A stretch of DNA of 61,674 bases, counting the filler, from Choristocarpus tenellus KU-1152 (lineage: Eukaryota > Protista > Phaeophyceae), in the NCBI GenBank assembly GCA_964200185.2. It is 10 parts of 10 records of this genome, joined end to end, with 100 filler letters (N's around TTAATTAATTAA, not from the genome) between each part and the next. Parts side by side here need not be neighbours in the genome. Positions count along the whole stretch, not along the records: positions 24,444 to 27,658 come from CAXNAD020021480.1; 9 more parts are not named here. One strand, 5' to 3'. A model generated the notes under the pieces. It did not search any database, was not told the DNA's origin, and saw only the letters and a list, made by a program, of their open reading frames with translations. Of the stretch, positions 1 to 61,674 are shown piece by piece. Made by a program: the position numbers and the translations under genes. How positions within the stretch are numbered: position 1 is the stretch's first letter; every line of letters begins with the position of its first letter.

Positions 1-639
1 GCTTCAAGCCGTCAAAGTAGGGGTCTTTTGGGGTGATCTTCAGGCCAGAACTGGGCATATCGAGGTCAGAACGTCGGGATGGCAACCCCCCCGTCGACCC
101 CCTCGCATAGGAACGGTGCCTAAGTGTCCCTGAATACCAGGGTTGCGCTTGCAGTGTGGCACGCCCTCACAATGTTCCCTAGTGAGCATTTACTGCCGCG
201 ACACACGTTGGGCTGGCCCTTGCAGCGGAGTTTGGAGTGTCTGAGCGTTACATACGAGGGCTTTGGGAGGACGTCGCTGGTCAGCTTGCCCGTTGCCACA
301 CACTTGACCTAGGGGTCGTGGAACGTAGTGGGTGGCCTTCGGAGCTCACACCGACCAAGATGACTGTAATACATATTATCAACTCCAATAATCGGTCATC
401 CACAGTGCGTCAGGTGACAGTGAAGATGGATGGCCGCCAAAGGACTGAATGATAGCATGAGCACCGTAAACAGGTGGTTGAATGATATAGGGGCCATGCC
501 GAATCGCTGCTGGATCAAACCCAAACTTAAATCGTGGTAAAAGGTACGGAGAATGGACTTTGTTTGCGATCAAGTGGACCGGAAACGTGGTGTGTACGCC
601 TCCATGGCGAACGCAATCCATGTGGCTGAAACCTGGTTT

Positions 640-1245
640 AACGTGATGGCTGATTAGGAAAGAGTTAGGGTATTTCCGTATGAGGATGATAGCAGCAAGA
701 CAGTGCCACCCCCCACACGGGCAAGGGCAACTGAGAAATCTGGTCAGGGGCAGGGAAGACTGGGGGGTGGTCGATTAGGCTTGTGACGCAGCCATCTAAT
801 TCCCCGACCTCAATATCATGGACCTGTGCTTCTTCAGGTCTTTGAAATGCTGTGTGTTGGGGAAGCGGTTTGGGTCCGTCAAGGAGATGGTGGTCATTAA
901 GAAAGAGTATGAGGAGTATGATGAAACCACACTTGAGAGGGCTTGGCAGCTCCTTTTTGTGGTGCACAATCAAGTACTTAGATACAAAGGGGGGAATGAT
1001 TTCAGTGTGGAGCACACAGGGGCAAGGAAGAAGCAGTTGTGTGGTGAGCTTGAAAACACGCTGAAGGTAGATATGGAGGCTTTTTCTGTGGCTGATAAAA
1101 CTGTGATTGATGGGGAGTAATAATAATAAAAAGAGCAGATAACCAGGAATTTGTCAAGGATTCCAAATCTTTTTTCAGAAATGAATTTCATGAACATCTT
1201 CAAAAGTTATGGTCAACGCAGCACAGACTTATGGCACGGAGGTAG
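640..1245 (+). mobile_element. 5'-truncated Tc1/mariner (DD39D/plant-mariner-like) transposon relic with 3' TIR
   Basis: QQDSATPH at 693-716 and QPSNSP-DLNIMDLCFFRSLK at 789-847, with TGA at 732 and a 1-bp deletion near 805. C-terminus reads to TAA at 1120. The end ...GCACGGAGGTAG (1245) followed by TA is the reverse complement of TA-CTACCTCCGT, a Stowaway-like TIR. Confidence 0.85.
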
Positions 1246-1397
1246 TAACGTATAATAACTTGCCCAGACACAGTTGATATTTTCTAGGGCGGTAGTTACG
1301 CAAAATATATCAGTGTATGATGTATGAGAGTAACCTACGTTGAAAAGAATACTAGAAATAATCACCTTGCAATAAAGGGTAAAACAAGGAGGAATAC

Positions 1398-1417
1398 GAG
1401 AGAGAGAGAGAGAGAGA
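1398..1417. repeat. (GA)n microsatellite
   Basis: Direct reading. Confidence 0.95.
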
Positions 1418-1714
1418 GTGATGACTTTTGATCACTCTCCACGTTGCTTCCACCAACCCTTCTTACATGATAAATACGCGAGGGTCATCCTACTTCGTCC
1501 CTACAAAATATACACTATATAGGGTTTGGTCATACTTCGCTTGTAGACTTCCACACGTGCGAGCACAGGACTTGACGTCAAAAGACCGAAAAAAGAGGAA
1601 AAACGGTTTCAATAGATGCCTCCAATATTATTTTTGTTTGTCGTGTATTAATCAGGGATGATGTCAACCCGTGGTCAGACGCACCACAGACTGCACCTCC
1701 TCTCATCGCCCTAC

Positions 1715-1851
1715 AACAGCTGATTTCAAAATTTGAGGATGGAGCTTTTCATTGAAGATGGGCTTGACCCAAAATTAAAAATGATTTTTAATTTTGGGTC
1801 AAGCCCATCCTCAATGAAAAGCTCCATCCTCAAATTTTGAAATCGGCTGTT
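1715..1851. mobile_element. Palindromic (foldback) MITE, family P, copy 1
   Basis: Near-perfect 137-bp palindrome AACAGCTGATTTCAAAA...TTTTGAAATCGGCTGTT flanked by CTAC/CTAC. A related copy lies at 15495. Confidence 0.85.
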
Positions 1852-3790
1852 CTACCTACTTATTAACTGTTGTTGCACTACGACTAATTGAACTGCCTCC
1901 GTTCCTGCCTTGCTTCTGAAAACGTTGGTTCAGCACTCCCACTGCTCGTCACTCTTGTCTCCTTCGAATCTTCTGGTTGACCCCCTACGAAATTTCCACC
2001 TTACTCTTGTTCAGGCATTTTTGTGGTATCACACAGACAGGATAATACAATTATATGATTCATTACTCTTGCCTTGTGGAATAGCATAATCGAAAACAGA
2101 TTTTCATGAAAAGAAGTCTGGACGTCGAAGGGATTGAATTCGTTGTATCTATGCAGATAGCCACCTTCACGGTTGAGACAAAAGAACGCCCAATACTTAA
2201 TACTTTTTCCAACTCCAAAGTATGTATCATGACATACTTGCTTCTAGTATTTAGTAACTTACTACTATTAATACTTTTTCTCTGTGTAAGTGCGAATAAT
2301 GTTGCATTATTACTACATGTTGTACTATGTGAATATGTAGGTACATCAAAAGTATTTCTAATATTACATTTCCAAAAAAAGCGCAATTACTGATGAGGTA
2401 AAAGACATCAATCAAACACCACATACATGTTGGGTGCTTCAGCCGAGGTGCGAAAGCGCACCATGATGAGGGTTTGAGCCTCATAGTTTAATCTGAACTC
2501 CTTTGCTGTGACTCTCTCTAGACATATCATGCGTTTCAAGCTAGAGACACCAGGCAGATAGATGGGCAAGGAGGGTCCTTCAGATTCTCGGGGTACTTCC
2601 CTAGTTCCTCGCCCACCTTGTAGGCCTAAGGTGGGTTAGAGGCATACCCGTAGTGTATGCATTACATTGTAGTCACCAACCTTTAAGGGGGTATTATTGT
2701 GTAGTTAGTATTCAAAAAGTAAAAGATTTTTAGAGAGGCATCTCTTACATCTACTACAAAGGTTGTTTTTACCGGGGTCCTTGTGATGCAGGTTTGGTTT
2801 TCCTTGACACACCTGAAAAATGCTAGAGGGAATAATAATACTTAATAAAAAACATACAAATTGGTCGAATGTAACGTTTGGGCGATTTTACGGTCTTACC
2901 GTCGTCCTCCATCGATCTTCACGTCTTCACTTGCCCAATGGGGATGTGCATGGGAGCACATCAGCAACTTAGCACCCTCCCTACAAAACAAACTTCAGTG
3001 GTATCACAAACAGCCCAGCCACGAAGTCTTTACGCTTGTACATGGTATTGGCTGCCTTCTTTGGTGGGACCCCACGCGCAAATTTGAGAATGATGGGTTC
3101 GTCCGCTAATGGGGTTATTCGGGCATCATGGAGGAGGATCAAAGGCAAAGTCGACGCTGGTTTCCCTCTACTTCACTTGCAGTTTTGCTTGGACTGCCCA
3201 AACCCATCGATGGAAGGTTCTTTGGGTATGTGTTGTTGGTCGTAGAGTAAGATACCATCCTCATGAATTCCACACAGAGTTTTCATTTTCACTGTATGCA
3301 GTCGGAGACTTGCGTTGTTGCATATGTGAACTAGATGCGGTGGAAATGTTCGAGTATGTCTGTTTGGTCTTTGTCGCTTCCTTATGATTTGTTCCGCTAC
3401 TAGAAAAGAGGTATGTACAGTGTAAAAGAAGGGTGTAGATCTGGGCAGTTTTATTTGAACCTCGTAGACTGAAGGGCACCACATCGCTTTGATGTGGTGT
3501 GTTACTGATATGTGATTCCACCCAGCAGGGCACAGAGTACCTATCCTCCTACCTACTGATATGCGTTTTGATGTTTAGTTGGGACCGCATTAGAGTGTTC
3601 TTTACTGAAAAACATGGGGCATGGAAGAAATGCCAGAACAATTACTTTTTTGTTTGCCCACTTCTGCACCCATTGCAGCAGAGGTTAGCTTCTCGATATT
3701 AGGATATTCACATAGTACAGTATTCGGCGGCCTGATAACAAAACAACCATTGTGCGCTGTACCTGGCATCCCATTTCTAATTGATCGCAG

Positions 3791-5810
3791 TGCTTGCCCT
3801 GGCTCCATCACATGGCCTCCTAGATTTTACTGTTGTAGGAGGTGAGCTCTGAGTACGAGGACAATCCAGTATCATACATCTACACCATAAGCACCACAAG
3901 CAGATCATTTTGTTCACGCATGATTATTTTTTATCTCATTTGAGAGGTGCCTGCTTGTATGGAGATCTAAGAAACTTGCTATCAAGGGCGAGCTTGTCGA
4001 TTGTTCTGTTTGAGTTGTTCCAACTAAACTTGACTGTTCATTACCAGAGTGATTAAAATATACTTGATCGCCTGCACAACTCTTCCACACCCTACCCTTT
4101 GCCTGTCTCAAACATGGGAAAGAGATTTCCACCCCACAAGCCATATGCTCTCCCTGAAGATGAGATCACAGACACGACTTCCATGAGTCCCTTGGCTGAC
4201 ACGATTCTGTTAAGAAAAAGCATTTTTTGTGTGTGTCCCCTATGCGTCCATGCTTACAGAGGTTGTGTACGCTGTACCCAATGACTGCCGATCAGAACTG
4301 CTCAATGCTGATGATGTACCTGGTCGCATCATCCTTGTGGAAAGGGGAGAAGTGAGATACCTTCTTTTCCACATCTTTTTCCTTGCCTTTGCTATTGACC
4401 ACCCACTACTTGGTCATCCTTGCCCTCAACATATATATATATATGCTTTTGTCTTTTGCTGTGTGATTCCTGCTTTGGGAATGACAAGTACTGGGCAGCC
4501 CAAATTCACTATAAAAAGAGTTAGACAAGGTGCACTGACCAACAAAGTCCGAATAAGTTTTTGAAGCAATGTTCCCCAAACTTGTTTCTTCTAAGCAAGA
4601 ACACAGTATTGTAGTTGAAGGTGTTGCGAGGTATGTTATAGGGAGGGGATAGTAGGTCAAGTGGACAAATCAATCATAGAACAAAGCCAAAAGTAAATGA
4701 GAGGAACGAGGGTAGCAATTGAAGGATGCTGACAAATGTGCAAAATTTGGCTTACTGTACAAATACATACAGGGATCTTTCTGAATTCTGTTGAAGATTT
4801 GCAAACAATTAGATAAATCAATGCTCTCAAGTCAATCTGAGTACTTCATCCATAGATGCAAGGGTGCATTACAAAAGATGGAAAGAGTGGCTCAAAAAGA
4901 AAAATGACCAAAACTGGGTACCTCTCACTTCTTTTGGCTCACACTTCAAGGCTGGCAATGTACTGCTTTGAACCTCTCTACATATTTTCTAATTTATATT
5001 TGACATTGCCCCAGGCATACTGTGGCATACCTCTGCTGCTTGTTCATGAAACCAGTCTCAACAAGGGCAGGTTGCTTAACAAAGAAAATGCCCCCCAAAA
5101 AACAGCACCTCCTTGCGCACAAACAGAACATCAGACAAATTGCTGTGGGCAATACCTAGATAAGCAAGCATAGTCATATTCTCGTTGCAATCCAAACAGC
5201 CCTATGCCCCACAGCTAATCCCCACATACATACATGCATACATACATAACTTGAACTGGCCAAACCTAACCCTATCAGTTACACAATAGGAAGGTGTCAA
5301 GTTCTATCTCTTATGTTGCCCCTGTCACCTCCTCTCAGAAATATCCACCCATCCTGGGGCATGAATGAACGCTGAGATGTGTCAAAATCACAGTTTGATT
5401 TTGTTGGATTAATGTTTGATGCAATTACTGAATCGTACAGCAGGAACAAGAAGAGAAAAGAGGAGAAATGAAATGAAAATACAAACTCACAAACATTGTG
5501 CATACGTGTGGATGTATACCTTCCACAAAAGGTGCCCATCTTGGAGAAGATCATTCGAGCACAGGATGCAGGGGCTGCAGGTGTGATAGTTGTGGATGAT
5601 GGTGGCTGCAGCCCAGACCTCAGAGACTGTGGACGCTTAGGTGGAGTAAGGGATGGCGGCTTTGCAGGCCAGGATGGAAAACATGCCTGGGCAGCGGTTA
5701 CAATACCTGCAGTTATGATAGCACAGGAAACAGGGAAACGCCTACGGGGGATGATGGGCCTCAGATTAGTTTTAGTAGCAGGACTTGGAGAACAGCTTGT
5801 GATACGATAA
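3791..5810 (+). CDS. Protease-associated (PA) domain protein, 3' exons (3791-3841 tentative; 4260-4351; 5532-5810)
   Basis: Phase-compatible splicing gives EVVYAVPNDCRSELLNADDVPGRIILVERGE|VPILEKIIRAQDAGAAGVIVVDD...VTIPAVMIAQETGKRL, matching the PA motif GKIVLVxRG..KxxxAQxAGAxxVIV. Stop at 5808-5810; upstream exons unresolved. Confidence 0.8.
4684..4940 (-). mobile_element. MITE family B (in PA-gene intron)
   Basis: Reverse-orientation homolog of 9752-10010; ends AAGCCAAAAGTAAA...CTTTTGGCTC; flanks ACA/ACA. Confidence 0.75.
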
Positions 5811-6592
5811 ACATAGCCAGGTTCTGAAGACATTTGCTCAGTTCTCCAGGGGTGCGCTTATGATACTCCCAAAGATGGGAGTTGCCTATGGGTTTTTTAC
5901 TATCAGGCTAGATTGTTTATCGGGTCTTGTGTGGTATTACTGAAGCACAGATAGATTTGTCCTGAGATGTCAACCACCACCCCCCCTCCCTGGAAGTAGA
6001 GGTTGTCAACCTTAATCAAGAACTCCATTTCCTTTAGTTTCCAAGTAACTTTTGTGTGTGGACGTGGGAATTTACAGGGCACCTGATCAAATGAGTGAGT
6101 GACCAACACCTCTTGCCAAGCCCTTCTTGGTGAATGTGCTACTGTAGGTGTGCTTTGCCCAGTACAAAACTCAGAACTTGGAATTACTTTATGCTATGGT
6201 GGAGAAACTATGACTGATAGTCCCTCAATTTGTCTCTTCCATGTATTTGTAGTCCACGAGTAGAAATGACTCTCCCTCTCTTCACAACAGTTGCACGATT
6301 ACCTCATTGAAACAGTCCACATTAGCCCGATGCTCTCCTGTGAGGCACAACATATCTGTTACATCAGAAGTGCTTTCCACGAAGATTATTTCTTGGAGAA
6401 ACATCTTCCAAATATCCAAGTAGTGATGATATGCATGCAATGATGTAACCATGTATCAAAATTCAGTACAGTCACAAACAATTGTGGCTAGTCCTACAGT
6501 GACCTTTCAAGCTTAAAAACCATTTTCAGCGCGCTTTTGAGAAAGATCCTAGCATACGGTATGGGTGACGCAATGGCTTTGACAATCTATAC

Positions 6593-6839
6593 GAGCCAAA
6601 GTATCTTAGAGGGTAGGGCCGCGTCCATTTGGGGGTCAAAATCTATTGTTTCGATTTTTATGTCATTTTGACTGTCGTGTTGGTTAGAACGTGTCAGTAT
6701 CCATGTTCCGGACACACATTTTCAAAACGTACACATTTTCCTACTCCTAAACATTTTGGAGTAGGAAAGTGTCATAAAAGAACCCAAGCCCCAAGTGGAC
6801 AAACAGGGCAAAACTCTACCCTCTAAGATACTTTCACTC
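6593..6839 (+). mobile_element. MITE family A
   Basis: TIRs GAGCCAAAGTATCTTAGAGGGTAG / CTACCCTCTAAGATACTTTCACTC; central hairpin TTTCCTACTCC...GGAGTAGGAAA; flanks ATAC/ATAC; five copies in the window. Confidence 0.9.
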
Positions 6840-7049
6840 ATACTTTTAATATTTGCAATGGATATATTATTTTCATCATTGCCCACGACTTGTGAGTTGA
6901 GTTCAAGCTAGATGAGATCAGCAATGGTTTGTTTGGGGCAGCCAAAAGGGGAAAAATCATTACTGATCAATAAGAAAACGATTTTCTTTGACTAACAGAG
7001 CGATGGGAAATAGTGTTGCATGGTTCACAACGACAGCTGATTGATCGGC

Positions 7050-7900
7050 ACTGTTCACATGTCCACTTCTCCGATCAGCATGCTTTAAATTCACTGCTTA
7101 AGACGTTTGGCGTGTTTTCACCCCTCCACTTCTTCACTCGGAGACAAAGCTCCTTTAACCCCTTACCATTAATCTTGCTGTAACTGGCAGGGTCACCATC
7201 ATCATTAATATCAAATACCATTACAGTGTTTGTATCTATTATTTCCAACAACTTGACTATTTCATGTCCAACAACCCAGTGATATTTTGATATGGCACTC
7301 TCTTTCCATCGCTTGAAACCTCTACAAATCTTCTCAGTGATTCATCATCCTGCCAATTTCGCACCTGTTGATACAATAGCGTCTAGGCTTTGATTTTGCA
7401 GAAATATCTTACAGGGAACAAGCCCAGCAACACCCTTTTTTTGTTCACGTGACTGACTGCTGTGCCCTTCCTATGTAGGGCTCTCACGACAGGCAGTAGC
7501 GAGGTATACTAAGTAAGATTGAAGTACAAGGTGTAGCTTGTGAGAAAGTGTGTGGAGTCAGTCCTTTGCGTGTGTTTCCTGACCTACTACTGAGGTAAAA
7601 TAATCTTCAATGTGGATGCACTCTGAATGTCCGCCTTGCTTGGCAATGGTGTCCTTCTGATGACAATAGTGAGGAGGGCACCATGATATTGTTCACATAT
7701 ACATGGTAAGACTTGGGGCATGAACAGGTGAGCCGTATTTGGAGGTGACCCCACGGTGTCAGGTGGTCCACCAGTTGAAGATAGTCCGGTGGCAATAGAG
7801 CACCTGTTGTGCACATGAGCACGCACAGTGAGGTTTGTATCCCCTTCCCCCTTTTCGAAAGGTACTGTGCCATTGGGCTGGCAGGGGATATGTGGGAAGT
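7050..7900 (-). pseudogene. Possible pogo/Tigger (DDE_1) transposase relic
   Basis: Fragmented frames CVLMCTTGALLPP, KSYHVYVNNIMVP and GLVPCKIFLQNQSLDAIV..GFKRW resemble DDE_1 motifs (GxxLPP; W..Y...I+P; VP...QPLD). Many frameshifts. Confidence 0.35.
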
Positions 7901-9751
7901 ACAATATGGATGAAAACACAAAATTAGAGGGACTCTGTTAGTTCTGTTGCCTTAAGGAAGGATGTATCCCCCTGTAGTTGCTGTTGTATTTTCATCTTGC
8001 TGCTTTTGCAACGAAGCGAATCAGGACGGTGCACAGATGCTAATTGTTAATGTGTGATCTATATATGATTTGAAGCGTGACAAAGATCGTAGCTTTGCAA
8101 TAAAACAACAGAACTATCCTGTAAGAATGATATATACTCCAGTGCCAAGAAAAGTTATGCACATATTTTATTTTTAATGAAGTGATTGTTAAGTAATTTT
8201 CCTGGATTAAAATTGGACTGTCATGAGTACAGTGTTGACAAAACCCCCCCGAATTGATACGAAAAAGTGCTTGATAAAACTACTGAGAACTAAAAGAATA
8301 GCACAAATAAAGTATTGTACTCTCAAGAACTTTGAAGTAAGTAGTACAATAAAATATTGCACATTGCAAGGGAATTATGGTGTTCAGATCTTTCGCTTTA
8401 CGCTTCTAGATATCCTTCAATACGACATCAAAGTAAACTACTCCAGTTACTCTTCTACACGGGGATAATGGTGATGCACAACCAACTCTCTCGGTGTGGA
8501 GAAAATAAAATAAATTCTGAACCATAACGACAAAAAATATCATCGTACACTCTCCAGATATTTTTCCTGAAGAAATAGTCCCCAGCATCATGTGAAATTC
8601 ACTGAAGAAAAAAAAAGAAATATTTAATCTCATCAAGCGCCTGGGGAAAAAATTACTGGAAACATTGGATGGATGCCCTGCAAAAAATAAAATAAACGCA
8701 ATCGACTCTAACTGATATTCCAGTCAATCAAGCTGTTCAAGCCATTTCACATGGCTGCACTTTTCTCATTGCTGTGTGTCCTCTCTTGGTACAGAGAATG
8801 GAGCGCCATCCAAACAGCAACCTCTACTCCTGCTAGTTATTCTGTCCTCTCAGAACTATATCAAGCTTGCCCCTCCTTTAAATATCCGAGGATCCAGCTC
8901 TTCTCCACAATTGTGTTCACCACCCCACCTCTTCTTCGTTGGAGTGGAAAGGGTATGCCCAAAAAAATCTCCAGCCCTTATACTGCTAATATGGTCGATA
9001 TCAACCAAAAATAAGCTCAGCTTAAGCGAGGCAGAGTGTAGTTGTTCAAGTCTGCTCATTGTCAAACTTACAGCTTCAGCATCAACTCTTGTGGAGATTA
9101 TGGGCGTGCCAATTCCATTGCTTCCCAACTTCCCTCCCCCCCCCTTCATCACCATTCCCACCAGAAACTCTCACAGACAGGAAATAGTGATGGAGGGTGT
9201 TGTGCTGCAGAACATATATTGTGAGAGGACTTACGCATGCCGGCTCTTTACAACTCTCTCCATGGTTGGTGACATATAATTGAACAGTCTGTACATGTAT
9301 GGGGTGGGGACTCCCACGATACTGGGACCTTGACTTGGGGTAGGCGTTGGAAGACCTTGAGATTAAGGCTGGCGAGCTCCTGACCAACAACAGCATCACC
9401 AGGGCTCACGAGTAACTCCAGCTAGAATAAGAGCATAAGGATGTACTTGAACCACAGAGCCTCAGGGATGAGCTAGTGGAGGTAGTTCATGTTTACAAGG
9501 TATAATTATTCCATGTTGAACAAAGGAGGCTTTTGTGGTGGCACAGGAGGGTGGGAGTGGGCAAATGTCGATCCAGGTAGTCCTGGCCGTCCACATCACG
9601 CTTGTCTCGCACTCTGTAGCTGCCCATTTTTTGTCAGCAAGAATGAATGGATAAAGAAAGTCAGAGGGAATTAGAGGGAATGGATATGGCATTTAAGTGG
9701 AAAAGGAAAATCCTACACTCAACTCAGTGTGGAGCCTTGAGCAGTCCCATT

Positions 9752-10010
9752 GAGCCAAAGTAAACAAGAGGTACCCAGGTTTTGACTGTTTTTAGCTTTA
9801 AGTATATTTTTTACTTATTTGCAATTCACCCATATGTTTATGCATGAAGTTCTAAGTTTGACTTTGGAGTATTTATTTATCTTTTATCTGAAACTTTTTC
9901 AACAAAATTCAGAACACATCCTATACACATTTGCAAAAATGGCGAATTTTGCATATATTTATCAGGACCCCTAAAATTCAACTCTGGGCACCTACCATTT
10001 ACTTTGACTC
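9752..10010 (+). mobile_element. MITE family B
   Basis: TIRs GAGCCAAAGTAAA / TTTACTTTGACTC; internal similarity to copies at 4684, 11420, 18664, 20507 and 59580. Confidence 0.85.
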
Positions 10011-10156
10011 ATCATTACAACTGTTGAGTCTCATTTGACATAGGGCCATGGCGATTTGTGATAAACCAGTCACGAAAAGGAGTTCTATGTACAAGTTCAG
10101 TTTGGTGCTTGTTACTATTCCAGAATCAGAGTTGATTACTGGGAATGGGCGGTGCG

Positions 10157-10620
10157 CTCATGAATCAAATCTTGGCATTTTGAGTATAACGCAATTTGGA
10201 TGTGTGCTGTAATGGGTGGCCAACAGACAGGGAAACTGGTGTGGTTTGAGTTGGGCTTGGGAACTCAAGAAAACTCCTCCTTCTGCTTGCTCACAGAAAT
10301 GCGCATGTTTTTTAGGGAGTAGGGTGATCCTAAAACACAAGGTACTGATAAAAAAAACGGTTTTTGAGTACAATGGACAATGTAACTGCAAAAAACTGGC
10401 GTAATGTACACTGGACAGTGCCGAAAATGAGAAATGTACCCTTTGGGAAATGTCGAAAAAAAGACATTCATGTTCCCTTCTCCACTTGTCACTGTTGGAT
10501 TGGATTTTAATTGCAATATAAATCAACACAGGTGCCCCCCTCAAATGACACAATTTGATCTCAAGGGAAGATTTTGTCGTACAACACAAAAACAAATGCC
10601 AGGCACTGGGTTTCGCTGAG
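10157..10620. mobile_element. Possible old non-autonomous TIR element
   Basis: Degenerate terminal inverted match CTCATGAATCAAATCTTGGCATTT vs reverse complement CTCAGCGAAACCCAGTGCCTGGCATTT; no TSD seen. Confidence 0.3.
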
Positions 10621-11419
10621 GGTCAGGGATGCCCACACTCGTCGTAGATCACCCCTTCTGCCTGCTTCACCTCGAGAATGACATCAAATCGCTCACTGGT
10701 GGCTCCGCAAAATGTTTTTCCACCAACTGCACGATAAAAGAGGCTTTGTGGGATATTTCCTGAGAGAACTCTATCTCAAAATTTACGGCACAGGAAATAA
10801 TGGTGAGTGAGGGTAAAAGGCAATGTAGCAAGGGTGAAGTGTGAGGAGTGAGGGCAATGAGGTGAACCAAGCCAGGAGCGAGAGGTAGAGGAGATATCGC
10901 AAGGTTTACAAAATGGTCTGGAGTGCATGAGTTTCGTTGTGCAAATGTGGTTGTGAATAGAGCAAGGGATATCTTTTCAGTGATGGTTTCTTGTTCATCA
11001 CCCAATCAAGAAAAGAACTCGGATCATATTCTTGTTGAATGCCTGTGTAGCAAGATGTCATGTTATGCTGTATCAAATCTATGCACCTCTTTCAGTGACT
11101 TTCCCAGCTCAGTCTGGTTCTTCGGAATTTCCATGACTCTATGAAGGAAGAACCATTAATAATATCACACTCATAGGGTCTATTGTTGAATCAGAACCTG
11201 GATGGAATTCATGGGGTCCCACCTTCCGTCACAAATAATTGCTCAAAGGAAAGGGGGAACAAAGAAAAGGGAGGCTTGTGGGCTTGACTGCTTGAGATGG
11301 AGGGATCGAGGTGGGGTAGAATAGAGTAATGCCAGCAACTTCATAAAAAAAGCTCGGGCATGTCCCATGTGACAACATCGCCTTATGGACATTCTTCACC
11401 TGCTTGAGGTGGTGCAAAA

Positions 11420-11657
11420 GAGCCAAAGTAAACGAAGGGTACCCAGATTTTGACCATTTTGCATATTTAGTCTGTTTTCAATCTTTTGCACTTCACCTAT
11501 ATTTCTATGGATGAAGTTCTGAGGTTGAATTGAGAGTGTTTATTTCTCTACTGTTCAAAAATTCTCTGGCACAATTCAGAAAATACCGTGGACACAGTTA
11601 TAAAAAAAGTCGATATTTGCGCATTTTTTTTTGTCAGCATCCTTAAAGTGCTACTCT
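11420..11657 (+). mobile_element. MITE family B, right TIR lost
   Basis: Starts GAGCCAAAGTAAACGAAGGGTACCCAG; similarity to 9752 ends just before the Copia LTR. Confidence 0.75.
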
Positions 11658-11684
11658 AAACCTGCTCTGCAGCTACTGGTCTTG

Positions 11685-11925
11685 TGTCGAATAACCTAGT
11701 GTTATCCTCACGTTATCTGTGCTGATACAAGTAAACAACATAGCTTCTATGTACGTTGATCTTTTGTTTAGTACAATACAAAGTAGAAACGTACACAGCG
11801 GTACGTTTTGGTGGGTCAATGGGATACATGTATTACAAATGGATAATTAATAAGTGTGTGCTTGACCATGTAATTCAACTGCTGGCTTCCGGCGACGAGC
11901 CTTACGTGCGCCAAGCTTCTCAACA
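11685..11925 (+). repeat. Copia 5' LTR
   Basis: TG...CA ends; direct repeat of 15104-15382. Confidence 0.95.
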
Positions 11926-12004
11926 CGCTTCAGCGCCTAACAAAAACTCTAGCTAGGGGAGGCGCAGCCGGACTGGTTTGTTTTGAATTGGTACTGCACC
12001 ACTC

Positions 12005-13330
12005 ATGGCCGCAGATGGGACCCAAACCAAACTCCTTCAACTAACGGACGACAACTATGCAGACTGGTTTGCTACAACCCGTGCATTTTTGGGGGCGAAG
12101 GGGGATATTGATGAGGCATCACAGCATAGGAGGGAACCTATCAGAGTGGGTGACATCGAATTCATCAAGGGTGAAGATGTCAGTGAAGACGAAGTCACCA
12201 AGGCCAAGAAGGCTTATGATGTCCTGCTGAGGAGCACCAGCGAGATTTACCGGTGCATAGTCCGGAATGCTGCCTCACCTTCAGGAGCCTGGAAACAACT
12301 ACGTGAACACTTCCTTATTCAGTCAGATGAGGAATAGCCAGACTCCAAAGGAAAGTTATGACGGTCAAGATGCCTCGGGGATCAGATCCCCAAATCACTT
12401 TCACGATGATGATGATGGGGCATGTTATGTCCGAACAGGTCCTAGAAATCGATATGTTAGACTGTTTGGATGAAGACTACCAGATCACCAAACACTACCT
12501 CCAGCACCATAATAAGAGTGAGCGTTCGAGGGCCACGATTCAACAAGCCGCTCGTTCGCGTTTCTTCTCACTACAACGGGAAGCAGCAGATCGCGGAGAG
12601 CTCGGGAGCGCTCTGGCCGAGAGGACCGTAAAAAGGGTTAACCGAGGAGTCAACCAAGGTACGACTGGTCATCGTACACACCCTGGGATGATAGGATCCC
12701 GTCCCAGAAGGCTGGCCAGGGCAAAAGAAATATGGACAATGTGCGGACTGGAAAAACACACAGGTCCTTGCACATATAAAGGACTGTGCTACAGCTGCGG
12801 GAGCAAAGGACACCGGCAAGCTGTTTGCTCTCAGAGGAGGGCAGGACCACCAAAGTCGGTGGGATATACATATCGCCAGAGGGCGACTCCGCACGAGGTG
12901 GCGGAAGAACTAGTTGGATCAGAGGAACCGGCTAGGCCAGGGCAGGACCACCAAAGTCGGTGGGAAATTCATATCGCCAGAGGGCGAATCCGGTAAGGTC
13001 GGTGGAAGTTCGAGGCTGGATCAGAGGAACCGGCTAGGACAGGAAGGAAGTCTAAGGACCATGTTAGTCGCTGTGACTGAGAATGGCAAGGTGAGAACGA
13101 ATGCTTTCGAAACATAGTGTTTTGGTTCGGGGACTTCCAATAATGTGACGAAAGACCAAAAGTACATCTATGACTTCACCACATGTCCATAAGGCTGCGA
13201 AATGACTGTAGCTGACGGCACATCACTACCCATTATGGGGTATGGCAAGATTGATCTGGATTTCAATGTTGGCCGCGATGAGTGGGTGCATGTTACTCTG
13301 ACGTCTGTTTCATTTGTCCCGAATATAGCA
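12005..13330 (+). pseudogene. Copia gag-protease remnant
   Basis: LTDDNYADW gag N-terminus, SPSGAWKQL, Zn knuckle CYSCGSKGHRQAVC, protease-like *CFGSGTSNNVT near 13115; stops and frameshifts. Confidence 0.85.
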
Positions 13331-13989
13331 TGCAACCTTGTATCCTAAAGTTCTACTTGAAGGATGAGGACGATATAGTAGTGGTATTTTATTTGCTATC
13401 TGCTCACTTCCCTTCACATCTCCTGAGGACTATAGGACACATCATATCTACTCTCAGTCCAAGAGCTGGGGGGTGTTGAGAATAGTATCTCCTGGACTGA
13501 TCGAGAGGACAAGGGGAATATGAGATAGACGTTTATTGTTATGGAAGAAGGCGCGGCAGCTGATGCTGCTCATGCTACAAGACCGAGCCTTGCATATATT
13601 TATTGCGCCTGGGTCTCCGAGTGCAGGGTGATGCGCCCTTGATGCGACGTTCATGCCTAAGACACGCCAGGAGGCTAGGCGTATACATCAGGAACTAGAC
13701 CGCCTAACCATTGATAACAGGAAGTGGAGACCGGATGCTGAGGTCACCATTATGCAAGCTCCTTTGATTTCTGTTGTTTTATTTTGTAAGAGTTCCATTG
13801 TTTGATATTGTTTGTCTGTTCCCATAGAGACTACCCTTGTGATGTGTGCGAGTGATGATTCTATTAGAGTGTTAGCGAATGAGCTCCCTCCAGATCCAAG
13901 ACTGTAAGAGCAGCATGTAGCTCTCCTGAATGTGATTCATGGGATCGAGCTAGAGCAGAAGAGATTTTTGTACGTCTATGTGATAGTTG

Positions 13990-15050
13990 TGGTAAATGGT
14001 CTGGAAAGATCGTACGTTTGATCAAGGCACTTTATGGCACCAAAAGGGCAAGCAGAGAGTTTAATAATCTGTTGATGCACGTTTTGGAAAAGTGTGGTTT
14101 TGAGCAATGCAAAGCAGACCCTTGTATGTTACGCTATGTAAGAGACGGTGTTGTTTGTGCTGTGATAGCCCCCCACGTAGATGATCTATTGGTAGCTGGT
14201 AAAATTGATGTTTTGATTTGGGTTCGCTCTAGGATCAAAGAGCAGTTTTCCAAGGAGATTTTGGTGATATTAAGTTTTATATGGGTTGTGAGATTTCACG
14301 TGACAGAACTGCACAGACTGTCACCATCAGTCAGACTAGGTACATGAAGAGTGTCAAAGATTTGGTGTGGATGGGGTAAAGAAGAGGTCGGTACCCCATG
14401 ATTTCTCAAGGACTCTAGACAAGAGTGAGAATGATCCAAGTGTTGATGAAAATACACCGTACAGAGTGGCAGTTAGTAGTTTGATGTGGGCATCTGTTAT
14501 GACTAGGCTTGATATTGCAAATGCAGTTTGTGAAGTTGCCAAGTACAGTAGTAATTCCAAAGTCACTCATTGGCGTGCAGTCAAATGTATTTTAGCATAT
14601 TCGAATACGTGTCCCAGTGTTGGATTGAGTTTTGGTGGTTTTAGTATTGAGTGTGAGTTGAGTTCGTACGCTGATGCTAGTTATGCCGGAGACTGGAATG
14701 ATCGTAGATCAGTGACTGGAGGAGCAATTGTGTTTGCGAGAGGAGCAATATCTTGGATGTCAAAGGCGCAAAGAGTTGTAGCTCTATCTTCCATAGAGAG
14801 TGAATACATAGCACTTAGTAGTGTGGCACAGGAATTACTGTTCTTGAGAAGTGTTTTTGAGTTTATTCAGCCACAGTTGCCTATGCGTTGCATTGACTCT
14901 ACTAGAACAAAGCACATTGATGTCCGGCATCATTTTTTTAGGGATTTGTCTAGAAAAGGAGAGATTTGTGTTGTTTTTGTTGGTAGTTCAAACCAGAGGG
15001 CAGATGTATTGACCAAGAATTTGCCAGTTCAAGTTTTTAGACATGTGTGT
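13990..15050 (+). pseudogene. Copia RT-RNase H remnant
   Basis: KALYGTKRASREFN, ADPCM, HVDDLL, YADASYAGDWNDRRSVTG, TKHIDVRHHF, ADVLTK; frameshifted. Confidence 0.92.
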
Positions 15051-15103
15051 TTTTATTTTTGTGATTGTTTGAGAGTTAATACTTGTTTTCAGCAAGGGGA
15101 GGA

Positions 15104-15382
15104 TGTCGAATAACCTAGTGTTATCCTTACGTTATCTGTGCTGATACAAGTAAACAACATAGCTTGTATGTACGTTGATCTTTAGTTTAGTACAATACAA
15201 GGTAGTAACGTACACAGCGGTATGTTATGGTGGGTCAATGGGATATTACAAATGGTATAATGGTACAATAGCATCAAGTGGACAATACCCTGTGGATAAT
15301 TAACAATTCAGTGTGTGCTTTACCATGTAATTCAACTGCTAGCTTCTGGCGACAAGCCTTACGTGTGCCAAGCTTCTCAACA
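15104..15382 (+). repeat. Copia 3' LTR
   Basis: Follows the PPT; about 38 bp longer than the 5' LTR; followed by TSD TCTTG. Confidence 0.95.
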
Positions 15383-15494
15383 TCTTGTGCTTGGATGCTC
15401 CGTCCAGTCTCTTGCCCAAGCATTGGCATATATGCTGTTGCCCATTCAGGTCTACCCCTAGTTCTTGTTTGGTATAACCCCGTGTCCTACACGT

Positions 15495-15674
15495 AACAGT
15501 CGATTTCAAAAATTGAGGATGGGCTTGACCCAAAATTGACGGGGATAAAGTGTCGATATGTAAAAAAAAAATGACAATACAAAAAAAAAAATATCGACAC
15601 TTTATCCCAGTCAATTTTGGGTCAAGCCCATCTTCAATGAAAAGCTCCATCCTCAATTTTTGAAATCGACTGTT
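15495..15674. mobile_element. Palindromic MITE, family P, copy 2
   Basis: AACAGTCGATTTCAAAAATTGAGGATGG...CCATCCTCAATTTTTGAAATCGACTGTT; flanks ACGT/ACAT. Confidence 0.85.
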
Positions 15675-15924
15675 ACATGGATATCTGGCCGTAGGACTCG
15701 TGCTATTGGAATCGTTGAGTTGCCCAAGAAGTTGGACAAAGTATCTAAGGAAGAAATGAAATATGATTGAGGAGGGTGTCTAGGTATACGTGTATTCTAC
15801 GTGTTTTGTTTGGAGGTCGGGATGGTTGGGAGAAGGGTGACTAGTGATTACTGAGGAGGAATTGGGGCTATCTTCCTTGTTAGCATGTACTAAACACGCT
15901 GAGTTGAGAGAAGGATATCCTCGA

Positions 15925-15925
<1 letters not shown>

Positions 15926-15987
<62 letters not shown>
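15926..15987. repeat. (TA)n(TG)n compound microsatellite
   Basis: Direct reading. Confidence 0.95.
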
Positions 15988-15988
<1 letters not shown>

Positions 15989-16691
15989 CTCTTAAGTGAT
16001 GAGGTGCTTATATATATATAAATCTATGCACCTTTCACTCAGGCCACTAGAGGATTCCCAGAGCTCCTGGGCTGTGTGGTTGTAGATATACTTTTGAATT
16101 TGATAGCCCTGGAAGATTCCTGAATGATCAGACAGAGCATGTTCGTGAATCACTGCCAACATCACCCTGGGAGTCGTTATTTATAGTGTGAGCTTCGAAA
16201 GAAAATGATAATCACACCAAACGCCTTTTGAAGTGATACGTTTGAACACCTGGCTTAGCATGGACACATCTGCCATCAGACCTTGAATATTGTCCTGTTT
16301 GCAGGGTTTATGGATGGAACTATCGTTGTATTCAACCAGGACAACAACTCAACTGTAGTGTCGCGAGTCTATTGCCAGAGAAGTATTCTGAAGGAGATTA
16401 GAGAGAAAAGACATAGTTCAACATCACTCACAAGGCAGATGTCCAGAAAAAGAGATGAAATGGAGCTGTGGGCATAACGACATATAATTGCATACTAGTA
16501 GTACGCAAAATAACCACAAGTGCATGGAATTTGCTACTAATAACACACCTTTCTAACCTCTCTTGCTTCACTTGCAGAACTCTCACCCTCCCTCGAGAAC
16601 CTCAGAAACACCGTATGGTACGGATGTCATTCTCCATCTTCTATTTGTTGCCGTCCCTGATGACCTGGTGAATATGATCCAAGTACCACCA

Positions 16692-16855
16692 GGCTTAAAG
16701 TGGCGGCTGTCCATTTCGGGCCAATTTTTTATGTCGCGATTTTTGGATGATTTGGTTGCATACGTCGAATGGTTAACGTAAGTAGTCTTTTCCTGGTTAT
16801 GGCCCAAATGGACACCCTGGTGTAGACCCCCCTCCCCTCCCAGATACTTTGGGTC
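16692..16855. mobile_element. MITE family C
   Basis: GGCTTAAAGT...CCCAGATACTTTGGGTC; TSD ACCA/ACCA; inverted homolog of 41349-41516. Confidence 0.8.
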
Positions 16856-18663
16856 ACCAGGCAACATAAGAGTGGAAAGTGATTCTCTCGTATGTGTAGG
16901 TCGAAGGCTAGTTCTGTACTGTAGAGATCCATGTTCTTTCTATCCATCTTACCAATTGTTCGAAGCAATACTCTAGCGGAACAGAACTATCACTTGCATG
17001 GCAATTTTCCTTCGGCTGCCTCATCTCACTCTTCCGGCATGATGAAGTGATTGAGGTTATGCAAGGCAACCTCGACCAACATAAAATTTAGGGAGGCGTA
17101 TCTACAACCGTTTCATGTGTTTAAAACCACAATTTTATCCCGTAAGACTAGCAAGCACATGTCACATCAACTCATTGGTTACAGCTACCGTAGTTTGCCG
17201 TAATTCCTCATAATGAACACTGTGCACAATCCTGGTTTTCGTGCCAGAGGGAAACGCGGGGATGACGGACTGCGAAAGTGGAGCATCGATCCGGTGCTAC
17301 CACCTAGTAGTGGAGAGATGCTGTATGAAGATCTACCACCTGTTGTCGCCGCCATTGAAGGTAGCATTCCAAGCCAGTCTTGGATGAGCGCACCTGTTGC
17401 TATTTGGCCTCTTGGTTCTATTGTTAAACCGTCGCAAATGTATTTCTACCCCGTCTTCGATGAGTAGCAAGAGTCGATTTCGACCCACTATCTCCTTCTA
17501 CATGTACAAGGTGCTGCTGCAAGAAAGGATGATGCGCTAAGTCTTTTCATTCCGACGTAGTCTCCAGTGGAGTTAGGGAGTTACGTTAGGTATTCATGCA
17601 TTTGGATGATCTAACTGCTGCGGAGGGCTGAACAATTGAGATGTGAACCATCTTGGCACTCCTCTTTTCCTTGGATTAATTTAATAAGCATGATCATCCC
17701 CGTTGAACCCCCCTCTGACCTCGCACTACAAAAAGATTGCCGGGTTCTGCAGGGGGGGAACGAAGTCAATGTTTACGATGACGAGGAGCTGGGAGTACAG
17801 GCGATAGAAGTAGTGGGGAGAAGGGTGGCACTAATCTTCCCGTGCAGTTCAATTCTACGACATCTATGCATGCACATCAAGGTTCGGAAATCACACACAC
17901 CCAGATTTGCACCTATTGGACCTATCTCACAATGATTGGACTGGTCCTTAATCAGAGTAAACATACAGCTTGATGTTTACATTTCACCTAGCACAGTACT
18001 AGAAATGGAACTGTATACTACCGTCAGGGGTCTAGCAATGAAGTCAAAGAGTAGGTCGGTGTTACGTTGCTGGACATAGTGTTCTAGAAGAAATTATTCA
18101 TTTTACAGATGGACAACCTGGGCTTACATCATCGTTTATCTATGCGTATCTATGCCTGAAATATTTTGCAGAGATTTTCTATGCGGTCATGACATATCAT
18201 CGACATCATTGTGCTCCTACTCTCATACCCGTTACACAGATACTAGATAAGTTTGCATCCTTCGAGATCGAGATTGTGGATGACACCAGTCGATACCGAC
18301 AGATTGACGTGAGGTATGTACCATAAATCGTGTGTTGATCGTAACGTGATTCTCCAATATGATCAACTTGAAATGGATAAGAGTTCAACTACTGAAGAAA
18401 TGAGTAGAAAATGCACTAAACAAGAACAGCACTACGATCCGATAGTCTGGAGTATGACTGAGGTGTACATTCATTCCATAAAAAACCCCTCTGAAAATGA
18501 TGTATTTCAACTGCTCTAGCTTATAGTTAACTATTACTGTGCCTGTAGCATGTGTTTACAAACCTTCTCTGAGTTCAGAGTGTGGCTATACAGAGGGAAC
18601 AGATTGATTGATGTAGCATCAAATGCAAAAAACAGCATGACGCAATGAAGTTTTACTCGAAGT

Positions 18664-18920
18664 GAGCCAAATTATATGAGACGTAGCCAGGTTTTGACCA
18701 ATTTGCTTTTTGAGTCTGTTTTTCAATCTTTTGCAATTCACCTTTATTTCTACGAAGTTCTAAGTTTTACTTGAGAGTGCTTATTTCTCTATGGTTTGAA
18801 ACTTTTCTGACACGATTCACAAAACATCCCATACATCTTTGTAGAAAAAACAACTTTTGAATATATTTGTCAGAATCCATCATAAAATGCATCATTGGGT
18901 ACCTCTCTTTTACTTTGACC
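18664..18920 (+). mobile_element. MITE family B
   Basis: GAGCCAAATTAT...TTTACTTTGACC; flanks AGT/AGT. Confidence 0.75.
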
Positions 18921-20506
18921 AGTGCATTTTAGCAAATTGTATTCCAGAGGACAAAAAGTGATCATTCCAATACAGAGAGAGGAGTTACCACAGCAAAACA
19001 GTCTTATGTATATATTATGCACCTTCTTCAAGGATAGATACATTTCATCATGAAATAATCCTAGGCTTCTTCCATGTAGATCCATCCTTGAATACAATAC
19101 AGCTGTAGAGTTGCATGCCTTGTTTCAATTTGAGATAGGTTTTCTTCTTTCATGCCTTTGTATGAGATCTGGTTTGATCAGCCTTACACCAAGAAACAGC
19201 TGCAAAAAATCCCAAGCTATTGGGAACCGAGAGGCTCATCAACAAAAAATTACTCTAAAGCCCTTTAAAATCTTCTTGGAAGTAGAAATCATCACTAAGT
19301 TTCAGCTAAGTATTGCCCTACTTCATCTCTCCCACTCTCCCTCACAACAACTCGACATAATCCTAGCAACAATCGCAGCCTGGTCACCATCGATGGAGAT
19401 CGAGCCTCCCTCCCCCTGCAGGCTGGAGGCAGTGGAGGTTGGCAGTACATCAACATGGATCTTGAGCACATTGTGCGAGTGGCTTTTGGATCGGGTTACC
19501 TCACAACATGTCAGATCACACTGCACCCCAGTTTGTGGGTGGCTAAGTTATTTTTTCAGGACAAGCGGTACTCGGATTTTGAGCTCCCAGAATACCTCAG
19601 GGCCACAGGAAAACAAGAGCTATGAATGTTTTTCAGTCAAAGTAGATCTTAATCTAAGAAAATTATGGACAACGTTGGTTGTGGTTGTCAATACCTGACA
19701 CATTAGTTAGAACCGATCAGTGAATATTTTAAACAGAAAATAACTGCAGATGGCCCTAACAAAGTTTCTCTGCAAGGAGAGTGGACTGATCATTTTGTGC
19801 ACTTGAGGGAGACTCAGAACTCTGTATTCGGATGTCATACATCAATAACACCTTCTCCAAGGCATGAGGAGCTTTTCGTGCCTGTCAGTGACTTGCAAGG
19901 CAAGGTAGGTATATCACCGCATTCAGGAAGCGAGTCACTCACCATTTCTTCCCCTAGTGGCTATGACATCCCATACAGAAGGACTCATGTCTACGCACAC
20001 AGATGTACACATAGCTGCCAATACACTAACTCTTCTTTACCCCCGAGCGCAGGGAAGCTATGGGCAAATGCATGCCCCTGCAATCATCTGTACTCCCAAC
20101 CTGAAATCCGAGCTCCCTGAATCAGAACCTGAACTACAAGTAGTACCAACCCAAGCTGGCCTGGAAGGGTGCCAAAAGCACTTTGCCTAGCACATGGTAT
20201 AATATGACCTCTCAAGAATCTCAAAATGTGACCAGATAGCGCTCGAGTCGTCAAGAACTGTTCTCTCTCTGTGGAACCTGTTCTGACAAAATTTCAAACG
20301 CTGTGGAGACACCAAAAGCAAGACAGGTCTGGTGCATGGGTGCTGAAAACTCTTTACATTGCCCCCTTATCACACCACATCCAAGAACATGCATGGTGCT
20401 ACCCAGCAGTCTGCCAATAGTGTTCAGGGAGTGAGCGGTTCATGACTCTTGGAATAGTTCATTGCACTATTCCGTACATATTTTCTTGAGATTTGCAGGT
20501 GACACC

Positions 20507-20762
20507 GAGTCAAAAGCAGATGAGAGTTACCCATAGCTACATTTCAAGGATGTTCACAAATGTGTGCGAAATTCGATTATTTAAAAAAAGTGTAAGGGTT
20601 ATTTTCTTAATGGTGTTGAACACTTTCAAACAAGATAGATAAAACGCTCTCAAGTAAATCTTACAATCTCTCCGTAGAAATATGGGTGAGTTGCGGAGCA
20701 TTGAAAAACAGGCTTAAAAAGCAAAACGACCAAACCTGGGTACCCCTTCTTTGCTTTGACTC
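20507..20762 (-). mobile_element. MITE family B
   Basis: GAGTCAAAAGCA...TTGCTTTGACTC; flanks ACC/TCC. Confidence 0.75.
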
Positions 20763-21878
20763 TCCGTACAAAACAATCCCAAACGAAAACTACTCTGTAG
20801 AATTGAAGAGCATATATTTACTCTCTGTGGAGATACTCCTGGTTTGCAGTTTGTATGTATGAAATATAAAATTCTCTTGAGACGGCAGAGTTATCCTTGA
20901 AAGACAAGGGGGAGGAAAAATAGGAGGGAGTCTACAGCACAATCATGTTAAGAACAACCAGGAGTACCATTCATATCACATGTACTTAGTACTGTACATG
21001 TCCAGTGTTAGAAATGACGTTAATACCGATGATCACGTTCATATGCCTTTTTCCACCTCCCCCACAAGGATGAAAGGCAACATGCACACTGAGATGGTCG
21101 TACCTGCCTGGTACCACAGACAACCAGCACACACATCATCACAATCCCCAACTGTCTTCCTTTTTCTCCAATCATCTTGGGAATTTGGCACGTTCCAAAG
21201 TAAAGCAGGAGTTATTTCCGAATCTGACCCGCTTGGGAACAACATTCGTCTTCCTCTTGGCACTGGGGGAACTTTTCCAAATGTTGGGGAGAGCAATCAC
21301 AATCACATCTCAACTCTCCACGCCATTATCCCTCTTTCTCAGAGAGGAGTGAATACAGAAGCCTGACTGAACCTGTAGAGAAGCAGTCTCTCCTTCAACT
21401 ATAAACCAGCTCCGCTTCCAACACAGTTATAAAAGGATCTTGTCGAGTAAGGGGATAGTGTCTTGAGGGTAACTACCATCCAAGCATCATAGGTTGTAGG
21501 AAAACCTTCCTCAAGCAGTACCCAGCAAGCGTCCAGATCCTGTACATTTGTTTTTTTTACGACCCCTTCCTGTCTAAATTTACAGACAGAAGTGCCACCA
21601 AAGTTCCAAAGGAGAATGCCAAATGCTGCAGTGGGTGTGTGATAGACAACTTCCTCTAGGGGGACCATTAGTGCCTTTCACTGTCTTGAGGACGATAAGA
21701 GTACCAAGAAATGAGTGTTCAAACAACTCTCAGTTTCCAAAAAGGTTCGTTGCCTCTCAACTTGATCCTTTCCCCTTTCCGACCCTGTAAAAATACTCAA
21801 TATATATATATATACTAAGCAGTTTCACACTGCATTTGATCACTTGCAAAAGACCCCCAACCCAGCTCCAATACAACT

Positions 21879-23958
21879 TCAAGAAGATTCGTCCATGGGT
21901 GCCCCCCCCGCTTGTTGCCCCCCCTCAACCCCTGCAGCCAACTCCTGCTTTGCTGCCAGTAGTAGCTTAGCATTTCCCAGCACGATTACACCACCTTCTG
22001 GCATCACTGAGCCACCTGCAAGCCTGCCGGAGGTGGGGTCTGGTCGACCCCATGCCAATTCCAGATCTAAAGGGAGACTCAAGATGCGATTGTTTGCTAG
22101 GTTCACCTGTGGGATTTGAGAAAAAGCTCTAGAGTCAGGGCTTGGAGAATAACAGGTGACTGCTGGAATGTAAAAATGTAAAAAAAATCCCATAAGAAAC
22201 GGCGCCGATGGAGATGATGGTGCAAACACAAAGCAGGCTATCTAACCAGTGCGTACATGAACTGCATGAGTGAAGCAACAATCGCTTCCGCCCTAACAAG
22301 CCAGGGACAGCGGACTAAAAGGGGTGTGCCCATTCCGTGGTCAATACTTGATATGGACAAAGGGTTGTTGGTGAAGATGATTTCTGTCTCATCAGCCATG
22401 CTCACCCATGTCCCCCTCACCTGTGGAGTTTAACTGTGTACATACTAACAACCCCTTTTCCCACCGAACATTTCACACTGTTCTCAAAAAATCACTATTG
22501 AGCCCTCCTCATCCTCGCCTCCTCACACACACACACACAAACTACCAAGTAACCACAGCCCCGTCACCTTGTTAAGTTTGTGTAGACGAGCCAGGGAAGC
22601 AGGCAATGCAGACAGTTTATTCCCATTCACAAATATTCGCTCCAATAGGACCAGGTCTCCAATCTGAAGGGGCAGCCCCTCCAGGCAGTTGCTGCTCACC
22701 CCCAGTGTTTTCAAGGAGAGCAATGACCCCAGCTCGGCAGGAAGCTCTTCAATCTCATTTTGTCTTTTGCGGGACCAGGGAGGCAAAACCGGACAAAGCG
22801 TGAGGGGGTCAAATCGAGCTACGCATTTAGTTCTTGTGTCTGTGCCGTATGGTGNNNNNNNNNNGTGCTACCCAGCGGTGGAAGGGGCATTGGGAGGGGT
22901 ATGCCCCGATCTCCTCCCTCCCAGATTCGTTGTTGCTTAAAAAAAAATATCTCAGAGAAGGTGAAAGCGTGAGGAACAAGGAAGTGTCGAATCATTAGAC
23001 GAGGGTGCCCTGTCCACACGCGTCATCCATCTACAACACGAGGAAAAAAATAAAAAATAAAACATGGTCGTATTTACAGGTACGACGCACCTGAGCAGCA
23101 GGGATTCAAGTTTGTTCAGCCTGCCCACAGATGGTGGAACTTTACGCAAGCCGTTGTTGTCAACGGCTAGCACACGGAGATCAGAGAGGGAGGATATGCC
23201 ATCGGGGATCTGTCTTCGAGTGATAGGTTAGGTCACATGTACATCGTAACCAAGGGGAGGAGCAGTGGAGAGAGTAGATACTTGTGAAAAATAGGAGGGG
23301 ACATGGAGAAGTGGGCAGATTAGGTATATGATCGGAGTTGGTGGCGGTACACAAAAAGACAAGCCCCTTGAGTAGGGGAACATTGGGGAGACATAGGTGG
23401 TACAGCTATGATGCAGAGGATAGTAGAGGTTGAAGTGGGATAGGATCAGGAGATAGGTCATCGCTTCTCTTGAACAAGCCAACCTCTGGTATTTGGTTCC
23501 CACTTAGTCGCAGCTCCTGTAGATGCCTGGCGTGCAGGGATGCAGCAATGAGATGGAGGTGGAGTTGGGCGATAGATCAAGGATAGGGCTTGGATGTACC
23601 AAGGGCAAGATGCCTAACTGCATCAGAATATTGGGGTAGCATTGGTGCACTAGCATGTGGGCATTGGAGGGAGAGCAGTAGGGGTTGCATGATAGACACA
23701 TTGTTGTCAAGAAAGTGTGAAAATGCATGTCAACCACATACTTGGAGGCCTCTTCTATAGGCCACCATTCAAAAATATATAATAAGCTGCATGTATGGTA
23801 TTAATAGTCAGTCTATGACCTTGTGTGAAGGTATGAGCCCCTACATTAACAGTAAGTTATACCAACAACAGGGACTGCCCTTACCTCAGCTGCAAGATGG
23901 ACTCAGGAAATGCCTGCAAGGCGTTGTCATCAACCCACAGCTTCTCCAGCGTTGACAC
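21879..23958 (-). CDS. Leucine-rich repeat protein, 5'-truncated; exons 23958-23885, 23526-23484, 23209-23091, 22763-22568, 22106-21879
   Basis: All junctions are GT-AG and phase-compatible: VSTLEKLWVDDNALQAFPESILQLR-HLQELRLSGNQIPE-IPDGISSLSDLRVLAVDNNGLRKVP...-QNEIEELPAELGSL...-VNLANNRILSLP...*, with an unbroken 23-aa LxxLxLxxN period. Confidence 0.92.
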
Positions 23959-24343
23959 CTACATCCACCTCGAACAATCCACCCAACCAAGAAACGAGCA
24001 GCAATCACAATGGAAAGAACACCCAAGCAGTAGTTGTATTTGATGACAGACAGCACAGAATACGCAGTAGAAGGTGGAACGGAGGGGGGAAAAGATTTTC
24101 AAAGGCATCAGCAACAGGAGAAATTAATGTGGGGGTTAAGAAGCAATAGCCAGAGGAAGTGAGGGCAAGCTACTGGCAGCAGGAGAAAAAGGTAAAGGTA
24201 ATGCTCAATTCCTTATCTTCAGTGGAAATATCTACTCTCCTAATTTGTCTAGATAATTTGGGCAATACATAATATGTTCCTGTCTGGAGGGGGGGTTGGG
24301 GGGGGGGGGGGGGGGGCAGGGGGTGATTGTTCCCTGTCTTCCC

Positions 24344-24443
24344 NNNNNNNNNNNNNNNNNNNNNNNNNNNNNNNNNNNNNNNNNNNNTTAATTAATTAAN
24401 NNNNNNNNNNNNNNNNNNNNNNNNNNNNNNNNNNNNNNNNNNN
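24344..24443. other. Artificial contig linker (also 27659-27758, 31202-31301, 35371-35470, 39257-39356, 45542-45641, 48234-48333, 51486-51585, 55406-55505)
   Basis: Identical 100-nt N44-TTAATTAATTAA-N44 spacers with stops in all six frames. Confidence 0.99.
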
Positions 24444-27337
24444 GGGGTCCCTCGATGTGCGGCGCTGCGAAAGCTACCCCCACGTCTCTTTATTTGCCAC
24501 TGTCCAATTGTGTGTTAATGCATGTACATCACCGACTGTTGTATCTCACCTGTACTACTTCATACTGTTTTGCACGGCCAATTTCGTGGTCCTTCGTAAC
24601 CGTGGATCCCCGTGTTGCGTTGTTGTGCCCAATTAATTATCTGGAAAAATACATTTAACGCTCTGATTCGATGACACGCGCGACAGGTATTCATGCCCAA
24701 AGTGTTCCATCATGCATATGGGCGAGTGTGCCTACGCGGAGATTAGAGACGATGAGAGACACAAGGATCGATTATGTATCAAATGCCCCATGGCACAGGA
24801 GGGCAGTGAAGGGTCTGGATCGGTGGGGAACGAAGCGGCAGGTCGGGGCAGGGGCAAGGGCAAGGGTAAGGCTCTCGCAAGGAGCGCGGGCGGATCACCC
24901 ACGACGCAAAGCCTTTTACGTCTCCCCTCACGCAGCGAAACGGCCGACATGGAGAAGTGCATGTGGGTCTCGGCGTGGTTGCACATTATACAGACACACA
25001 AGTCGTCTCTGCGTGTTTGTTTTCGCGTTGGTTTGCACATAAGTCTTGGCTGCTTTTACATCATGTGGATTGCTCGTCCTTTGTACCTTGGATGTATCGC
25101 TTTTTTGGAGGGTACGGCCTGACATTTTGGAGATGCCGTGGAAGTATTGTCAGGAACTCACTTAATGAAAAGATTGCCTGCACCGTATCTTACTATGCCG
25201 TCCTTCTTGTCATGCTGTCTGTCTACTGTGTCGTGTGTCATGATGTCCAAGCAGGAGTGAGAACACTGCACTACACGACCTTCGCCCTCTCGACCCCATG
25301 GTATCCTTAGACAAACTTGGTGATTTCGCCTTCCGCAACGCGCCAAAGCTCACCATAGTGTCCATTGCCGCCAAGCCAAGACTCCTCATCGACGAAGAGG
25401 CGACCAACACACACCTGCGCGAGATGCTTCAGTGCTTGCGACCTAAGATGCATCCTCAGGGCACCATCGTGCTCATTGTGCCCCACCCGTGGAAGGCGCA
25501 ATTACACCGCCTAGTAGGTGAGTTGCAGAGTTCGCAAGTGCTGGAATACGGGGTATATTACGGGAGACCGATGAGATCTGGGTGGCCGTTATCATTCCGT
25601 GTGCCGTGTCCGATCGAATATTGTGCGACCGCTCAGGAGATGCGGATTAGGTCGTGTGTATTCCTTTTTCACTTTCCCCATGTTGTTTCATGTCCTTCGT
25701 ACCTTCTACTTCCTTTTGTGTTGCTTGCTCTTTCCCTCCGGCAACTACGTACTTCTTTGTTTCATTGTCCGCGAATCACATGCTGGCGTTACTCATCTTC
25801 ACTACATTGTTTTTGCCATATTTACTTCTATTATTACTTAAATTCCTATTGTTTGCAATTTTTGCATTGGTTATTTGCCTTGCGTTCCACACTCATTGTA
25901 CTATTATAATGTTAGTGGTATGAGATTTCATGAATCCCTACGATAACTACTTGTGTGATGTCACTGTCAAGTTTGACGCATGCCAGACCCACGCGCTCGC
26001 TCCCGCATTCTCTTCATTCAGAGGCTTTTACTGCGTCAAAGGTGGGCTTGATGGCGGAGGATCATCCCCTAACCCTAATATACAAGACGAGGAGGGGGGG
26101 GCGCCCTCAATTAGGCACAGATAACCATCTCAGATGTTGCCAGGACATGATTCTTCTCACGCACAACGATGGGACAATGTTCACATGCAATGAGCGAGTC
26201 ACCGTCGACAACATCTTTGGCCACGGGCGTGATGCAGCTCCTCCGGTACTCCAAACCATGTTGGACGTCGAATACGAAGGTGCTGCCTCGGACATCCCCA
26301 TGAAGGCCCTCCACTTCCTCCTTAGCAGGTTCATTAATAACATCACACACATCCTTCTTCACAGAAGCAGCGATTTTTTTTTGTATAGGTGTAGGACATC
26401 GTTAAACAGTAACAGAATGAGCTGGGTGACGGTTCAGGGGCGCCAATCCATCCCACGAGTTTGTTTCCCGAATCGGTACGTTAAGCGTCAAAACGCACCA
26501 AGAGTGTGTTGCCCTGTATCGGAACGTTACTCATATATTGGGACATGATGAATCCGTGCGCAATACAATATACCACGTTAGGGCTAATTTACGAACTGCC
26601 CTCCTATGATAGGTACACGAATGCTGGGGACACCGTCGTCACCTACAGTGCAGAGAGGCACAATGTGGTGGAGGCGGCCCTTGAACGGAGCAGGAGGGTG
26701 GAGGTGTTCGTGTCCAACGTGGCGTCAAAGGATGAGGTGAAAGAGAAGATGGACACGTCCTTCGGCCAAGGATGTGCTGGCTTTTTTTTTCCATTGCTTT
26801 CCAACTTGTTGTCTGTTTTCGTTCCCTATGGATAGGTCTCGGGTGTGCAATTGTACTGGTAATGTTTCCTTGTAGATGTCTACACGTTGCCAACAGAGTG
26901 CACGCAGTTACCCACACCACCGCTGGAAATCGCGAGTCCCCAAGACTTTGACGTGATCGTCGGTACGTCATAATGTCCTCCTTCCCCACACGAACAAAAA
27001 ACAAACGTGCTGCAGTACACCACAACATCTTTAACCAACGCCGGGATAACCCATACATATGTGACAAAACCTTATGGCATGGCTAACCCACTTCACTGCC
27101 ACATTGTTGAGCTATCACATGTACGCACATGATGTTCCAGGTATCCACGTCTCCTGTTCAGGAACGCATGATAGACCCTTCCTGCCTGGCGGAAGTCTTG
27201 GCGCAGACCCTCGTCCCAACAGAGACGCAGCGATGTATTGCTGAGGCCGTCCACCCTCAGGGAAGGCAATGGGACGCGATGAGGCGACCATTTCCGTTGC
27301 GAAGACGGTGGCGACGGACTTTGGCTACCAGATCGAG
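24444..27337 (+). CDS. PHD-like Zn finger + degenerate beta-class DNA amino-methyltransferase (N6_N4_Mtase-like) multi-exon gene or pseudogene; exons <24444-24483, 24687-24865?, 25133?-25184, 25255-25517, 26022-26328, 26613-26773, 26876-26962, 27141-27337?
   Basis: Phase-compatible splicing gives C..YSCPKCSIMHMGEC..LCIKC, then LREMLQCLRPKMHPQGTIVLIV, LTLIYKTRR..CQDMILLTH and DIPMKALHFLLSRYTNAGDTVVTYSAERHNVVEAALERSRRVEVF, i.e. motifs VI-VII-VIII-X-I-II in beta order. Confidence 0.7.
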
Positions 27338-27758
27338 GTGAACGTGGTATAGAATGCGCTAACTTACGTATTTTGTGAAAATCGAACGGCAGAGTTTAGT
27401 TACCAGCACGCAGGAAATACTATTTATTTTTATTCGTTAGTCCTAACCTACCTAATGCGGCACCCAATTACGTCGTGTACAAAAATATGGGCCTTACAGG
27501 TAAGTATTGCATCAGTAGTGTGTTCGACTTTTTGCCACAATAAGGTTGCCGTTTTTGCACCACCTTCTTCGGACGATATTACCTCCAAATCACGAACATT
27601 CATGAATCGCCGTACTCTGCCCCCCTCCCCCAAACACGCCTCGACCCCACCCAAACCCNNNNNNNNNNNNNNNNNNNNNNNNNNNNNNNNNNNNNNNNNN
27701 NNTTAATTAATTAANNNNNNNNNNNNNNNNNNNNNNNNNNNNNNNNNNNNNNNNNNNN

Positions 27759-27987
27759 TGGCTCAAGGTTCGGACCACCTCCAATACTTCAAAGACCTGA
27801 TCCGGACATGTCAGAAGAATATTGGAACTGGTTTGGCTCAAGGTTCGGACCACCTCCAATACTTCAAGGACCTGATCCGGACATGTCAGAAGAATATTGG
27901 AACTGGTTTGGCTCAAGGTTCGGACCACCTCCAATACTTCAAGGACCTGATCCGGACATGTCAGAAGAATATTGGAACTGGTTTGGC
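27759..27987. repeat. 75-bp tandem repeat, 3 near-identical copies, running into the gap
   Basis: Unit starts at 27759, 27834 and 27909; one substitution (aaag/aagg) seen. Confidence 0.97.
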
Positions 27988-28479
27988 CTACAGATTGGGC
28001 CATTCAGATTTTGACTGGCTTGATTAGAAGCCCTATGAAATTGTTCCACTCATCCTCACTCAGAACCAGTCGATCTTCATGTCACACCTAAGGTCAATCT
28101 CTTCTAAATAGGCACATCCCTCTCAGGCATAACCTCCTCATCCCCTATCCCCCTAAGCATTGTCCCCAGCAAAAAAAAAAAAGACTACACCATTCTACAC
28201 AGTCACCAACCAACCCTTGCCTTACCTAGTTCTTGCCACCTACAAATGAAAAGTTGTTGGATGATACAGTACAACATATACCAAAGACAAATCGCCTACA
28301 AAAAAACTTACACCCGAATGCCATCAACAATTTCTTGGAAAAATCATAGAAACAGACAAAAAAAGAGGACCATCTCGATCCAATCGTAGCTGACACTTCC
28401 TCCTGACCTCACCCAGCACATCTGATTAGTCAATGAGGAGAGTTAGCTAACCCTAACCCTAAGTCTACCATTCCCTCAC

Positions 28480-30840
28480 CTCATTTCACACATCTTTGTC
28501 ACCCATTGAGGAGGTTCGAGCCCATTTCCCCAACGTGAACCAGATACTGTGGGCGTAGATTGAATGTTTGCAATACACTCCGCTGTCCTGTCCTCTTCCG
28601 CTGTGCTAAACATATCCATCGGCACGTAGCCTGTTTTTATATCGATCAATGAATCATCCACAATATGCATTCGTACTAAAAAGAAAAACAAATAGTTACC
28701 ATAAAAAGTAACAATCACAAGTCTCAACAACTGCAGCAATATACTCCCATTTACGTAACCAGGCAAAACCAATCAACTCCATATCAAAAAAAAAAAAAAA
28801 ATCACCTCGACCACGACCCACTGTCAAGAAAGAAAATGTCGCCGTAGTCTTAATGAACTGGCTCTATTTACTTACCTGGATACAAGAGCTCAACGCGGTC
28901 TGTGTGTGTTCCCCATCATAATAACAAAGGGATGTCCTAGATGACTTCTAGCGTGCATGTCATGACAAAAAAATAAAAAATAAAAAATAAAAAATAAAAA
29001 CACACACACACACACACACACAATACCTGACATACTAATTGACCCATTACAAACATCATCTCCGTTGGATATGGATACAGACAGTTGGGTAAGGTCAAAA
29101 TGTAGCAATCCAAAAGAAAAGAAAAGAAAAGAAAAGAAAAGAACAGAAAAGAACAGAAAGGAAAAAGAAAAGAACAGAAAAATCTTCTTCTCGATGGCTT
29201 CGTTCATACCTCAAAAATAGTGTTCTCAATCACTACAATTCAATTCAACCACGACCAACTGAAAACCAAATATTAGACGTAGTTTTTTTTCACTTCACAA
29301 CATTTTTCGGGCCAACGAGCGTTGACCTCCCTGCAAGCAGAGATCAGCAATTCATTCATGTGCATCAATGCGTGTTTCAATTCTAATCAAGTATATCGGG
29401 GGGTTTTTCCAGTCACTTTGACAGTCGATTGACGAGACTAGACTACTCAATATTATCACCAATACATCTGAAAAAAAAAAAAGAAAAAGGCCCAATACAT
29501 CTGAACACCAAAGCCCACCCACCTAGCCAGCCATCCACAAAATCTCAACTCAAAATAATCTTCTTGCTGGCTTTTGCAGCGCTACCAACAAATCTTCAAA
29601 GAAAAATTAAAAAAAACTTATTTATAGTACAAAAAAATAGCCTTCCGCAAAAAAAAAAAAACTTCAAATCACTCTTAACCAGATCTTGTTTACAACAAAG
29701 TAAATTCTCAACCAAAACTCGGGTAGCCCTTCCACCCTATATATAACCCTAACCCTAACCCTAACCCCCAACTTCAACTCGAACTACAGTGCAGAAACGA
29801 AGACATGCGCCCACACAATAAATAAATAAAAAACATACAGAATACAACTGTACAATGAGGGTCAATTAAGATATCACCTTGGTTGGCAGGGTGGTAGGGG
29901 TTCATTGTAAGGGGCTCATCGGTCATGACATTTCTCCAGTTAGCTACCCTCTCAAGGATGAGTCGAGTGGCACAGTTCCAGGTACTGATGCCATCACTCC
30001 GCTGATAGTTCACGTCTCTATCCTCAAAAAGTCTATCAATAACCTCAGGAGTGAACTGCACCTGATGGAAGTCAAGAACGTGCCGTGCCTCCAAAATTAT
30101 ATTAAAATCCAGTGAAAGAACACACGGAGGTGCTTTTTTTGTACTAGCCAAAAATGAGGGGTCAGCAAAAACGGGACAAGTTCTTCACTTTTGGATGTTA
30201 AAAAAAAAAAAAAATGTTAAAAAAAAAAAAATAGGGAAAAAAATTAAGGGTACATTTCAATAGTGTACTTCCAGTGGTCCGTTCGCCTCCATCAGGCAGA
30301 GGAGGGGGAGTCAACATAAAGGAGAAAAAAAAAATTACAAAATGAACCTTAACCACACAACGGTGACAACAACAAAAATAACAATATTAATATTGAACGA
30401 ACAAATGTCAACGAAAAATTTTAAAAAAAATCAATCACGTCTGAAAAACAAAAAACAAAAAAAACAATTGCTACTGCCCATTTTCGCAGAGAAAACAAAG
30501 GAAACAAAAACTATTCTTTTCTAAACTATTCTTTTCTAAAAACCGACTCCCTCTAACACCGTCAAAACGTCTCATCTCTACACACTATAACCCTTCCAAG
30601 AGAAATAATGAAAATAATAAATAATAAATAAATAAAAACACGTAGAAAGTTATTTCTATCCCTTACCTCCCAGTACAGGCCAGACTTCCGCAACATATCT
30701 GCCTTGCTCATGAGGTAATGATTTACTCGTATCTCCGATACAGGCGGAGTATCACACGGGCAATCGTCGGTCGTGTGTGGGCTCTTGAGGTGCGTAAAGA
30801 CGCCCATTTTGATTCTGGAAGGTCTCAAGTTGACAACGAT
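28480..30840 (-). CDS. Multi-exon gene, GT92/DUF23-like glycosyltransferase C-terminal part plus extension (exons incl. 30840-30667, ~30087-29878, 28630-28480)
   Basis: IVVNLRPSRIKMGVFTH...EIRVNHYLMSKADMLRKSGLYWE resembles the GT92 K.iv.P..vH / i.HY..S...K..W pattern, followed by DRDVNYQRSDGI. Most splice sites are clean; several small exons are tentative. Confidence 0.5.
29117..29180. repeat. (GAAAA)n microsatellite
   Basis: Direct reading. Confidence 0.9.
29744..29768. repeat. Interstitial (CCCTAA)n telomere-type repeat (shorter ones near 28447 and 55840)
   Basis: Direct reading. Confidence 0.85.
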
Positions 30841-31168
30841 CTGAAAAAAAAAAAAAGAAGAAAAGAAAAGAAAAGCGAGCGTAACCAAAGTTTTTTGTTT
30901 TCCAGACACAACGGGGGCACGGGGATATGCCGTAACATGATGAACAAATATCAATGAAGAAAAATACTACGACAATCCTTCAGAAGAATAAATAATAAAA
31001 ACTCTTCCAAAGCACAATGGCAACAACACAAGCATCACCCCCACCCCCTGAAAATGTTACTGATAATAATTGTAGTAACAACAATAAAAATGGTGAGTGC
31101 ACCGGAAAAAAAAAAAAAAACCAAAAAAAACAAAAAAAAAACAAAAAAAAAAAAAAACCAAAAAAAAA

Positions 31169-31201
<33 letters not shown>

Positions 31202-31942
31202 NNNNNNNNNNNNNNNNNNNNNNNNNNNNNNNNNNNNNNNNNNNNTTAATTAATTAANNNNNNNNNNNNNNNNNNNNNNNNNNNNNNNNNNNNNNNNNNN
31301 NCCCCCAGATACTTTGAGCCTGATACACAAGCTGTTGTGGAACAAGAGATGTCATTTCTTGTCAATCAAGGATTGCACCATAGGCCTGCATGGTACTACT
31401 ATCAAGCAGTAGTGTATCAGGACCAAGTTGGGGAACCACTAAAGCTTCAGCGGACAATGTGGTGTAACCAAGTGTATGCGCGAAACGAACGAATCCACGA
31501 ATATGCAGTGGTGAAGCATTAGGAGTAAATAGATTTATTGCACCAAGTAGAACAGGATGTGTTACAGGCCAATAGCGCGAGCATTTCTTCTTGTGTTCTA
31601 ACAAAGCACTTGTTACACGCGAATAGCGCGAGCATTTCTTCTCATGCTTTAGCAAATACGAACGTTTGTCACAGATGAATAGTATGAGGATTGTTTCTCG
31701 CGTTCTAAGAAGTGCGAACAATATACGATATTAGCAACACATAGGTAGCCTTACAGAATAAATGCTGATTTCATAGAAGATAGAGAGTAAGATTCGGAAT
31801 GCATACGTAACATTACAGAAGAAAAATGTTAAAGTTCCTAAGAAGGTGCAGAATGAAGGTTTATGCTTTGGAGTACGTATAGAGCAGTTGCATAGAAGAC
31901 CAAAGAAATCGGGTGGATGTTGAAAATAATAAGAGGGCTTTT

Positions 31943-32202
31943 GAGCCAAATTATCTTAGAGGGTAGGACCGCGTCCATTTGGTGGCCAAAATCCAATGTT
32001 CCGGTTTGTATGTAATTTTGGCTATTGTGTTTTGTTAGGAAGTGTCAATATCCTTGTTCCAGACACACCTTTTCATAACGTATACATTTTACCTACTCCG
32101 AAATATTTTTGAGTAGGAAAATGACATAAATAAACCTGCAGGAAGTCAAGCCCCAAATGGACAAATAGGGCAAAACTCGTAGCCTCTAAGATACTTTTAC
32201 TC
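31943..32202 (+). mobile_element. MITE family A
   Basis: GAGCCAAATTATCTTAGAGGGTAG...CTCTAAGATACTTTTACTC; homologous to 6593. Confidence 0.9.
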
Positions 32203-35131
32203 GCTACTACAACACACTCGAGTATACCTGGTACATGACAACACAGCCAATGCGATGGGACACGTTCAACCTTGCTGGGTGATGTCGGTACTTACTACTA
32301 CAAGGAGCACCTCTTTGTTTCCCACTCTGTTGGTAGGCGTTTGCTCTGTCTCATCTCTTGTCGTGAAATTAAATATTGAAAATATTCCACCCAGGACAAG
32401 AGAACGCTCACATAACACAACCTCAAGTATGAGCACACGATCATAGAATATCATCTTACCAACAATAGACATTATGGAGGAAATAGTCGCAGGCGTTTGC
32501 TGGACAATGGACTATACAACAACAGAGCAAAGGGGCCCGGTCGTTTGCTAAACAACAGATCAAACAGCATCAAGTATAATCCAAGCCAATGAATGATACG
32601 AAGCAGGTAAGATCAAAGGTATGCTAGACAAAGCACACTTTCAGGCAGTGTTGTCTTTAGACGGTGGACGTTTAAGCTTTCATTTCTTCTATAATTATTT
32701 TTCCTTCTTCCGCCGTTCTTCCTCCTGCCTTTATATTGCTTTCTCTGCTTATACTTCGAAACATGATCTGTGAACACTGATTTGAGAACATGAAACAAAT
32801 CATATTTGTGAGAGAGAGTGTGGAATACTAGTACCTCATCAAGAAAATGACGTTCTCCTTGACAATAAGTGTTACTAGGAGAGGCCAAAATGATTTCATC
32901 TTTCACTGGACAGAGTACATCATAACAGCGCAAATTGTGCGGATCTTTGCCCTGACAACCTCGTTAGGCAATGTCTACTGCTCTATAACGGACACTGAAT
33001 GTATAGCAAATGGAATCGGCTCGTATATGGATGTTTTAGAGCAACTGGCCGCCGAACATTGACTGCCTTGGTAATGGATGTTACAAAGGGGGGAATTGGT
33101 CCTAATGTTGTCCCGGATTTTACAGACATTACGCCAAGCATTCTAGGGTTATGATGACGTTGCGCATTTTTATTCTGTCCTTGGTATGAGTTACACGTAT
33201 ACTCCGTAGTATGTTCATTACTCTCCCCTTCTCTCATCACATTATTTCCTTTCCTTGCTTCCTCCAATTCTCAAGATACATACATGCATACATACGTACG
33301 ATATTACATAATACTTCCACCTATTTACATCCATGCAGTGAGCCATATGACAAGACCTACCAGAGTTTGTATCCATTGTCAGCGCCTGAGAAATACCACT
33401 ATTGTTGATTATTGATCTCCTCAGCTCTGAAGGATAGTACGTGGAAGTAGGTAACAACTACTCCGATTTACTGCAGTAGGGTGAGAGCATATATGTACCA
33501 TCACTATGTATGCAAGGAATGAGGAGTATACCCTATGGAGTGTACGGACACCTACTATCGTATCTGTGATGATTGGCTGAGGCATCAAAACAGAACAATC
33601 ACCATTGTCTCAGGAGAGTGCCATTTGAAGGAGTGCAGATAGGCTATACAAAAAATAGAAACAATTGCTTTCTTGGGTGATGCCATATAGTGCAGATCAA
33701 GGGCAGACAGTCAATAGGGGAAACTACACCATTTCAGCAAGTAAGGAGCTTGGGTGAAAGGAATACATACACAAGTGACAGCATGCACAGATGAGACGTA
33801 CGCAAACTGTCATGCAACATTAATGTTAGCCACACCAATCAGTTACCATGTGTGTATGCGTGCATTAAGCTCGTACAAGAACACGATGATTGATACAAAC
33901 ACCAAATGCTGAACACACAACAACAAGAAAAAAACGAAACAAGTACTGTCTGCAAAATAATATCTTCAAAGTGTTTCGAGCAATGCACCTTTTTGTACAC
34001 AGTAAGTACCAGCACCACCGACGTAGCTGAAAAACATAAAAAAAGACTCCACTACAGAGCACTAGTAACTTTTGGAACAAACATACATGCCAAACAAAAC
34101 AGAAACAGAAGAACCAGCAAGCTGGAGGCTTGCATTTCACCCCATTCTCCTCCCAAAGAGCATGTTTTCATAAGGAGGCTCTTCTAAAGTCAAAACAGAA
34201 CAGTAGTATCCCTTTCTCCTGCCCCGCCCCACTCAAACCCACCCAAGAGAGGTCACACTAAGAGCTACACAAGTTTGCCCAAGCAGTAGTGACAACACCA
34301 ACGCTTCACCATGCAGGAGCGTTTAGAAGGAAAATGGAGTGAGGGGCGGACCCTCAACTTGCTAAGCAAACAAGAAGGCCAATGCCATGCCTCGATTTCC
34401 ACATTTTCTCATCCGTCTCAACAAAAAAAGATAAGTGAAGAAGGGCAGGAGCTCTCACAGTTAGCCTCAAACAACTAAACAACACAACAATAACCCAACA
34501 AAAAACTCAACAATAAATATAAAAACACAAAGATACACACACACACACACACACACACACACCACTGCACCACAATCTTGTAAAATAAAATAGGACCCCA
34601 GCAAAGAAAATATTCATCCCCTCTTGCAGTATGGACTAGCAGAGTGCACCTCTAGATAGTACCATAGACTCCTCCTTTATGCATCGTCCAGCCCACAAAT
34701 CTGGCAGACAGTTCATCTACCCCAGCTTCTACCAGACATCAATGAATACACTACTGTAATACCATGGCAAGGACATCGACAACCACTCTCATGTGTGACT
34801 CCAACCTACACCCTTTCATCTTCCAAAACTAAACCCCTTCTTCACTCCTCCCTACTCTTGATCCTATCTCATATTTCAGTCGACAGCCTGAAAAATACCC
34901 TTCACCAAACCCTCGTATGTGATACCACCAACTACCAATGACCTCAAACTTTGATGTAGCCCATCTTCAGTCAGCAGCCTGAAAAGATCCCTTAGTATTC
35001 TAATGCAAACAGGAGATCAGCATGACCTCTTGTATTCATGCAGAAGGATCACATCCCCTTTCATCTCTCTGCATGCATACCTGTGTCCGGATCAATGTGC
35101 TTGATGATCCAGTCACAGCTTGTACAGGCAC

Positions 35132-35370
35132 CCAAACTTGGCCAGCTACAAAGGTCGGGTGTTTCCTGTTGTGACCGGGGATGAAACAATCTCCAAAACA
35201 GAATCCCTGGACAAATTGGGTATTCCCACCAATGTCTTCGTTGCAGTTAGGCTGGACGGGATGAAGGATGAGGTGGGAATACCCAACTTGTCCAGGGATT
35301 CTGTTTTGGAGATTGTTTCATCCCCGGTCACAACAGGAAACACCCGACCTTTGTAGCTGGCCAAGTTTGG
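35132..35370. repeat. ~98-bp inverted repeat with ~42-bp spacer at contig end
   Basis: 35132-35229 vs 35272-35370, one mismatch seen. Confidence 0.95.
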
Positions 35371-36132
35371 NNNNNNNNNNNNNNNNNNNNNNNNNNNNNN
35401 NNNNNNNNNNNNNNTTAATTAATTAANNNNNNNNNNNNNNNNNNNNNNNNNNNNNNNNNNNNNNNNNNNNGGGGGGGGTGTGGGGGGGGTGGGGGGGGGG
35501 GGTGGGGGTGGGTGGGGGGGGCGGCAGGGTGGCGGGAGGGTGCTTTAAAGTGACGTATGTGCCTAACAAAGACTACCAGCGTAGGTATCCTGCCATTTTA
35601 ACATCACAAGACGCACCTTGAGGGCACACACCACAAAAAAAAGAAAATTCTGGAAACATGTAAAAAAGTCGGGGGAGGAGGGGAGGGGAGGGGAGGGGAA
35701 AACACATGCAAAGGTGAAACCAACGCCAATTGATAAACTCCCAAAAAGTGACCCTTAAAGAATATTAAAGAACAGATCAGACACAGATTCCGAAAACAAC
35801 AACCTCAGGCCAGGTTACCAATCACAACACTGTCGGAGTTGGCGGAACGGCATGACTAACTAACTGCAAAACAAAACCTAGGACTATACAAAGCAACGAA
35901 AAATATACCGTCAATGGTATAATGTATATTGGAGGTATACCTTCTAATGTCATACCATTCCATCAATCCTCCACCATTCTGGTCGACGCCAATCTCCAAT
36001 ACGGTTTCAAAATGCTTCGAAAAAATAATAACAATTTTTGGGGGTATAACTTGGTACCATGCCTGAGATGCCAAAAGATAAGAGGGTGGTTCACTGCGTT
36101 GCTATGGGATGGGAGGCGGGCGTTGCGCTGAC

Positions 36133-38954
36133 CTCGGATCTCCGCCTTCCTCTTGCAACCTCATCTTGCAGATCCTTCGCCGCCGTCTCTACCCGTTCCC
36201 GGAGTTTGTCCACCTTCTCAGGCATTTGTGTATCCGCAAACGAACATCCAAGGACGAGACCACGTGAGAGGACCACCGATCAACACACAAACAACACATT
36301 ATTATTTTTGTTTAATGCACCAAAAAAAAAAATTTAACTCAAAAAAAAGAAACTGCAGCAGTTGGACGTATACGTTACAACTCTTTTAATATTATTTCAG
36401 AAGCTTTAAAAAAAAATCCAAATAAATCATTCCAATGTGTACATAGATATGAACACTATTTGACACACACACACACACATATATATATACCCAGGCGTAC
36501 ACTTCTATTAATATCGGTGTATGTACTCTCAAACAGTCACAGCACTTTCCCAAAACTTAAGCTGAGATAGCACACAGATGCGACAAGAGCGAACTACAGG
36601 CCAAGGACACACACACACTTAAAAAACAAAACAGTTGCCCATAGATACACTCATAGATACACTCATAGATACACTCCGGTGATGTCGAAACCTAGTCCAC
36701 AACAGCTTACTCTACAGTGCATCACAACTGAGAAAGACCGCACTACTCAAGAAAGGTACACCTCATACCGATCACTCTACATAAAAGGTACACCTCATAC
36801 CAACAATGGCCATCGCGACGACCTCTCTCACTCCAATACTTGTATTGAAGTACAACAAATTATATTTTTGTTTAAACTTCCTCCCATTCACACCCTACCA
36901 GGAAGCAAACAAAAAAGTATCACCTCCAGACGAAGCTCCTTCTCCCTCCCTGACTGGTCACCGCCAGCATCAAGCTGCCTCCTTAGGCACCGACTGACCT
37001 CCTTCTCCTCCTCCAGCTGACGTTCCAACCCGGCTGCAGTCAAAGCCAGCCCCTCAACCTCCATCGTCAACGCCCATTCGCTTGATTGAAAAAACAACCA
37101 AAGACCAACAACAGACCAACAACAGACCAAGAACACAACACACCGGAGATGGAGAGGGCAGGACTATGTCAGTATCACCATTCCCCCTGAGTGAGGGCTA
37201 GTTCTCGAGGCTCAAGAGACTGTTCCTTCCGTCGGAACAATGGCGTCTCAACGCCTTCAGGAGATGTAATAGGGAAGGGTTAGGGTTAGGGTTAGGGTTA
37301 GGGTTAGGGTGAGATCTCTTGTGAATGAACTCCTGTCTGTCTGCAAAGACGGAACTTCCTATCACTAGTTGTTAGTCCGTCTATCAGGTGTAATAGAAGT
37401 CCGTTAGGATTCGGAAGTCAGACGAAGAACTCACCGATGTAATAAAAATAAATTAAAGTCTAGGACCTTCCTTCACACACACACACAAAAAAAAAACTAT
37501 AAAACTAGCCTATCCAAGGGATAGACGGCTAAAAAAATAAAAAGATGTGAGCAACAGGAGTAGGAAAATCCTTCGGGAAAACACGCCTTGAAAAAGTTTA
37601 CAAAACTCAGTCCAGTGTGTTTTTTTTTCGAATCACAACACATCACGGGATAAGAGCCAGCTCTTGATATTTTAAAAACATTTGAATAACCCCGTCTGTC
37701 TCAATGTCTTGAGAGGCCGAGATAGGGAAGGCAAGGCAAGGTGAGAAGAATTGGCTACAGAGAGGGGTTGTGTAGTAGTACTGGGTTGTGCACTATATAG
37801 TATGCATAATGGTTAAGGAACTGATTGCTGTGGCATCTGGTCAGGAGGGTGAGGACCAACACTAAAGGCTTTAACTCTTCTCCCTCTCCTCTGGGTCGGT
37901 TTGAACAGTTCACGCAGACGAGGAAAAGTACCACATCAGGAAGGCGTTCTTTTGGTTTCACAACAGGAGGCGTAGAAAAGTTCAACAAAGTTGTGGATGT
38001 TACTGACATTTTAGGGTATACTTCGTGATGGGAGGTTTTGCAAGACCACAAAAGGTAGTGGAATAATCTCATACCGACTTGTGCGTCTATAGCCTGCATC
38101 GTAAACGGCTTGAAGTGACACTGCATATAGGGAAGTATTGACTGTGTAACAATGAATCAAAGCTGGAACATCACAGTAACATGTGATCCACTAACCATGG
38201 ATGGAGTCCTTGTACTTCCATCACATACAGGCTGTGTGCACTGAGTGAAAGTGTCTTAGAGGGTATGAGTTTTGCCCTGTTTGTCCATTTTGGGCTTGGC
38301 TTCCCATGGGCTTTAAGTAGATTCTACCTACTCCAAAATGTTTTGGAGTAGGTAAAATGTATACGTTATGAAAAGGTGTCTCCGGAACAAGGATATTGAC
38401 ATCTCCTAACAAACACGATATAGCCAAAATTACATCAAAATCGCAACATTGGATTTTGGCCCCAAATGGACGTGGCAAAGAAAGGTAAGTCCTCCTCTGC
38501 TCAGCAAAACAAAAGATCACCACACGACTCAGATGCAATACACAAAACAGAACGGCACGAAACAGAGTTACACTATCAACATTAATTAATTTGTTGCAAC
38601 ACATCCCCCACCCCTTACACTGCAAAAACACAACGCCGTTTCGAAGCAAAACAGTAGTCACATCTTAACAGTCACATCTTAACAGTCACATCTTAACGGT
38701 TAATTCTATTATTGATAAAAGCTTGTGCAACGGGTTTTACCCCCATACCTTGTGAGGTGTGTTCAAGGTACACAGAACACAAAACCACCAGACACTGCAA
38801 AAATAGCTTAACATCACGGAATCATCCCGCTACTCTACTCCATGTCTGACCTATTCTTCTCTTCCTCCAGTTGAGCCAACCCCTGCTCAACCCGCTGCTG
38901 AGAACACTCCAAATCCCTCACTGCTTCCTTCAGCTGTCCTTGGAGAGCCTCCAC
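36133..38954 (-). CDS. Coiled-coil protein, internal exons 38954-38851, 37080-36924, 36213-36133
   Basis: Phase-compatible: VEALQGQLKEAVRDLECSQQRVEQGLAQLEEEKNS-EWALTMEVEGL...EKELRLE-VDKLRERVETAAKDLQDEVARGRRRSE; heptad, E/K/R-rich. Confidence 0.75.
36640..36675. repeat. 12-bp tandem repeat (CATAGATACACT)x3
   Basis: Direct reading. Confidence 0.9.
37277..37310 (+). repeat. Intronic (TTAGGG)5 telomere-type repeat
   Basis: Direct reading. Confidence 0.95.
37790..38100 (+). mobile_element. RTE-like LINE 3' relic
   Basis: LLWHLVRR...SGRRS..DILG..WEVLQDHKR*WNNLI resembles the RTE C-terminus (WLGHxxR..GRP..W..aqdR..W). Confidence 0.4.
38243..38476 (-). mobile_element. MITE family A, one TIR lost
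   Basis: GAGTGAAAGTGTCTTAGAGGGTA... reverse homolog of 6593; ends at CCAAATGGACGTGGC. Confidence 0.85.
38656..38697. repeat. 14-bp tandem repeat (AGTCACATCTTAAC)x3
   Basis: Direct reading. Confidence 0.9.
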
Positions 38955-41348
38955 CTTTTCGAAGAGACATTGACGAGCAGGGGATTGACCTTAGACATAC
39001 TGCATCACAGTGGAAGAGTACGCCATCCACTACTGCTTGAAAAAAGTCGATTGTATAAATACAGTGCAGCATAACCGTAGCTCTTCAAGTGTGAGTGTGC
39101 AGATGTATCCCCCCAACACATGGTAACAGGATCAATACACACTGTACCTTTTCATGTCAATCCACGTGCATCATCTCACATACCCCCTTCAAACATAACA
39201 TCATACCTATGTACCAGAGATACCACTCCTTCACACACACACACACACACACACAANNNNNNNNNNNNNNNNNNNNNNNNNNNNNNNNNNNNNNNNNNNN
39301 TTAATTAATTAANNNNNNNNNNNNNNNNNNNNNNNNNNNNNNNNNNNNNNNNNNNNCACTCGGTACCACGGTATAACGGTATATGGTATACAAGCAATAC
39401 GGTATAATAACAGACAAACATGCTTTCCACAGACGACCCATTTACAAACAGAAACTAGGAAGGCATTCCTGTCCTTAACGAGAGTGAGAACGCGACTCTC
39501 CCAGGTTAGATGGTTGGAGCGTGTTAACCTGAGTGGAGTGACAAATGTTCTACTCTCAAGAGGAAAACTCCTGATACCATGAACACCGTAGAGATATCGC
39601 CTTTCCTCTGTCCCGTTGGAGTCCTACTGTAATTAGCTCTCGGGATGATGCCATCTGCTATTGCTGTGGCGACGGACAACGAGTGAGGAGCTCAAGTCAA
39701 TGGTGGACGAACCGTCGCCTCTGACGATAGGCATGCCGCAGAGTCTGCTGCAGGCAAGGCACTATACTCCGACAGAGTTCAGATCTCATAATAGTATGCA
39801 TAGAAAGACTGAAAACCAATGCTATTATTGGAAGGAAGACAAACATAACATCAACTCTAATAAGGTCAGCTTGGTAGGTTCGCGTGCAATGGTTCGTCGT
39901 CGAAAGTGATTCGACCCGTCCACCTCAACGTATGACAACCGAACGGTTCTCCATGGCATTCGAGAGCTGATTTCTTCTCTACTTCCTGTAGAACTATCTA
40001 TCCTGCGTTCCAGACTAGTGTTGTTGACGGTCATACCTCACCTATTTGAGCTTTCATTCCCCTTCCCCTTCACAAGTTGAGTCTTACTGATTGTTCGACA
40101 CAATGTTGAAGAATATCACTAAATATCTCGATTGCTCTCAACCTTTCCATCTCTTTCTCATGTAGTATATGATGCTACATGCACGATAAGAAATTGTGCT
40201 GACAGCTATTGAGACACCCGCACCTGCTTCATCTTGTTCCATATGACCACATATCCCTGAATGAGAAGCGTGGGGATGAATCGATCGGGACCAAAGAGAA
40301 TGGCCACGAGTATTCTGCACTTCAAATATGGGGGAAAGAAAATGGAGAAGTTCTGTGGAGCCTCCACGGCAAACATCGTTTTCCAGAGTGGGGCTTGAGA
40401 TGGCAGGGGAGGAAAGGATGTTCAGGCCGAGGGTGTATCATTTTGAGGAGGTGAAATATATAAAAAGGTTGGAATTCCCCTCTGTCAGTTGTAGCTGGAG
40501 AAGATATTCTTCTTGCTTTCTTCTGCTGCATTGATAAATTGGCAATTCAATATCCCTGCGAGATCCTTAGAACGGGTAGAACAAGCTCTCCTTCCTTTAC
40601 TCCCTGAAATGTTTTTTCTGACGCCTTGTAGTGACCTTTGAATTTCCTACTATTTGAACTGTGGAGGTGCCACTTGTGTACATCGTTGAAGTATGACTTA
40701 CCATGCAAAAACTCTTCAGTTAGACTTTTTCTGAGCTGAACGAGGAGACCTCGTCCATCTGTATTATATCTAAGAATCTCCCAATGATGATGTTGGATTC
40801 TCCGGAATATAATGTAGTTCATATTTTTCCAAGAGAAGATCAAAGCTTGACTGATGGTTTTATGCTGTATTCTTCGAAATAATAAGCACCTTCAGCACCA
40901 ACACATACCAGCTGGCACATTGCAGGTGTTTTAAGGGGGAGAAATAGAATGGATAAAGACATCTTAAATTGTATGTGTGCAACTACTGCATTAAGTTTTT
41001 CAATATCAGGAATAGTTGTGTACCACCATATGCAGGTTGTCTATTTTCAACTCTCGTCACACAGATGAAGAAAATGCTACATATCAAGATATCAACGTGA
41101 CACCAGCTAGGAGGGCGAGTCAAGAGTGCCATATCATGAAGAATCTCTATCTCCTCAACTCGAATGGAACATGGGCACAGGGTGTACAAGCAACAACTCA
41201 TTGAACAAGAACGTAAACGGCAACAAGTAGATACTGCCACCACTCTCAAGAAGACTTCGAGGGCAGGGACAGAGTCAAAGCTCCCTGTGTAACGACTACC
41301 TCCATGCAGGTGTGTTTGTTGGCACGTACATTTCTTGTACAGATTGGT

Positions 41349-41516
41349 GGCTCAAAGTGGTGGGGGTCTACACCAGCGTGTCCGTTCGGGCCCTGACCAG
41401 CAGAAGTGAACTTACACTATCCATCCGATGCATGCAACCAAATCACGCAAAACTTGTGACATGGAAAAACGGGCCCCGAATGGACAGTTGTCAACCCCCC
41501 CCAGATACTTTGAGCC
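41349..41516. mobile_element. MITE family C
   Basis: GGCTCAAAGT...CCAGATACTTTGAGCC; TSD TGGT/TGGT. Confidence 0.85.
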
Positions 41517-43784
41517 TGGTGTGACATATGTGGCTAATATGGTGCATGGGAGGCGTGACCAAGACTTGCGCATCATTATTTATGTATCGTGGTAGTAAGA
41601 TTTGTGGACAAATTCTCTAGAGTTACATCAGCAGAACAGTAGAAGCTAAGCAAGCATGAAGTGTGGAGAATGGATAAACACAAACAGAAAATTTCCATTT
41701 TTTATTCTCCATCAATTCATAATTTTATTTTTATTATTTTCCCCTTTACTTCTGGCTGGACAACAAGTAAATGTGTCAGTGGTGTTGAAATAGAAGAAAC
41801 TCGAATAAATACATTAGAGTGGTATAAGCGTACATGGTACTAATGTTCGAATGTCATCTGGAGTATTTAGCACCTCTGCAAGCAGCATTTACAAGTAAAT
41901 CCTCCACTATATTTATTGCCTCGAATCTAAGGTGTTTAATACAATGTCAAGCATCAGCAGTTTGCAACATCACAAAAGTTGATTTTTTATTCTTGCTTGC
42001 CATCAGTCACAGTGGCACCCCTGCCCACCACCCACTTCAATTCCTCCAAAAACGGATGACGTAAGAAGTAGAAAAACATTAGACGAAAAAAGGTATTTGC
42101 TCACATGCATGATGAAATGCATTTGACTGGGGATTTTTGGCAAGGGAACAAGACTTCAGGACTTGTACTCCAATTGAAATTCCAGGAGCTTGAGAGATAT
42201 CTTTGTTATTGTGAAGTCTTGTCATAAGATGATGTATTGCATTTGTCGTTCTGGTTGGACAAATACCTCTGATCTGATGTACTTTCACACACACACTAGT
42301 TGGAATACATGTTCAGTTCCTCTCAGAGAAGCGCCCTGGAATGCTTGCAACGTCATGTACGCAGGAAGTAGAGGGGTGAGAGGAGTGAGAAGCAAGGTTT
42401 CTGCAATTAGTGTGGTCGTTGGCATGCGAGGTAGAGTCAAAGCAGGTGATAACGGCTCTACTGCAGTGAATCGATATCTTTCTGCTGTCGCCACTTCCAC
42501 TTATTACGCACATCCTTTTCCTATCTGCATCCAAGCATCATGTAAGTAATAACCAAGGCTCTGCTCCTCGTGCTCCACTTCCCACCGGAGCATTTGGGCC
42601 TTGGGATTGGTATCCTATGCCGTTGGCTAGACTGAGCACGTGCATGATGAGACTAAGATCTGGTACTGGTAAAGTGAACACGTAAGACGTTGAAGCGGAT
42701 GTATATCAATGCTGATATCGATGATCAGACAAAACGATATTACAATCTGTAATCAAGAGCTCACGTTGGTGGCATGTAGATATGTTGTATGCACATGTTC
42801 AAGACTGGGACCTGGAACTGCAGAACACTGGTAAACACACAGATATGATTCCGTTTTGTGAAGTAACACTAGGTATCACCACACAGGTGGCATCTGGAAT
42901 CCTGCATAGCCGAGCATCAATACACAGCCCAAACAAACTCATGGACATACTTCCATGAACTTGTAGCTATGCCTTTAGCGAGCATCATGCTTGGCAATTT
43001 TTTGCTTCAAGTTTGGTATACGTTGTACATCAACAAAAATACATCTTAGGAATTCAAAGATTTCTCAGATATGGCGATCGTCTATTACCCAGGTACTTGA
43101 TCCAAGATGCAAGAATAAATAACAGAATGTGAATGAGCTATATATAGCCCAAGAAAAATCTCACGGTGTGCACATATTTGTGATTTAAGGGGACCTACTC
43201 CATAAATACTTTCTACTTCAGAGAATATAAGACAACTTGGTCCCAACATCAACAACCTTGGCGTGTTAGAATTATAACTGAGAATGTTTCCTCCACTCTA
43301 ACCTCCAAATCCATGTATGAACTGGTTACAGAGATGTTGCCTTCACAATAGAACGAATTATCACAAACCACCTAATGCAGTGATAAAGGTCACCTGCTTC
43401 CCCTCTCCTTTGCTTAACTGTAAGCTACACAAAGCCAGGAGCACAAACCTCAATTCCAATTCCATCTGTACATCACAAACTCTGAGCACATCAATACAGT
43501 CAAGGAGTGACAGGCACAGGTCTTTAAGAGGTGAGATTGAATGCATACTCTTCTTCATATTATTATTATTTTGCTGGGTTCATGTCCTCCTTTTGTCAAT
43601 ACTATTTTTTATTTTTCCGAAAAGAAGAAAAAAAAGTCCTCACCTGTTTTTACGACTCGAATATAGGCAAGATTTCGAACTAGTTTACAACTCGACGATT
43701 TTGTCTGTTGGTTCACAACCTGACGAGAGACAAAGCATGTTTTTCGACCCGGACTAGCCCTGACATGAAAACATCATGTAATGT

Positions 43785-43944
43785 GCTATCTGTGCTCGAA
43801 CTTGTTCGCGATGTCGCTCTTGTTCTTTCAAGAGTGTGGAAGACATCCAGCGGGATATCATGACCTACGATTCTGCCACAGCAGCCTTCTAGGTGTATGG
43901 TGACTTCCCCATCTACTCTCAAGACGTTTACGAAAATGTTGACG
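43785..43944 (+). pseudogene. Cathepsin B-like (papain family C1A) exon relic
   Basis: SFKSVEDIQRDIMTYDSATAAF*VYGDFPIYSQDVYENVD|GTGAG matches IQxEIMTxGPVxAAFxVYEDFxxYxSGVY; TAG at 43890. Confidence 0.7.
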
Positions 43945-46900
43945 GTGAGGTTCCTCTCTTTTTATTGGGTAATAATGAATCCGATTTTATAGTTTTTTTT
44001 TCTCGATTTTGTTTGATAGGAGTTGGTGTCTATTTTTTCTGGAGTACCGAGGTCTTTTGTTATTTTCTTGTCTATTTTTTATTTTTGACACAAGTCGGGT
44101 TAGGATGATGTTTTTGTTGTAGTTGTCTGATGTTGGTTGTGATTTTTGTGGGAGTATGGTGTGTTTTCCTGACTTTGTGGCACCATGGTTATGCACTTGT
44201 CTGCACAATTGGACACCAAGGGTTTTGAAGTTAATATAAGCTAACTCTCGTTGCTTGAGGGATCAGGTCAGTTGGATGTGATATTGTTGTCAATTATTTT
44301 GTGGTTTGAGGTAGATGCGTAGAGGGAAGGTTAGCTTTGTAGTGATAAATGTACTTGTGTGTACTTCAAAGAAAGGGTTTCTAATGTAAACAAAGGAGAA
44401 TGTTGCTGATTGTTGTTTTTTTGTCGTACTATGGTACGTTTGTTAGCCTTTTCAGCTTCTCTTGATGGAGATGGGAGGTGTTTGTTGAAGTAGAAGGTTG
44501 CAATGTACTTGTGATGTAAATGACTTGGTTTTGTGAAAGTACATGTGGAAGAAAATTGTGATTCATTCTGTACCAAAACGGCTACCCCTATATCATAGTC
44601 AACAACATGTCAATCTCGTATGCAGTAGTAATGTGCTGTTAGGACCCACACACCCAACAATAGTTGTAGAAATGAGCATGTGTCGTCTACAATACACTGA
44701 TAGAATCATATTCCATTCACTATTCCCCATATGGTGCTTGGAATTCAGTGCTAGCCCATTCACCTTGAGTAAATTGTTTTGATACTAGATTAAAGAAACT
44801 GGTGAACCCCCCTTGGGTAACATTTGGCAACAATATTGCTGCCAGGACATGAACCACGGGTTGCTTGTATTTTTAAGCACACTATAGACTTATCCTGCTT
44901 ACAGGAAGCTCCCCTATGACTGAGTTTCAATTTTGCTTGTCCTGGTTCTCGATAAATGTTAGCCAACAGGATGGCATATTTTTTGGCAGGTCAGTTTGTG
45001 TTATTGGGGTGAAGATTGGTTATGTTGTTCTCCATAGGCGTCTTACTGAGCAGGGTATATCCTACGAGAACGTGTATGCTAGGCATATATTATATATGAT
45101 GCAGAGATAGATGCGCAACTGGACGCATGTGTACACAAACTCACTCACTACATAGACACTTGAGATTATGTTGAAAGATGTGGCTTGCTTGGTTTTGATC
45201 CCTCCACCCCCCTTGCCTGGAGGTCTTGGCAGCGTTTCAAGAGTGCAAATGCGGTTTGAGGTTTTGTAAATTATGACCGGATTTAACAAACCGCAAACTA
45301 TATGTTGCAGGCTTTGGTGCCCCTTGCAGAGCTTGATCGCACAATTAAAGTCACTTGGAGCCTGTTGTCAATTCTTGGCATTCTTTGCCCCCTCCATCAA
45401 ACCATGTTCTTTTGCCCCCAAGCAAAACTTAAAACCCCCCAACCCCTTTGCATTTCCACGTCATGGTGCTGGAACGCTGTGGCTGTTAACTTGTGGATCT
45501 TCTTCTCTTCGTTTCCCCCAGCACAGCCCCCCCAGGTATACNNNNNNNNNNNNNNNNNNNNNNNNNNNNNNNNNNNNNNNNNNNNTTAATTAATTAANNN
45601 NNNNNNNNNNNNNNNNNNNNNNNNNNNNNNNNNNNNNNNNNCAACAACACCGCAAACGCGAACGCCTTCGAGGTTCCCCGCGCTCCGCCCGCCCCCCCCC
45701 CCCCCCCCCCCCCCGGTCCTTCCTTCTGTAGTGATGTCTATTACACTTGTTTGTTCAGTTGTCTATCACACTTGTTTGTTCAGTGTTCCATCCCCCTCTT
45801 TGTCCTTGAAATTTATTTTTTATTTTTTATTTTTTCTGGTGTTTTCCCCGTGGCTGGTGCAAGCGCATAGCATTGCATCGTCAGAATAGAATAGAAAAAA
45901 AACAAGAACATAAACAAAAACGAAAATCAATAGTAAAAGCAAAACATTTGAGACGGCAGTCCGCGGAACTGGTTGTTATTTGCAAATGCGCGTGGGAAAG
46001 AATCAACCGACCTGATCGAACCCTGCTGAAAATGTTGAGGTCGGGTTGGTCTCCGATGAACTGCGCATTGTCAGTGAATTGATTTTCCAGGATAGCAACG
46101 ACTCCTGATGTGAAGGTGGTACGCTTTGTTCTTGTAGAGGCATGAGGTCTGTGGAGTCGTCTGGATCGGTGGGTATCACAATTTTTTTTTTCGTGTTTTG
46201 GGTTCTGCCAGGTCTCAATTTGAATTGATATTTACTTGTAGGCCGATTGGCATGCTGCATATGCATACACACACAGCACATAGATGAATGCGTATATAGA
46301 TAAGATATGTAGGCAGTATAGATACATGAATATATGTAGACACATAAATGCATGCATATGTATGTATATGTATATACATGAGTATATACACACACATAAG
46401 TACACGCATGTATAATGATACATGTGAAATCATATACAGATACATAGGGGCATAATATCTTAGAGGATAGCCTGTTGTTAGAGTTAAGCCTCTCTGATGA
46501 ATGAAATGAAGAACTGAAACGTACGTTCCGCCAGTTGTGGTTGTGTATCTCCTGTCATCAATCCTACAAGAAGTATCGCCTCCCTGCATGCCACCTTCTA
46601 TTGTCCTGAAACCCTAGTTTTTGTAGAGTTAAGGAGGTGGTACACAGTGCGTCACGCCATGTTCATTGGCTGTCCTAAATCTAAAAAGGGGTCCAAGTCT
46701 TGCCCTCTCTTAAGTTAATTCACCTCTTGTATGCATATGTTACCCGTCAGGCGCGTATGTATGTATGTTGCATCTCTTCAGCACCCCTCGTCAGTTATCA
46801 TTCTTTTCCTTGCAATCTCTTGCCTGTCTGGTAGTATAGGGACCTTGGTTCCTTTGCATGCCACACCCACCCATTGTGCATATTGAGTGCCAAGAGTTTT

Positions 46901-47287
46901 TAGTCCATTTTTTTTGTGTGTGTGTGTGGATGATCTATCTCCCCGTTGCCCACAGTTGAATTGCTCTGGATGAGGTAGCTCTGGTGGGTACAATTATTGT
47001 TACTTTTTTTTCTCATTACTAAGCTATGTTTTTCTTTTTATTTCTTTCTTCTACTATGTACATTCTATTTACTGTGTGTGTGTGTCTCTTTCCTCCCTTC
47101 TTTATCTTGGTACAACCTCAATAATAATAATAGTAATAATATTTAGTGATGCATAGGAGGGCAATTGTAGTGTTGTCATATTTTTTTGTTCATATTTTTT
47201 TGTTCTTTTTTTGTTGTTGTTGCTGTTGTTGTATCTTGATCGCAATTTTCTTAATAAAAACCCCAAACAAAATGGAACAAATCTCAG

Positions 47288-47691
47288 GCCCAACATATCG
47301 ACACTCCGGGAGTCATTAGGCGTGTGTCAAGCCTATTCCGTGGATACAACAAGCTGATCCTTGGCTTCAACACCTTCTTGCCTGATGGGTACAAGATTGA
47401 ACTGTCTGACATCGAGGTGAGTTGCCTCCATCCCCCCCCCCCCTGCTGTCTTCCTGCGTACCTCCCATTGCTAATATTTTTTTCTACATGGAGTGAGGCG
47501 GTTGCCTGTCGACTACGATCAAACGTGCGCATCGGTTATATAGCACGGCGGTGTACGCCTTCCGTAACGCAGTAAATGAATAAAAAAAACTCAACGTTGA
47601 AAAAAGTATTTTTTTTTATGTCTCTACGAGCAGGCTCTGTTCGGCTCTCCTCGTCGTTGTATATATATGCATCTCCCCCGCCCCTTTTTTA

Positions 47692-47722
<31 letters not shown>

Positions 47723-48233
47723 TATTTATTTATTTTTAAATAAAAAAAACAATACCCAGCAACACGTTCGAACTAGGAGGACAATAAGAATAATAAGAAT
47801 TGACAAATGTCTAATGTCTACTGCGTTTGCGATGAACTAACCTCTTCAGGAGATGAACCGTCAACACGAGCTAGAGCAACTAGAGCAGGCCAGGGAGAGG
47901 GGTGAAATACCATCGTCAGCAGATGCAAGCTCGGGTCCCCAACCCACCATGGTTGTAGGCGCCAGTGGTGTTGGTGTTGGTGTCGGTGTCAGTGTCAGCG
48001 GTGGTTCTCTCCCAGGGAATGGACCTGGACCTGGCGGTCCCCGGTCTATGGTACTCGACTCGAGCATTGCCTTTGGTGGAGGGACCGCTGGCAACCCTGG
48101 TACCAGTGGCCCAGGTGGTATTGTTGGTGCTGGGAGAGATGGCATGGGTGGGGGGGTCATGTCGCTGGCCTCTCCTGCTGCACATGACCACGGGAGTGGC
48201 TCTGATCCCCCTGGTGGGTCTGGGGGACCTGGT
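47288..48233 (+). CDS. SIN3: Paired amphipathic helix protein Sin3 (partial; exons 47288-47416, 47850->48233)
   Basis: [38 protein letters not shown] is the PAH1 signature; phase-0 GT-AG intron into a Gly-rich linker exon. Confidence 0.93.
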
Positions 48234-48779
48234 NNNNNNNNNNNNNNNNNNNNNNNNNNNNNNNNNNNNNNNNNNNNTTAATTAATTAANNNNNNNNNNN
48301 NNNNNNNNNNNNNNNNNNNNNNNNNNNNNNNNNCCCCCCAGATACTTTGGCCCAAGTAGAGTCCAATAGTAGACCTCTTCGGGTAATGAGTGAAATGTTG
48401 AATGATATGCTGAAGGTATTGATTACCGATATACAAAACTATATTGTATGTATGGCCAACGCGACCACTAATCATGTATATGTGGCAGGTTCTGTGGGTT
48501 GCAGGGTGGTGAGAACCAATAGAGATGATGTCCAGGAAAGAAGTGAGAGGGGGATGTTGAGGCATGCTGGGCGAGGGTTCAGACCCTGAGAGCAGCATGC
48601 TCCTCAATACCCATCTTTGATTGACTGTGCTCAGCCAGAAGAAAATATAATCCCCAGATTCGCTGGTTGACTCCATGGTTCATGTCTTGGTCAATGCGAT
48701 GCTGTTGCGTATCTGAGTCACACCACACCTTACTGGCCGTATCACTCTGTTGGAGATCCAAAATGGGGCCTATCCTTGA

Positions 48780-49730
48780 CAATACCTAGAAAACAAGACG
48801 CCAAGACGGGCCCAGCATGACATTGCCACACCTCCTCAATCGGGTCCACTTAGATGCCTTCCAATCCCAGCTGGTAAACCTTCCTACAGATCCCACACCT
48901 GGAAAGGAGTATTCTACAATTGCTTTAGCTCGTCGTTATAGGAGCCAGCGTGAGCAAGGAGTCAAACCACTCAGCCCCTTCAGCCAGGAAGGCGGATTCC
49001 TTTCCAAGAATTCCACCTCAAAGTGACACCAGCCTTCAGGGGCGGAGAAGGCAACATCCAACCACTGCCTGGTAGCGGGGTGTAGGCGACAGGGTATGGA
49101 CACTAGTGACACACACACACACACCCCAGGGCTGGGAGACAAGTATGTCAGGACTCACGTATGTATGGGCAGGCAACGAGTACTGTCTGCAGGCTGGTGG
49201 GCGTACCTTGCACTCTGGAGGATGGGAGTTCCTTCATCATCAGTAGGAATTTCTGTACGGATTGCGGTATTCCATGCTGAGGCACTGCTCAACACAGCCA
49301 CTGTTCCTTACAGGGAAAAGGGTCTACTACCAGATGTTCGTGGGCTTTGACGAGGTCCAAGCAGATTGCCACCTCCAACAGACATTATCCAATAATGGCG
49401 TTGCTGCTGCTGCAGCTGAGGTGTGGAAGCTGAAAACCTCTACAGGGGATTTCTAACTCTTGCAATTTAGCCTCAACAACTTTGTGCTGGATAGCTTCGG
49501 GTGTTTGGGTAAATTGGTAGAGCAATTCGTGGATGAACTGGCAATGCATGTTGTGGGTGGTGGGGGGGCTGAGGGCTTTAGTAGGAAGGAAGCGGTGAAG
49601 GCATGCCTGTAACAGTTTATATCAGTCGCTGTTGCACAAATAGCAATCCCTAGGCATGTCACACAGGTTAAGTTGGAGACACTGGATCGGTTGGCTAGAC
49701 AGGGCTTAACTGACTCGTGGGGCGGTACAC
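48780..49730 (+). mobile_element. RLE-type (CRE/R2-like) non-LTR retrotransposon 3' relic
   Basis: NGVAAAAAEVWKLKT...FSLNNFVLDSFGCLGKLVEQFVDELAMHVVGG...QFISVAVAQIAIPR matches the restriction-like endonuclease C-terminus (AA..E..K..; F..E.FG.LG; q.iSv). Confidence 0.7.
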
Positions 49731-50340
49731 ATAATAGTCTTTACCTTGTGCATCATTTCATCCAACCAAAAGTGGAAGCCACACCACGGTCATCATCGCT
49801 CCTTTTTCTGGGCTGAATGTTAATCAATTTCCTCTCAATATCGTTTACCTCTAAATAAGCAATGAAATCTTCTTTCGTATATATACTAGTACTACCTCTC
49901 TTCAATCAGCATGTATATATATTACTTCGAAGTATATAATGTACTATGACGAATTTTGTATACAATGCATGTCATGTCTTCTCTTGTGGTACATTTATGT
50001 CGTAAAAATAGGACACAAAGGGGTAGATACGTTTATTAAAATATGCACGCGCAGCATACCCCCAAAAACTACATGCCGCGGACTCAAGAACCAAGAACTG
50101 GTAAGCACATACAAACGTTTGTAACTCACATCCATGATTCTGATATGGTTTGTGTTAGATTGAAGTACAACCTTTTGATATTTTTAATCAATTGTTGAAT
50201 TATAAATTTCCATCTACCTCCACTACTATTTAATCTAATTCGTCTATATTATGCGTAGTAACATAATATATCAATGCTGTATGTATGCGTTCATCGAAAC
50301 GTTCGTTGTTTGTATATGAGTGCATGTCCCAAATCGGGCA

Positions 50341-50976
50341 GACTTCGCCATCTTCTCGGTAGAGTCCACATACTCATCTGTACCGTCTGATTATTATGAT
50401 GATGGTGGTGATACGATAATTCCAGAATCCATATTACTACCCCACAAAAGTGCCAACTCTGGGCTCTTGAAGGGATTGGGGGTGGGCATCATATGTCTTT
50501 TTTTTATTTGGGTGTTTCTTGAGCGATAAAAAAAGGTGATAATATGTTATCACCAACTCGTGACTCGTCCATTATTGTCTCCTCCTGGAGGTGCAGCACA
50601 GATTTTGAACTACCATATAATATATTAGTTGTTGTGACTGAGTAATGCTAGGATTGAAAAAAACGAGCTCTTACAAACGTAAGTAACAGATATTATTGCG
50701 TAGTATACTCAATCGACTTCACCTGGGCCTTCAACGAAGGACAGCAGTTCCTGTGCACAGCAGAGCAGTAATCAATGCAATACACTCTAAATATGTGCAT
50801 AGAGATGGTAGATTGTACAGACATGCTCTAGCACTAGGTTAAAATGATTCGTTCTGTAGGGTGTCCTGTGCCACCTCTCTATCTTGGTACTACTATCATT
50901 GTTGCTGGTCTTGGCATGAGCGATCTCTACCTAAACACAAAAAGACAGAAGGAAGCAAGCGCCTCATCCATCTGTG
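50341..50976 (+). CDS. Possible small exons of an unidentified gene
   Basis: Exon-like open segments DFAIFSVESTYSSVPSDYYDDGG...LLKGLG and YSIDFTWAFNEGQQFLCTAE bounded by AG/GT; no family recognised. Confidence 0.25.
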
Positions 50977-51585
50977 GGTGATGTTACTGTGGACGACTCC
51001 ACACCTCAGCATCAACGCTTGCAGTTTTGTCCATCCTATAAAATAAGGATCAATACTAACTGGCGTAGGACCACCCCTGCACTGTGGCCCCATAACACGC
51101 TCCACGGCGCAGTGTACACGATACCATAAACCCAGATTTGTGGCGTGGACAAGGATCATCACAGAGAGACAAACCTGGACTTGATCCAGTCCTGCGGCTA
51201 AACAGGGCCGTGAACAAAACCCCGACTGGTCTCATCCTCACTGCCTGAAAATGTTCACCCCTTCAATGTGCAGTATATGAGGAAGAATTAACAATATATA
51301 GAATCTCGGTCCAATACATGCTCAATATACTTGGATTGAAAAGCACATCGTAACACTCCTTTGTAGCATACGGTAGTAGTACTCGAAATGGAAGACAAAG
51401 CTCTACCCAGAGCACTTCATCCCCCCCCCCCCCAGATACTTCGGCTGTGCAGCCCTGAATATCTGTTTGAAGTCTTCTGATTAGANNNNNNNNNNNNNNN
51501 NNNNNNNNNNNNNNNNNNNNNNNNNNNNNTTAATTAATTAANNNNNNNNNNNNNNNNNNNNNNNNNNNNNNNNNNNNNNNNNNNN

Positions 51586-53312
51586 TGCCCCTGTCTCACT
51601 CCCCCCGGTTGCATTGCCCCAGCAGTCACCCGGCTTCCCCCCCCAACCTCGCCCCCATGCCACCTAGCTGGGACAACAGCCTTTGTGAGGGAATACTCCT
51701 CATTTCCCTCCCCTGGTTCTTCCTCGTCAGTGCCATTAGAACTGCTCTCTCCCTCACCGGCAGAAAGCGACAGGATCGGAGTAGGGACCTCCTGAGGAGG
51801 TGCTCCCTCCACCCTCAGCAACGGAGCCAATTGCAAGGTATGAACGTCCAACATATAATTCCCAGAAGATGTTTTAGCGTCTCTGTTCAGCACACCGGGG
51901 CTATCCACGCCTGCCAAGGGGATGGATGGGACCAAGGCCCCCCCAAAAGGATGTTGTGGAATGGACATGGGGGGCGGCATGATTTCAACCCACTCGTTGC
52001 CTTGTATCCCATACAATGCAACAGCCAGTGAGGGCATCTCTCTCCGCCAAAGCACACTAAAGTCCCAGGGATCCAGGGCAACAACCCAGGTGTTATCCTC
52101 ATACAGAAAGTATGGGAATCGACTAGCTCTCTTCCCACCTCCCATGACATCTTCTCCCGTTTCGCTTGAATCCCCTTCATGTGCTGTGCTGCTCTCTCTT
52201 CGTTGCTCTGCATCACATTCATCCCCACACCCCTCCCTACCCTCAATGTACTCTTTGTTTTCATCCCAAGTAGAACTCCAGTCCTTGGGACCTGGAAGTA
52301 GAGCGGTGCCCAGGACCTCTGGCTGGGTGAAGTGGATGCTCCCTCCCCCACCCCCTGCAGACACATGTGATATGTCAGGCTGGGGGGATGCAGATTTGGC
52401 ACGGGTGAGCGCGGATGCCCCCCCCCGACCCTGCAGGTCTAGGGCATTGAAGTGAGCCACAGTCATATTCCACAGCTCCACAGATGTGGTAGTGTCAAAT
52501 GCACGAACAACATACTCATCACGCTGTAGAAGTAGATGGCCATCACTTTGCAAGTCCCCTTCATCTCCTACATGATTAGGATTTCGGATCTGTTCAGTGG
52601 AGGGCTTTCCATTGTTGCCACCTCCACCGCATGCCGAACTCCATCCTTTCTCACCACTAGGTGCTGAAGTATCACAATCATTGGGCATGCCTGTGCCCAT
52701 CCTTTGAGCCTCTCCAGTGACAGTGTTGAGATTGAAGAGTTGGGTCGTCTTCTCCCCTACCAATAACCCACAGCCTTCCTCCTCGACAATACCGTTCAAG
52801 TCGGCAGCCACTGCGAGACAAGCCATTTGTGGCTGAAGGACCAAATCTGGTGCTGAGGTGAGAAGCACACTGAGGCGCCCATCAGGCCCAAGGGTATATA
52901 TTACACCATCCAATCCAGGGATTACAAGACTGCCTCCCAGGGCAGCACCAATGTTTCCAGAGCTTCGAGGCCCGTCACGTTCATCTTCACCGCCCTCATT
53001 TGTACTCGCCTGACCACGACCAATAGTGGTGCTGGAAGAGACCAACGGACCACCCCCGTCGGCAAACACCCCCCTGACAGCACCGGTCCAGGCGTCGAGT
53101 GTGTGGACATGACCATCCACCGTGACGGCAACAATCGAATGGTCAACCCGGTGACAATGAGAAAAAGAATCGTCAAAAGCTTGAATCAGGGGTAACAGGA
53201 TGGACAAATGCAACAGGAGACAAAACAGGGCAATGTGGAGCCCTGGTAAACCACATCGCTTCCATCGTGGTGAAGATGAACGTGGAGCGAGCTTATCCCC
53301 GCTCAGACGCAT
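51586..53312 (-). CDS. IRE1/PERK-type ER stress sensor kinase, signal peptide + luminal domain (3'-truncated by gap)
   Basis: ATG at 53312; hydrophobic signal ending LIQA; VTVDGHVHTLDAWTG, VIPGLDGVIY, LVGEKTTQLFNLNTVTG, LLQRDEYVVRAFD..ELWNMT are luminal-domain motifs. The kinase part is absent, so IRE1 vs PERK is unresolved. Confidence 0.88.
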
Positions 53313-54224
53313 CGCCAGGTGCTTGCAGCTCAACACCGCGGTGAAGCAGGATCAGGTAGCATTTGACAGAAAAAGCAGGGCTGCAAGGTGAGAGTTGGCA
53401 GGTGGGGCAAGGTCAGTCCACCCTTACAGCTGATCGATAGTCCATTGGTGCAGTAAAAATGAAAACGAGAGACCAAAACCCAACCTTTTCCCATACCACG
53501 CTGGGCATATGTGGATAAGTTCTTCAAGGTGGGAGGAGAGGAGAAACGAAGACTCTGAAGGCGGACCCAAAACAACCAGTATCGACGATTCATTGCCATG
53601 TTATGAGCACCAAGAACGCAGCAAATTACGTGCAGACAAGTGGTTACATAAAAACATTGTCGAGAACTTCCTAGGGGGGGGGAGCGATCTGCTTGTTGTT
53701 GGTAGGGAGTGAACATACTGGTCTTCTAAGCATACCTGCAACTTTGTACTTGAAGAACCTATACTACGAGTTTGTCGTCACTTCTAGAATCTGCAGGAGA
53801 TTAAACATACAACAGCACCTGATATCACTTCCTTGAGCAATTACAGGCCTGTGAGGGCTATCACATTCAGCACCTCTGAGACAACACTACTGTTGTGCAG
53901 CCGGTAAGAAGGGCACGTGGAACCTCCCCTGGACTGCAACACAGAAACAACTTTTACGTGCCAAAATGGACTCTTAACGCATGTAGGTAACACTTTCCTC
54001 ACATATAGATCAGAGACCAAGGGGAGGCTACAGGGGGTTAGGTCCCTCCTATATTTTCAGAGTTCGTAAGTCTCACTTTGGGTGATGTTCTGTAGGTTCA
54101 GTTGACTGAGAACTGTGCCATTGTGAGGTATACCTTGTACACCCCCTTCACATATAACCGTATTAAAAAGATCGCGATTAACACATACTTTCAAGAATCC
54201 TTAGTAATAGTTGCTTTCTCCTGG

Positions 54225-54760
54225 TCTTGCCTATATAGATACCATAAATCTTTCTGGCCTGCGTGCTCGCTTGGTGGAAGTTGGGGATCTCCACATATTT
54301 TTCGTTTCAAGAACAAGGTTGATGGACCACTGACGGGATTGCTGTCGCCCAAAGTTACACCACCATTCCCTGCACCTCTCTTTTCTTTCCTTCGTCCTCT
54401 CCCTCCATCTTGATCCACACCCCAATGCACACGAGAACTCAGCGACTGCGGTACACGAGAAAGAGGAGAAAGCGCAGATATAGATGCAAGGAAAGGTGAT
54501 GAAACTTTGGGTGACAACAATCCAGACAATGATCATCAACCTTGTCTTTCGAATGATTACTTTGGGATCCCCAACTTCGACCAAGGAAACACGAAGGTCA
54601 GACAGACCGTGCTCCTGGCATCTGTAGGGATAGAAGAGGAAGTGGCGTTGCAGGTAGGAGTGAGACAGCAAGGATTGTTGGACAGGGGCTGCAGGATGGT
54701 GATGGTTTGGTAGGCCGTGGGAATGAATGACACCTCCAGCGCAAATGCAAGGGGGGTTAG
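54225..54760. mobile_element. Diverged inverted duplication with Penelope-like GIY-YIG C-terminal remnants
   Basis: 54225-54410 mirrors 54440-54640 (GAAGTTGGGGATC, ACAAGGTTGATG, GGATTGYTGTCRCCCAAAGTT); minus strand reads HF...HGLSDLRVSLVEV...RKTR. Confidence 0.45.
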
Positions 54761-56362
54761 TAGGGATGAAAAACTCGTGAAGGGAGATGTGAAGACTCGC
54801 TGAGGCTGACAGCAGGACGGAAGGTATCACTGGACTTCGTCGGTTAGCCTCCCCCACAGGGAACTCTAATCCATGCCCACCCCAACATCCACGTCCACCT
54901 CGCCAGAGTCATGCACCACATGCATCTCCCTAATCGAGTCGCCAATGTACTATATTTCCAGTCCACACCCCATTCCCAACTTCCCACACCCTCAGCCCTT
55001 ACATGAATATTTTTGTACTGGTACGGAGAGTAATGCTGGACCTCAGTTCTTCTTCCACTCCTTCCGCACTCAATCCTCCTCTGACCCTTTCGCAATCTCA
55101 CCCTTTCGCCAGGCCCTCATCCACCAGCGACAATACCCCCTCTCCAGTGGTCTCATCACTCCTCTAAAGGCAGCCACAATGCCCTAAATAATCTGTTTCC
55201 ACCATATATCACAGGCCAGAACCACCATGCCACCCACATCACCCGAAGGGACCCCCTCCTACAACCATCTGCCCCACCCTAAACATCCACGCCCCCAGTT
55301 CAGAGTAAGACCTTTCCCCCTTGTTTGACCACCCTTTCCATGAATACCGTGTTCGATTAGACTCTTCCAACTCTATCGGACAGTTACGGTAAATTATTTA
55401 TGGAGNNNNNNNNNNNNNNNNNNNNNNNNNNNNNNNNNNNNNNNNNNNNTTAATTAATTAANNNNNNNNNNNNNNNNNNNNNNNNNNNNNNNNNNNNNNN
55501 NNNNNTCGCACATGTAGGATTTGAAATGCCAGCAAAAATAAAAGTTGTTTGACCGAAACGGACGCCCCCTGACAAACCACCACCCCCCCCCCCCCTCCCG
55601 ATACTTTGACCCCGACCACATTTGATGTTGGACCTAACCCAACACTGACCGGGTGTCGAAATACCATACGCATCTGTGGCGATATATAAGCAGCGTGTAA
55701 TCTCTTTACTCCTATGTCAGAGCACCGCACACACCATACACTGTCAGCAGCCCACCATCCAAAGCCTCCATCCTACCCTAATCACCCCATCCACCCCAGT
55801 CACAGACATTGTAAGCCCTGAAGGCAACACCCATGATCCTAAACCTAACCCTAACCAACCTAAATTGTCTACATCTCGAAGACTCAACCCAATCCGCGAA
55901 GAGACAGATTTTACCTTTACATCTAACATGTTGACGTACTGGTAATGCAGTTACTATCTCGTCAGAATTAATTACAATGAATGCAACCGAACGTAACCGA
56001 AATTGGAACATGGGTTGCAGTGACATTTGTTGAGAGTAATCAGACAGCTGATCCGAAATAGAACTAAGATTCCACGATCCAATTCCGCACACCACAACAT
56101 CCTTCTGTCGAATGTTACCTGGTGACACCATCGATACGCACGTGTTAGGTTGGAACTTTTCAGATAAGGTTCGTATCGTGTCGCAACGCAATTTCGATTT
56201 AACTCGCGCGTTGGTATCAACACGCGCGCGTATTATAGTAAAAAATCGCGGTAGCATCACTTTAGAATTTGATGGCTTCTGCCAACCGGCATAACATACC
56301 AAATTTCTACTTCGAAGTACGTTCAAAAATTGCCATATTCGTTTCAAACTGGTTCACTCATG

Positions 56363-57082
56363 CTTTCACTTTCGCGATTCAACTTAATGTTTTCCTGCTT
56401 GGGGTTCTTGTTCAAATCGGTACACACCACCCCCAATCGTTTTGCCGTGCTTAGGATATTGATGGCCTTTACCCTCCGACATTGCACATCAAATTTCATC
56501 ATTATTGTCTGCCGTATGTCAATCACAAACCTGTGTATGGTTGCTTTCTCGAAATCTAACCCGGGTCAGAGTGTAAATCCTTTTCATCTTCATCTTTCAC
56601 TCTCGCGAATCAACTTGATGTTTTCCTGTTGAGGGTTCTTGTTTTAAATCGGTACACATCACCCCCAACCGTTTTGCCGTGCTTTGGAAAGAGTGAAATT
56701 ATCTTAGAGGGTACGAGATTTTCCCTGTTTGTCCATTTGAGGCTTTGCTTCTCATGTTTTCTTTTATGGCATTTTCCTACTCCAAAGTGTTTAGGAGTAG
56801 GTAAAATGTAAACGTTATGAAAAGGTATGTCTGGAACAAGGATATTGACACCTCCTAACAAACACGATAGCCAAAGTTACATCAAAATCGCAACATTGGA
56901 TTTTGGTCCCCAAATGAACGCGGCTCTAGCCTCTAAGACACTTAGGCACAAATTGATGGCATTTACCATCCGACGTAACACATCAAATTTCTCCAATACT
57001 GTCTGTGCTATGTCAATCACAAACTTACGCATGGTTACCCTCTTGACATCTAACCCGGGTCGGCGCGTATATCCTTTTATCT
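56363..57082 (-). repeat. ~231-bp tandem duplication (2 copies; copy starting 56594 interrupted by MITE A)
   Basis: CTTTCACTYTCGCGAWTCAACTT at 56363 and 56594; homology resumes after 56949. Confidence 0.85.
56691..56949 (-). mobile_element. MITE family A
   Basis: GAGTGAAATTATCTTAGAGGGTA...CTCTAAGACACTTAGGCAC; AAA/AAA duplication relative to the paralogous empty site. Confidence 0.9.
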
Positions 57083-57341
57083 GTGTACGATATTGGTGGG
57101 TTCTCATATTCCATATTCCGTCCATGTCAGTGAGGTTTACCGTTCGATGAATGTTCGAAAAATTGCAGTCTCCACGCAAAACGCTACACCGTCCTCATGA
57201 CGACAACAGCGCTCCACCCTTATCATCTCACATATGCCTGGCCCACACATGGACACGAACCTCTCACTCCTTACACATCCCGTCATCATTGATCACACAC
57301 TCTATCACTTTTATACAACAACGCCTTTGCTGTCATCGCAG

Positions 57342-58229
57342 ATTGATATTGTGGAAGTGGTTGCGCATGTCTTCTCTGAGCAGACAGTCAAAAGACTACC
57401 TACTGATGCGCTCTCATTGTCGTATGTTGACCGGACGGAGAAATTTCCAGAGGAATGGGTAAATCAAGCTTTGTCTGTAACGATTCACCTAACGTATACA
57501 TGTATATGCATATACCCCTTGCTGATCCTGCAACAACTGCAATATTTACCGTCAAGTTTGTGCCTTGTGAGGCAGACCCCCATGTCATATATGTGATTTA
57601 CCATTCCACTATCCATGCGTTCCTCCATGACAATTCTCGACCAGTCTAATGGGCGTCCGGAACAAACGACCCCCGGCCGACCCCGACTAAGGAAAGAAGA
57701 AGAGGACGCGAGGAAAGGGGAAGAAGAACAGACCAGGGGACAGCAATCCAGACCCTGCATCTGCTGCCCAGGCCGAGGAAAAATGGGCATCACAACCGTA
57801 GAAAATCAAAAGGGCATACTTGAGGAGAATGCACACCAAGGATGTCCTCATCAAAAGGACTGTCCTGGAGGTCGCTGTGCAGGTCATGAACGACCTCAAG
57901 AGGAAAGATGAGCTCAGGATCGACCCCTACGCCAATGACTCCTCAGCCGCGTCTTCAGAAGAGCCTGCTCCAAAGAAAAAATAGATCCTGAGCGAAGAGG
58001 TATTCAAGGGAGTGTGAGGTTCATCCTCTCATCTGTCCAGCGTATTTGAGTTCGTAACAAGCCATCTCACTATAAACGCTCTGATCGCACACATTAATTT
58101 TACCCCATAAAATCGAAAGGTGAAAAGGGACCTCGTGTTGCGGGAGGATGTGGAGGAGGGTACAGTCTTCCTGGACATCGTCAAATACTCAGAGGGCGTT
58201 TACCCTGAACACCAATGGCGAACATGCAG
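57342..58229 (+). pseudogene. Intron-containing pseudogene of unknown family (exons 57342-57458, 57645-57999, 58120-58229)
   Basis: IDIVEVVAHVF...FPEEW | ...KIKRAYLRRMHTKDVLIKRTVLEVAVQVMNDLKRKDELRIDPY..ILSEE | VKRDLVLREDVEEGTVFLDIVKYSEGVYPEHQWRTC, with three stops and a frameshift in the middle exon. Confidence 0.5.
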
Positions 58230-58650
58230 GCAAGCAATTACATCATTGTACAACATTGCCATACGTGAACATCACACATCGTTCCCTACACCAAACACAC
58301 CACCTCAACTCTCACATATCTTACCGACGTTGGACAGTTTCACACTGTACACTGACGCAGGGTTCTCGAGTTTTTTTAATATGTTCCGAAGATGCGTGTC
58401 GAACAGATTTATTCATACGTTCGCTGTGTTGTGTCGATCGACACAACCCAGCGCAGACCGGGAAATTATGTCGCAGTTCATGTACTATACTCCTATACGC
58501 ATCCTCTTAACCCTATGTTACAAGCCCTACTTTCCTTCCTGATTTATAGGCTCAAAGAATCTGCCCAAGTATGTCAAACCGCACGTACTCCTTTCCTCCC
58601 ATCTTTTCCTCAGCCTTTGCTTCCTCCTCTGTATCCTCCTTCGCTTAGTC

Positions 58651-58910
58651 GAGTCAAAGTATCTTAGAGGGTAGGGCCGCGTCCATTTGGGGGTCAAAAT
58701 CCAATGTTGCAATTTTGATGTAATTTTGGCTATCGTGTTTGATGGGGGATGCCAATATCCTTGTTCCGGACGCTCCCTTTTCAAAACGTACACATTTTAC
58801 CTACTCGGAAAGATTTTTGGGTAGTTAAAATGTCATTAAAAACGCGTGGGAACCCAAGCCCCAAATGGACAAACAGGGCAAAGTTCGTACCCTCTCAGAT
58901 ACTTTGGCTC
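58651..58910 (+). mobile_element. MITE family A
   Basis: GAGTCAAAGTATCTTAGAGGGTAG...TACCCTCTCAGATACTTTGGCTC. Confidence 0.92.
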
Positions 58911-59579
58911 TGACACTAACTATATGGATGGGTAGAGAGAGAGGTAGAGGGTGTTCACTTGTCGTCCTTGATCTGGAAAACAACAAAATTTGAAAGGTGT
59001 GTAGAGTTGTGAATTGGTAATGATTATTTTCGGTTGCGTCCGATTAATCACGATTACATGATAGCTGAGTATCTTTTACAACAATTGATCCACACATCAT
59101 GCACGCATGTACGCCTACAGAAAGGGCTTGGTTGTATTGCCTGCGATAACGCATGCACGATGATTTCATCACTCTACGGGTCACTATATTTGCACACCTT
59201 GAATAACGCAATACCCAACACTATGTAGTGCCTTTAGCACTCCAGTCCAAAACATATATGTGATGCACTATATTTATTTTTCACTCTAAAACAAATGTAA
59301 CATCATAACATGGTCTTAACACCCTGACCCAAAGCATACATAACAGGTTAGACAAATGAAATATGAGATACCTTTCGCCCCAACTCAAAATGGAAAGGTT
59401 TAACATTATTTTTTGAGACAACACAATGTTACAGCTAAACAAACATTAAATGTGCATGATAGCACCACTATCATGTTGTTGTGCCGTATCATAGAATTGT
59501 AAGCTCACACAGTCTAAAGTAATATAATGAAAACAAAATGTTGATATACTAGACCTCTACTATTAACCTAATAATATAG

Positions 59580-59842
59580 TAGGAAAAGTACTCAAGAGAT
59601 ACCCAGATTTTGGGCATTTTGCATTTTTTTTTAAGCCAGTTTTTCAATCTTTCGCAATAATTCACCCACGTTTCCATGGAAAGTCGTAAGATTGGCTTGA
59701 AAGCGTTGATTTATCTGTTGTTTGAAACCTTTTCGATAAAATTCAAGAAACAACCTATACGCATTTGCAATAATATACGAATTTTCCACATATCTGTCAG
59801 CACCCTTCAAATGTAACTCTGGCTACCTCTCGTTTACTCGCT
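59580..59842 (+). mobile_element. MITE family B, degenerate ends
   Basis: Internal homology to 9752 and 11420 (TACCCAGATTTT, TTTTCAATCTTT, AATTCACC, TCAGCACCCTT). Confidence 0.7.
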
Positions 59843-61603
59843 GCTGCTATATGTGCTGTTAATTCGTTCTGTTGTTGGTACCGTAGTCAGTGTTGCGATG
59901 AAGTTATTTACCCACCTGGTTGGGAGAATCCTTTCTGTACATATACATTTGATCAAGCAAGAGCTACGGTGACTGTCAATGGGAGAAGTAAGTGAAAGAG
60001 AATAGGAAAAGGAAGACGATTGAATCATACTTCCATCTCATCCCACAACTGAACTTGTGCACTCTATTCCCCGTTGATACAATAAAATATTGCCGCATTG
60101 GAGAACCAGATGAAAAACACCGGATGAATCCTGGTACTCTAGGCTAAGCACCTTTCTTCTTGCACCTGTATGACAGGGGAACTGCTTCCTCCCCTCCACT
60201 GAGCTTGCTCGTTGATCCACTGGTCGAAGCAGGCCAGCCCCAGTAACCCCAGCTATGTACATCACTCTCGCAAACCTGCTCTTTCCTCATCACAGTCAAT
60301 CTCAGCTGTATCAAGGTACACATCGACCGTATCTTCTGCGGAGTCTTCAGGATGTAGTCCCAGCACAGACAGCAGATTGATTATCTGGATCTCTAAGGTG
60401 ATCAGGCTCCGCCGCTTTGTCCTCCTCTCTTAAGAGCTTTGGCACTTTTGGAAGGGAATTATATTTTCCATAGCAAAAGAACACCATATCCGTGTGTGCT
60501 GATCCCTACACAAGATGGTGGACACAGTCGAAACAATACAGTCTGAGTAGAAGGTGTGACCAAGCCTATGTCAGATGGATCTGGCTGGAGCGGTCACCAC
60601 ATTTGTCCCAGAGGGGCATGCCCATCCATTGAAGACGCCAAGATTGTCGCCTACAGAGCCAGAAAGGTGGTCGCCGTACCTTCCATCAAGGGGAGCAGCA
60701 GGATATCAGCAGGAGCAGTAGCCAAGCCTCCACCAGAGAGGAAAGGAGCAGCTACTTCTGAGGTTCTTGCTGCGATGGCACACCTCCACAACCTCCCACT
60801 CGCCTCTAAGAGGGCTAGAGCCAAGCCCCCAACTCCTTAGGGAGAAGGAGCCAAGCAACTAACCCCAGCAGGGTGAGATGTTGCTCTTTTCAAGGTGGTC
60901 GCCACAATGGCAGACCTTAATGATTCTCGCAGGGAAGGCACCCTGACGAAGCAGCTGATCGGCAAAGGGCTCCCTGCACAAGAGTGTTGAAACCTGGGAT
61001 TGAATGAACTGTGCTCTTGTACGGTGCCAGGTTGGTTGTGGTGAAGGGTTGTCATACTGCAATGAACCACTGGTGAATTCTGGCTAATGAACCCAGTGAC
61101 ATGCTGTGCACATTCAGAGGTTACTTGATGGAGTGATGTTGTGTATACCTTCGGTGTATTCAAAGGAAGAGATTCATGCTCTGTGTAGATAGAGGTTTGT
61201 CACCTCGTGAAGAACGGTTTTGTGGATGTCTTAACTCTGAATATTTTGCATCCAGTTGTGTGTCAGGTGCAATTAGTGCAGAGAGAACTCGAGGTCTAAC
61301 TGGGGGCAAAGCGAACCAGAGAAGGAAGAATAATCAACATATGAGATGCAATTGGTGGTTCTGATTTGAAGATCAAAAAACAAAGAAGCTTGAATCAATA
61401 TCAGGGACAAGTCATTTGGCACGTACTATGCTTGTATGTTTGACAGATGTCGATGTGCCACACTTCCTCTATGCACCAGGGTTATATCGGTAATTGATGA
61501 TCCTATGATGAGGTACCAACTACCAAGTTAAAACCTCAACACCTTGCCGGTGAAAGGTTTTGAGCGCCTCGGTAAGCAAGCAGCAAGTTATCTGTTGAAA
61601 TAC

Positions 61604-61671
61604 TAGTAAATCCCTGAGCTACCGAGCAGATAGTCAGCTGACTATCTGCTCGGTAGCTCAGGGATTTACTA
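61604..61671. repeat. Perfect 68-bp palindrome at sequence end
   Basis: 34-bp arms with no spacer, centred at 61637/61638. Confidence 0.95.
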
Positions 61672-61674
61672 AGA

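Follow-up and report, generated by a model that had tools for sequence, protein, structure and literature searches.

The window (the whole stretch of 61,674 nucleotides analyzed from the brown alga Choristocarpus tenellus, filler included) carries, in the piece that comes from contig CAXNAD020021480.1, a partial copy of an intron-containing gene whose exons encode part of a Cys-rich zinc finger followed by a predicted β-class DNA amino-methyltransferase fold (Table 1). That this is a eukaryotic, intron-containing gene, as the initial annotation had it, is confirmed by spliced contigs and by the exon maps of homologs, and the peptides quoted there are all present in their assigned frames, including YSCPKCSIMHMGEC-x15-CIKC with the GRGRGKGKGK tract, KLTIVSIAAKP..GTIVLIV, LTLIYK..CQDMILLTH..DIPMKALHFLLS, and YTNAGDTVVTYSAERHNVVEAALERSRRVEVF. 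The exons are 50-74% identical to the Scytosiphon homolog P0067 and 80-87% identical to Choristocarpus proteins. Neither an Rfam family nor a tandem repeat is present in the piece, and its internal repeats are short, chance-level matches only.

Table 1. Exon-intron parts of the gene copy, in coordinates of the window
Feature	Positions	Strand	Basis or remark
Intron, 3' part	24444..24686	+	Cut at piece edge; includes putative 32-nt first exon 24452-24483
Exon, second part of Cys-rich zinc finger (CPKC-x3-H-x3-C-x15-CIKC)	24687..24962	+	
Intron, GT..AG	24963..25254	+	Scytosiphon homology and X4 loose end
Exon, N-terminal part of methyltransferase-like fold	25255..25517	+	AF2 secondary structure of homolog P0067:76-325
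Intron, GTGAGT..AG	25518..26021	+	One spliced X4 contig
Exon, middle of methyltransferase-like fold	26022..26328	+	80% identical to Choristocarpus P0001
Intron, GT..AG	26329..26612	+	Skipped by four X4 contigs; same junction in P0001
Exon, β1 to β2 and next helix, end lost	26613..26770	+	Alignment with L001 and L005
Intron-equivalent sequence	26771..27140	+	No homolog match; X4 depth low (89-326)
Exon, linker and first helices of C-terminal region (VSTSPVQERMIDPSCL..TVATDFGYQIE)	27141..27334	+	
Intron, C-rich low-complexity run at contig edge	27335..27658	+	

Evidence for splicing comes from homologs and from run X4, which is RNA-like by its behavior, with exon-biased depth and GT..AG-spliced contigs that are present in this run only, and is not on record as RNA. 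The junctions 25517/26022 and 26328/26613 stand as initially proposed: both are GT..AG, phase compatible, and crossed by spliced X4 contigs (one and four, respectively), the contig at the former being 228 nt long with 113 nt on its shorter side and skipping 25516-26019, a cut that can be moved by 2 to GT..AG. Homologs use the same two junctions, with P0001 reading ..HFIVNRYTNAGD.. and the exon map of P0067 in agreement. Two other junctions had to be revised in part. For 25184/25255 the acceptor is retained, but the true donor lies at 24962|24963 (CAT|GTGGGT), is homologous to the Scytosiphon (L002) donor CAT|GTGAGC, and agrees with an X4 loose end reading ..GACATGGAGAAGT into 25251; an exon 24687-25184 was rejected because it contains an in-frame stop at 25120-25122. 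For 24483/24687 the acceptor is good, but the 32-nt first exon placed before it is unsupported: X4 depth over 24452-24483 is 24-43, compared with 600-2000 over the exon that follows, the ATG is missing in copy L001, and L005 has neither the ATG nor the GT donor. This mini-exon is probably intronic. A conserved upstream exon, which in L001 and L005 ends in phase 2 some 210 bp farther upstream and which lies outside the piece, instead joins the acceptor at 24687 in phase; when it is joined via 24452-24483, the frame meets a stop in both copies. The start "APNR" of P0053 was discarded as evidence for the upstream exon, being read-through of an intron end. Toward the 3' side, an exon proposed at 26876-26962 has no counterpart in any homolog, the next real exon being that at 27141-27334, and a candidate mini-exon at 27455-27497 was likewise dropped, the homologs placing the next exons at 27141-27334 and past the contig end.

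The finger-encoding exon, bounded by an acceptor AG at 24685-86 and a donor GT at 24963-64, continues into a Gly/Ser stretch, the basic GRGRGKGKGK tract, and then ..SETADMEKC(M). Within the piece the finger reads C-x2-C-x3-H-x3-C-x15-C-x2-C, which is only the C3-C8 half of a PHD-like pattern; the first Cys pair probably lies in the conserved exon upstream of the piece, which ends ..C-x2/3-C-NPPPT(S/A)R in compatible phase. The finger is conserved in the homologs P0057, P0053, and L010. The spacing of its His departs from the Cys4-His-Cys3 ligand pattern of PHD fingers (PF00628; C-x2-C-x(9-21)-C-x2-4-C-x4-5-H-x2-C-x(12-46)-C-x2-C), and Pfam searches with the exons and seven full-length homologs recovered no PHD profile match, the one related match being a weak one to FYVE in the homolog P0053 (E 0.025, 15 bits).

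The three exons that follow encode the methyltransferase-like fold. The first, 61% identical to P0067, supplies β4 (KLTIVSI), the motif IV position (AAKP), helix D, and β5 (GTIVLIVPHPW); the second supplies the β6/7 hairpin LTLIYK, the strand DMILLTH, and the start of the motif X helix (DIPMKALHFLLS), along with a variable, low-confidence loop at the site occupied by the target-recognition region in β-class enzymes; and the third supplies β1 (GDTVVTY), the motif I position (SAERHN), helix A, β2 (RRVEVF), and then a helix. An AF2 model was made on P0067 residues 76-325 from a 42-row alignment (pLDDT 84, pTM 0.84). In a Foldseek search of the PDB, N6/N4 DNA methyltransferases fill all of the best 40 rows (E 6.5e-9 to 3.6e-5); most are β-class enzymes, and two type III Mod subunits appear toward the bottom. 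The VIA match spans residues 1-250 of the model with sequential aligners and gives Z 20.2 for CcrM (6pbd; 222 residues aligned, rmsd 3.4), Z 17.4-19.4 for TTHA0409, M.BceJIV, MboIIA, HpyAVI, N4CMT, RsrI, and PvuII, and Z 13-14 for METTL3 (METTL3-METTL14 entries) and the Tetrahymena MTA1c chains. N4/N6 methylases are also retrieved from a viral structure library. With a Foldseek E of 6.5e-9 and VIA Z up to 20.2, the N6_N4-type scaffold that had been read into this region holds, and the model shows the β-class methyltransferase fold to be real in the family.

The family shares with the β-class enzymes (PF01555; CcrM, M.RsrI, M.PvuII, M.MboIIA, M1.HpyAVI, and TTHA0409) both the fold and the order of its elements, with β4 first and the motif X helix, β1, and β2 last, and 205-222 residues of these enzymes superpose on the family model at Z 17-20. 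However, no sequence similarity between the two is detectable: PF01555 was not matched even at E 5-10 in Pfam searches with the exons, P0001, and seven full-length homologs, and a PDB sequence-profile search with the central domain was blank. The family further differs in being encoded by a eukaryotic, intron-containing gene, in its fusion to a zinc finger and a SET-like domain, and in its motifs IV and I, which are replaced, as apparently is the motif II acid. The replacement of DPPY and DPFxGSG/FxGxG noted earlier for this copy extends to all family members aligned. After β4 the members read AAKP (the copy in the window), GAEP, SPGK, TRHD, or GLHD, with no conservation, and after β1 they read SAERHN (the copy in the window), SAEKHS, PGEGTE, GVESTT, HAESDG, or TADKDG, with a conserved Glu/Asp at the first motif I glycine position family-wide. 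By sequence register the motif II acid position is V/A/L (RRVEVFVS), and an invariant Glu lies three residues before it, within β2. Alignment and predicted model together show that no family member retains the catalytic (D/S/N)PP(Y/F) loop or the FxGxG S-adenosylmethionine loop, other residues standing in their place, and catalysis has presumably been lost with them. An active DNA or RNA amino-methyltransferase that works through noncanonical catalytic and cofactor-binding residues would be in keeping with the retention of the whole fold, the high model confidence in the cofactor-side strands, and the invariant residues (R, two Glu, and the T of GDT) near what was once the motif I-II region, but we regard it as very unlikely: the catalytic and glycine-rich loops vary by subfamily and lack the aromatic residue, Pro-Pro, and Gly-x-Gly, and the first glycine of motif I has given way to an acidic side chain. 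No motif-bearing, potentially active paralog was found among the matches listed, which are mostly fragments, and we found no evidence for the 6mA/4mC-related system at which the initial annotation had hinted.

Bacterial-type amino-methyltransferases are rare in eukaryotes, examples being N4CMT of rotifers and the ParB-methylases of algal transposons. N4CMT of bdelloid rotifers (8s9o/8s9m/8s9n), which matches the family model at Z 17.7-18.5, is likewise eukaryotic and intron bearing and likewise couples a β-class fold to a chromatin-type module; its partner is a chromodomain, whereas the brown algal family has other partner domains, and it keeps its catalytic motifs and is active, whereas the family is without those motifs. 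METTL14 and Tetrahymena MTA9, the inactive MT-A70 partners, provide a functional analogy for use as a scaffold or as a subunit that binds nucleic acid, but METTL14/MT-A70 form a different clade, the family being closer to the bacterial β class.

Outside the piece the full protein extends in both directions, with further N-terminal exons and, at the C terminus, a SET/PR-like domain, both missed by the earlier reading. The last exon, which encodes this domain, starts about 90 nt past the homologous C-rich run (L006 alignment). In a VIA-wide comparison of the C-terminal domain against 48,161 chains, 36 scored Z≥5 and all but one of these were of the SET/PR type, the exception being BurB, for which SET/PR is not evident from the title. 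The best SET-like match is PRDM11 at Z 7.9, of middling strength on a model with pLDDT 73; across PRDM11, PRDM9, SET8, and ATXR5, the C terminus superposes over 104-144 residues at Z 5-7.9. The likeness to PR/SET domains is a modest structural one with no match in sequence, and the order of zinc finger and SET-like domain is similar to that of PHD-SET proteins. The Foldseek match was weak (E 0.59), ESM Atlas searches with the domain by shape and by features did not confirm SET, and a PDB sequence-profile search was blank. Inspection of the family alignment by eye did not reveal NHSC or the catalytic Tyr in LYLRVAATCP or (D/N)(L/I)x(I/F)(S/T)(C/S).

The copy in the window bears two lesions, neither of which figured in the initial annotation. 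Exon 26613..26770 is short of about 30 nt, which in other copies hold the GT donor and, before it, the last eight codons (AYKDGKWK); in support of this loss, residues 318-324 of P0067 are unmatched in the piece, and one X1 contig has 28 extra letters at the exon end. Exon 27141..27334 has a 1-nt deletion in a run of A at about 27261-27262 that shifts the frame, as seen in the two-frame split of the tblastn match to P0067 and P0003 and in the L005/L006 alignment, where GGGAAAGG stands against GGG-AAGG; the extra A is present in part of the X1 and X4 contigs. To judge from its sequence, this copy is decayed and can no longer yield the full protein.

All known members of the family come from brown algae, namely, Choristocarpus, Discosporangium, Scytosiphon, Ectocarpus, and Undaria, and, on the evidence of the RNA-like run X4, the family is transcribed and correctly spliced. 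In X1 it accounts for 2,625 short contigs at 90-99% identity across exons and introns alike, a count uncalibrated against a single-copy gene. The copies L001, L005, and L006 are 83-88% identical, with an intron divergence close to that of the exons and ω values of 0.55-0.96, and the ω of 0.4-0.5 between species indicates moderate purifying selection there. The proteins of Choristocarpus and Scytosiphon are 57% identical (dS 0.65), whereas that of Discosporangium, a member of the same order as Choristocarpus, is 34% identical with dS saturated; this greater closeness to Scytosiphon is compatible with DNA that is mobile or moves horizontally, and also with old paralogy.

The Ectocarpus copies are contained in a 9.3-kb repeat that has identical sharp ends at three insertion sites with unrelated flanks. 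This repeat shows no inverted repeats, target-site duplication, or transposase, and none of the family's copies yielded a transposase, terminal repeats, or target-site duplications, the Choristocarpus contigs being too short to tell. We consider it probable that the copy in the window is a decayed member of a repeated gene borne by a transposon-like element, encoding a dead β-class shell together with a finger and a SET/PR-like fold. The family appears to multiply at the DNA level, introns included, which would make it cargo or part of a DNA transposon-like element; "transposon cargo," one of the alternatives first put forward, accordingly fits best with a high-copy repeat that includes introns and with the sharp-ended 9.3-kb unit. 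The competing view, that this is an ordinary, possibly domesticated host chromatin regulator gene whose copies arose by segmental or tandem duplication and of which the window holds a pseudogene, appears unlikely to us. It would account for the lone Scytosiphon copy, which sits among ordinary genes (a 2OG-Fe oxygenase, an Arf GTPase, and an RRM gene), the one copy in Discosporangium, the two diverged, intact-looking paralogs without shared flanks in ENA assembly ERZ26962164, the conservation of intron positions across orders, the ω of 0.4-0.5 between species, and the lack of a transposase at any copy. In Scytosiphon, Discosporangium, and the ENA assembly, the gene has the look of a low-copy host gene with ordinary neighbors, which counts against the transposon-like reading. 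Thousands of diverged fragments in one genome, the three Ectocarpus insertions with identical sharp ends and unrelated flanks, and the closer relationship of Choristocarpus to Scytosiphon than to Discosporangium all speak against it.

The same Ectocarpus repeat contains an open reading frame (ORF) with an invariant DGNHR motif, which adjoins the gene or is continuous with it. This ORF, which was not found beside the Choristocarpus or Scytosiphon copies, has an ESM Atlas feature score of 0.95 to a ParB_N cluster and no Pfam or PDB profile match for a ParB identity; it is possibly ParB-like. Algal giant DNA transposons carry ParB-methyltransferase accessory genes, and Sola1-1_Ec32 of Ectocarpus encodes a 1,104-aa protein that combines a ParB-like and an N4C/N6A methyltransferase domain (PMC12477816). 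The ParB-methyltransferases of these transposons likewise place a bacterial-type amino-methyltransferase fold in repeated, transposon-like algal DNA, and the 9.3-kb unit with its possibly ParB-like ORF might represent a comparable arrangement. Unlike the brown algal family, which has neither a Pfam match nor the motifs, the Sola1-1_Ec32 protein has a recognizable methyltransferase domain, and the Sola1-1 termini (AACCG..CGGTT) differ from the ends of the 9.3-kb repeat. The covered parts of the published Ectocarpus transposable element (TE) library and TE proteins contain neither the family nor the repeat ends, a weak negative, and the family peptides are absent from the part covered of the supplementary sequence files of PMC12477816.

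An origin from the methyltransferase gene of an integrated giant virus (Phaeovirus), of which this would be a remnant, might be considered, since phaeovirus insertions are abundant in brown algal genomes (10.1101/2024.02.19.579948) and viral N4/N6 methylases match the fold. It is extremely unlikely, however, in view of the multiexonic, spliced structure with conserved introns and the lack of viral marker genes beside any copy; moreover, the Feldmannia virus adenine methylase is a weak match at rank 42, and the scores of phage and Pandoravirus enzymes do not exceed those of bacterial enzymes.

Under the reading as a transposon-like-borne gene, an intact member would be a protein of about 600-900 aa, with an N-terminal region, a PHD/FYVE-like cross-brace finger, a basic linker, the methyltransferase fold, and the SET/PR-like fold. 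It would not methylate DNA; rather, the dead enzyme shell may bind DNA or a partner, and the SET-like shell and the finger may bind chromatin or peptides. More tentatively, the family could be a mobile-element-borne "double pseudo-methyltransferase," in which dead N6/N4 and SET/PR shells and a PHD/FYVE-type finger act as a noncatalytic reader or clamp, and which perhaps moved horizontally. If so, it could tag or protect copies of the element itself or serve the host against them, and it may have moved between distant orders of brown algae (dS of about 0.65 between Choristocarpus and Scytosiphon). Brown algae are not known to have 5mC or the classical H3K9/H3K27 repression marks. The control or tolerance of the very active transposons of these algae is an unsolved problem (PMC12477816), and a repeat-borne protein of this kind is a concrete candidate for a transposon-host interface in brown algae. 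As an unnamed, Pfam-invisible family that has kept an enzyme shell across orders with its active site gone and with chromatin-type modules attached, it is also a clean candidate pseudoenzyme. The family accounts for a major unclassified repeat of the Choristocarpus genome, and several of its current gene models are truncated or split.

The gene fragment at 24444-27658 (plus strand, with introns) belongs to a new protein family, so far seen in brown algae alone, in which a finger is combined with a motif-eroded methyltransferase-like domain and also a SET/PR-like domain. A word search recovered P0001 from Choristocarpus tenellus (80% identity to the fragment), and an exhaustive HMMER search with this protein matched 55 proteins. 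Those with a named source organism all come from brown algae, namely, Choristocarpus, Discosporangium, Scytosiphon, several Ectocarpus species, and Undaria (see the table); none has a protein name or a Pfam domain. Intron positions are common to Choristocarpus through Ectocarpales.

Sequence methods (Pfam on each window exon separately, where nothing matched, and PDB profile searches) did not detect a methyltransferase relationship. A model was therefore made of the central domain (residues 76 to 325) of Scytosiphon P0067, the nearest full-length homolog, to which the window exons are 50-74% identical, from an alignment of 42 family rows in which those exons were entered as separate rows. Confidence in the model is high (pLDDT 84, pTM 0.84). 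The top 40 rows of a Foldseek search of this model against PDB were all N6/N4 DNA methyltransferases (E values 6.5e-9 to 3.6e-5), mostly of the beta class (two type III Mod subunits stood toward the bottom of these rows), and included TTHA0409, CcrM, M1.HpyAVI, rotifer N4CMT, M.BceJIV, MboIIA, PvuII, and RsrI. VIA-align superimposed the model on CcrM with a Z score of 20.2 (222 residues, rmsd 3.4) and on the others with Z scores of 17.4-19.4, along the full length of the domain; next, at Z 13-14, came METTL3 (from METTL3-METTL14 entries) and chains of Tetrahymena MTA1c, and viral N4/N6 methylases also match. The beta-class scaffold that the initial annotation assigned by eye was hence correctly recognized.

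Motif positions were located by mapping the secondary structure of the model onto the sequence. In this register, both DPPY and DPFxGSG are replaced, in the window as had been proposed and in the other family members. The position of the first glycine of motif I is occupied by a conserved Glu or Asp, and that of the motif II acid, placed by sequence register alone, apparently by V, A, or L, with an invariant Glu earlier in the strand. The erosion is old and common to all subfamilies, other positions are invariant, and omega between species is 0.4-0.5; the inactive-looking state is therefore maintained rather than simply decaying, and on that ground we call the family a pseudo-methyltransferase. 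The residues suggest that methyltransferase activity has been lost. Together, the homolog model and the motif comparison support the central reading of a finger-bearing, motif-eroded beta-class methyltransferase-like gene, and nothing was found in favor of the 6mA/4mC system at which the annotation had hinted.

Coordinates and identifiers of the features of the family
Feature	Location or identifier	Details
Discosporangium member	P0018	555 aa
Scytosiphon member	P0067	590 aa
Ectocarpus members (several species)	P0057, P0023, P0065, P0066, P0053, P0042	
Undaria member	P0056	
After strand beta4 (KLxIVSI)		canonical DPPY; window AAKP; others GAEP, SPGK, TRHD, GLHD
After strand beta1 (GDTVV)		canonical DPFxGSG; window SAERHN; others SAEKHS, PGEGTE, GVESTT, HAESDG, TADKDG
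Three upstream exons	L002:8627-9569; L005:26-1338; L007:8952-9443	Scytosiphon; Choristocarpus; Ectocarpus
Ectocarpus 9.3-kb repeat	L003:5749-15004; L007:5858-14388; L008 right end at 11180	carries family gene
DGNHR-motif ORF	L003:6090-6668 (+); L007 around 6399	left part of 9.3-kb block
Copies in ENA assembly ERZ26962164	L010:8443-12111; L011 ~8800-11650	two, intact looking

Of four public runs mapped onto the fragment, X4 behaves like RNA, with high coverage of exons and low coverage of introns. It alone yields a contig skipping 25516-26019 (a cut shifted by 2 gives GT..AG) and four contigs skipping 26327-26610 (GT..AG), which confirms the predicted junctions 25517/26022 and 26328/26613; P0001 is spliced across the latter exactly as predicted for the window. 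At the proposed junction 25184/25255, the acceptor stood but the donor cannot be right because a stop codon (25120-25122) lies in frame within its exon. CAT|GTGGGT at 24962|24963 is the true donor; it is homologous to CAT|GTGAGC of the Scytosiphon gene, and an X4 loose end ..GACATGGAGAAGT running into 25251 agrees with it. Every peptide quoted originally was found in its frame. The observation is confirmed in part: it holds for its peptides and these two junctions but not for donor 25184. A proposed 32-nt first exon is doubtful, given low X4 depth and the absence of its ATG in L001, another Choristocarpus copy; a further copy, L005, has neither the ATG nor the GT donor.

The fragment encodes C-x2-C-x3-H-x3-C-x15-C-x2-C and then a basic tract, both conserved in Ectocarpus and an ENA assembly copy. 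Three exons further upstream are common to L001, L005, and the Scytosiphon gene region; they are conserved parts of the same gene, which present annotations omit or split off (as a separate 145-aa gene in Scytosiphon); the P0067 gene model begins within the finger. The last of these exons ends in ..GGWNxGxC-x2/3-C-NPPPT(S/A)R, and GTGAGT comes next, in phase 2; this end fits acceptor 24686|24687. Such a join would give eight cross-brace ligands, C-x2-C-x9-C-x2-C-x3-H-x3-C-x15-C-x2-C. The sole profile hint is a weak FYVE match in P0053, and the description "PHD-like" is plausible but unproven.

Most of the coding sequence for the family's C-terminal 250 residues lies past the 3' end of the piece. 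A model of these residues (pLDDT 73) was compared exhaustively with 48,161 PDB chains, only 59 of which reach Z 2; the 36 chains at Z ≥ 5 are SET/PR-type entries, except BurB, whose title does not show this type. PRDM11 is best (Z 7.9), followed by PRDM9, SET8, PRDM5, and others; Foldseek returned weak SUV420H rows only. SET cofactor and catalytic motifs were not recognizable by eye. The predicted architecture is thus a finger, a dead amino-methylase shell, and a SET/PR-like shell.

The family behaves like transposon cargo, an option raised by the initial annotation. In Ectocarpus sp. CCAP 1310/34, a 9.3-kb block with sharp borders and unrelated flanks occurs at two loci with 89-98% identity, and a third shares its right end; neither inverted repeats nor a target-site duplication nor a transposase was seen at this repeat. 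Its DGNHR ORF (motif invariant) recurs many times in assemblies from ENA and Logan, in clusters of up to 45 members, and lies near a ParB_N cluster by protein-language features (0.95); Pfam and PDB profiles gave no ParB match. The ORF homolog P0084 and the C-terminal fragments P0072 and P0077 each have a longest contig of 9123 bp, possibly the same Logan contig. The closest known kind is the accessory protein of the Ectocarpus giant element Sola1-1_Ec32, which combines ParB-like and N4C/N6A methyltransferase domains (transposon survey, PMC12477816). Unlike it, the present family is motif-less and has the finger and SET-like domain; the block ends also differ from those of Sola1-1_Ec32, and family peptides were not found in the portion consulted of the survey's supplementary files. 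One point speaks against purely mobile behavior: in Scytosiphon, Discosporangium, and the ENA assembly, one or two copies sit with ordinary genes around them. The Choristocarpus sequence is much nearer that of Scytosiphon (57% amino acid identity, dS 0.65) than that of its order-mate Discosporangium (34%), which suggests old paralogy or horizontal movement.

The two copies in ERZ26962164 (eukaryote, long contigs) are of the same subfamily, diverged (about 70% nucleotide identity), and with introns that are far shorter; prokaryote-style gene calls break the gene up into fragments there. A Ty1/copia-type polyprotein ORF (rve, RVT_2) at L011:15707-18172, 5 kb downstream of the L011 copy, is an ordinary retrotransposon neighbor.

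In the source organism, the fragment is a high-copy repeat: run X1 gives 2625 short contigs at 90-99% identity, spread over introns as well as exons, and as many as about 30 distinct contigs lie over individual variant positions. The window copy is a decayed member. Relative to L001, L005, L006, P0003, and P0067, about 30 nt are missing from it at 26770/26771 (the exon's last eight codons and the GT donor), and its next exon falls into two frames through the loss of 1 nt from an A run at about 27261. Other Choristocarpus copies are defective in their own ways: the exon end of L005 contains a TGA, and P0003 has a scrambled C terminus compared with the intact-looking L010. Introns of the Choristocarpus copies differ from one another (0.11-0.14) about as much as coding sequence does, with omega of 0.55-0.96. 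At window 27600-27658 and L006 about 1600-1700, the contigs break or contain N runs in one and the same C-rich low-complexity tract of the last intron, which probably causes breaks in assemblies of this repeat family. At a loose end at 27039, one X1 contig exits the repeat and runs on into TAACCCTAACCCA, a telomere-like repeat; telomeric or interstitial telomere-like sequence may adjoin at least one copy.
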